This document shows positions 1 to 64,000 of a DNA stretch of 64,000 nt, piece after piece (the stretch's first letter is position 1; each line of letters starts with the position of its first letter). The notes under the pieces were generated by a model that saw nothing but the letters and a program-made list of their open reading frames with translations, made no database searches and had not been told where the DNA came from. The translations under genes and the position numbers were made by a program. The stretch lies in contig CM075990.1 of NCBI GenBank assembly GCA_038087875.1, positions 10,914,001-10,978,000 on the forward strand, given 5' to 3'. Source of the DNA: Malacoraja senta (taxonomy: Eukaryota).

Positions 1-193
1 GAGGCGACCAGAACTGCGCACAGTATTCCAAGTGTAGCCTAACTATTGATTTGTAAACTTGCAAAATAACTTCTCTTGCTCTTATATTCTGTGCCCCAGT
101 TTCTGAAGTTAAGAATGCCATATACGGTCTTCATCACCAGATGGTCTACATGGCCATTTTCAGGGACCCAAGGATATGAACCTCTCGGTCTCT

Positions 194-418
194 TAGTTTA
201 GTTTAGAGATACATCGCAGAAACAGGCCCTTCAGCACACCAGGTCCAGCGACCCCCGCACATTAACACTATCCTACACCCACTGGGGACAATTTTTACAT
301 TTACACCAAGCCAATTAACCTATAAACCTGTACGCCTTTTGGAGTGTGGGAGGAAACCAAAGATCTCGGAGAAAACCCACACAGGTCACGGGGAGAACGT
401 ACAAACTCCGTACAGACA
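194..418 (-). mobile_element. HE1-type (V-SINE) elasmobranch SINE, 5'-truncated
   Basis: (CTAAA)n tail, LINE-derived 3' end and central V-domain shared with four other copies in the window. Confidence 0.8.
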
Positions 419-2007
419 TACCTCTGTTCATAAATATTCCTAAATTTGTTCCTATTTACGATATATATTTTATCTCAATGTGACTTAGCAAAATGTATAT
501 TCTAAGAATCTTTGTACTCAAACGCTCAAATTATTAGGCCAGACAACATGCTCCTTCAAGGAAAGCCCTGCAACTTTGAACATAAACATCAAAGTCTCAC
601 CTGTATGGATTTCTCAAGCGAATAAATGAAAACCAAATGCATGTGTAAGGAGGGTATGGATTTACAAACAATAATGATTTTAGATTCTTTGAGGTATTAA
701 GCTCGCTATTTCAAGAATGCAGATCAAATTCATGGTATGGAGCAGCAAATTTGGTGACTTTTCTTAGAATGCATTTGCTTCCAACATTGTGATTTCTCTC
801 AAGTGCATGTGGCCAAGAAACACATAGTTTAAATTAAACAAATCTTCCGACTCTAATAATATTCATGGGCAACATTGTTGGGAAGGATTGCCAGCTAAGA
901 CTGCACTAAATCATCAATACGCCATATTTCTTGTAAATATTAGTGCACAGTTTATTAAAGAAACTAATTTCTGCATGGAACAAATTGATTTGTACAACAA
1001 TGTTAATGAAATCTTTCAGATGAAAAATTGCCTGCTATACAATTTTCATAAGCAAAATGTGTGCACTGCAATAACAACCAAAAACATCTGGTCTGGTCAT
1101 GGGTAGGAAAGCTGCTATTTTCATGGTCAATTTGCCAGTAAGCAAATGGATTTACAGTGCATGACATGAAGACAAGTGGAGTGACCTGGAAAACTGAATT
1201 TCAATAGACTACAATTCGGATTTACAAGTTGGACATGACATAATTATTTCCTATCTTTTGTCATATGAAGCAGCCAAGTCCCATTTGGTTGGAAAAGGTC
1301 AACGATGTGAAACTAAAGATAGTATAGTTCCACACGCAAAGTCCGGAGTATGACGGTTTAAGGCTCTTAAATCTAACTACAATACAAAACCAGTTTCCCA
1401 GGATATATTCTGAATTTGTCATAAATAAGAGAAATTGTCTGCAGTTTTCACATCTCCATCATTTAATCATTCTATCCTAAACAGAATGAAGTACACAATT
1501 TAATTTCAACCTTCATGGAAAACTAATACATCTGCACAGACGAGTTGAAATTTCAAATGTTTGTCGGGAAACAACAGTTGCAGCTGGGTTAATTCTTATA
1601 TTTTAAATCTCCAATTGAGAGATTTAGAAAACAAAGGGCATACTGAGGAACAAAAACATAAATAGAAGTAGAATATTTTTCCCCTCATGGTCTTCCACCA
1701 TTCATTAAAATCCTGAATTATCTTTTAACAATGTTACTTTTTCAGTATCCTTGAATTAATTTAGTATGTAAAAATCTCTTGCCTCTGCCTTGAAAACATT
1801 CAGCAATTGTGTCTCTACCTCAACCAAGGGTAAGAATTCCCTATGTGTGAAGATCTTTCTTCTTATCTCGTCTAAATGGTCAACTCCTTTTGAGAATGTG
1901 ACCCTTGATTAGACAAACCCAAGGGCTTAAAAATGATTCAGGTCAGAACCCTTCAGTCGTTTGACCATTTCCCTCCTTTGTCTGGCCTGTTAAGATCCTC
2001 CAGCAAA

Positions 2008-2240
2008 AAAGACACCAAGTGCTGGAGTAACTCAGCAGGTCAGGCAGCATCTCTGGAGAACATGGGTAGGTGGCGTTTCAGGTCAGGACATTTCTTCAGA
2101 CTGATGGGGGGGGGGGGGGTAAGAAAGCTGGGAAAGAGGAGGCAGAACAAAGCATGGTAGGTAATCGGTGGACACAGGCAAAGGTTTTCTTTTGATAGGC
2201 AGATGGTTGGAACAAAGGTCAAAAATTAAAGCAGGAGATG
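2008..2240 (-). mobile_element. Penelope 3' terminal fragment
   Basis: GCTGGAGTAACTCAGC...CTTCAGACTGA family sequence. Confidence 0.75.
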
Positions 2241-3498
2241 AGAGGCCGATAGAAGAGTTGCAAGCTTCCTGCAGCTTGTTTCTCTCTTAACAGTGTTATT
2301 TAGTTTAATTATTTCCTTTTTTCCCCCAAAAAAGATTTGAGAATGTTTAGGCCTTCTTATGACAACATCAAGGATCAATCTGGTACATATGTACATCTTT
2401 CCTTGGGTATGGAAGACTTAGGTAGATATTAGCATAAATTCACAAATACAGTCTCACCACAGCACTGCAGGCATGGAGCAAGACATCTTGATTAGTGCTC
2501 TCAAAACCTCTTCCAGTAAAGGCCAACATACCATTTGTCTTGCAAACTATTTACCTACTTGTGTAGCTTCATGGAAAAGATGGGCATACGGCAGTGAATC
2601 ACATATCAATCTAGTCTGGGACAAAAATAACATTATCTGGATTGCTTACAATTATATATTATCCTGGTTATTAGTACTGATGAAAGAGCAATTCAAGTAG
2701 GCATCTGTTAGAAAATAGCATTAATCAAATCATAGTTTGTACATATTGTGACCAGCTGAGGAAGAGGCCCAATATTTCTCTTGCAGAAGGGGAATAATTT
2801 TCTGCCAAAGATATGAGACATTCTTGCAGTGAGGAAACATGCAAGTCGGTGCCATATATTTCTCCAACCCTGTTGCATGGCAGCAATCCTATTAATAACT
2901 CTGTAAATCCACAACTTAAGCAGTATTCCTCCAGATTTTAAACAAGAAAGATGGGGAACACGATTCAGACTCACTTTGAAAGAAAATACTTTCGAGATCT
3001 GTGGTGCGAAAGATACAAGGCAAAAACAAATTAAAGAGTTATGACCTGGAAACCTATGCAAGTAAAAACTCAAAATGAATAACATTCAAAGGAGTGGAAG
3101 CACTCAGTAAAGATTCTACAGTGGGCAATCCAATATATTACATTTTAACCTATGGGAAAGGCAAATATGCATTGCATAAATTGCATCATGGATCATTGAA
3201 GACATCTCTGGCAATTCATTCATCGGTAAAGCAAAAAGCCAGATTTGCAGAGATGCTAGGACAAAAGATATCCATATTGTATATGATCAATCAATCCCCT
3301 CACTCCACCCCATCAACGTATTTTCCTCGCCTCCATCCACTCATTTTCCACCCCGCCCAACACAAGGGCACAATTTTTCTTCCTCTCTTTTCCCCACAAT
3401 CCCTTGTAACCACTCCATTTCTCTGGTTCCCCATTTCAGATTCCACCATCTGAGCTCTTTAGTCTCCTCCATTTAATACCTCCAGCCTTGATTACTAT

Positions 3499-4590
3499 AG
3501 AAACACAGAAAAATAGGTGCAGGAGTAGACCATTCGTCCCTTCGAGCCAGCAATATGATCGTCTAAAATCAGTACCCCGTTCCTGCTTTCCCCCCCATAT
3601 CCCTTGATTCCTTTAGCCCCAAAGCTAAATCTAACTCCCTCTTAAAAAGATCTAGTGAATTGTCCTCCACTGCCTTCTCTGGCAGAGAATTCCACAGATT
3701 CACAACTTTCTGGATGAATTTTTTTTCCTCATTTCAATCTTAAATGGCCTACCCCTTATTCATAAACTGTGACCCCAGGTTCTGGACTCCCCCAACATCA
3801 AGAACATTTTTCCTGCATCTAGCCTGTCCAATCCTTTAAAAATTGGATATGTTTCTAGAAGATCCCCTCTCATCCTTCTAAATTCCAATGAATACAAGCC
3901 CATTCTTTCATCACATCAGTCCCACCATCCCAGGACTAAACCTGGTTATCGCTGAGTTACTCCAGCATTTTGTGTCTACCTACCATTCAAATAATAATCT
4001 GCCTTCCTGTTCTTGCCACCAAAGTGGATAACCTCACATTTATCCACATTATACTACATCTGCCATGCATCTGCCCACTCACCCAACCTATCCAAGTCAC
4101 CCTGCAGCCTCATAGCATTCTCATCGCAGCTCACACTGCCACCCAGCTTTGTGTCATCAGCAAACTTGGGGAAGTCACATTTAATTCCCTTGCCTAAATC
4201 GTTAATATATAGTGTAAATAAATAATTGGGGTCCCAGCACTGAGACTTGTGGCACCACACTCGTCACTGCCTGCCATTCTGGAAAGGACCCGTTAATTGA
4301 AAGGGCCCTCTTTGCTTCCTGTCTGCCAGCCAGTTCTCTATCCATGTCAATACCCTACCCCCAATACCATGTGTTCTAATTTTGCACACTAATCTCTTGT
4401 GTTGGATCTTGTCAAAGCTTTTTGAAAGTCCAGATACACTGGCCCTCCCTTGTCCAATCTACTTGTCACATCCTCAGAAAATTCCAGAAGATTAGTCAAG
4501 CATGATTTCCCCTTCATAAATCCATGCTGACTTTGACCGATCCTGTCACTGCTTTCCAAATGTGCTGCTATAACATCTTTAATAATCGCC
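3499..4590 (-). mobile_element. CR1-type LINE RT fragment with 3' tail, internally deleted
   Basis: ORF 4054-4260 LFTLYINDL...KFADDTKLGG...LQGDLDRLGEWADAWQM carries the CR1 FADD motif. A short Penelope terminal fragment sits at the deletion (~3950-3980). Confidence 0.88.
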
Positions 4591-6017
4591 TCATTCCACT
4601 ATCTGCACCCTTCTCTCGCTTACCTGCCTCTTCGGACAGTCAACCACTCCGCACTTAGATCCAGCTTTCACTTGCTAGCTCTTGCAACTTTCCACCAGCT
4701 CTCCCTTCTACTCCATCATCTGAAGAAAGATCCCGACCCAAAATGTCATTTGTCCATTTCCCTTCGTAGATGCTGCCTGAGCTGCTGAGTTCATGGAGTC
4801 GATTTTTACAGTAGATTCCAGAATCTGTAGTCTCATGTCTCCATGATCAATCGAGGGTCTTTGTGGTTTTTCACAAGTGTTACTCAATTGAGTTTTACCT
4901 TTCCATCCTTCATTTCAGAATGGTAGCATCCATAACGTTAATTTTGTTGCTATATCCATAAATTAAAAAGTAGTGCATGGGATGAAATCAAAAGTTAGTT
5001 TAATAATTCATTTCAGCTACATTTTTAGCTATGTTTTTCCATAAATTCTCATTGAAACAAAAATAGCTGAAAACTAATATATAACTAGAATCAAAACTGG
5101 TGAAAGAAACAAGATCAATCCCTAACAGGGATTTACTAAACATTCCAATTGTTGAATGACTATTCAAGTGAAGGGGGTCTGGCGGAATCAAAGATATGTA
5201 CCTCGAAAAAAACCGAATAAAATCAGTCTTATTTTTATATAAATGGCAGAAGCTAACCTGTAATGTTTTAATTCCCCAAAATGTTTCCAAAAATACTTTT
5301 AAATATTTGTGCCACACCAGCACCTCATAAAAAGATTGATGATCTGTGACCAAGTGTTAAATAAACTTTAACCTACAATGCCAAACATTTCCTATAAACC
5401 AATATACCACTGGCAACTGTGGAACAAATTTTGGCTGAATAAATTAAACTATGATATAATGTAAAATCTCTGCAAATAGCTCAATAACCAACATATCAAC
5501 TTGCAAATTATTTATACAGATTTGTATGACAGATTAATCCAAAAAAATACTAATTTGGAACTTTGACATTTTTGCAATTGATTTGATCATGATATGGCAA
5601 ATTGAAGAATTTGTATAACCGGCAATGATCACTAGTAGTGTTACAGGTACTTCACTTGGTACTGCAGCAGTTAATTCAAATATATATTAAACTGCCACTT
5701 TCTAAAAAGTCTGTTCAAATCCATGAACATGATATTGCCCATCCCATGCCTTTTCTGACTTCTGTTCTTGGCCTCTTATGTTGCTCTGTTGAAGACCAAA
5801 GGGGGGTACATTTTACACAAAGGCATTTTAACATGCTTTCATTGGCCATACTTGATATTGCACAATGCCATTTATTTCCAATATTTAGACTCCAATCATT
5901 TTTTCCCACTTTGGATAAAGAAATTCCTCAATTAATTTGTTATTCAAGGTCCCTAACCCTGGTCTCCATCTGAAGGAAACATTTCTCATCTTAACCTATA
6001 AAATTATTTCATAATCT

Positions 6018-6330
6018 TTAGACTTTAGAGATACAGTGTAGAAACAGCTGTATCTCTACAGTCTGAAGAATTTCAGCCCACCAAGTTTGCGCCGACCAGC
6101 AATCACTCCGTACACTAGCACTATCGTACACACTGACTAGGGCCAATTTTTACAATTCACAGAAGCCAATTAACCTACAAATCTGTTCATCTTTGGAGGA
6201 TACCTAGAGAAAACCCACAAGATAAACAGGGAAAACGTACAAACTCTGTACAGACAGCACCCGCTGTCAGGGTCAAACACTAGTTTCTGACACTGTCAGG
6301 CAGCAACTCTACCACCGTGCCACTGTGCTA
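6018..6330 (-). mobile_element. HE1-type SINE, near full length
   Basis: tRNA-like head on minus strand (GCACAGTGGCACGGTGGTAGAGTTGCTGCC) plus V-domain and tail. Confidence 0.8.
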
Positions 6331-7440
6331 CTTGATTTTATATAGATACCAGTTATGCCATCTCTCAGCATTCACTTGACTTTCCTTAGCAAATCCTTTT
6401 TTTTAATAACAATTTTTCTTGCAAATACTTTGAAAGAATGTTTGGCGGAAACAGCTGCAATGAAGAACATGTCGCTTGCTCTAGCTGATTAGCACAGTGG
6501 TATCCTGGGAAACTGGGTGTATTACACATGCACACACTGCACAATCTTTTCAGCTCACAGCAGCATGGCTGTGGATGAAAATATCAAATCCAAGGGCTAG
6601 GCTTTGGAATAGGCTAAGAACTTGAAGTGAAAACTTTAATGAAGGCATTTGGAAACACAAAAGACAATTCAGGTTTAATCATATCCCATGGTGCAGATTT
6701 CTGAAGTGATTTGTTCAACACATCTCAACTGAATTATAACCTGTCCAAGTAGAAAGATTGACTGACAGCATACCATTAATACAGTTGACAGCAGCAAATT
6801 ATTGATCTCAAAGTTACAGAAATTACTGAAAAATCTGGTAATGTCTACTCTGCACTCATCTTGACTATTTAACTCGTGCTCTAGACAGAATAAGTCAAAT
6901 TCTCTTTTTAATATAGGCTTTTAAGATTTTAAAAAAGAAAATTGTTTTTACTGCTTGAAATTCCAAACAATTTGTGTTAGTTGAGGGATGAAATTCCCCC
7001 ACATACATTCAGTTCTCAGAAAGTTCAACCATTTGTATGAACTCTGCAGTCATACTTTCAGACCATGATAGGAATATGACTATATTCCAACTATTTCTAA
7101 CTGCAATCAGTTTCATTATTTCCCATGTACTTTCTCCTCTCTAACAAGTCTACAGAGAGTGCAGAGAGCACTTTTTTTTTTTTTTTTTAACACCAACAGA
7201 AGGTTTTACACCAGTATGGATGATGGATCAACTCAGAAATACTTCAAGATTGTTGACTTATTGGCATGTTTTGTGTCATCCAAGCTGAAGATTCGTTGTT
7301 GTTTGTGATTTATTGGTGGTGGATCAATGGTGAATTTGGGCAAGATGTGGGCAATAAACAATAATTAAAGGAGCATAGAAATATTAAAAATGCACATTCG
7401 GAATCAAAGGACGTACCTTTAGAAAGGAGATGAGGAGGCT

Positions 7441-7538
7441 GCTGATAAAGGGTTTCGGCCTGAAATGTTGCCTTTTTCCTTTGCTCCATAGATGCTGCTG
7501 CACCCGCTGAGTTTCTCCAGCATTTTTGTCTACCTTCA
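7441..7538 (+). mobile_element. Penelope terminal-repeat copy
   Basis: Near-identical to 13755-13847. Confidence 0.8.
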
Positions 7539-7664
7539 ACTCAACTAACACCAGTCAACCATTACAAAAGATTTGCCTCCATTTCCAATGCATTTTTGAA
7601 AACTTAAACTGGACGTCATTTCACGCCGAACAATACAGGTCTATCACAATTCATGATATAGTAT

Positions 7665-7975
7665 ATTTCAAAGTTTATTTTACTGTTGTCATGTGTACCG
7701 AAGTACAGTAAACATCTTTTTTGGTCCATGCTATCCAGTCAGCGAAAAGACTATACATGATTCCAATCAAGCCGTCCACGGTATACAAATACAGGATAAA
7801 GTGTACAACGTTTAGTGCAAGATAAAGTCCAGTAAAGTCCAATTAAAAGGAGTTCGAATGTCTCCAATGGGGTAGATGGGGAATCAGAATTGCTCTCTAA
7901 TTGGTGAGAGGATGGTTCAGTTGCCCGATAACAGCTGAGAAGAACAGCTCCCTGAATCTGGAGGTATGATTTTCT
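7665..7975 (-). mobile_element. Rex1/Babar-like LINE 3' fragment
   Basis: Homologous to 24740-25035; SRFRELFFSAVIGQLN. Confidence 0.75.
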
Positions 7976-8011
7976 TCTGCAGAAACACAAGGAACTTCTG
8001 TACCTCTTGTG

Positions 8012-8141
8012 TTTAAGAAGGAACTGCAGATGCTGGAAAATCGAAGGTACACAAAAATGCTGGAGAAACTCAGCGGGTGCAGCAGCATCTATGGAGCGAA
8101 GGTGATGGGCAACGTTTCGGGCCGAAACCCTTCTTCAGACT
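8012..8141 (-). mobile_element. Penelope terminal-repeat copy
   Basis: Near-identical to 35644-35769. Confidence 0.85.
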
Positions 8142-8212
8142 CTGATCTGAGAATTAAACTGCAGTACAAGTAATGCAAAGAAACATAGAAAACTGCAGTA
8201 CAAGTAATGCAA

Positions 8213-10040
8213 AGAAACATAGCAAGAGTTGGTCATTCAGCCCTTCGAGCCAGCACCACCATTCAATATGATCATGGCTGATCATCCAAAATCAGCTTGT
8301 TCATGCCCCACCGAATTAATTTCCACATACCTGGACTCCATCCTATCCCCTCTGGTCCAATCTCTCCCTATGTCCAAGACACCTCACACGCTCTTCGTCT
8401 CCTCAATGACTTCCGTTTTCCAGGGCTCCACTCCCTCATTTTTTACTATGGATGTCCAGTCACTCAACACCTCCATCCCCCACCAGGAGGGTCTTAAAGC
8501 CCTCCGTTTCTTACTCGACTGCAGAACCAGCCAATTTCCGTCCACCAATACTCTCCTCCGCCTAGCAGAGCTGGTTCTTACCCTCAACAACTTCTCCTTT
8601 CACTCCTCCCACTTCCTCCAGATCCAAGGCATAGCTATGGGCACTCGCACGGTCCCTAGCTATGCCTGTCTCTTTGTTGGGTACGTCAAACAATCCCTGT
8701 TCCAGGCGTACACTGGCCCTATCCCCGAACTCTACCTCCGCTACATTGACGACTGCATTGCTGCTACCTCCTGCACCCATGCAGAACTCATTGACTTCAA
8801 CAAATTCATCACTAATTTCCATCCTGCACTCAAATTCACTTGGACCATCTCCCTACCGTTTCTAGATCTCACCGTCTCCATCACAGGAAACAAACTATTG
8901 ACCGACATCTATTACAAACCTGACTCCCATAGCTATCTTGACTACACTTCTTCCCGTAAAGACTATTCCCTACTTCCAATTCCTCCATCTACGCCGCATC
9001 TGTGCCCAGGATGAGGTGTTCCATACCAGGGCATCGGAGATGTCCTCATTCTTTAGGGAACGGAGGTTCCCCTCTTCCATTATAGATGAGGTTCTCACTA
9101 GGGTCTACTCGATATCCCGCAACTCCGCTCTTACTCCCCTTTCACCCCCCTTTCCCCCTCCCCCATTCGTAACAAGGACAGAGTCCCACTTGTCCTCACC
9201 TTCCACCCCATCAGCCGTCATATACAACATATAATCCTCCAACATTTTCACCACCTCCAATGGGATCCCACCAATGGCCACATCTTCCCATCGCCACCCC
9301 TTTCTGCTTTCCGCAGAGACCGTTCCCTCTGTAAGTCCCTGGTCAACTCGTCCCTTCCCACCCAAACCACCCCTTCCTCAGGAGATGCAATATCTGTCCC
9401 TTTACCTCCCCCATCGACTCCATCCAAGGACCGAAACAGTCTTTCCAAGTGAGGCAGAGGTTCACTTGCAGCTCCTCCAACCTCATCTACTGTATCCGCT
9501 GTTCCAGGTGTCAACTTCTCATCATCGGCGAGACCAAGCGCAGGCTCGACGATCGTTTCGCTGAACACCTCCGCTCAGTCTGCCTTAACCTATCTGATCT
9601 CCTGGTGGCCCAGTACTTCAACTTCCCCTCCCATTCCCAATCTGACCTATGTCCTGGGTCTCCTCCATTTTCAGAGAGGCTCAGCGCAAATTGAAGGAAC
9701 AGCACCTCATATTTCACTTGGGTAGTTTACACCCCAGCGTTATGAACATTGAATTCTCTAACCTCAGATAGCCCTTTCTTTCTCTCTCCTTCCCAGTTCT
9801 CCCACTAGTCTTACTGTCTCCGCCTACATTCTATCTTTGTCCCGCCCCCTCCCCAGATATCAGTCTGAAGAAGGGTCTCGACCCAAAACGTCGCCCATTC
9901 CTCTCCATAGATGCTGCCTGTCCCGCTGAGTTACTCCTGCATTTTGTGTCTACATCCAAAATCAGTACCCTGTTCCGGCTTTTTACCCATATCCCTTGAT
10001 TCCCTTAGCCTAAGAGCTAAATCTAACTCTCTCTTAAAAT
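8213..10040 (-). mobile_element. CR1-type LINE 3' end split by the Penelope insertion (pieces 8213-8295 and 9953-10040)
   Basis: GAAACATAG tail and 3'UTR sequence continue across the TSD and match the copy at 3500-3660. Confidence 0.8.
8296..9952 (+). mobile_element. 5'-truncated Penelope-like retroelement (RT, GIY-YIG endonuclease, 3' pseudo-LTR), frameshifted
   Basis: RT motifs FTMDVQSLNTSIP, QIQGIAMGT, YLRYIDD; GIY-YIG region CSSSNLIYCIRCSRCQLLIIGETKRRLDDRFAEH; terminal repeat 9860-9952; 13-bp TSD CATCCAAAATCAG at 8283-8295 and 9953-9965. Confidence 0.93.
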
Positions 10041-13000
10041 GCATTTGAATGTGGTGCTTTAAATTAGTTTTTATGCCCAATTCCTAAACAATCAAAAACA
10101 TGCTCCAACATTAATGTGTCTAACTACAGCTATGAAACAACAGGAGGAGTACACACCATTCATTACTCAATGAAATTCAATGACCATCATAATGATCACT
10201 GCCTCTGAAGTTCAAGAGTTTACTCTGTAAATGTTTTACACAATACTTCTGTCAACAAGTTTATAGTTTGGTGATTAATTACTTCCTGCTGAGATACTTA
10301 AATTATTCAGCACATATAAATGAACCATGCATTGAAAAAAGATTTACATCCTCCCTCACACCATGCGTAAGTTGATCTGCCAATACTCATTTAAACCACT
10401 ACTAACAACTCAGATTTATAGCCTGAAGCATTATTTCTTGGCCGCAGCTTATACATCTCTATTTTTATATGGATTAATTAAGTTAATTTTAGAAAGATTT
10501 TCACATTGGTCATCATTAAGGTGTGAAAATAAGAGGTGGTGATTTTACCAAGTAATTAAGTTGTTAAAACATACATATTTCATTTTGACTGCAACAACCC
10601 AAATATTTTGTAATGAAAACATACATTTTTATAGCTTTCTAAATAAGTTGTACTTCTTATGCCCTTAACTCAACAAAACATTTCACTGATGTAATATCAA
10701 TAACAATTGAGTGTGATGACATTTCACAGGCATTATTCAGGAAAAAAACTCTAGCACTGCCAAGCCAGGTGGTTTTGTGTTGGAGGGGGAGGGAGGAGGG
10801 AAATAATCAGAACACAAGATTTTGAATGTTTGAAGAGTGGAGTCATGGCTCAATTTAAGGAAGCCATTATACTTCACAGCCAGATTTTTCAAATATGTGT
10901 ACAGTATTTGATACTAAAGTTAGAGATGTTTAACTTGGTTTCAAACACTTCCCAAAAAGTCAACAGCAAATTCCTGATTTTATAAACGTTCACACGTAAA
11001 CACAATGTTATTTTCACTATTTAATCAAGCGGTCAAGAGTTGCTAATACTTTCAATTGACGTCGTTGGAAAAAGTTGGTAGACTTGGTAAAAGGGTAGTC
11101 ACTACCAATATGTTGGAGGCAAAGTGAGGCCCTTGTCAGCTGGAGAAACAGAAACTGCCCCAAAATAGTAGGGTCACTTTTCCAGTAAAATGCAGTCATT
11201 ATAGGAGAGCTACTTACAAACAATGTACTTCAAATGAATCTCAGGCACTTGTATCAATATGGTCACCAAACACGAATGACAGATTATCCAATAATCACCA
11301 CCTGATCAGTTATAGCATTGAAGCTACATCCAACTTTTTAAAGAAAGAAATAATTCTCAATGTATTGACAAGTCATACAGATCATACTCCATTTAAAAGT
11401 ATATGATAAATCTCACTCATCATTTCTCTTTCCTGACAAAAAATCTGAACCTCATTATTACACCTTTACTCAATGTAAAATATAGATCAAAGAAATAAAT
11501 AGCATTCTGCCTATCAAGTTGACTGAAGTGATAAGTAACATTTATTCCATGTACTATTCCTTACATTGAAATATTTGCTCAATTAATACACATGGTTATG
11601 CTGATGAAACCAGTTATAAGAGAGAGGAACTCATTTTTTTCTATATTCAATCTGCATGCAAATTTTTTATCCTCGAATGTTCTAAAAATTTTACTTTCTG
11701 ATAATGGAAATGCATTTCCAATAAGACATTTTAAAACAAAAGAATTTTAATTTCTAGATAAATAATTCTTGCACAAGTTGGGCTATTGCTTTAAAGCAGC
11801 AGTTAATGCCCCTGGAAAACACCACGCGCTCGGTCCGAAATCTTATCTGGCAATACTCAAAGAAAGTGTAAATGTAAACCCTGTCCAAAGCAAACAAAAT
11901 GGCCAGGCATAACCAACCTGGTTGCCGAGTTCATCCCCAATTGTGACAATTATATATGTGCCCTTGAACGTTCTTTTTACAAATAAAGGTCTATTTTGCA
12001 GCAACAATCAAAATAGTGAGAAATGTTTAAAATGACCAACTAACATCTGTTCTGGCAGGGAAAAAAAATCCATTAATTGCATTTTTCTCAATAAAAGATA
12101 TGTGCCTGTAAATTTAATTCAAACATGTAGGGGGAGGGAGAAAGGGGAGCCTGTTGCAGCTGTCACTCAAAATCCAACCTGCAACCGAGTCTTGTGGTTG
12201 TCTGGGATTCACTAAATGCTTGTATTTGTATGAATAAAAATGAGGGGATTTAGCAGCACTGTTCCTCCACAAAGCTATCAAACTTTGACCTTTGTAGCAA
12301 GAATTTTTTTATTTTTTTTTAAAACACATTTCACAAGAGCAGTGCCTACCTATTGTTTTATAGTACCATTGATATAGAATGAAAAGTGAAATTACTTAAG
12401 AAAAAAATCCCCTTGTTAAGTGGAGATTACATTTCTCTGGGAAATAATGTCAGCAGCTACATTGCAAAATTTTGGTAGGACAAAATACACCTAAAGAAAC
12501 CTGTTCAGAGAACAAACCAGTTGTTTTCTAACTTCAATGATTTCTCCCCCCCACTCCAAATCATCTGCAAGAGATTTTTCAATTGCGCACAGACTTGCCA
12601 ATTCCCTCACTGTATTGTCTTTGTAAAATATATAGTCCCTGAAGTGAAGGAAATTATTTTCAGAATATAGACAGCACTTCCTTTCCCAGAACAATCCATC
12701 TCTCAACTGGACAGACTGTCTACTATATTTACCCAACCGAATTTGCAGATGATATACTTCCAGCTGCACAATATACACATGTCCCTGTCAATCACTTGTT
12801 GGAGAAGACAGGGAATGGTATACTAGGAAATGACCCGGTAACTAAATTCATAACAAGGACAATTCTTCAAAATGACGTAACTGTAACTCTCCGAGCAAGA
12901 TCATGTGCTCCACAAGTACAATTTAAACGGATAAAACCCAATGTCAGTTCAATCAACAGAAATAAATTAAATCATTGCTGCAATGGATGTCCATTGCTAA

Positions 13001-13750
13001 CAGCAAAGTTCACAATTGAAATTAGTTTGTTTTAAACTGTAATCACGATGCTCAATGCACTAAGCAAAATAGAACAGAATTTAGATTGTACTATAGAACT
13101 ACTCAATGTGCAGTACTTGCCAGAAATATATTAAACTAAGGAACATATCTGCTTCTAAATGACCACACATTGCTTAATACTAGCTTAGTTTTTCCACTTA
13201 CAAAACATTTGATGTTAATGATCACAAAACCTTCCATTTGTATGCCCCCCCCCCCCTCAAAAAAAAAATTGGACAAACCTTTTGAAATTTCCTGGTGTGA
13301 GGCAATCCACTATGTCATTCAGTAGCATTACAGATTAACGGTGAAATTCTTGACTAATGGGCCACGCTATGAACGAAGCAGACTTTATTCACGACAAGGT
13401 GATAATATTGATAAGAAATCGAATGCCCTTTTCTTGTGCACTTTTCTTAGTTGCACAACCCTCCAGTGCGGCCTCTTGTTAAAAGTCTCTTTCCATCTTA
13501 TTGTATTACTGCTTCAATTTTATATAGCATACATCTTTAAAACTAAGCCTTGATCAGCCCAAGATTATTTTCCATACAAATGCATAACATACAAAAAAAC
13601 TTTAATATTGTTTGGGAGGATCTGTTTTTAATACATGTTTTAATAAGTCATATGGTTGAATGCAACACAAAGCATCTTAAAAGAAATTGATACAAAATTG
13701 GATTGGTGGTAGGAGGCAGAGATTGGGATTAGATGATCAGAGATTGGGAT

Positions 13751-13847
13751 CAGTCTGAAGAAGGGTTTCGGCCCGAAACGTTGCCTATCTCCTTCGCTCC
13801 ATAGATGCTGCTGCACCCGCTGAGTTTCTCCAGCATTTTTGTGTACC
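13751..13847 (+). mobile_element. Short Penelope terminal-repeat insertion
   Basis: 15-bp TSD TTGGGATTAGATGAT (13723-13737, 13848-13862); CTGAAGA...GAAACGTT motif intact. Confidence 0.85.
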
Positions 13848-13899
13848 TTGGGATTAGATGATTGCTTTTCACATTGGAGGTCTTTGAGCATCGAGTTAG

Positions 13900-14995
13900 A
13901 TGGATTGATGCTCGGTCTCCTGTTGTTTGTTAAAAATGAATGACTTGGATAAGAGTATAGTGCCACGATTAGTAAGTTGGAAAATATCACCAAAATTTGG
14001 GCAATAAATAAGGTTATGAAGGGATATTGTTCAACTGGGAAGGCAGGCAGATTTCAATGACAGTTGGAATTTATCTCAGACAGGTGTGAAGTGATGCTTT
14101 CTGAAAAATTAAACCATTGAGTATAAGAGAAGGGTGATCCACAGTTATACAAAATGTTGTTTAGATCATATTGGGAGGAATGAATGTATATAGTTCTGGT
14201 CTCCATGCTTTGGAAGGATGTCATTAAGCTAGAGAGGGTGCAGACAAGATACACAAGAATACTGCCAAGACTGGTAGACTTGAGTTATAAGGAGAGATTG
14301 AATAGGCTGGAAATATTCTCCGTGAGCGAAGGCTGCTGCGGGGTGAGAAGCATAGATCAGTCATTTCCTCAGGGTTGGGGTGTCTAAACCTAGATGGCAC
14401 AGTTTAGAGATACAACATGGAAATAGGCACTTCAAACCTCATGCCAACAATCGATCACCCATTTTGCACTGGTTCTATCTTATGGAGTGTGGCGGCGCCT
14501 AACGGCAGCGGCTCGACTGCAGTCCATCTGTCTTTTTTTAAAATATTTTATTTATTTAAAAACAGAGGCCAATTTTATTTATTTAAAAAACGGAGGCCAA
14601 CAAACCTTAAACCTGCACGTCTTTGGGGCGTAGGATGAAACCAGAGCTTCCAGAGGAAACCCAAGCAATCAGGGAGAGAATGTGCAAACGTCTGAAGTCA
14701 GGATGGTACCAGGGTATCCAGCACGGTGAGACAATACCTCCACGAGCTGCACAACTGTGCCACCCTATAGGTTTACGGTGAGAGCGGAAAGACTTACGGG
14801 AGATTGCAGGGTGGTGGAACAAACTACCACATTTACAATTACAATATTTGAAAATACATTTTCACAGGTAGGTGGATAGAAACGGTCTAGACAGATATCG
14901 GTCAAACGAGGGTAAATGAGATTAGTTTAGATAGGTATCTTTGTCAGCATGGAAGAGTTAGACTGGGCATGTTGCCTTGTTGTATAACTATCACT
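13900..14995 (+). mobile_element. Degenerate CR1 LINE 3' region
   Basis: KDVIKLERVQTRYTRILPRLVDLSYKERLNRL is the typical CR1 ORF2 C-terminus. Confidence 0.75.
14403..14765 (-). mobile_element. HE1-type SINE nested in a CR1 fragment and itself interrupted (~14484-14545)
   Basis: Homologous to the 6018-6330 copy. CR1 sequence resumes on both sides. Confidence 0.65.
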
Positions 14996-17900
14996 CTAAC
15001 TCTTCCTGGTCAAAATAAAAAACTGCTCCCACCACCAAAAAAGGCACAATTTACTTTAAGACAATGGTCGACTGCAGAACCCTTATGTGTAAAAATGATT
15101 GCTAATGTAAAATATGTTTCCAGCAACAATACAATTGGTATAAGTCAACACTGAAGTACATCACCCAATGAATAATTAGTTACATTTAATTCTCATACAC
15201 TGAACTTCCAGTGCATCGTAATTTGCTAGTTGAGGCATGGAAAAATCTATTGGAATATGCTTTTAGCCAAGTCTGTTGGATTTTAGCATCCAGTATTATT
15301 TTATTCACTGAAATTTTCTATTCAAACTTATAAATCCATCTAAACTTGTTAGCAATTAGTGATAATTGGCTGAAGTTATTTTAGCAGTTTAAGATTCATC
15401 AAGATGTAATAGATAGAAAGCATGACAGAATACCAGAACAAAACATTGGAAGAACTCAGCAAGTTAGTCTGCAACTGTGGAGGCAGATGGTGCAAGACAA
15501 TTTTTTAGGTCAAAACCCTGTATCAGAACTGAGAGGGAAGAGGAGAGAGGGCATAGTGGACAGATGGAACCAAGTGTACCAAGAAACAGGGGGGGGGGGG
15601 GGGGGGGGGGGGGAGAGAGATTAACAAAGGGAGAAGAAAACTAAGCAAATGTGTATGGAAGGAGACCTCCGGGGGTTTGATTGGATAGTTTCAATGCGCA
15701 AAAAGTAATGAATGTTCAATGGCATTTTCCTCCCACACACACTCATCCACTTTTTTTCTCTTCTTCCAACCCCGTCTTCCTCCAACAGGTACCATCTGTC
15801 CATTCATTCCTCACCTAGTTCTACCAGCGTCTATCCCAAATCCCCGTCATACTGTTATATATTAGCAATCTTTCCCCTTCCCTCTTCGTCTGGACGCAGG
15901 ATCTCCAACTAAAACATTCTGCTTCCATATTTGCTGCTTCCTCTTGCTGAATTCATCGTGTTCAGCTTTTTGTTCCAGATCCCAGCATTTGCAGTCACTT
16001 TTGTCATCAATGAATACTACATTGACTGATCAACGCAAAACATTTGGTAGAATACACTTGGTGTTGAGCAAGGCATATGGTTTGGATACTGCAGTATTAT
16101 AAACCAAATTCAAGTTTCTCAAGCCTTTGTATCTTGTTTTCCACAAGCAAGGGTAAAGTAAATTGTTTTCAAGAGGGAAGAATGAAAGCGGCTAAGTGTA
16201 CATTTGGCTCCACTGTCCCCTCCCACCATCAAAAATAAAATAAAAATCCATGAATGCACATACAGCAGCAATTCTTCACTGTGAAATATTAACATTCTGC
16301 CATAGAAATGACAGACGCGAGCAATTGATGGCTATCATTACACGAGCAAAAAATAAAAAAGAAACAGTCCAGAGTTGTACACATGTGGCAATTCTTCAGA
16401 ATAGAACGGATTTTGCTGTTGAATAAGACTATTGTGGGATGCCTGCCCTGTCACTGCCACAAGTGCTTGTCCATCTAATGCCTTTCCTGTGGAGCCAGCT
16501 GTGCTGAATATGGTGCAAAGCAATCCACAAGAGGCAATCGTTGCCTACTGCAATAAACATATTGGTTTAATTACGCAACAGCACATTTATCTGTATTTCA
16601 AATCATTGTTGGAGGAAAGTTCTGTCGTTTGCATCTAAAATGGATCAAACAAATTAAATGTAAAATTTCCTTCTTTTTTTTGATTGGCTTGAATGCACTT
16701 AGAAATGAGTCTTCCCTTTTCATTCATCCAGTCATAATCAATTTCTTATTTCTATTCGTATAGTATTTCTTGTATTGAAAAGGAAAAAGTTGAGACCATG
16801 CGTTGGGGAATAGGGATGGAGGAGGCTATTTATTCATTTGTTATTGCGTTAATAAGCCTGTAAGCTGCAGCAAGCAAGAATTTCAATGTTCCGTTGCTGG
16901 TATGCATGACAATTAAACACTTGACTGTTTATACAAACAATTGATACCACAACACACTTGCATTGCATTAAATAACAGATTCTGCAAAATCTAGTACTTT
17001 GGTTCTTTTTAAATATACTCGATTACGAGGCAGCAGAGCTCAGATCTTTTCCCTTCACTCCAATAGACAACTCAATGAACTGACTGGTAGTTTGCAACAT
17101 GCCCACCACAGAAAACAACACCGCAATTTTGATCAGGCAGACAGATAAACTATCAAAGGAAGCTATCTTACTTACAGATGCTGCAGAGGAACCACGCAAC
17201 AAAAACACTTTTTTACCATCCAACCATGCCACACCTGCTCCATCCAATGTATCCCATGGTTTCATCCACTGCACCCAGAATCCCAATATCCCAGCTGTGT
17301 GCTAGAGACTTGAACTCTTGCATTAGCTGGCTCAAGCGAAGCTACTGCAAAACAGATAAATCTGAAATGTACCCAACACTGGAAAATTACCCAGGTACGT
17401 CCATGAAAAACAATACAAATCTGAGCCTGCTAATTAAAGCCCAAATCAATCTATTTCTAAATCATCAGCAAAGCAGAGGAAGGGATAAGTAGCGCTATCA
17501 AGCAGTACCCACTCAGCAGTAGCCTGCTCATCAATGCTCAATTTGGATTGAAAAAACCACAATGTCTCAAGTTTGTCTCAATGTGAACTAAAACGCTGAA
17601 TTTCAGAGACAACATGGAAGTCATTGTGTTTTACGTTAACACAGCATTTGATTGACTGCAGCTCTGTTAAAGCAGAGTTCAATGGACATCAAGGGGAATG
17701 CATTCCACTCGTTTGTCACATCTCACACAAAGGAACATGCCGGTAATTGTTGAAGGTTAATCATCCTAGTCCCAAAACATCATTGCAGCAGTTCTTCAGA
17801 GCAGTACCCTGGGGACAATCATGTTCAGCACTTTCATTCGTTGTCTTTTCACCATAAAGTCAGAAGTGGAGATATTGTGAAACCTTCAATTCTATTTGCA

Positions 17901-18104
17901 ACTCCTTAATACAAATAAAACAGTCCAGGCCTGCATGCAGAAACCACTACTATCTCTGGCGGCGCATTCCTGGCACCCAACACTGGAAAATAAAAATTAA
18001 AAATTGCCAAGCACAATAACTACATTTAAAAGACATTTGTTCAGGTACATGGATAGGAAAGGTTTAGAGGGATACTAACTGAATGCAGGCAACTAGGACT
18101 AGCT

Positions 18105-18376
18105 TAGACTTTAAGGATACAGCGCAGAAACAGGCCCTTCCGCCCCATGAGTCCATGCCAACCAGCGATCACCCATACACCAACACTATCCTATATACTC
18201 GAGCCAATTTTACAATCTTACAGATGCCAATTAAGCTACAAATCGATATGTCTTCAGAGAGTTGAAGGAAACCGGAGCACCCAGAAAACATGCAAACTTC
18301 ATACAGACAGCACCCTTAGTCAGGATCGAACCCACTACAGCAGTATAACATAGCAATTCTACCGCTGTGCCACTAC
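18105..18376 (-). mobile_element. HE1-type SINE inserted in a CR1 3' tail
   Basis: B-box-like GGTTCGATCC and head GTGGCACAGCGGTAGA on minus strand. CR1 tail flanks at 18015-18104 and 18377-18445. Confidence 0.8.
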
Positions 18377-18558
18377 CAAGATGAGACATGTCAGCTTCGA
18401 TGAGTAGATCCAAAGGGCTGGTGTCCATGCTGTCTCATTCTATGATATCTCCAGTCTTTAAAGCTACTCGCTCAAGCATTTGAAATTTCGACTCTGGGAA
18501 AATGATTTTTTGACCATCTACTCATATACTTATATCAGGTCTCCCTCAACCTCAGATA

Positions 18559-19301
18559 CAGTACCCTCCATAATGTCTTGGACAAAGAGCCATCATTTAT
18601 TTATTTGCCTCTGTACTCCACAATTTGAGATTTGTAATAGAAAAAAAAAAAAAAAAAAAAATCACATGTGGTTAAAGTGCACATTGTTAGATTTTATTAA
18701 AGGGTATTTTTATACATTTTGGTTTCACCACGTAGAAATTACAACTGTGTTTATACATAGTCCCTCCATTTTAGGGCACCATAATGTTTGGGGCACATGG
18801 CTTCAAAGGTGTTTGTAATTGCTCAGGTGTGTTTTAAATGCCTCCTTACTGCAGGTATAAGAGAGCTCTCAGCAAGGTGATGTCCATGGATCGCAGACTT
18901 CAAGCAGTCATTGCATACAAAGGATATGCAACAAAATACTAAACATGACTACTTTCATTTACATGACATTGCTGTGTCCGAAACATTATGGTGCCCCTGA
19001 AATGGGGGGGACTATGTATAAAAGGTACACAAAAATGCTGGAGAAACTCAGCGGGTGCAGCAGCATCTATTGTGCGAAGGAAATAGCCAACGTTTCGGGT
19101 CGAAACCCTTCTTCAGACTATGTTATAAACACTGCTGTAATTTCTACCATGGTGAAACCAAAATGTACAAAAATGGCCTTTATTAAAATCTGACAATGTG
19201 CACTTTAGCACATGTGATTTTTTTTCTATTATAAATCTCACATTGTGGAGTACAGAGGCAAATAAATAAAGTGTTTGTCCCAAACATTATGGAGGGCACT
19301 G
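18559..19301 (+). mobile_element. Internally deleted non-autonomous Tc1 element (IR/DR type)
   Basis: ~230-bp TIRs CAGTACCCTCCATAATG...CATTATGGAGGGCACTG, TA on the left, inner direct repeat CCATAATGTTTGGG; transposase almost wholly deleted. Confidence 0.9.
19023..19115 (-). mobile_element. Short Penelope terminal-repeat insertion inside the Tc1 TIR
   Basis: Flanked by GACTATGTATAAA (19010-19022) and GACTATGTTATAAA (19116-19129). Confidence 0.85.
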
Positions 19302-22300
19302 CATTCCAGGGGGAAAAAAACAATCCATGCGTATCCAACTTCTCCTCATAGCTAATGTCTTCTAATGCAGGCAGCACCTGGTTAAACTCTTCAGCTACTT
19401 CTCCAAAGTTTCCACATCTTCCTGTGATGGGCCTGACCAGAACTGCATAAAAATGAAGCTTATTTATGGTACTGAAGCCAACGTTTAAGAAAGTGTTATA
19501 TTTGCATATGGTCTATATTGATGTCATATTATCAGCAAAACATTCCGCTTCTCAACCAGAAGTACAGTATCTATCATCAACTTAGAAACTTCAAATTTAG
19601 CCTTTGAGGTACAGTATATATTTTTCCTCACCTGTGTATTTAAACTCAGTACATGTAGTTCTGCTATAATGCACGTTTTCCCCACACAAGTAGGATGTAA
19701 ACTCATTGATGATTTGGGGAACACCACTGGTATTAAGTAAGTCAAATTGGTTACATAATTTCAATCATGAACAAGCCCCACAGTATCAACCACCATTGTC
19801 TCTTAAGAGACACAGATTGCCACTTACACTCCAGAATGCTGGTTTTAGAGGGTTACTTGGAAATAGACAATTAATCACTTTATTCATGCTTGTAAACTAT
19901 ACTCTATAAAACAATGAAACACGCATTTAGCATTTGTATTTTAGTTTGAAGTCTGAAACTCCCAAGCCCCTAATTTCCCTTTTCCCAATTGACACGATTG
20001 TTTTAATGACACTAATTTCCATAATCTAAGGTTTTGTTTAGAGATACGGCATGGCAACAAGCCCTGAGGAACAGGCCCTTCTGCATTATAGCAGAGCTCA
20101 CTGTAAAATGATGTAACAAAGTACTGTAGGTAGGCAAAAATGAAAGCAAACGTGACTGTGGTAACGGGTCTGGGTTAAGATGTGGTCGTAGAGTTGGAGG
20201 TAGTGTGCCCCCCCCTCCCCACTGCGATTCCTCCTTGCCCCCCCCCCTGCTATTCCTCCTTGCCCCCCCCCGTGATTCCTCCTTCCCTCCAACTATACTC
20301 CACTAACAAAGTACTGTAATAACTGTAAATCATTGAAATGGGACACGAGTAATTGTCAATGAAAGTATCCTATCAGAACATTGTTTGAAATCACTGAAGA
20401 CAGATCAAATTAGCAAATAAAGCATTTAACTTGTTTTTATACATAAAGACTGGATGTTGAACTAAGCAATATTTAACAAATCATAGACAATACAAGTGCT
20501 AAATATCAAAAATGTCTTCTTCGCCGAATCTTTAACCACCATTCAAGATAACAAAAACAAAGTTCCCAAACCACAATTATCATTTTAAAATATTAAAATG
20601 GGTTCCGCAAGAGTAATCTGCAGAAAAATACATCTATTTTAACCGGGTTTGTTTATCCAGCATAAACATTATAAACTCTATTAAATGTGTGCTCTGCTAC
20701 AGTAAGCATCTGTTCCACAATTTGCAGCACTGAAGCACAGCTCTGTGCAGGTGGATCAGGGATTACGGGAAGCACTTTGCACAGAGATACCATGAGGCAA
20801 CACACAGGAGCAAACTGCGCACTACAGGAACACTGCTTAACATTTACACTGCCTCACTCAGTTCATTACAATTTTTGGTTAAATAATGAACAGACCATGT
20901 TATGACTTCCTGAGGGAATCTGAAAATTATAAATAAACTCTGAAATCCATAAAATGGGAAAAAGAGATAATATTGACAAATCTAAAGAACACTACTTCAC
21001 AATGGATATTTCTCCCACACCTGATCAAATATTTCAGTTCAGAGTCTTGGTGCAAAAAAAAAAGCATTTCAAACCATGTTGGAATTTATTACAATGCGGC
21101 TCATAGGATTAGAAAAATTTATTGAATATATTCTACCAACCTTAAAAAAGACCAAACCTTCAAGAGAATATTAACTTGACTAACATGCTATATAAAAGTA
21201 CATTAAAATCATAACATTTATTTGCTGAAAAAAAATCTTTATCAAATGTTGACTGCTACGAATGTATGAAATAAGCATAGCAGTAAGCCATTCAGTGTTT
21301 GCATTCATACCCTTTATTCCCTTAGTAACCCAAAATCTATTACTTACTGTTTCCAATATGCATATTGAGTATGGCAAGGATGGTCAACTCTGAAGAAATT
21401 TATGCTCAGCACTCACTATACCAAATAGGTGATTCTAATACTCTGCCCCCAATACAAATCTCCGTGCAGCTAAACTGTCAACCCCATAAATATTTTTGCC
21501 ATTTTACGCAGATAACCTAAATGAGGGAATATAGGTCTGGTTCTTCACATAGTCCTTAATTGCAAAAGGCACACTGGATAACTTTCAAGAAAGGCATAAT
21601 ATAGTACGTGAAAATCTTAAACGTTACCATTTGCTAAAATGTATCATTATTTCAATGCCATTTCCTTGATTTCTCTCCACCTTGCTCTATGTGATCAAAC
21701 ATTTAGGAAGATTGCATTCAATTTCACGATGCAAATTGTTAGTTTCCACTTCCATTGTGGTATCTAAATAGCTGAAGCTTGTCAGATCAAAAAATACTTG
21801 TTATTATCATCCTTTGCTTTCTTCCTGTTAATCATCAATGCAATGGATAACATGTTGTGATGAACATGAAGTGATTGCAAATTAATGATCATGGGGGGAA
21901 AAAAACTAAAGAAATCCAAAAGAAAAATAGAAAATACTAGATACATTGGAACATCTATGAGGAAAAAAAAATCACATTTAACATCTTAGATCAATGATCC
22001 TCCATCAGGATTGGGAATTGGGAGGGTGAAGACAACAAAGCATCTCTTCCCCATCACAGATATGCCAAGATATATTGAATGATCTGTAATGGTGGTGCTG
22101 GCTGAGGGAGGATTCGGTACACTGTCTGTCTCAAAGCAATATAAATGGTAGAAAAATAAGAACAAAGGACGGGGAAAAGATAAGCAGCGCTTGTTTTGTA
22201 ACGGTGCATGCCAGAATAGTGTGGAAGCACCTCGACATAGTTTAAAAACTAGACTTTCAAATACTGTCAGTTTTACAATAAAAATATTACTAAAATGAAA

Positions 22301-23120
22301 TTTGTCAATTAGGTTAGGTCGTCAGACTCCTAAACAGCTTGAACAATTTGTAGGACAACGATCCGCCATAGACATCAACAGGGACAACGAGATGCCAATT
22401 GACACCTTTTTTTCTACAAAGAAAATGCTGCAGATACAATACTGGGACAACGTTAAAAATTAGATACAAAGCACTGCTAAAGTTGCTATAAATGTGACAT
22501 AAAACAGGCAATGCTAGGAGGTTAGGTCGTACCTAGGGAATGACAGGCATGGCTGATGTTGCAGTATAATGAGTTTTCATCAAAACTATGGTCATTGACC
22601 TGAAACAGCAACTCTATTTCTCACCCCACATACTGCCTGATGCTGAACATTTCCAATATTCACAAATGCAGGTTTTTGCTTTTCAATTGCTAAATTCAAA
22701 TGTTATCCTGAGTGCCATAACCTGTGTAATGGAAATGCTTCCTTTTTTATAACATTGTAATAGGGTAAACTCAGAGGGAGAGTGCAATGGATGATTAAAG
22801 TGGAAGGCAACTGGAGCCTCTGTATCACCCTTGCAGACTTATTAGAAAGATTCTGAACAGCAGTCAACCAACCTCTGTTTTGTAGGGCTAATGTGAGACA
22901 ACGCAGGGAAGATGGTTGAAATTATATTGAGAGTACAGCCTGCATGTGGAGGGGGGGGTAAAGGATGGACATGGGAAATTCTAACCATGTTGAGCAGAAG
23001 GGGCGAGATAAAATATGGGAAAAGGAACGGGCATTCTTCAAAGCCCTATCAACCACAGTCAAAAGGAAACAGGAAGACAATTCAGAGCACGAACGGAAGG
23101 CATCATTGGATTTGGAAAGA

Positions 23121-23410
23121 CTGTTTTCAGTAACGGGAGAGTCTAGAACCAGAGGGCACAACCTCAGAATAAAAGGAAGTACCTTTAGAATGGAGTTGAG
23201 GAGAAATCTCTCTAGCCAGAGACTGGTGAATCTATGGAATTCATTGCTACAGACGGTGGTGGAGGAGGCCTTGACATTAGGTATTTTAAAAGTGGAAATT
23301 TATGTGTTCTTCATTAGTAAGGGCGTAAAAGGTTACGGGGAGAATGGGGTTGAGAGGAAAAAATAGATCAGTCATGATTGAATGGCCTAATTCTTCTCCT
23401 ATATATTATG
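23121..23410 (+). mobile_element. CR1 LINE 3' fragment
   Basis: GESRTRGHNLRIKGSTFRMELRRNLSSQRLVNLWNSL plus tail. Confidence 0.8.
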
Positions 23411-24189
23411 ATCATCAAACATTTAAAAATCTGGTGGCAAATTTTTTGAAATGTTTGAGTTCTATACAAGAGCAAGAAGTAGTACTAGTAAACTGAAAAA
23501 TGGACACTTCCAATAACTCTCCTGGGTTGACCCGGAATTTCTAGCTTTCTTTAACATTTCTTCTGCCCACAATGACCTTAGTGTTTGACCTCTTACACTG
23601 TTCCAACAAAGTCTCATGTGAGCTCAAGGAACACCATACCATCTGTCAAAATTACATGCTACAGCTCTCATGATTCTGCATTATTTAACGATTTAATTTC
23701 AAATAATCATACTTTCCAGTCTGTATCAGATCAGGACAGTTTCATTGCCAGGTCAATCTGTAAAATTATCTGTAAACACATGTTGTGTGACCTTCTGTCA
23801 ATACCAGAAATGTCATGCATTTCAGATTTCCAGTAACTGAAATGGTTTGTAACTCATTTCCAGCAATCTCTTCCAATTCCCATTTACTCTCCAGTACTGT
23901 CTATATTCTTCAAGGAGTCTCTTAGTTCTCTGCATGTTTGATTTCTAACTTTCTCCAGTTCTGATAAAAGTTAATCAACCTGTAAAGTAAACTGTTTCTC
24001 TCCACAGATTCTGTCTGACTTGCTGAGCATTTCCAGTATTTTCTACATATATTTAGTTATTGAGAGGCAACTTTGTTTAATAGTATACCTCTATCAGATA
24101 ATTTATTTTACCTAAACTTAAATTCTTTATAAAAAATACTGATGTTCTGAACTAGGAAAGTTAGGTTACATCACATAGCAGACATTACA

Positions 24190-24492
24190 AGGCCTTCTTC
24201 GCCCCCACCTCCAGACTCAGGAACAGCTTCATACCCAGAGCTATAGCTACTCGGAACCGGCCATGCTGAGTGCCCCCACCCCCATGAACTGTCTCCCTCG
24301 GATGGTCACGTCACACATCGACCCGGCACAGACCTATTTGCACTTTATACTGTTTTACTGTTCTTTTTTATAAATCATGTTTCTCTGGGTATCTAAATTT
24401 TAGTTGTTTAAGTTATGACATCGGATGGAAGCTGCATACCAAATCTCGTTGCACCTATGTGCAATGACAATAAAAGATATTATTATTATTAT
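24190..24492 (+). mobile_element. LINE 3' fragment (Rex1-like) with (ATT)n tail
   Basis: TSRLRNSFIPRAI motif, AATAAA and (ATT)n tail. Confidence 0.6.
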
Positions 24493-24565
24493 GGTGTCAA
24501 ATGTTTAAAATGGCCTACTTAAAAATAAATGACAGTGTATTATACAGCAACAAACTAGTTGGTAC

Positions 24566-24632
24566 CTGTTATATGGTTCAGCACTTCTTTAAGATGGTTG
24601 AAACAATTTAGAAGCGGGTCTTGCTCTTCTTC
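24566..24632 (-). CDS. GBF1: GBF1 exon 3 (67 bp)
   Basis: EEEQDPLLNCFNHLKEVLNHIT plus 1 nt, matching human DEERDPLLHSFGHLKEVLNSIT. Acceptor tttttacttcag, donor CAG|gtacc. In frame with exon 2. Confidence 0.96.
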
Positions 24633-24729
24633 CTGAAGTAAAAACAGATAGTAGAACAGTATAAATTATAAACATTTACTCCCAAGTTAAGAGTATTAAC
24701 TGCAAGGATATATTAAAACCAAGAAATGT

Positions 24730-25362
24730 TTAGTTCAGCTTAGTTTATTGTCACATGTACAGAAGTACAGTGAAAAGCTTTTGTTGCATGCTAACCAGTC
24801 AGCAGAAAGACAATACATGATTACAATCGAACCATCCACAATGTATAGATGCAAGATAAAGCAAATAACGTTTAGTGCAAGATAAAGTCCAGTAAAGTCC
24901 AATTAAAGATAATCCGAGGGTCTCCGATGACGTAGATGGTAGTTCAGGACTGCTCTCTCATTGTTGATAGGATGGTTCAGTTGCCTGATAACAGCTGGGA
25001 AAGAACTATCCCTGAAGCTGGAGGTGTGCATTTTCTCACTTCTATACCTCTGGCCTGATGGAAGCGGGGAGGAGAGTGGCCGGGGTGTGACTCGTCCTTG
25101 ATTATGCTGGTGACCTTGCTGAGGCAGCATTAGATGTAAATGGAGGCGAAATTGGTCTGTTTAATGGTCTGGGCTACATCCACCATTCTCTGCAATTTCT
25201 TGCAGTCTTCCATGGAACCGTTCTCAAATTGTTCTCAAACTGTGCATCCTGATAAAATGATTTCTACGGTGCATATATAGAAGTCGGTGAGAGTTGTTGG
25301 GGACATGCCAAACTTCCGAAGCCTTCGAAGGAAGTAGAGGCGTTTGTGTGCTTTCTTGCCCA
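24730..25362 (-). mobile_element. Rex1/Babar-like LINE 3' fragment, ~100 bp from the GBF1 exon 3 acceptor
   Basis: KKAHKRLYFLRRLRKFGMSPTTLTDFY..TVE.ILSGC and PLPSGQRYRS...FRDSSFPAVIRQLN motifs. Confidence 0.8.
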
Positions 25363-25419
25363 TTGAAAGTCGATGCACTGGCCTGACACAGTAAATTATA
25401 GAGCCCTGTTGAGTGTTTA

Positions 25420-26030
25420 TTGGCACGCTTGTTTTCATCAGACAGTGTATCGAGTACATGAGTTGGGGTGCCATGTTACAGCTTAGAGTGTGTTGTTACG
25501 CCCACATTTGCATTTACTCTATACAGTTCTGATCACTTTGCTATAGGAAGGATGTCATTAAACCAGAAACTTTAGTGCAGAGGAGATTTATGAGGATGTT
25601 GCCAGATTTGACAGGATTGAGTTACTCAGAGAGACTAGGTCTTTTTTCCTCTGGAGCATAGCAGGCTGAGGGATGATTAATATAGAAGTTGCCAAAACCA
25701 CAAGGGGTATATACAAGGTAGATAACCACAGTCTTTTCTCCAGGGTAGGTGATTCTAAAACTAGAGGACATTGGTTTAAGGTAAGAGTGGAAAGATTTAA
25801 AAAGGGTGTGAGCGGCACCTTTCTCACAGGACGATGGCAATTGTATGGAACGTGCTGCCTGAGGGAGTGGTTGGGGGAGGTACAATTATGACATTCAAAC
25901 AATACTTAAGACAGCCATGAATAGGGAAGGTTTGAAGGTATATGGGCCAGGCACAGGCAAGTGAGACTAGCTTGGTTAGTCAACTTGGTCGTCGTGTATG
26001 ATTTGGGCCAAAAGTTCTGTTTCTGTGCCA
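25420..26030 (+). mobile_element. CR1 LINE 3' fragment
   Basis: LFSRVGDSKTRGHWFKVRVERFK motif and shared 3'UTR. Confidence 0.8.
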
Positions 26031-27049
26031 TTTACTGGGTACAGTAAATTCTAGTTCAAAGTGAATAGTATACAAGCCAAAGACTATACTGCATGGCAAC
26101 ATCAGCAAATTTTAAATCAGTCACAAAGAAATAAAATCTATTATCTTCTATGGACAATGGCTCATTCACAGAATGGGTTTCTGATCATGATGTCTGGCTG
26201 TCAATGCCACAGATGTTTCATAGTCTGCTTTTTTTTAAACTAAACTGCAACTAGGGATTCCAAACTGCTGGGTTGTCCAACCAGGATGAATAACCTCTGT
26301 CAAAAATGGAGCAATAATTTTTTTTTTGTCTCTATTATTTATTTTTAACCAATCTATTTGAACTCACTCACACAAAAAGTAGTGAAAATGATTTCAAATA
26401 ATTTCTTTTATCAGAGGTTAAAAAATATTGTTATCCATACCCTTTATAAAAATGTATAAAAATCAATGAGACAAATATAATGAATATACAGATCAACCAT
26501 GATCTCACTGAACAACAGATCAGGCCCAAAGGCTTCCAATGTTCCAATTCATACATATTACAAACTTTGAGCACCAGTACAAGCTCATCATTTGTCATAA
26601 ATCATCAATGCCACATAAAAAGCAAGTTCCAAAACTAAAAAGGTATAAATGGTTCCAAGGAACTCAAAACATTCTTCCCAAAAATGTATCATTATTGGTT
26701 AAGAATTGGGTGCCAATCGAGACTTTGCTGACTTACACTGCCAGTCTAAATATATGGTTGTTGATCCGCCAGTGTCAACTTCTTAAACAATGTTGTCCCA
26801 GTTTTCATCAATGGAACACTACATGATGGTGGCAGCATATGGCAACAAGAATAAATAGCATCCTTGAACCATTACTAAAAGAAACGTTCACACCTAATTA
26901 AGTCACACATGCCGCGAATCCAGCAATCAAAAGTCAAAAGCTTGCATTTGTCTGTGGGAATCTAACATTGATAGATTTTAGCTTGCCAGGACATCAAGGG
27001 ACATGGAGACATTACATGCATGTAAGTAATGTGCATAATATGCACATTT

Positions 27050-27915
27050 TCACAATGAATGGTAGGTTTCTGGGAAGTATTGTCGAGCACAGCAGTTTAG
27101 GAGTGCAGGTACATAGTTTCCTAAAAATGGCTTCACAGGCAGGTTGTCAAGGCGGCTTTTGAGACATTAGCCTTCATCAGTCAAGTTATTGCGTATAGAA
27201 GTTGGGATGTTATGTCGCAGTTGTACAAGATGGTGATGAGGTCCCATTTTGAGTATTATGTTCAGTTTTGGTCACCATGCTATAAGAAAGATGTTGTAAA
27301 CTGGAAAGGTGCAGAGAATAGTTGTGAGGATGTAGCCAGGACTCGAGAGCTTGAGCAATAGTGAGAGGTTGGACAGGCTAGGACTTTATTCCTTGGAGTG
27401 CAGGAGGATGAGGGATGATCTAATAGAGATGTATAAGATCATGAGGGGAAAAGATAGGGTAGATGCACAGAGTCTTTTATCTGGAGTAGGGTAATCAAAA
27501 ACCAGAGGACATAGGTTTGAGGCGAGAGGGGACAGATGGGAACTTGAGGTGCAACTTTTTCCACACAGAGAGTGGTAGATATAAGGAACAAGCTACGAGA
27601 GGAGGTAGTTGAGGCCGGTACTTTAACAACATTTAAAAGACATTTGGACAGGTACATGGATAGGAAAGGTTTAGAGGGATATGGGACAGACGTATACAGG
27701 TTGGACTAGTGTAGATGTGGCATCTAGGTTGAATGGTTTCTTGCTCTGCAGGCATTCAGAAACCTACAAATAAAATACAAATCAAAAAGAACACAAATAA
27801 GGCAGGTTCAAGGATAGGAAGGTTTAGTGGGATATGGGCCAACGCAGGTCAATAGGTCTAGTTTATAAGGGGCACCTTGGTTGGCATTGACCAGTTGAGC
27901 CAAAGGGCCTTTGGC
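27050..27915 (+). mobile_element. CR1 LINE 3' fragments (27050-27730 and a second tail at 27810-27915)
   Basis: SLGVQVHSFLKMASQ and TRGH motifs, tail ATGGATAGGAAAGGTTTAGAGGGATATGG. Confidence 0.8.
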
Positions 27916-30900
27916 CATGACTTGAATACTGACTTGCTAATTTACAAAAATCTAACGTGTCTAGTTAAAAACCAATTAGGAACATTTAATGCTCTCTCTC
28001 CATGATGGAGCCACAGTTGCAGCTCTACATTTAAACTATCAGGTTATTTATCTGCAAGGGAATTTGTGCAACCTTGCATCCCACCAAAGGATTCAATGAA
28101 GGGTTTAACGTCAGAGAATGATATGAGAAAGACTGACAAAGACCCGCTAGATTTGTGTGCATTTGCAGAAGAATCACAAGAAACTGCCAGCATTTCCTGC
28201 AAAATGTAGGTGAATAATTTAACATTAGCATCTTTCTGAAATTGGGAGAGTGAGAACATGAAACCTCAGTTAAGATGAAAATGAACCCAACAGCACCATT
28301 ACCAAAGTTCTCTTTTTAAAAGATAGAACTTAATACATTGTGCAGTGGATGTTGGAAAAATATTGAACAATCAGGATTGTTACCATTATGTTAGAGATAC
28401 AAAATGAGTAAAGAACTATTCAAGTTTACCAAAACCATTTTTACATCCCAGCAAACACAAGTTCCACATTCCATTTCTGTCAGTCAACATGTTTTAACAT
28501 GCTAGCTCAACACATCTTTCAACAAAAATAAAGTCTAAATTTCAAAATGGTCCACAACGTAGACATTGCACAACAGCTTGCAGTCATGAACATAACAGTG
28601 TAACATACAAGCAATTTTACATCAAATATCTGGCACCCACCTGATGCTACACTTAAGTAACAAGCACGCAGCAGATACATCACAGTAAAACTACTATGAC
28701 ATACCTGATACGGCCTTGTTGTTTTGCTCTCTCCCAGAAATACAGTCTGCAGCAGCAAAAGAAATGGAAAACAAAGCAGTAACAAAAAAAATAGAAGGCA
28801 GGAGCAAAGAGCTAGACAGGTTGGCCTAGAAACAAAATAGCATTGTTTTTTGCATAACGTGTGACTATCCAAAAAAACACACGAGACCAGATTAATGTTA
28901 TCTTTACTGTGAAAACAAAATCAGAGACAAAACGCATGATAGAGTTGATGGTAGTCATTTCTAAACCATGCAAATCATTTAGCCATACATATTATATGTA
29001 CTTTTTTATTTTTTTTTAAAAGACAAGCTAAAAGAACTTAGATTTTCAAAGTCTACTTATATAAAAATTAAATCCCAACCTGGCCATGGTCAATCCAAAT
29101 CAGAGGAATCAATTATTTTGTTTGCACCAGTCACATCCACTCAAGTCTCATCCAGCTCACATCAGTTTGTCAAGCTTTGAAATGAAGTCACATTGGAACC
29201 ACTTACAATATTACCAGCACTTTCTCATTCATCCTGATTTGGTGAACCCAAGGATTTAATATACTCTGTTCAATCCAACCCAACGCATAGTTGGGTCTCA
29301 TTGGGCAGAGGCTTCAATTGTCACCCTGTTCAAGCTGAACGAATATCATCTAAGACAACAAAAAGGACAGCTTAATTTACCTCAAATGCTTCTAAAGAAA
29401 TGAGGAATATAATATGGCAGGATTCCCATTGGAATAAAATACAAGGCAGGATTCCCGTTTCTAATCGTATGGAAACAATCCTTGTGCAAACATCAGGGAA
29501 AAGACTAATTTCTGCAACAAAGGAATAGCACCAAATGGAATCTTGTCTCGCACAAGAGCACAGAGGAAAGAATACAGGACATAACATTAATGTGGAAATA
29601 CTTGAGATAAGGAAAGGAAGTATTAGAAATACATATTGTTCAACAGTAGGAAAACTATAAAAGTAAGCTGCATGCACCAGTTACATCACAGTGTAGCAGG
29701 TACTCAAAAGTAATATTCAAAACCAGATGTAAAAAGTAAGTCCTACAAAAGAAAATGGTATCCTAGGCTAAGAGACTGAAATGCAATTGAAACCAAATAT
29801 GATCAAATGTGACTGCGTATGAAAATATTTCTAGGTAATGTGCAGACTTCCGCAAAATGGCAGAAACTTGATTTAAATACACACGGTTACCATCATGCTA
29901 AGGGGTCCACCAATTAATTCTAGTGATACATTTAAATTGTAATGGATTACTTTTTACTCTGCTTTTCAACAATTCTATCAAGTGATCGTTTTCCAACGAG
30001 TGTTAACTGAATTTGCAGAGATAAAATCATTAAACCAAAGTTTAACAATTGCCTAACGGAAGTAAAATTTTCAATTAATTTAGTGCAGTTTCACACCGTC
30101 CCTTCTCTCACTTTGAACCATAACTTAAAGACCAGATTTTACATTTTAAAATAACATAGAAGTTCTATCCAGCCACATCAAGATTATCTTTTCATTTCAA
30201 TTTCTGTAATTGCATAGTTTATTGAGTGACTGGCCCCCTTAGATTAAAAAAATTAACTTCTCTACCAAGAACATTTTGGGATGCAATTACATTAATGATT
30301 TCCATAAAATTATCAAAGAAGCAATTTAAAATGAACAGCTTCCAGCCAATTTGAATACAGGATTTTCCTGTTACTTAAAATTATCTGCCACTTTCAGATT
30401 AAAAATCAGTAAACCAAAATGATTCACATCTTTAAGAACAAACATCCCCAGTTTGCATTTCCTCAAATACTAAAGTGAAATGCATCATTTAACAACAATG
30501 AAAATAGTGGATGGCTCCCTATGCCCCTCACGAACCCTGACCATCAAATATCCGACAATATATTTTCCTCTTTCAGTTTCGAAGCATGTAGTTTCTCTTT
30601 TCATCTTCCACTGCTGTGATCATAATGGCTACATAGTCCGCATAAACGATAGTAAATACTTGCACCTTCCAACTGTATCAGCAATGTGACATACAAGTAA
30701 AATGTGCCAATATAAAGGGATTCCCCATCCTCTCCCAAGACATCCTTCTGAATATATAAATAAAATTTAACTAACAGTCAAATGGAGTGTGTTAGCAAAT
30801 AAATAAGCATTGGCTCCTAAATTAACAACGATGTACAAGTACCCATAGAAACTAAAATTCTCTCTCAACCCAATGAAAAGCTTTCCATGAAAACCTCAGA

Positions 30901-32385
30901 CAACATTAAGGACAGCAAAAGTGACCACAGCACCAGGATCCAGTGAGAAGCAGAAAATACTATTCTATCACATTGTTTCTGTTGTAAAGATTCAATGTCA
31001 TTGCACATGGGCTCAGTCACAGCTTTCATGGCCTTTATTGTCTGAGCTCATGATAAATAGTCTGTTCAAATGAAATATCCAATAATGGCCAACACCTGTG
31101 CAACAATCCCAGACATCAGTACCCTTCAGAAAGAATGGAAGGCAGTGGGAGAAAAAGGGATGATGGGCAGTGAGTGTTGTGTTTAAAAAAAAAATGAGGG
31201 ACCACCCTGATGATGCCTTTCCTCTCAGGTGTTAAATAAACAGATTGCTGCTCACAGCTGGACAATGTTATTACTGTTACAGTACATTAATTATTCTCCA
31301 CTACTACCCAGCACCAATTCAAAGTATATGGCCATTAAGGAAATAGAATAAATATATCAAAATAAAGTGAAATTGTCATACAACTCTGAACTTAAATACA
31401 GTGACCTCCATAATGTTTGGGACAAAGACCCGACATTTATTTATTTGCCTCTGTACTTCACAATTTGAGATTTGTAATAGAAAAAAAAAAATCACATGTG
31501 GTTAAAGTGCACATTGTCAGATTTTATTAAAGGGTATTTTTATACATTTTGGTTTCACCAAGTAGAAATTACAGCTGTGTTTATACATAGTCCCCCCATT
31601 TCAGGGGGCCATAATGTTTGGGACACATAGCTTCACAAGTGTTTGTCATTGCTCAGGTGTGTTTAAATGCCTCCTTAATGCAGGTACAAGATATCTCTCA
31701 GCACCTAGTCTTTCCATCACCTTTGGAATATTTTATTGCTGTTTATCAACACGAGGACCAAAGTTGTGAAAGTCAAAGAAACCATTATGAGACCGAGAAA
31801 CTAGAACAAATCTGTTAGAGAGACATCAGCCAAACCTTAGGCTTACCAAAATCAACTGTTTGGAACATCATTAAGAAGAAAGAAAGCACTGGTGAGCGTA
31901 TTAATCGTGAAAGGACTGGCAGGCCAAGGAAGACCTCCACAGCTGATGACAGAAGAATTCTCCCTATATTAAAGAAACATGCCCAAACACCTGTCCGACA
32001 GATCAGAAACAGTCCTCAGGAGTCAGGTGTGGATTTGTCAATGACCACTCTTCGTAGCCATGAACAGAAATACAGAGGCTACACAGCAAGATGCAAACCA
32101 CTGGTTAGCTGCAAAAATAGGATGGCCAGGTTACAGTTTGCCAAGAAGTACTTAACAGAGCAACCACAGTTCTGGAAAAAGGTCTTCTGGACAGATGAGA
32201 TGAAGATCAACTTATATCAGAGTGACGGGAAGAGCAAAATATAGAGAGAAGGAACTGCCCAAGATCCAAAGCACACCACCTCATCTGTGAAACTTGGCGG
32301 CGGGGGTGTTATGGCCTGGGCATGAATGGTTGCTGAAGGTACTGGCTCACTTATCTTTATTGATGATACAACTGCTGATGGTAGT

Positions 32386-32815
32386 TGTAGTGTCAGATTT
32401 TTATATCTTTTCAAGGATTTAGTCCTTTAGTCACTAATTGAAGACAGGGGATCAGAAGATAATCGATACGCACCCACAAGCTCTCCACGAGACATTCAAT
32501 GCCGTCGAAAGATAAATCTTCCAAACACAGTCTCTTGATTAATAGTTTCTTTATTGTAGTAGCAAAAACAGTAAGATAATCATCCAAACTTCTTCTAGTA
32601 TAAGTACATTTCAATTCAATCATGGTCATGCTCATGCATGGTCAAAAACTGTGACCTCTCCCCCATGCTTCTTCAAACTAAATACGAGGGAGTCTGCGCG
32701 AGAATCCCAGCCGCAAACACGCCTCAGACTATGTATAAATCCCACCCACATAATTACAGGCAGATAAAACTGGTTATAGTTATAACATACGGAGTTAAGC
32801 TAAATGGCTACTACA
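32386..32815 (-). mobile_element. BEL/Pao 3' LTR (430 bp)
   Basis: Inverted termini TGTAGT...ACTACA, preceded on the minus strand by PPT-like ATTAGGGGCCGGTA (32816-32829); AATAAA near 32550. Confidence 0.85.
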
Positions 32816-32936
32816 TACCGGCCCCTAATTGCTTTGAGTATATAACGAGGCAATTACTAATAGACATTAAAAAAAGAGCTAGAAAAGCTTAACATATATC
32901 AAAAAACAAAAAATAACATGCATTACATATCAGCAT

Positions 32937-33958
32937 TCAGACTTCTTTAGCGATTCTTCCATCTTCACCTTCTGGAAGCAAGCATAACTTGATTATTGGT
33001 CTTATTAAAACATTGTGCTTAGTCTGAAGTCGTACTGTGCGCACCAAACCCTTTACGTCAGGCATGATCTCCAGCATCCTTCCCATCAACCAAGAACCTC
33101 GTGACGCAGTAGAATCGACCACCAAAACAATATCACCTGGAACAAAATTTCTTCTAATCCTCGATCATCGTTGTCGCTCTTGGATCAGAGGCAAATATTC
33201 TTCTGTCCATCTCTTCCAAAAAAGATCTGCCATATATTGTAATTGTCTCCTTCTGCATTTTATATACAAATCTTCCTTCACAAAGAGTCCAGGTGGTAGT
33301 ATTGGATTGGTCTTCAACAGAAGAATATGATTTGGTGTAAGCGCTTCCAGGTCGTTTGGATCATCAGAACTCTTAGTAATAGGTCAATCATTTAAAATTG
33401 CTTCAACTTCACAGAATAAAGTTTGTAATCCTTTACCGTCCAGACTTGTTGTTTAAGAACAGAACGTAGCACATTTCAAACCATGCGGATCAACCGTTCC
33501 CATACACCGCCATGATGAGAAGCCGTTGGAGGATTCAAGTTCCATCTTATCCCTTGTTGAAGCATAGCATTCTGGATCTTATCCTGATTTAAGCCTTTAA
33601 GTGTTTCTTTTCATTCTCTTTCAGCTCCAACAAAATTCGAACCATTATCTGATCTTAACGATGAAACTTGACCTCGTCAACAGATAAATCTCTGTAATCA
33701 ATGAATGCAGGAGTCTGTGTCAAGTGTAGATGCAACTTCAAGATGAACTGTTCTACTTGCCATGCAAGTGAAGATTGCACCGTACCTTTTTACAAGGCTT
33801 CATCCTCTCTTCACCTCTATAAGACCGAAATAATCCACCCCCACATCTGTAAATGGAGGCTTTTCTTTCAGGGGTTAAATATTCAGGTAGAATCCTCTCC
33901 AGAGGTAAGTCTGCCATCTTCTGTTCTCCAACTTTTCCACGTTGTCGCCTACACGCAA
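32937..33958 (-). pseudogene. BEL/Pao integrase and C-terminal region, with stops and frameshifts
   Basis: QKMADLPLER, GVDYFG, SDNGSNFVG, HHGGVWERLIR, LTPNHILL, FWKRWTEEYLP and RPIIKLCLL motifs. Confidence 0.92.
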
Positions 33959-35093
33959 CAAACCTTAGGCTTACCAAAATCAACTGTTTGGAACATCATT
34001 AAGAAGGAGAGCACTGGTGAGCTTACTAATCGCAAAGGGACTGGCAGGCCAAGGAAGACCTCCACAGCTGATGACAGAAGAATTCTCTCCATGATGAAGA
34101 AAAATCCCCAAATACCTGTCCGACAAATCAGATACACTATTCAGGAGTCAGGTGAGGATTTGTCAATGACCACTGTCCACAGAAAGCTTCATGAACAGAA
34201 ATACAGAGGCTACACTGCAAGATGCAAACCACTGGCTAGCCGCAAAAATAGGATGGCCAGGTTACAGTTTGCCAAGAAGTACTTAAAAGAGCAACTGCAG
34301 TTCTGGAAAAAGGTCTTGTGGACAGATGAGATGATGATTAACTTATATCAGAGAGATGGCAAGAGCAAAGTATGGAGGAGAGAAGGAACTGCCCAAGATC
34401 CAGAGCATACCACCTCATCTGTGAAACATGGTGGTGGGGGTGTTATGGCCTGGGCATGTATGGCCTCTGAAGGTACTGGCTCATTTATCTTCATTGATGA
34501 TACAACTGCTGATGGTAGTAGCATAATGAATTCTGATGTGTCTAGACACATCCTATCTGCTCAAGTTCAGAAAAATGCCTCAAAACTCATTGGCCGGCGG
34601 TTCATTCTACAGCAAGACAATGATTCCAAAAAGACTGCTAAAGCAACAAAGGAGTTTTTCAAAGCTAAAAAATGGTCAATTCTTGAGTGACCAAGTCAAT
34701 CACTTGATCTGAACCCACTTGAGCATGCCTTTTATATGCTGAAGAGAAAACTGAAGGGGACTAGTGGCCAAAACAAGCATAATCTAAAGATGGCTGCAAT
34801 GGATGGATTTAAGAGAGAGTTAGATAGAGCTCCAGGGGCTAGTGGAGTCAAGGGATATGGGGAGAAGGCAGGCACGGGTTATTGATAGGGGACGATCAAC
34901 CATGATCACAATGAATGGCTGTGCTGGCTCGAAGAGCCGAATGGCCTCCTCCTGCACCTATTTTCTATGTTTCTATGTTTCAATACAGGCTTGGCAGATC
35001 ATCATCAGAGAAGACACCAAGCAACTGGTGATGTCCATGAATCGTAGACTTCAAGCAGTCATTGCATGCAAAGGACAGGCAACAAAATACTAA
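33959..35093 (+). pseudogene. Tc1 DD34E transposase remnant
   Basis: GRPRKT, LWTDE, VKHGGGGVMAW and QQDND motifs; TGA at 34688-34690 in place of the W of WPSQS; CR1 insertion at 34801-34980. Confidence 0.92.
34801..34980 (+). mobile_element. CR1 LINE 3' tail inserted in the Tc1 transposase
   Basis: (CTATGTTT)n tail, CAAT duplicated at both junctions. Confidence 0.85.
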
Positions 35094-35643
35094 ACATGAC
35101 TACTTTCATTTACATTACATTGCTGTGTTCCAAACATTATGGTGCCCTGAAATGGGGGTACTATGTATAAATATTGCTGTCATTTCTACATCGTGAAACC
35201 AAAATGTATAAAAATGGCCTTTACTAAAAACTGACAATGTGCACTTTAACCACATGTGATTTTTTTTCTATTACAAATCTCAAATTGTGGAGCACAGAGG
35301 CAAATAAATAAATGATGGGTCTTCGTCCCAAACATTATGGAGGGCGCTGTAAGAACAACTTAATCCAAAAAGATGATCAGTTTGGGGGTTCTTTCTGAAG
35401 TTTAAAGAGCATGTGTTAGCTGATGGTGGAAGTAAGAGATTTTTACTTCTTTGGTCATGCCCAATGGTTGATAACTACATTACTAAATTCTCCTAGCATA
35501 GGACAGCACATTGAGATCCTATGGGACTGGGCAAGAAGAGAAAAAAAATCAACTATTCCTGGTTCAAATTCCACTCATCCTAGATGGTGGTAAGTGAATT
35601 TTTTGAACTCAATGTCAAATGCAACATTGGGAATAAATTGTTT

Positions 35644-35990
35644 AAGAAGGAACTGCAGATGCTGGAAAATCGAAGGTAGACAAAAGTGCTGGAGAAACTC
35701 AGCGGGTGCAGCAGCATCTATGGAGCGAAGGAAATAGGCAACGTTTCGGGCCGAAACCCTTCTTCAGACTGATGTAGGGTGGCGGGGGGGCGGGAAGAAG
35801 AAAGGAAGAGGAGGAGCCAGAGGGTAGAGGGAGAGCTGATAACCCTCTGGCTCCTCCTCTTCCTTTCTTCTTCCCGCTCCCCCCCACCCTACATCAGTCT
35901 GAAGAAGGATTTTGGCCCGAAACGTTGCCCATTTCCTTCATTCCATAGATGCTGCCGCACCCGCTCAGTTTCTCCAGCACTTTTGTCTAC
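35644..35990. mobile_element. Inverted pair of Penelope pseudo-LTRs forming a palindrome
   Basis: Arms 35676-35825 and 35842-35990 are near-perfect reverse complements around a 16-nt spacer; homologous to 9860-9952. Confidence 0.9.
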
Positions 35991-36331
35991 ATTGAGAATA
36001 AATTGCCCAGTTAACAAAAATATTTCTCACACAGGGTAAATCATAAAGTATGGTTCTAAAGAATGGTCCTGCCTTTTCTAAGGTCAATGACTTGAGAGCA
36101 GTAATGCCTACCAGACCGTTCAAGCATGACACAACTTTTTACATAAAGACCTAAAGTTATGACTCAAACAATCCCAAGACAATGAGTAGCAGACAAGAAC
36201 AAATCTAATGCCAACCCTAAAATCAGATTCATGGATAAGCACCCACGCTGTCCACGTTGTTTGCAACAGTGCATAGTTTTGTGCATTTTGTTTTTATGAG
36301 CTATGAGAGCAGTAAAAATAATACAACTTAC

Positions 36332-36427
36332 CAATGGAGTATGTGTAGTCCATCTTGAATTTCGCTTAATGGCACCAACAACACTATTTATTTCACCTTG
36401 CACAATATAAATGCCTTTATCGATCAT
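36332..36427 (-). CDS. GBF1: GBF1 first canonical coding exon (exon 2; whole exon 36332-36437 with 10 nt 5'UTR)
   Basis: Translates to MIDKGIYIVQGEINSVVGAIKRNSRWTTHTPL, near-identical to the vertebrate GBF1 N-terminus as I recall it (human MVDKNIYIIQGEINIVVGAIKRNARWSTHTPL). Acceptor ttcttgttgcag, donor TTG|gtaagt, phase 0. Confidence 0.97.
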
Positions 36428-37370
36428 AGTGATGAATCTGCAACAAGAAAAATCAAGGTTATAAATTGGCAAGAAAACCCCAAAATAAGGATTTTATTCA
36501 TTATATATTATTCCAATATCATTTTCAAAGAAATTAAAAAAATTCAGCACCACTGCCCATTTCTCCATTAACGGCAATAAACCAAATATCTTGCTGCATA
36601 CCAAGAGAATCATTTAATTTTACTTCAAATAGGATATACAACAACATCCATTGATAATAATTCAATGTGGATTCTTTGCTATTCCTTCTAGTTCAAAAGA
36701 ACATGTTTGCAAGCTGGCACTGTAAATTATGAAGGTTAATCTGTTTTGAAAGTTGTACAGTTACTACCATTCACTTTTCTTCTCGGATGACAAGGCCAAA
36801 GAAAGCATCTTTAAGTTTCCACCTTCCTTCATAGGCAGACCTTCAGGGTCAAGGATGAGTTTTATCCATTCACGTGGTTACTGACATCACTGTTGCATCT
36901 AATGCATTATCCATAGGTGGGCTGATGGTTCTTAATCGGAATGGTGCAAAGATTGCTTGGTGTGATGCTTCTGTTTGCACAGTGCCAGCTGGATGCTTTT
37001 TCTACCATTTTCATAAGTGATAGTAGAATTAGGACATTCCGCCCATCAAACCTACTCCTACTGATCTACCTCGCCATCCTAACCCCATTCTCCTGCCTTC
37101 TCCCAATAACGTCTGACACCCGTTTTGAACAATCATAGGCCAGATTGTTGGATCACCTATCCTGCCAATGCAAAGTACATTGCCCCACCATCACAAGTCA
37201 AAACATTCTGTCCCTTTCAACTTATAGATTAAGCCAGGTTCTTTCTAAGAACAGTTTAACTCCAAATTCCATAGCGACCTTGTTATAGACAACATGGTCC
37301 TTCTCCTCCTGTATTGCCAGAGTGAGGTCACACACAAACTGAGAAGAATAGCACCTCGTATCCCACTTAT

Positions 37371-38378
37371 TCATGAAGTCTTCTGCGGACACTGGTCATT
37401 GACAAATTCACACCCGACTCCTGAAGAGTGTTTCTGATCTGTCGGACAGGTGTTTGGGGATTTTTCTTTATTATAGAGAATTCTTCTGTCATCAGCTGTG
37501 GAGGTCATCTTTGGCCAGCGAGTCCCTTTGCGATTAGTAAGCTCACCAGTGCTCTCTTTCTTCTTAATGATGTTCCAAACAGTTGATTTTGGTAAGCGTA
37601 AGGTTTGGCTGATGTCTTTTTTTTTTTTTTTTAATATTTTTATTTTATTAGAAGTACAATCGTATGGCACCAAAGTGCCTAATATATATTTTCATAATAC
37701 ATTTTATGTACAGCTTCTTATTTTTTTATTATAATAAAGAAGAATAAGAAAAAGAAATTAGATAATAAAGTATAGAAAAACGTGATATATATAGTGTGTG
37801 AAGATGAAGAAAAAAGAATAAAAGAAGAAAGTTAAAGAAAAGAAAATGGGGAAAAGAGAGTAAATTTTTTTTTTAAAGAAGTAAGGAGATAATTATTTAT
37901 AATCTTGACCATCCCTCGCCCAGTCCCGAGGCAGTTTGGCTGATGTCTAACAGTTTTATTCTTGTTTCTCATTCTCACAATGGCTTCTTTGACTTTCATT
38001 GGCATAACTTTGGTCTTCATGTGGATAAACAGCAATACAAATTTCCAAAGGTGATGGAAAGACTGGAGGAAAGACAAGGTGCTGAGAGCACTCTTATACC
38101 TGCATTAAGGAGGCATTTAAACACACCTGAGCAATTACAAACACCTGTGAAGCCATGTGTCCCAAACATTAAGGTGCCTTGAAATGGGGGAACTATATAA
38201 ACACAGCTGTAATTTCTACATAGTGAAACCAAAATGTATAAAAATACTCTTTAATAGAATCTGACAATGTGCATTTTAACCACATGTGATTTCTTTCTAT
38301 TACAAATCTCAAATTGTGAAGTACAGAGGCAAATAAATAAATGATGGGTCTTTGTCCCAACCATTATGGAGGGCACTG
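37371..38378 (-). mobile_element. Tc1 left arm and transposase N-terminus (same family), 3'-truncated
   Basis: TIR ends GGAGGGCACTG|TA at 38378; MKTKVMPMKVKEAIVR and LPKSTVWNIIKKKESTGELTNRKGT. Confidence 0.9.
37618..37933 (-). mobile_element. Poly(A)-tailed retro-insertion (L1/Tx1-like 3'UTR) inside the Tc1
   Basis: AATAAA plus poly(A) on the minus strand; perfect 15-bp TSD GTTTGGCTGATGTCT (37603-37617, 37934-37948). Confidence 0.8.
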
Positions 38379-38379
38379 T

Positions 38380-38695
38380 ATATGAACATAATCTTATGCC
38401 CAGAGTAGGGGAATCAAGGACCAGAGGACATAGGTTCAAGGTAAAGGTGAAATTATTTAATATGAATCTGAAGGGTAACTTTTATACACAAAGGATGTTG
38501 GCATATGGAACAAGCTGTAGGTAGTTGCAGCTGGGACTATCCCAACATTTAAGAAACTGTTAGACAGGTACATGGATAGGACAGGTTTGGAGGGATATGG
38601 ACCAAGCACAGTCAGGTGGGACTAGTGTAGCTTGGACATGTTGGCCGGTGTGGGCAAGTTGGGCTGAAGGGCTTGTTTCCACACTGTATCACTCT
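38380..38695 (+). mobile_element. CR1 LINE 3' fragment abutting a Tc1 TIR
   Basis: GESRTRGHRFKV motif and shared tail. Confidence 0.8.
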
Positions 38696-39489
38696 GGCTC
38701 TCAGAGGACTGCAAAGGAGGTTTCTCTGAAGTATAAATCAGGTGGCACTGTATACAATGTTAGCATACTTTAGGCAAGAATCTTGTGGTGCTTCATTTCA
38801 TTAATAGCACATTATAAACTTTAAGTTGCTGTCATAATAAAACAAATAACAACAGCATGTCATTCAGCACATTCCACTGTTATTGATAAAATTACCCAAT
38901 TATCCCTACTTTATTCCTCTTTCCCCAATACACATCAATTTCTTCCCCTTGAAATATCTGTCCAATTCAGTTAGAAACTTCCTGTCAAAGCTGACTGGAT
39001 AGCACGCAACAAAAGCTTTTCACTGTACCTCGGTACACTACAGGTGACAATAAACTAGCACAGTGAACCTTCAGCCAGAGGAATCGGTCCTTTACATCTA
39101 ACCTTATCAAAACAATTTATTGTCTTCAAATATATAAATTAAATCCTACTCTTCACAACTTTTATGATTCATTCCCTGCAGATGACAAAGACAGTCAGCA
39201 TTGACTTCCCTTCCCTTTCCATCTTTGAAATACCAAGTTGCTTGTCCGGCCATCAGTTTGTATCTGAAGCTGGAGATCAACTGAGACCTCCACTCTCCCC
39301 TTGTAACTGAAGTCCCTCATCCATAAGATTAGTCCATAAATTGTTCTACACGTCCAAGGCAACTAGGGCTTCCTACAAGATGTGGGAAATACTCTGCTGA
39401 TGAGTAGGCCTTTGCCACTACCCGATCCTCTACTTTGGATGGAGGTGCTGCTGGCTGGCGGGTGAAAACAGTAGCAGAGAGTCAAATTA

Positions 39490-40300
39490 CACCATATAAA
39501 CGGCACCTGGGCGTTGCACTGTCGCCGTGCAGGGGGTTGCGAGATGGCAAGTGGGGAGAGTAGCTGGATCACGAAGACGAAGAGGGTGAAACAGGCCGAC
39601 TTACCCCCCAGGGCAGCTTCCAACACATCCAAAATGGCGGCCTGGATACCGCAGCGGCTGCCGGTGGGCAGTGGGCACACCGAGACACCCTGCCTCAGTG
39701 ACGGCCTCGGACATTAAACCCAGCGGCGGGCCTTTGCCAACCTCAGTGCCCGGCCCCAGGGTTGGTGAGGATCGGTTGGTTGGTTGGGCGGGCGGGCGGA
39801 CGGGCGGGCGGGCGGACGCAGAGCGAGCGGCTGCCTGGGAACCGGCACGGCCTGCGTGACGTGTTACGCGGGCCACCCACCTAACTTGCTGGCGGCCGCC
39901 CCGATTGACGGCCCGGCGAGCCAATCGGACACCGCTCAGCGAGAAGACCCGGCGGTACTGACCAATCATCGCCATGAGGAGGCGGGATCTTTGGATCAAG
40001 TTTGATTGACCCAAGAGCGCTTCGCAAAGGCCGTTGGGACGAGGCACTTTAATTGGTATTTCCTCAAACTCGCCCAGAGACTGGGACAGGATCAGATCCC
40101 GGGCATGGATCTTACTCTGCACCGTGCAACGTCTCCGGCTCATACCAGACCGTGCACTCACTGCCGAGAACTTCTCTTGCGTTGTATTATTTTGTTTATG
40201 TCTGATCCAATGCCCCAGCTGTGAACTCTGCTCACTGCACAGTGAACCTTGAACTCTGTGCAGTCTATGTTGGCACTTAAGATAATGACGTGGCACATTA
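39490..40300 (-). promoter_or_regulatory. CpG-island promoter of GBF1
   Basis: High GC and CpG density, GGGCGG repeats (39786-39815), TGACGTG at 39857-39863, CCAAT boxes near 39921 and 39962, TGACGTGGC at 40286-40294. Confidence 0.85.
39605..39850 (-). other. GBF1: GBF1 exon 1 (5' leader; 5' end approximate)
   Basis: Strong donor GGG|gtaagt at 39605/39604 inside a CpG island 3.2 kb upstream of exon 2. YY1-type motif GCCGCCATTTT at 39631-39641. TSS position is inferred. Confidence 0.75.
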
Positions 40301-41916
40301 TGAAATGTTGCCCGTTTCCATTGTTTTGCAATGTACCAATAGAAGCAATAATTAATAAACATAATAAACATAAGACGTATTGGTGGAATCAATCTAAGAA
40401 CTACAAACACTGCTCACCTCTTCAGTGAATCCTATCATCTGAACGTTCCAGCTTCAACCCCATTCCAGCTACTTGTACACAGAAAGGGCACAGATCCTGC
40501 CTTTCGGATTCCCTTGTACTGCCTTGGGGGGAAAGGTGGACGTAAAGAGTGTTATTACTATTTAAACCCAGCCACTATCACGAAATTTATTATCTAGCCA
40601 TGGCCATATTTCTGTTCGAGGAAGCTTGCTGTGTGCAAATTGGCCCGCAGGTTTGCGACTTTGCTGTGTGTACATATTGTTCATCAGTTGAATGATGTTC
40701 CGCGACCGTTTCAAAGTAATGTGAAAGATTGCATGTAAATGCTAGACATTCCTTACAGCGTGGCACAGTCTAATAGGCACGAAGACAGGTGCACATCACG
40801 ATAAAAGGTTTTATGATGGTGTGGACCCTTTTTCGATCAATCCGAAATGAAAATGTCAAGATAGGTATTTGAAAATAAATCAATTGAAAGGTTAAGGCCA
40901 GGTTGATTGGTTTACATTTTATCCCACGGTTAAAATACAGCGTAATTCAAAGTAATTTAAATCAAGTTAGCAAAGAACATTTAAGAATAACATTGGCTTG
41001 AAACTTTTGACTCTGCCCACTGCCTCGTATTTTGTGTTGGAAATATGCACCGTGCAATATTTAACACTCGCCTACCAGTTGTCCCCAGCGAGATTAACTG
41101 CGATGCAAATTTCTTTTTCCGCCTATTCCAGAATTTATGTTTAAATTTTAAATAGTAATTTTTAAAATCAGTCTTCATAGCGCCGCTCGATGTTGGATTT
41201 CTGATGTAGAACAGTTGCAGATCAACCGCTTCTTTATCTACAAAAGGTAAATAGATGCTCAGTCCAGAGGTGGCCATTTTCCCCTATTGTGAACTTGTTA
41301 ATGTTCAGCCCGGTGGATCCGTGCATGTATATTCAGAGATCCAATCCAATCTCCCACAACTCTTCTGAATGAATCGGGGATGGGTAAGGCGGGGGCGGGG
41401 AGAGAAGGGGGTGGTAGCTGGGACGCGGTGTACTGCGGTGGGCCGGACCTCTCCGCTCACACAGTGGTCGCGTCGTTTCGCAGCAGCCGATGGTATTGGC
41501 ATAAAATCAATCCTTCCAGCAAATGGGATCGCATAGCTTGGGTTTCACTGAGACTCTCCGAGCAACTGCAAGGACCTGCCGCGTGTTTTCGAAGGAACTC
41601 TTAATTCTGACAGCTCCAGGAATCTCTAATCTTCGGTAAACTTATCCTATCCCTGGATTTATTCATTTAAAGAGGAATTTGCTGTAAGTGATTATCAGTA
41701 TCGACCTTCTCACTGATAAATGTTTGAGAATCGTTTTTCTTTCCTGTTGCCTTGCCCTGTGCCTGTACTGTACATCTCAACAATTGATATTTGTATCTAT
41801 ATAATGTATATAATACAATGCGTTATTTCTCAAACAGGAAATCCCCTTAATCCACGATATGTAGTTCAGCTGTAGCCCGCATTAAATGCATTTTCGGCAA
41901 ATGTTTTGGGCCAGTA

Positions 41917-41938
41917 TGTGTGTGTGTGTGTGTGTGTG
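41917..41938. repeat. (TG)n microsatellite
   Basis: Directly visible. Confidence 0.9.
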
Positions 41939-44459
41939 CGGTTTAATGGTGTTTGGATTCACAGTTGTTGTTTTTTGCGAGATCTTACGCTTCTATTTTT
42001 GAAGACTGATCCTATTAACAGTGATCCAACAGCGCGATATCGTCCCTGATTTACTCCCCGTAAAGCCCGAATGGCCTATTCCCTTATGCCCATGGCTTGA
42101 TATCGAAGGCGTGTTAACAGGGGGATATTTTGAGAATGATTAATGAAGCGCGGTTTTTACAACGCTCTCTCTCTCTATTTAGACTGGGAGCGAAATTTAC
42201 ATCTCTTGGCAACCGGGTAAAATTTTTAAAAAGGTTTCCAAGTTGATTGTTTTTATATAACTGCATGCCCATCTTTTTACTACCTAACACTGTCATAGCC
42301 GGAGCGATCGGTTCCGCGTGTCAAGACTAATATCTTTTAAAATGAGATATAGCAACAGCAGGAAGGAAACGATTTTACGAACCCCGTCCAATTATTTGGC
42401 CACATAACCAGAAACAGGTTTAGATTGGGAAATGTCATCTTATTCATAAAACTAAGGGGCGATGTGAGAATCTGGGTACTGGTTGGTTTCCAGATACATA
42501 ATCTACGTGAAGTAAACCAATGTATCAGGAAAGAATAGTCTCGATAACTTCGGCGCGTAGTTACGAAAAGTTATAACAAATACGACAAATATGTCAGAAC
42601 TGATGAGATGAAGAAGGATGAAAATATTTGTGATGGTAAAACGCAGCGATTTACATTGCTGTTCCATTACTTAGTGGAATACGAGAGCGCTGTTTGTTCA
42701 AAAGTAACATTCTCTTGAAATTATGTCACTCTGTAACTGGGCAGCTGCGAATCAAACAGTATGCATTCTTCCATCTCATACACAAGAGCCGCCAGACTCA
42801 CGACCAAGATTTGAATGATTATCCCTTTCCTGACATTAGTTTACCCAAATCTCGATTTCTAAAAAAATGACATTGGGCCCAGGAATTTAAAACTATTATT
42901 TAAATGGGAAGAGACCGAGAAGTAAAATTGGGTTGAAATATTTTTTTAAAATGAATGGCATTCTTCAGCGGTTGTGAAAGATTTTTGTCTTCCTTAGAAC
43001 AATCAATGGGGTTGTCTGTGGAAGAAGCAGCTGCTGCCTTATTTCGGGCGAATTCCAAGTGTCACTGAACACAACAGAGACAGGGCGGGTAGGTTCCTGA
43101 CACTCACCTTCAGATCCAGTGCAGGTAGGCCCGAGAAAGAGTCACCGCTTCTTCAAATAACGTACAAGTATATTCCGCTGTCCTCGTGCGGCTGGGCGGT
43201 GAACAAAAGAAATCTTTCACGATTGTGCCGGGTGGGTTCGGGAGGAAAATTGATGGCTAGCAGGTGCGCCCTAGCCGCGGGAGACCCTGTATAAGATCCA
43301 CAGACTTTCCTGCACGTTTACTGCAAGGGGCAACATTCAGCTTGGAGAAAGTACCAAAGACAAACACGGGCATTTGTTCTAAAATAAAGGGGAGGATGGG
43401 GTGGATAGAACGCCTCCGCCAGTCCTGATATTAAGTAAACATTCCAATGATCCTGCGTGCTCAATATCTGTGTTTTCACGAGAAGATATGTAGTTTTTAA
43501 GTTAATTATGAAGCTGTTTTTTTGTCAAGCATAAACGGTAAGTATCTCGGGCACAGTTCGATTGCTCTGCATGCATAGACTCAAACCATGTTGAGAGGCC
43601 AGTGAGTGTCTAATGCTTAAAGTGTAAAAGGATCAGTTTATAATAAGAAATGTATAGCTTGTACTAATTTATATCTGCACAAGCAGAAATTAAAAAACAA
43701 CATTTAGAAGTATATGACGGCATAGACGAACGCAATATAAGACTAAACAATATATATATATATATATAAATGGTAACGAACTTGTCACGGGAAAGGTTTA
43801 AGCGGATAGATTGTGCTACCGACACTTAACGAAATTAATTGTTCACTCTATTTAAAGAGATCACTAGTAAGAAATGGATGAACAGCATGTAAAATATTTC
43901 TCTAAATTATTTTCCGACGAGCTATCCTTTATTTTGACTGCGAATAATTGCCCGTTGGAAGAAATGAAACACCCGCGTATATGTAATGCCAGAATAGTTA
44001 CGTAAGCGGGTTATTTTTTCAGCATAATAAAATTTAAAAAATGAATCATTTCTTGCCGAGAGATTAAACATTTCATCCTCAAACTAGGAAGCATTTTGTG
44101 ACCTTTCGACCAAGAAGCGGATGTTTTCGATTAAGAAAGAGAAATGCTCTTGAAAGATAAGCCGAACTACCTGAATTTTCTTAGTTCTATGCGTCATGAC
44201 ACCCGCTATTTAATAAGAAAATTTAACGCGAATTATGAAATTGATTTTAGTTAGGAAATCCGCATGGTCCCACGTCCATTTGGGCCTCTTCTGTTAAGAT
44301 GGAATCTTTCCCGAAGGTGTTTTGAACGCAACACCAGCAAGGGAGGGCAGATTACATGAAATGGTAACATTCCTAAATTAATCACCTTAGTCTCGGTGGT
44401 TCGGTTAAATTCGAATGATGCCCAGATATTGTACATAGAGGTAATTCGGGCTTGTTAAT

Positions 44460-44559
44460 GGTCTGTGATTAGGTGCATCTGGAGCGCGCTCTATAAGCCA
44501 CCAGTCCGAGGGTAGAGAGCACTGAATGGGAATAAAACATTACAGAGAAAATGTCCAAG
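44460..44559 (+). promoter_or_regulatory. Candidate PITX3 core promoter and short first exon
   Basis: GATTAG homeodomain-type site (~44467), TATA-like CTATAAG (44491-44497), then ~40 nt ending in a strong donor AAG|gtgagc at 44559/44560, 3.2 kb upstream of the coding exon. Motif evidence only. Confidence 0.45.
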
Positions 44560-45254
44560 GTGAGCATAACCACGAAAAAAGGTCGCATTTGATGTCCATC
44601 ATTTGTCTGTTTTACTGCTATTAAATTACTAATTATTATTATTCAGTCAGTAAATCAACTTTTAATTTTCAAATCAAGGTGTTCTTCCAGGGACACGATA
44701 GAGCAAAGGGGGAGCTGCTGCTAAATATTGCGTTTTTTAAAGCTAGATTTTGATGTTCCTGTTTGAACCCTGTAAAGTATTCACTATCGTCCAACACAAC
44801 GGTGGGGCGACTGGAGCAAGATATTTTTTTTAGTGTATTAAATTAACTCCACACCGCCCAGTAACACGGATAAAGCTCCGACTCGACTCGATATTGAATA
44901 TTAATGCGACCAAACAGATTGGATAATAAATGTGACATGGAATTAAATGAAGCTGTTGCTGATCTACATGACCCGACTCCCCCCCCCCTCGCTCCACGAG
45001 GAGACAGGCAGTTGCGGAGAAAGGAAACGCGCCTGACAGATGCAATCAGATGCAAATGGGGGCAGAAGAGCTGAAATTATCATCTACAAACATTCCGTCA
45101 AAATTCCATCTGCTTCCCTCTATATCTATATCTATGTGTGTGTATATATATGGACGGACGGGGAGCCGCCGCATCTTAATAAGTTATGGGACGGCAAATT
45201 GACACACATCTTAATCAAATGTTAATCCAAGAAATTAATTCACAGCGCGTTTAT

Positions 45255-45271
45255 GTCTCTCTGCCTCTCTC

Positions 45272-45338
<67 letters not shown>

Positions 45339-45465
45339 CTCTGTCTGCCCCCCCCCCCTCCCCTCTCTTTCTTTCTCTGTCTGTTTCTGTCTATATCCCT
45401 CCCTCTCTCTGTGTGTCTCTCTGTCTCCATATATATCTCTTTCTCCCTCTTTCTCCCTATCTCTT
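45255..45465. repeat. (CT)n microsatellite and CT-rich low-complexity tract
   Basis: Directly visible. Confidence 0.95.
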
Positions 45466-46212
45466 ACATGGAGAATGTTATCAGACTGTATAAAACTATA
45501 GATATGTATTTGGTCATAGAGTGAGGCGTCTGACTTATGAATTGGAGGATATATTATTTAACATGCGTGGATTTGATTTTAGCAATTAGCGCTTTAAGCA
45601 TGGTCTAAGTTTGGGTTATAAACAACAGTTTAGAACCCCACCTCATTCTTTCGCCTGAAGTTAAGACACCAGATATGGTGATGTAGAATTTCAGTGCAAT
45701 TGGCTTTTTTGGGGATATATTTAAATAACATCAAAGTTTGAGCTCGAGATACGAATATAATGTGCTGATTTTCACAACTGAAAATTGGATCGGAGTTTGG
45801 AGGGAAGGGGAAGTGTAGAATCAAAATGATTTTGTACCAGAAGAACAAAAATAAAACCAGGAAATTCACGTCACCGAAGTTAGGTGGAAGACTGGACCAT
45901 GAAACTAGCAATGGCAAGAGACGAATCTCAACGACTCGAAACCGGCCTGAAATTGTGAATATGCAGTTTATAAATGCACGTCTTTGTCTCACGTTCAGTC
46001 TTTAATGGGCCGCATAGCTGCGAGTTCGATAAAAAATAATTACGATCTGTATAGAAGTTAATTAAATGTCCTTGCCTTTGCAATAAAGTTGCTGTCTGGT
46101 TAAATTGTCAGGGTGAAGGGGGCGAGGGGCGCATGGTTTGCCCTATGTTTCCCCTAGAATTCACTAAATAAAACAAAAGTCCCCTTGGTTGAAATGCATT
46201 GTTTGTAAGTAA

Positions 46213-46653
46213 AAATAGGCACAAAAAGCTGAAGTAACTCAGCGAGACAGGCATCATCTCTGGAGAGAAGAGATGGGTGACGTTTTGGGTCGAGATTCTC
46301 TCTCTGTCTTTCTCTGTCTCTGTCCCCCCCCCCCCCCCCCCCCCCGCTCTCTGTTTCTCTCGTTCTCTGTCTCTGTATCTCTCTCTCTCTCTCCTCTCTC
46401 CCCCATCTTTCTCGAAAAAGAGTTAAAACGGATGTCACAAAACCGCGCTCGGATTTATTTAACAAATAACGACGGTATTATAACCATCCTGTTTCGAGGA
46501 TCTAATGACAATTCCAAACCAGGATCGTGGCGAGATCTCGACCCGAAACGTCACCCATTCCTTCTCTCCAGAGATGCTGTCTGTCCCACTGAGTTGCGCC
46601 TGCTTTTTGTGTCTATCTTCGGTTTAAAACAGCATCCGCAGTTCCTTCCTACA
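46213..46653. mobile_element. Inverted Penelope terminal repeats enclosing non-element DNA
   Basis: Arms ~46218-46295 and ~46535-46653; 16-bp TSD CATTGTTTGTAAGTAA (46197-46212, 46654-46669). Confidence 0.85.
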
Positions 46654-47784
46654 CATTGTTTGTAAGTAATACTTCTCCTCAAACATTGGATCTGCCTGGC
46701 GACACCTCCCTGACAGTTGTCTGGGTCTACACCTTTGTAGAAATCACATCTATTTGCATCGTTTTTTATCACGTTTCGAGCTACATCTCAAAAACGTTGT
46801 AGAGTCAATAAATTGTTTCACGGAATGAATATATTAGCTAATATATAGACAAACTATAGACATGTGCGCTTAGGAAATAAGATTCGCCGTGGCAAAAAGG
46901 ATTAAAGTCTCTGCTTTCTTGATAGTCAGAAAAAAGTAAATATACACTGACTCTCTTGATCACTGTAATTATAGGACCACAATTTATCAAAGTTAATGTC
47001 GTGTTTAACTGCAGTAGAATGTGTGTTTGCTCGGATTTTAGTGCAAACGTCTTGTTGTGAAGTGCGGAATAAGATCCAATGAAGTCCACATTATAGTGGA
47101 CTATACGTCCGGGCGTTGCTTGCTGTTTTGTTTTGTTAAGGAAAGATAATATGAACCACAGTAAATGGAGTCAAAAAAACACAAAGTGCTGGAGTAACTC
47201 AGCCGGTCGGGTAGCATCTCTGGTGGACATGGATATGTGATGTTTCGGGTCGGGATCCTACTGAAGAGTGAGGAGAGTCGAATTTTACTAAAAATATCGC
47301 AAGACGTTGTTATAGACAAGGAGGGCAATCGATTAGTGATTCTCGTCACGATTCGCATAGAATGGGAGACCCATCCAATTTGAACTTTCAATTTGACGGC
47401 GTCTCCGCTGTGAATCGCTGTGAATCGAACGGGAAAGATAAAGAAAAAAGAGTGAGAACGGATGTCACAAAACCGCGCTCGGATTTATTTAACAAATAAC
47501 GACGGTATTATAACCAACCTGTTTCGAGGATCTAATGACATTTCCAAACCAGGGTCGTGGCGTGATGTATGTTATTAACTTTATTTTGAGTTAGAAAATG
47601 TTTTAAATGATGAATTCCCAGGTAAAGATTGTAGCTGCCCAATCCAACAACAAAAAAATCACAGTGGCAATAAGCCGGCGCAGACAGAATCACAGAAGGG
47701 AGAGTCTTTGTTTAGGTTGGGTTTGCAGATGTACGTTGACTTGACTTTGCATCGCGTTTTATTTTTGCAGCACAGACGCATCGA

Positions 47785-47912
47785 ATGGAATATAACTTGT
47801 CGAGTGGAGTTCTGACCGACTCGGATGCTCCTGATCACAGCCCGATGACTCTCTCAGATTCCGGGACCCCACAAAGAGAATCCATCTGCAAAGCACACCA
47901 GGGAGAGCAGCG
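47785..47912 (+). CDS. PITX3: PITX3 N-terminal coding exon (exon 47771-47912); too short for the ORF track
   Basis: [42 protein letters not shown] resembles Pitx3 N-termini (fish [26 protein letters not shown]..CKGQ; human [24 protein letters not shown]...CKGQEHSD). Acceptor ttttatttttgcag, donor CG|gtaagc. Head-to-head with GBF1 as in human. Confidence 0.9.
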
Positions 47913-50900
47913 GTAAGCTGGTCATTTTTTAACTTGCGAATGGATGCAACTTCTCTGGGGCAAGGATAGGAAGGGGTGAGAGGAAGAGGAAGGGGGAGAA
48001 GAGGAGAGACGAGAGCTGACGCACCTCCATCAAGAAGGTACAAAATCACTATCAGAAACGGCGACAATTTGGTAGAAAAATGTCTTAACAGCTAAAGTAG
48101 CATCAATGATTGGAAAAGAACCAATGATGTTAGATCCCGCGACATCTAGTGGTCGTTTGGACGATGAAAGACCCTCGGTGAAGCAACAAACGGGGGTTCA
48201 TTGTTCTCAATGAATATTACCAACCCTGCCTGTCACTTCTCCCCTGACCTACCCCCTGACTGCTAAGTTTTAAACAAAGGTCTTGATAATCTCGTCGGGG
48301 TTGTCATAAGGCTGCGATGACCATTCCCTTCACTCATTCACATTACAACTAAAATTCAGCAAATTGAAAAAGGAGATTCTGTAGGGTTAGGAGCTAGGAT
48401 GAGCTGGTGCCTTATCACAATATTAATTTAACACCGTGGCACGCTAGATTTCATGCTACCTAGTCTGGACACGCCGAAACATCTGTCCGGGGTCAATTTC
48501 AGCTCGCCATCACACTCTTGTAATTCTCGATAAAGCATAACGAGAACACTCATGCTTAATTACTTCCGAGCGGTACCGCATACTCAGGGAATAGCCCTAA
48601 GTGTCCGTATTGAAACTGCTTTTTATTTTTGCTCGGCCGCTTGTGAATCGCATATTGGGAAATAATAAAACAGGATCTTATTAGTGCAGGTACCATTATT
48701 CCTTGATATATTATGCCAGTGGCAAAATCTTTACATTTATTTTGTAAATGCCTGGCACGTAAACTGGCCGCTTTTTGCGTGAGCAGGGGACAAGTAACCG
48801 TACAAAGTAGTTTCTTGGACAAATTACTTCGGATTTACCAAAGCTCGTAACGTTAAAAATAGAATGGTTAAAATATGTTAGAAAAAAAAAAGTCAACAAA
48901 TCGTTTATTCCTATAACAACATAATCGTAACTTGGCAAACAGGCATCTGCAGTTTCTTGTGTCTACATCGTAACTATCACGTTATTGATGTTAAATATTA
49001 TTACTGTAACAATATCTTTATATGATGAAACTATCAATATAAATAGAGATACCTATTGAGCACTGAATCATTTGCAAAGATCAGAATTTTTCGGTCAATC
49101 TATGGACAAAAATACCGATAAATCGTAACAAAAATATGTGTAAATATATTTAATTAAGCGAGAAAGAGTATAAATCGCGGGAGTATATATAGCGAGCCTG
49201 ATTAAACTCATATTGTTACTCGATAATGTAGCAAGGAGGAATGTGGCCGGGATGTGTTTAAACTTGAGAGCCCGCGCCACCATCCCCTCCCCCTCCCATC
49301 CCCCACTCCCGGGAATAGATCTGGGTAAAGACATCAAATACAAAGTGGGGTAAATCTCGGTCTAAGTCGCACGAATTTCCCCAAAGAATCCACAGAACCG
49401 CCAAATTAATTGTAACTGCATAGTACGTTACGCGGTATTATCAGCCTGTCCGCGGGCCTCTCTGGTGTAATTTCCACCAAGCCAGCGTTGTTTTTGCGCA
49501 TATGCGTTAATACCGCTGAAGACTAGAGTGAAGAGTTTTTAACTGGCAAGCGTCCCAGCAGTAGAAAATTAAATGTGCATGTATTACACGCTGCAGCTCC
49601 GCGGGCCCATGAACTCATTAACATACAATAATTAATAATACAATAAATCAATAATGAGTAATAATGGGTAATCAGACCATAATGCAAAACCGAAGTCACA
49701 TTTCCTTACTGGCGATGGTTAATGCCAACAGTTTGCAGCGATATTGTCCCAGGTCAGAAATACATCTGGCTATTTTATTTACAACCCTGACAATGCAAAT
49801 TAAAAAGGAGAGCATGTGCTGCTTAAATAAATACAGCAAAATATTTGGAAACAATTGCTCTTCATTCCAAAGCGCGAACTGGATTCCCATTCAGAACAAA
49901 TGAGAGCAAACGTTGTTACGATTTTCCTATAACGGTTTTCCTATAAGTTCTTCACTTCCCGGAGAAAGGATAGATTCTCCTTTTTAAAGAGCCCTTGGCG
50001 CCGTTTTTTTATTTGGTGAAAATTGGAAGTAAAATAATTGCTGTCCCCCTCCTAAAGATTTCAAAAGTAACATATTCCCAACGTGACCAGCTGGCTTCCA
50101 CTAAATGAAGGTTAAAGTTTGCACTGTTTCAGAAAATATATATATATAAACCTTATATAAACCTCCTTCATATTATCTGTTTATACCGAACACTTGCTTG
50201 CGGGGTCTAGTCGAGCGCCTTTTCGTTTTGTCTTGGGGGAATGGCCTCCTGAGTTTGACTGGGGATTAGCCCAGACTTCGTGAGTAGTATAAAGCATACA
50301 CTTCAACAAAGATCAAACAAGAGCGGGCCATTTCCGCTTGCAAACACAGATAGCACCATATTTTGGACATTTTCTCCAACTCCCCCCCCCCCCCCCACTC
50401 CCTAATGCCAGGCCGTGAGGTGAGGAGAAATGTGCATATCCTGTCCTTCCCGGCTTTTGGAAGTAGGACATTTAATTGAATTGGAACGAGTTGATTAAAA
50501 GGGATTGGCGGCGCCGCGATCTGACACGCAATGGGATCTCTGTTTAAAAACCATCAAAATATTTACTTTCCAAAAGCTAATCTTTCACTGACAGATCAGT
50601 CACATCTTTATTTGTTGGACTTCTGAGCACACAATAAAAAAGAGAAAAGTGAGACGGGAAGAAAACGAAAAGGGCTAAAAAAACAGACAGGGAGTGGCGT
50701 GTATGTGGGGTCCGGGCCGGATTACAAGGGGTGGACTGTCACATATTCCACTTGAAATCAATTTTATCAAAGTCAGCCAATCGGGCCCTCACGTTTGCGC
50801 TGATTTGGTGGCTTACTTGTCTTTATTCGTGAATGCCATTTGAAGTATTGACCAGTTTATGATATTTGCAGGTCAATCATAGCACGATAGTTAATAAGAC

Positions 50901-51607
50901 TTGCGTTAACACCTTTGCACGATTTTTTTATTCCGGAGTTGTATTGAGGATTTGGGTTGTTTGTGTGTGTGTTTTGAAAATTGTGTGGACGCGTTGTTGA
51001 CATTGTTTACATTTATGGATCAGTACTCGAAAGGGGACATTGAAAGCTGCTTAAATATCTATTGTGTGCGCCACATTCATGAACGAGTCATACACATTAT
51101 TGAAACTGATCACATTATGGATAGAGATGTGCCAATGAATAGTTTAATATAGTTATTTACACCCATTCCATAAAACTGAAACAACGTGGATTATTTTGTA
51201 AGTATATTTTTCAATGTAGCACATTTTGGTCTCAAATTATCTCTCACGTTTTGGGCACCGCTGCTGATTGATATATTTTATAAAATGACGCTGAAAAACA
51301 GTGACAATGCATACATTCCTACAGAGTGTAAAATGGAATGCAATTATTTGGTACAAAGAAATAGCACCAAGACAAATTGCTGCATTGTAAAAATGAGAGA
51401 ATTCTTCGTAAGTAATCCCTCCAACGGCGAGATATCAATAAATGTTTATCGGGACGGGGTTTTAAAGTATCAGAACGTGGGCATGGCTCCAGTAATTGTA
51501 GGGAATTCTTTAATTAATAAACGATATATTCCACATTTTAAATCTCGATGAATGTGAACAAATTCTTCACTGTAATCATGCTGACCCCTATGTGAGACAT
51601 ATATGAG

Positions 51608-51946
<339 letters not shown>

Positions 51947-53405
51947 TATATTCAGGCATTTTATAACAAATACCCCAGTTACATGCCTTCAGGTCCTAAT
52001 ACAAATAATAATTCTTCATCTGTTCTGGCTATTCAACGTGCGCTTGCAATTACAAGATAAAAATGCATACGTTTACTTCAGTTTGGTAAAGCACCCCCTC
52101 TTCAGGGAATTAATTTCCAATAATGACAATTTTACACTGAATATCCCTGAGTGATATATTCTTATCGTTTTTAAACGCCGTGTTTATATCTGTGCAATTT
52201 TGTTTGATGAACGTTTATTAACGCGCTCATTCCTGGCACTCGGTCATTTGTTCCACAAATTGCACCCAACGATTAGTCCCAAACACTCCTCTACATAATA
52301 GCTTTTATGCGATAATTTATATTAACTACGTACTATACATTTTATTTAATGTGATTATAAATCATGCTGATGCTTTTATTCCTCACTTTCAACGAAATTA
52401 AAGATAAAATAGTAGTCATATTCACGCGTTGGTGCGAAGACCAACGTGCAAAGTCTATTTTCTGATAGCAGAGGCTGAAACAATTAAACCCGGTGTCTTT
52501 TGATCGCACACTATCACCCGCACTTTATCATTGGCTTCTTGTATATTTTACTTATCCATGTCACGCTTTCCATGTGGTTTGATAGCCCGTATACATACAT
52601 CCACCGAGATTGGAATGTGAAGATTATAATGGAGTGTAGTGGTAGCCTCCAGTTTAAGAGAAATGCTCCAATCCAGTCTCGAGAGTGAGTACACACTCAC
52701 GGACACAGTAGCAAATATTGAACTGGAAGATTTTGCGCCGGATATTGACATTTAGGAATATTTACAAGTCGTCGTCCCCCCCCCCCCCTCACCCCCCACC
52801 CCCCCTCTCTCACATTCATACACACACCAACTATTGTAATTAAGCACGGCGAATATTAACTCGCTCTCTGCTCTCACATACTGCTAGGTTTCCACCGAAG
52901 GTACTCGGAGGGTCGGGTATTTTTTTCCAAAGGAAAATATACGAAATTTGAAAAGACCACACTTAATTTTTAAAAAAATCACTCATAAACACACCAAGCC
53001 AACGAGGGCGGCGGTCTAGTGTTGGTGAAATTCGTGTTTTTTTAAATAAATGGGAGTCAACTAGAGATATCGCTATCTTTCAAACTTGTAAATGTTTTAC
53101 GCGGCACCGACAGGACTTTCACCATTCATTATTGGGAAGCTAATACAACACTGGGAGATTTCGCACCTTTTACTGATCGGGTGTGACTTCTGATGTCATA
53201 AAATCCACTTGCCATAAAAATCCATAAAAAAAACATTTCCTCGGATAATTGAACACATTGTAAAGGAGCAGGAGTTGTTCAATGCCCAAGATAATCTAAA
53301 CCATGAAGGTTTCTCAGACTAGTATGTGCCTCCAAAACCTCATTACAAAATAGTTCTTGAACCTCCAGTCGATGTTGCCTATATTCTCTGTTAATCTGCA
53401 GCTAA

Positions 53406-53605
53406 NNNNNNNNNNNNNNNNNNNNNNNNNNNNNNNNNNNNNNNNNNNNNNNNNNNNNNNNNNNNNNNNNNNNNNNNNNNNNNNNNNNNNNNNNNNNNNN
53501 NNNNNNNNNNNNNNNNNNNNNNNNNNNNNNNNNNNNNNNNNNNNNNNNNNNNNNNNNNNNNNNNNNNNNNNNNNNNNNNNNNNNNNNNNNNNNNNNNNNN
53601 NNNNN
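53406..53605. other. Assembly gap (200 N)
   Basis: Run of N with a round length; true size unknown. Confidence 1.
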
Positions 53606-55616
53606 GATGTTGCCGGTCCCGCTTAGTTACTCCAGCATTTTGTGTCTCTCTTCAGAGAAAGCCTCTGAAATAGATCAGTGGCGTCTTTTACATCTACCTG
53701 GTTTACTTAAACAACGACATTCTAACACTTGCACCAACACAACAGAAATAGTACTCCGCAAACAATATAATAAAGGAAAAACAAGTTTACAACATGTAAC
53801 ATTACAGAGGGATTCTATGAGAACACAATCTATGGGAACACAATGGTTGTGTCCGGAGCACTCTACATGGCAACGCCAAATACATTCCCAGCCTCTGCGT
53901 GAAAAAAGAAAACAGAAATAAATCCATCAAGTAGCATTGGTGTAAAAGACACAATTAACATTACTTCCCCCCCCCCCCCCCCAAAGGAAGAACTGGATTA
54001 AAGAGGAGTCGCTTTATGGATTGGGATGTTGAGTGGGAATTGCTCACAGTCCCACTACATTGAGCAGGCTCAGTCATAGATATCGGGGAATGATTCTCCC
54101 GTGAGCGCTTTGCATATACATCTTAGATATACATTGTAAAGTTGGTATATCATTCCGTTACAGATAATGCAGAGAGAACCCCCACCCCACCCCCGTCCCC
54201 CCGTTGTAGTTATACGGTGGAAATGCGAAGTTCTAACTGACGTTGCGTTTTAATACACGGGGAACAAACAAGATTAGGCGCTGCGCAATGTTTTCGACAA
54301 CTGACGGGCAAAAGGAGTCCGCCAAGAAGAACACACACTAGCGGGTATTCGCGGGGGAAACTGCGGATTCGGGACACGTTCTTGCGATTATCTCAAATAG
54401 AGTGGGATAGGACAAAGACTCGGGGGGAAATGGACAGCTAGTGACAGACAATTACTGGGTTCAATGGCGCATTGATGGTAAATTAAGTTCCCCTCACATA
54501 AAATAAGCGATCTTTAGAGCAACAGTTTGACAATACTCGCGAGGGCTGGCTCCAATGACTAAAAATCGCCGCTGAATAGCAGGGTGTAACAAAAACACAA
54601 TTTGGATTAAGGTGGCGTCAGGCGTGAGACAGATTCATAGTTATAATGCTGGTTTAAACCGTGGACACAAAATGTCCCAACTGGTCAGGCAGCGTGTCTG
54701 GAGAGAAGGAATGTGACGTTTCGGGTCGAGACCCTTCTTTAGACAGTTATGGGGTTATTGGTGGCAATTTTTGATTCGCGCAGTGGAATAGCTCAACCAG
54801 GGTCACGCAAACCGGCGGACGTGGGGAATGTTCGGATCTGTGCGTCGAAACAACCGGCAGTCTTTTCACAGCACGGCCTTTTAATATATTGTATTTCCAA
54901 GTAAAAGGCGTATTCAGTCAATGTCCAGCCGCCCAAACTAAACTAACCATTTAAGTAGGCCCCACTGATAAGCAAACAAATTGCCGCTAATTCGCACCAG
55001 GTGTGACGGCCTTGGTTTGCTTGCTGACTTCCCGACCGCTGTCACCACCCCGACCTTTGTCTCTTCTTGTCCTGTACAATGTGTGAGTGTGTGTTCGCAT
55101 GAATGCATAGCTCCGTATCTTTTATTCTAACATGTTTTGTGTTATGGTTGGTTCCATAAATGTGACGGTACCGGACCTCCACAGATATAATTCCTCCTCG
55201 CTCGCGTTTTCGCGCAGCTAGCAACTCAGTGTTTGCAGACTGCCTTCGATTTGCACTGAGATTTACATGAGGATTAGGAAAATAGTCCTGGTTATTGCAG
55301 ACTAAAAACCCACCGTCGCCCGCTTCATTTCAACTCAAAGCACTCAATGCCACCGGTATTCAGGCTTGTACCCTGAAGTGCCGGACAGAGGATAGTGGCA
55401 AATAGAACGGGCGAACAGAACAAGCATTACTGGCTTCCACGAAGGAGTCAAGAGATCGGCGGAGCGAGACCCGCCTGGGCGGCTTCTGCAGATCTGCCCC
55501 GAATGGGGAACAAGCTTGATGAAAAATTAAAACCCCAAATCCATGGGTGAGTACGTGATGTATGGCGGGACTTTGGCCCAGACTTCTTATCGCAGGGACT
55601 TTCAAAGTGCTTGAAG

Positions 55617-56012
55617 AAAGCCGGAGTAACTCTGCGGGTCAGGCAGCATCTCTGGAGAAAAGGAATTCAAGAGAGAGGGCTCTTAAAAATAGCGGAGTCA
55701 GGGGATATGGGGAGAAGGCAGGAACGGGGTACTGATTGGGGATGATCAGCCATGATCACATTGAATGGCGGTGCTGGCTCGAAGGGCCAAGTGGCCTGCT
55801 CCTGCACCTATTGTCTATTGTCTATTGGAGTAGGTGGTGTTTCGGGTCGCGACCCTTCTTCAGACTGCGAGTCAGGGGAAAGGAAAACGAGAGATATAGA
55901 ATGAAAGGTATGCACAAAAGTAACGATGATAAAGGTGACTTCATTGTTAGCTGCTCCAGTTGTATGTGTCAGTCTTCGGTTTAAACCAGCATCTGCTGTT
56001 CCTTCCAACACA
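55617..56012. mobile_element. Penelope terminal-repeat element with a nested CR1 tail (~55667-55827)
   Basis: Flanked by TTTCAAAGTG(c/a)TTGA repeats (~55600 and ~56013); CR1 (CTATTGT)n tail inside the left arm. Confidence 0.75.
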
Positions 56013-56575
56013 TTTCAAAGTGATTGAGGTTTTTTTCGTAAGAAGAGATTTTTTTTTCACTCTCTGTCCGGAGGCTGTTGTAAAAGGCTGCACGGATTCG
56101 TACATGGTGACTGGTCCTCTGAGGGCAACGCGTTATGATGTGGTTTATATTGAAGAGCTGGGAGAACAATGTTGACAGGTTACATACAGTCAGTGTAACC
56201 ACCAAGGTCATTAGATTAAGTTACAAAAAATGTCCGTGTACTAACACATTAAATGCTCCAAAACAAAGCTAATGCATAAAAAGTGCGGGCGGCGTTTTAT
56301 TGAGTGAAGCTGAATCAATAATGATCTTATCTCGATTTACTTTTGAACTACAGTTCATTTTAAGCTGCTTCGTCATTTTATTCACTGGCGGCCCGGTAAG
56401 AAAAACGGGTTTACCCGGGGATACATGTTGTCAACCGCCCGTGTTTATCTGAGTAATATGGTGTCGGCAATCTTCCTTCAACCAGTACGGCTGCGGAGCA
56501 AAGATTACTGTACTCTTTCCTGGGATTTCCGAAATAGTGGGTTGTTCTCCCGCCGCCGCCTTATTTCTTTATGTG

Positions 56576-56702
56576 TAGGAAGGAACTGCAGATACTGGTT
56601 TAAACCGAAGATCGATCCCAAAAACTGGAGTAACTCGGCGGATCAGACAGCATCTCTGGAGAAAAGGAACATGTGACGCTTCGGGTCGAGACCCTTCTTC
56701 AG
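56576..56702 (-). mobile_element. Penelope terminal-repeat copy (similar copies at ~47175-47265, 54648-54745, 61855-61980)
   Basis: Same family sequence. Confidence 0.8.
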
Positions 56703-57471
56703 CCCCTTGTTTAATGCCTGAGGAATATATGTTGTGAAATGGAACTTTGGATATTCCAAAGACGCAATAAACACAAATTGCAGGTCATTTGGAAAACAAC
56801 AAGTGATCCTTTGCAGTCTTAAATCAAAATTAACCCAGCCCAGGCAAATGCAGGGTTGCGATCCGAAACGTCAGCTTTTCATGTTCTCCACAGATGTTAG
56901 TTCAGCACTTTTGTGTTTCAAGACAACAGCACCAGGGTAGTGGGAGATGGTGGGGGAAATGTTGAATGGAACACAATCCTTGCTGTACTGTAGACTCTGC
57001 TGTACTGTAGAAACCTGTTGGGTATGAGAGGTTTAGAAGGATAGGGGGCAGATGTGAGACGAGGTCATCCCTCAGCCTCCTGTACTGCAAAGAAAAACAA
57101 CTCCAGCCCATCCACCTTCTTCTTGCAACCCAAGCCCTCCAGGAAGGACCTCGCTTGGCATGAACAGGTTGGGCCGAGGGGGCTTTTTCCGTGCTGTAAC
57201 ACTCTATGACCCCCCCATAACCAAACCATGTAAATCTCTCAGAGCGGGTGCCATTCTTGACGCGCACGGAGATTGTGACAGAATCCTTGGTCTACAGGCA
57301 GGACACAAAGTTGGCGATGTTTCGGGTTCACAGGGACATTGGCCACCCCCTCGCCTCTCAGAGTATTTCCCCCCTACATTCTTCCTCTATTTGCGAGGCC
57401 TCTCTTTAACTGAAACACCCCCACTTGATTGCTCTCTACCGCAGGGATTTGCTCCCACATTCTGTAATTGT

Positions 57472-57632
57472 TTAGAATTTACAGCATGGGAATAGGACCT
57501 TTGGCCCACCGAGTCCACACCAACCATCGATCACCCGCACCTAATTTCTAGTTTATCCCACTTTCGCATCCCACACACTAGGGGCAATTTACAGAAGTCA
57601 GTGAACCCACAAACCTGCAAGTCTTTGGAGGT
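57472..57632 (-). mobile_element. HE1-type SINE 3' fragment
   Basis: Matches the tail half of the other copies. Confidence 0.7.
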
Positions 57633-58550
57633 TTGCTCCTCCGTTCTGTGGTCACAATAATTATGAATTAACCCCCCCCCCCCCGCCCCCCCCCCTGTCT
57701 CACGCACATGGAATTAGTTCTTCTATATACACGGTTTTAAAGACCCATATCAGGTTTACTGCTTAATCTCCAATTCATCCCACCCCCAATCTAAAAGAAA
57801 ATCACTCCACGGTTCATTTTTAAAGAAAATGTGCCTTAAGGTGACTGCAAAGAGTTAATAATGTTTGCTACATACACGTCAGTAGTATATAAGTCTGTAT
57901 AATTTATTCAAACATCAATATAAAATGGATTTGACACAAATGTTCACTGTCACCATTTTAATATGGTAGTAAAAACAGACGAGAAACATGTAGAGAGTTT
58001 ATAATAATGTCGACATAGGTTAGTGAACGACAGTCTTCTGTTTGAGTGATGTAAGCCAACCTGTGCCCTGACAGGGATTACACCAGGCACTTATCTATTC
58101 CATCCTACCATTGACTTATTATTTGAGGAAATTCACACCATGCCACACATTACCATGCAGGTCGACCTAATTTCAGTGTTTAATTACAACAGGCAGATTA
58201 CTTAAACAATCTTAAATATTGTCAGATAATTTATTAACCTTGGGGCTGTAAGTGGAAACAAATGGAAAGTATATTTAGAACATAAACCCAGAAAAATAAT
58301 TGCTTTACCCAAAGAGTGACTAATGTTTGGAATAATCCTGTAAGGCAGAGAAGAGTCCAAATGAAATTGTGATAATTTAGTTGCTTCTGTTATTAGCTGT
58401 CACAGTGAGAGGTGGATTGAACTGGTTGTTTTTTCTCATCCCAAGCCATCATTTTTGGCTTCATCACAACATGCGCACATGGTTGGTTTTGTGTTAAAAT
58501 CACACAGGCCCAAACAAAGATCAAGCACAATAATATTTGGTTTTGTGGCT

Positions 58551-58798
58551 TTACACAGAGAGTGGTGAATCTGTGGAATTCTCTGCCACAGAAGGTAGTT
58601 GAGGCCAGTTCATTGGCTGTATTTAAGAGGGTTGGATGTGGCCCTTGTGGCTAAAGGGATCAGGGGGTATGGAGAGAAGGCAGGGATGGGATACTGAGTT
58701 GGATGATCAGCCATGATCATATCAAATGGTAGTGCAGGCTCGAAGGGCCGAATGGCCTACTCCTGCACCTATTTTCTATGTTTCTATGTTTCTATGTT
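58551..58798 (+). mobile_element. CR1 LINE 3' end with (CTATGTTT)n tail
   Basis: TQRVVNLWNSLP motif and octamer tail. Confidence 0.85.
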
Positions 58799-59002
58799 TA
58801 GCCAAGCAAAAACATGAGTAGGACTTCCACATCTATGCCATCTTTTGTGCTTAAAGTGCTTTTAAGTTAAAGAAGGGATTTTTGAAATAATGTCAGCATT
58901 TCAGCAAAATAAAACTGCAAATGCAGCAAAACTGTAATTCAAATAGAAGATGGAGGTAATATTCAGGGAGTGTGACAACATATGCAGAGGGAGAAAAACA
59001 GA

Positions 59003-59314
59003 GTCCCACTTACGCGTCTTTTTCGGTGACTGCCGGCACCCGTGATAGGTCATTGCAGGTCGCCGAAAATATTCAACATGTTGAAAATCCAGTGGCGACC
59101 AGAACAAGGTACGACTCTTTGGGCGACTACTCACGACCATACAGGTTTCACCCTGCGACATGTCACCAGGGTGTCGCCTGTATGGTCGTGAGTCATCTCC
59201 TCAGTTACCCAAAGAGTCGTAGCATCTTTCTGGTCGCCGCTGGATTTTCAACATGTTGAAAATTTTCGGCGATCAGCAACGACCTATGACGGGTGCCGGC
59301 AGTCACCGAAAAAG
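59003..59314. mobile_element. Fold-back MITE (PIF/Harbinger-like assignment tentative)
   Basis: 59018-~59150 is the near reverse complement of ~59170-59314; left end GTCCCACTTA; the matching right terminus is missing. Confidence 0.75.
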
Positions 59315-59706
59315 TTGCATAATAACAAGTTGAACTGGCCAACTGTGATACCAACTACAAAGACGAGGTATCTGAAGTTGTTGAACTCAACATTAAGTCC
59401 TGAGCACAGTAGGACTTACAGACTGTTCCCGCTCCAAAAGTGTTTATATCGATATGCAACATGCCACATTCGGAGATGAATTGTTGTTCTTTAAGAATGT
59501 GCAGGGTTTGGTTGGAACAGACTAAGGGCCAAAGATATGCAACGGCATTTCACTGTTTCAATCTTGTTGTCTTTTGCCTCTCTACCTTAATTTTATTCAT
59601 CTTCTATTTACATCTCCCCCAGAATGATCAGCTGAGATTTCAGGCAACATCATTATCTTACTTGAATCATTCAGCCTTTCTTGGTTTCCACCCTTCACAC
59701 ACATTA

Positions 59707-59836
59707 ATGGGGTGGGAGATTGCAACCTTCCCTGTTTCGACGAATGCAATCAACCCGGCGTGCACAATCAAATAAGATCAAATAGAACAAGTTGTCCGAC
59801 AACTTTAGGTTGTGCACGCCATACGCAAGAAGAAGA
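59707..59836 (+). mobile_element. Short retroposon 3' end with (GAA)n tail (RTE-like, tentative)
   Basis: CpG-containing segment with GGCGTGCACA...TGTGCACGCC stem, ending CAAGAAGAAGA. Confidence 0.45.
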
Positions 59837-60764
59837 CACACATTTATTTTGACCTCAACTACCCTCCTCCTACCCCTGCATCTGCAATATGCTTGGTTTC
59901 TAACTTTTCCAACTCTGATGAGAGATCATTGATCTGAAATTGTAACTCTGTTCATCTATCCACATCATCTGCCTTAATATTTCCAGTTTTCTGAGCTTTC
60001 ATCTCTTTTAATAAGGTTGGTTGAACTTCTCTTCCCTTCTCCGAGATGGCATTGTGAGATATTTCACATGCATTTTGGCTAGGTTTAGTGTCTCATTCGA
60101 ACGTCAGCGCCCCGTTTCAATGTAATAGTTAAGATAACTTGATTTAATTATGAGCCCAGATTTTTCATTATGTTGTTAATAATGTTATTCTTCAAAGATT
60201 GCAATGTAACCAAAAATCTTTTCATTGAATGGTACAACAAATTAGTGCCAGAGCCTCCTCATTCAACTTATTAGAAAGTTACCAGTGATTCTGCTCCCAC
60301 CATCCATTCAAGCAGAAGATTTCAGATTGAAATTATTACTCAAGTATATTTTCATTCTTTGAAGTCACCTGTTAATTATTTTGCCAATTGCTTCAAATCT
60401 AGAGTTTTTGAGCGTCAAACATTTTGTCAGTGGGAACACTTGTTCTATCAAAACCTTTTGCAGTTTTGAACCTATCAATCCTTCCCCACATGTAGGAGAA
60501 CCATTCCTTATCTCAAAATCTCTTTGAGTAATTGGTCATTCATTTATTTGAAGCAAACTGTACCATTCTAGTAAAGATTCTGTTTATCCTCTCCAAAATA
60601 TTAATGCTTTTCCCAAAATCTGTCCCTCAGAATTGGATGCAATGTCCTAATATTCTAACCTTCACAAATGTTTTTTGTATCTGTTTCAAGTTAGTGCTCA
60701 ATAAATCAAGTAACTTTGCTCCATTCTCCTGCTTTTTCTCAATCAGTGAATATAAGTAACCATG

Positions 60765-60970
60765 CAGGATGGAACTGCGTATGCTTGTTTACACCGAAGA
60801 TAGATACAAAATGCTGGAGTAACTCAGCGGGTCTGGCATCATCTCTTGAAGAAAGGATGAGGAGACAAGTCGGGTCAGGTCTGAACAAGGGTCTCGACGT
60901 CACCTATTCCTTTTCTCCAGAGATGCTGGCTGACCCACTGAGTTACTACTGCTTTTTGTGTCTATCTTCA
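60765..60970. mobile_element. Inverted pair of Penelope terminal repeats, diverged
   Basis: GAAGATAGATACAAAATGCTGGAGTAACTCAGCGGGTC against GACCCACTGAGTTACTACTGCTTTTTGTGTCTATCTTC. Confidence 0.8.
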
Positions 60971-61322
60971 GTATAATTATGCCTTCCTTGCGAAAAAACT
61001 GCTTAGAATTTTGCTTCCATCCAGTCATCTGAATTCTAACATCAGTACTGGTTAAAAATAAAATCTTTTTCATTATTAAATTGAAAAGTTTAATTTAAAC
61101 CTCAACCCAAAATTTGAATAGTTTTGTTTGATATGTCAGATTTTTTCCTGATCAGTAGCAACAATATGAGAGAAGTTAAGATATTATGTTATGTAATGCC
61201 TTGTAATTCAAACTCTTGCTGAATAAATAGTATGTACCTGATTACTGTAACCTGCATACATATTACAGCCAAGGTTTATTTACCTTGTCCCAAACACTAA
61301 TGCAATCCATGATTAAATTTAT

Positions 61323-61545
61323 CATAAGGTCAGGAGATAGGAGCAGAATTACGCCATTCGGCCCATCAAATCTAGTCTGCCATTCAATCATGGCTAATCT
61401 ATCTCTCCCTTCGAACCCCATTCTCCTGCCTTCTCCCCATAGCCTCTGACACCCGTACTAACTAATCTATCTATCTCTGCCTTAAATATATCCATTGACT
61501 TTGCCTCCACAGCCTTCTGTGGCAAAGAATTCCACAGATTCACAC
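61323..61545 (-). mobile_element. CR1 LINE 3' end
   Basis: Reverse complement of the same 3'UTR family. Confidence 0.75.
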
Positions 61546-62144
61546 CCATTTGAAGCATTCACATAAATGCACTGCTGTCTCATTTTGGCATGATCCATTA
61601 CACTATTCATTTGCCAATGTGGGCTCTGCATAATCTGCTTTTGATCCCAAATTCCCCTTGATACTTTCCAAGGAAATGGGCCCAAATGCCACAATAGTAA
61701 GTGGGCATGAAATATACTCCAAATGAAATATTAATTCAATTTAGTTAAGTTTATCAGCTGAAAACTAAACTGAACTGATATTTCATCTGGAGTATATATC
61801 TCAAAATGTAAAGTAAAAGTGCGGGATGTTAAAATAGGGCGTTTGTCTTTTACATGTAGGAAAGAACTGCAGATGCTGGTTTAAATCGAAGGTAGACAAA
61901 AAATACTGGAGTAACTCAGCAGGACAGGCAGCATCTCTGGAGGGAAGGAATGGGTAACTTTTCAGGTCGAGACCCTTCTCTTTAGCAATACATCTCGATG
62001 GTTGGACAAATATCCCACTGAAAGCAAGGAATGGATTGCAAGTGAAATTATTTAACTGACCTGATATTCCTAATTTGTAGTCCTAGCATTTAAAATATAC
62101 TTATCTCATAATAATTAGGTATGCTTAAATCTTCAAAAGTAATA

Positions 62145-62815
62145 AAAAGGAACGGCAGATGTTTATACCACAGAATGAAACAAAATGTTAGAGTAACTCT
62201 ATTTTTTCCTTGAACAAAGACCCAACCAATTTTCCTCTTCCAACACTCTCCTCCACCCAGCGTAACTTGTCCTCACCCTCAACAACTTCTCTATTGACTC
62301 CTCTCACTTTATCCAAGTTAAAGATGCAGCCATGAGCACTCGCATGGGCCCCAGCTATGGCTGCCTTTTTGTTGGTTACGTCGAACAGTTCTTATTCAAG
62401 GAAATGGGCCCAAATGCCAATATAATTTATTTCCCAGCGCAATGAATGTTGGATTCTCTATTTTTTGGTGACTTCTACAAACATTCCCCTTCCACCTCAT
62501 TCCCCTCTTCCCACTCCTCCCCTCAACCTCCACCCCCACCCCCCTCTTTGGCCCTTTCCTCAACTAAAAGTCAGTTAGCCAGTTTCACAGTTCGCAATGA
62601 TGTATCCCTCTTGGAAGCACACCGGCCTAGCCTGAGGTCATCTGTTACCAGCTCTGATGTGTCCTCGTCTTTTCTTGTTTCCAGTTACTACCCCCCCCCC
62701 CCATCTCCCCTACAATCAGTGTGAAGAATGGTCCCGACCTGAAATCCAATTTCTCCAAAGATGTTGCCTGACCCGCTGAATTGTGCCAGCAGTTCGTGTC
62801 TATCTTATGTTTAAA
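62145..62815 (+). mobile_element. Rearranged Penelope remnant (inverted terminus, RT fragment 62205-62400, 3' terminus)
   Basis: 62255-62400 is homologous to RT DNA at 8555-8705 (LVLTLNNF...AMSTRMGPSYGCLFVGYVEQ). Confidence 0.8.
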
Positions 62816-64000
62816 TCTTTCTTTATTTAGCCATTTCATTGTTTCATTATAGAATGAAATTAATTTGCATAAACTATCTGAAGTATACTTAAGGCAAAGC
62901 TCTGTATGCGCTGAAACTCAAGTTCAGAAGCAATTTGATCAGTGGTAGGTTGCACAGTAGTTTATTTGAAACGGGATAACATGTTGGATGAGTTATTTTT
63001 GTAACCCTAGCTTCGAAATCATCTTTGACATTTGCTTTTAATGTGGTTTGCCTGGGTGATTTACTGTTGAGCAAAGTCTAAATGAAATGCTGCTGCAACA
63101 TCAAATGAAATAATTATTTTTGTTGGCTGCTGTTAAAACAAATGTTCTTTCTATCTGGGGAGAGCGGATAAACCCCACCCCCATGTGGAAATTATTGACA
63201 CAAAAAAAATGGTGCTAGGATTGTGTCCGGAGCACTGGCATGACTCAGAAATTAAGAATAATAATGTTTATATTTGAGTGCTTCATTATAACTAAGCTTA
63301 GCAATCTGGCCTGGTCACAGAAAACACTTGTACATTTTATTTCTTTACCCAACGTATTACTGGACCATGGAAGTTGTTTGGTTTCTTTCTCGAGGAAGGA
63401 TAGCCTTGCCTTTGAGAATGTATAACAATGGTTCAGTGGGAGTGGTTAAAGGAGAGATCGTTGTATCTGAGAAGAGAACTGGAGGGATATTTGAAGAACA
63501 GTAAGATATCAGGCTGTGAAGGGCAGTGGGATTAGTTTACAAAATGTTGCAGCTAAAAGCTATCAGGAGCCTATTCGAACTATATGATCTTCTGGATTCC
63601 AACAACCTGATGTTTGTTGACTGACTATGGGTTATCAGAGAAGCATGATTGTGATAACTATAGAAAGAGCAAACCACAGCAAACCTGTGAAGAAATGCCA
63701 ATGGCTCTATGCAAACACAATTTCCCCCCCTCTATACCACTGGAAACGTTAGCTTAGGTAAATTTGAGCGAAGTAAGAAAAATATGAGGCAGTGGATATG
63801 TTGATAGGGTGAGATAAAGAAAGTATAATGTAATCCTGTGAGGTAAATAATGACTGACGTGGACACGATTGATGAAGAGGCCATTTCTATGCTGTAAATT
63901 CTTTGTGATTCTTTCAAAATTGATGAAGATGCCTTGATAATCTGTTCCTTGCAGTTCCGAGCGACATGGGGAGTCTGATTTGAGCTTCTGGCTTACAGTT

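Follow-up and report, generated by a model that had tools for sequence, protein, structure and literature searches.

The first coding exon of pitx3 in the Malacoraja senta assembly carries one G too many in a short G run and consequently appears frameshifted. The extra G is very probably an assembly artifact, a consensus error at a homopolymer, in an otherwise ordinary pitx3, and it most likely represents no real biological feature. A consensus error is favored because all of the sequencing runs examined, including one that is nearly identical to the assembly, lack the G. Positions below are those of the window, that is, the whole stretch of 64,000 nucleotides that was analyzed.

The apparent frameshift

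The features at the center of the argument are the following.

47771..47912, plus strand: first coding exon of pitx3, with its ATG at 47785 and a length of 142 nt as assembled; contigs of runs X2 and X23 (see below) align from 47771
47901..47903, plus strand: G run forming the apparent frameshift, GGG in the window versus GG in all four runs examined
47913..47918, plus strand: splice donor gtaagc, in use in relatives; the loose ends of the X2 and X23 contigs follow the window to 47912
47290..47294, plus strand: intronic A run, five A's in the window versus four in run X1, the only other indel among the differences listed

From the ATG (47785-47787) to the donor (CG/gtaagc, with its GT at 47913), the window holds 128 nt, which is phase 2, and the read-through frame gives a 43-residue peptide that stops at the TAA at 47914-47916. 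The initial annotation had likewise given 128 nt, phase 2, and an immediate stop on read-through. It had also taken the exon to start at the ATG, which is not the case: the exon begins at 47771, directly after an acceptor, ttttgcag, that ends at 47770. Minus the extra G, the exon measures 141 nt, or 47 codons, and in relatives it is in phase 1 at both ends. As assembled, the window exon does not end in the phase 1 expected before the homeobox exon; phase 1 follows from exon length in runs X1 and X6, and in X2 and X23 it is read directly from the junction.

Where does the surplus base lie? All losses of 1, 4, or 7 nt within the exon were tried, and residues 1-42 of Leucoraja erinacea Pitx3 (P0002, XP_055517764.1) are restored only by the loss of 1 nt at 47901, 47902, or 47903, three equivalent positions; no position does so for a loss of 4 or 7 nt. 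The small insertion that had been suspected near 47890-47903 thus comes down to one extra G within 47901-47903. Two repairs of the frame had been offered along with it. Removal of a single nucleotide does bring back the peptide of the relatives, but the alternative, loss of the four letters ACAC, must be wrong because only a 1-nt loss in the G run yields those 42 residues. At the break, skate Pitx3 proteins read CKAHQESSDNEK, whereas the window reads 9 residues followed by a stop. Its frame there runs GEQR-stop, as against ESSDNEK in the Pitx3 proteins of L. erinacea and Amblyraja radiata.

What about other donors? Alternative phase-1 GT or GC donors exist at 47888, 47921, 47936, and 47960, and none of them outscores the donor at 47913 by a crude count over 7 positions. 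The last three also lie past the in-frame TAA, and the transcripts of relatives splice at 47913.

The homeobox exon gave no motif match in the 64-kb window, and residues 43-298 of P0002 gave no tblastn match there at an E value of 0.5 or better; the exon lies either beyond position 64000 or inside an assembly gap of 200 N's at 53406-53605. This gap is within the pitx3 intron, and if the homeobox exon is beyond the window, the intron that follows 47912 is longer than 16 kb. Pfam returned no domain for the two short exon peptides. An exact look-up of the 43-residue frameshifted peptide in a protein collection found it absent, a result that had no control and is hence uninformative.

Sequencing runs over the exon

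Sampled words from the window led to 24 runs, four of which (X1, X2, X6, and X23) were compared with the window over 47270-49200. All four consist of assembled contigs rather than raw reads, and rare or second alleles drop out of contigs. Run X1 contains 0.88 of 33 sampled words, and the other runs contain 0.12 or less. The initial annotation had named reads lacking the extra base as the observation that would speak against it, and all four runs examined, in the form of contigs, lack that base.

The X1 contig over 47457-49200 (1,744 nt) differs from the window by two other letters and one gap, and the gap is a single base missing at 47901, with a depth of 24.1 of 24.1. Run X6 comes from a relative, departing from the window by 75 other letters and 23 gaps between 47514 and 49125; there, too, the base at 47901 is missing, at a depth of 7.7 of 7.7. 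Among the differences listed between the window and X1 are indels at 47290 and 47901 and substitutions at 48986 and 49033, with one further A-to-G place counted. Both listed indels are in homopolymers in which the window is one base longer (five A's against four, three G's against two). Run X6 covers three of the listed differences (47901, 48986, and 49033) and agrees with X1 at all three, so that the window has the odd letter at each; this is a weak hint, with a chance of one in eight if the situation is symmetric. The two substitutions could simply mean that the window is another real haplotype than X1.

None of the runs listed is recorded as RNA; X2 and X23 are putatively RNA, their contigs being cDNA-like. 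These align over 47771-47902 and then continue in an identical loose end, the first nine letters of which equal the window at 47904-47912. Past 47912 the loose end matches nothing in 47270-49200; translated by hand, it gives ESSDNEKSQQ, as in P0002. The contigs of both runs therefore have two G's, use the donor at 47913, and complete an Asp codon across a phase-1 boundary, in agreement with the phase 1 that the initial annotation had expected from human PITX1, PITX2, and PITX3. A separate, short X2 contig (105 nt, depth 5.9) at 47700-47795 on the plus strand crosses the acceptor at 47771 into the upstream intron; it may reflect intron retention, a different start, or DNA contained in the run.

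The gene and its neighborhood

The 42-residue peptide of the window matched one protein among two candidates, Pitx3 of Hemitrygon akajei (97%, E value of 2.5e-16). That protein belongs to a cluster of 36 members, 15 of which were aligned; the Pitx3 proteins used for comparison are mostly annotation predictions. Residues 1-39 are identical to those of L. erinacea Pitx3 (39/39, tblastn E value of 8e-21), and A. radiata Pitx3 (P0009, XP_032868464.1) is identical at 44 of 44 residues from the acceptor on, with both matches ending at 47901. Identity of this extent means that the window exon is not a chance open reading frame. An alignment with other skates, rays, and sharks had been recommended beforehand, and in it the frame is intact in all 13 elasmobranch Pitx3 proteins that have this exon. 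Every one of these 13 has the Asp of D-x-EK as its residue 43; they come from nine named shark, ray, and skate species among the 15 of 36 cluster members examined. The remaining 2 of the 15 have a different first exon joined at DNEK, and the exon boundary is placed at DNEK for that reason.

By these comparisons, the gene in the window is the orthologue of pitx3, a member of the PITX paired-like homeobox family, as the initial annotation had proposed; the 39/39 identity and the head-to-head position of gbf1 both bear this out. It has the same exon peptide as L. erinacea and A. radiata Pitx3 up to the G run and the same gbf1 neighbor, and it differs from them by one extra G. In a tree built without Pitx1, P0002 and P0009 fall among the pitx3 proteins (support of 91/92 for 11 rows). 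In P0002, the homeodomain (PF00046) and the OAR motif (PF03826), which belong to exons farther downstream in the gene, are both present. Sharks carry a second, “pitx3-like” gene (P0116, P0094, and P0139-P0141), which makes up a clade (100/100) separate from both pitx3 and pitx2. P0116 is identical to the window peptide at only 8 of 23 residues. As the tree is one without Pitx1, this gene may correspond to pitx1 or represent a fourth paralogue of the family.

Three further features lie upstream of the exon.

41659..41683, plus strand: 3′ end of an upstream pitx3 exon, with a donor, gtaagt, at 41684; an X23 contig joins it to 47771
44526..44559, plus strand: alternative first coding exon of pitx3, 11 codons plus G, with a phase-1 donor, gtgagc
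36332..36427, minus strand: first coding exon of gbf1, 96 nt, frame intact, with a donor, gtaagt, head to head with pitx3

A 213-letter loose end in X23 puts the 5′ end of the upstream exon at about 41470, and the N terminus of a Scyliorhinus torazame protein (P0012) matches 41450-41612. The first 11 residues encoded at 44526-44559 match isoform X1 of Amblyraja (P0009; tblastn E value of 9e-5). A third match, to the N terminus of Mobula X1 pitx3 (9/10 residues, E value of 2e-4), is found at 40490-40519 on the plus strand. Taken as sequence matches, the stretches at 40490-40519, 41450-41683, and 44526-44559, all on the plus strand, suggest several alternative first exons of pitx3.

The peptide of the gbf1 exon is 97% identical to GBF1 of Amblyraja, Cetorhinus, and others, and in S. 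torazame the pitx3 and gbf1 genes have adjacent locus tags (scyTo_0001012 and scyTo_0001011 being the pair). Between gbf1 on the minus strand and pitx3 on the plus strand, 39700-40050 is GC rich with CCAAT-like motifs, as judged by eye, and is likely a promoter region shared by the two genes. The intron upstream of the pitx3 exon contains a direct repeat of 122 nt (46415-46536 and 47445-47566), with copies 1,030 nt apart and 95% identical. Two Tc1-like transposase frames (Pfam HTH_Tnp_Tc3_2, E values of 5e-11 and 2e-17) occupy 31819-32244 and 33698-34690 on the plus strand, 3′ of the gbf1 first coding exon. Farther off, 8223-9694 on the plus strand holds broken frames resembling a reverse transcriptase and a GIY-YIG-type endonuclease, as in Penelope-like elements; Pfam at an E value of 0.001 found nothing in two frames of this stretch.

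Consensus error or real variant?

How would an ordinary pitx3 come to look broken? The read consensus would have overcalled a two-G run by one base. The animal's own pitx3 would then have GG, its exon would end in phase 1 at the donor at 47913, and it would be joined to an exon continuing DNEKSQQ into the homeodomain. The resulting Pitx3 would be a normal protein of about 298 residues with a homeodomain and an OAR motif. Of the four causes offered in the initial annotation, assembly error is the one favored here, with the G missing from X1 at its full depth.

The GGG at 47901-47903 is a mononucleotide run, the type of site that qualifies for a consensus indel. Long reads are known to be error prone at homopolymers, according to a study of human HiFi assemblies (PMC12212083). 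The present case resembles such errors in that a mononucleotide run is one base longer and the base is absent from near-identical read data, and the second indel listed against X1, at 47290, is of the same kind; it differs in that the run here is only two bases long, whereas homopolymer errors typically arise in longer runs. The same study found that about 78% of frameshifted genes were supported as true variants when human HiFi assemblies were left unpolished, in a set that includes polymorphic families such as OR, KRT, and FAM (PMC12212083). A frameshift in a high-quality assembly is thus often real, which counts against an error and in favor of a null allele.

Such an allele, a real, private, and likely heterozygous +1 G on the assembled haplotype, is improbable here but is the strongest of the alternatives. 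Contigs conceal a second, heterozygous allele, and the two substitutions and one intronic indel that separate the window from X1 are as expected between two haplotypes. GGG nevertheless occurs in none of the four runs examined, and this cause, also put forward at the outset, keeps only a small chance. X1 is the only listed run with at least half of the sampled words, and its share of 0.88 fits a loss of words over this site. Null alleles of conserved developmental genes are expected to be far rarer than consensus indels, and it is this expectation that sets the probability of a null allele so low. If it did exist and were spliced as in X2 and X23, the following exon would bring a stop with its first complete codon, yielding a 43-residue peptide without a homeodomain and likely leading to nonsense-mediated decay. 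As reported in the available part of one study, loss of Pitx3 function in mice causes microphthalmia and aphakia, and the truncating allele miak is recessive, so that carriers can exist (PMC4210183). Like this nonsense allele (PMC4210183), the skate G, if real, would truncate Pitx3; unlike it, the G would cut before the homeodomain, and it has no read support among the four runs.

Far less probable still is a frameshift fixed in the lineage, with the exon dead and Pitx3 made from isoforms that bypass it, either by starting from a first exon farther downstream, of which Amblyraja isoform X3 is an example, or by skipping of the phase 1-1 exon. Isoforms joined at DNEK without the exon are indeed annotated in Amblyraja (P0014) and Scyliorhinus canicula (P0006), though their first exons have no match in the window at an E value of 0.5 or better and may lie beyond it. 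Skipping 47771-47912 would keep the frame, since the end of the exon at 44526-44559 is likewise in phase 1, and an alternative muscle exon 1 is described for mouse Pitx3 in the accessible text of PMC3411649. However, X1, two letters and one gap away from the window over 1,744 nt, has GG and would have to be another species. A real G would need to have become fixed in a skate species that is not the one behind X1 yet is very close to it, leaving the main isoform dead and only the bypass isoforms in use, which is hardly credible. The exon also lacks the marks of a pseudogene or lost exon: the G is in 0 of 4 runs, and there is no amino-acid change relative to Leucoraja over residues 1-39 and hence no further decay of the coding sequence. 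The lineage-specific exon loss suggested earlier is accordingly very unlikely.

Equally remote is a real G that is compensated, either by a one-base shift of the homeobox exon's acceptor, a shifted acceptor being what the initial annotation had considered, or by a noncanonical GA donor right after 47902. The window offers no homeobox acceptor to read, the letters past 47902 (GAGAGC) are GA-donor-like, and GA donors occur in FGFR genes; the shifted acceptor is unsupported, however, because in X2 and X23 the exon with GG, spliced at 47913, is joined to a phase-1 acceptor, a GA donor at 47903 would delete the ESS present in skate P0002 and P0009, and in X1 the G is missing altogether. A GA-AG intron at 47903 was also rejected on the cDNA-like contigs, which continue to 47912 and then reach the GT donor, with the exon ending after ESS.

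Significance

In titles and abstract openings of the literature on pitx3 in skates, sharks, and cartilaginous fish, no loss is reported, and one may be in print. If the G were real and fixed and the exon bypassed, one isoform of a regulator of the lens and of dopamine neurons would be naturally knocked out. A real and fixed G, for which the chance is very slight, would place a natural loss in a gene that the mouse lens requires, as described in the available text of PMC4210183, and would surprise specialists. If, as is very probable, it is an error, the matter is one of curation: left uncorrected, the G breaks the pitx3 gene model and could be miscounted as the loss of a gene when shark and skate genomes are compared.
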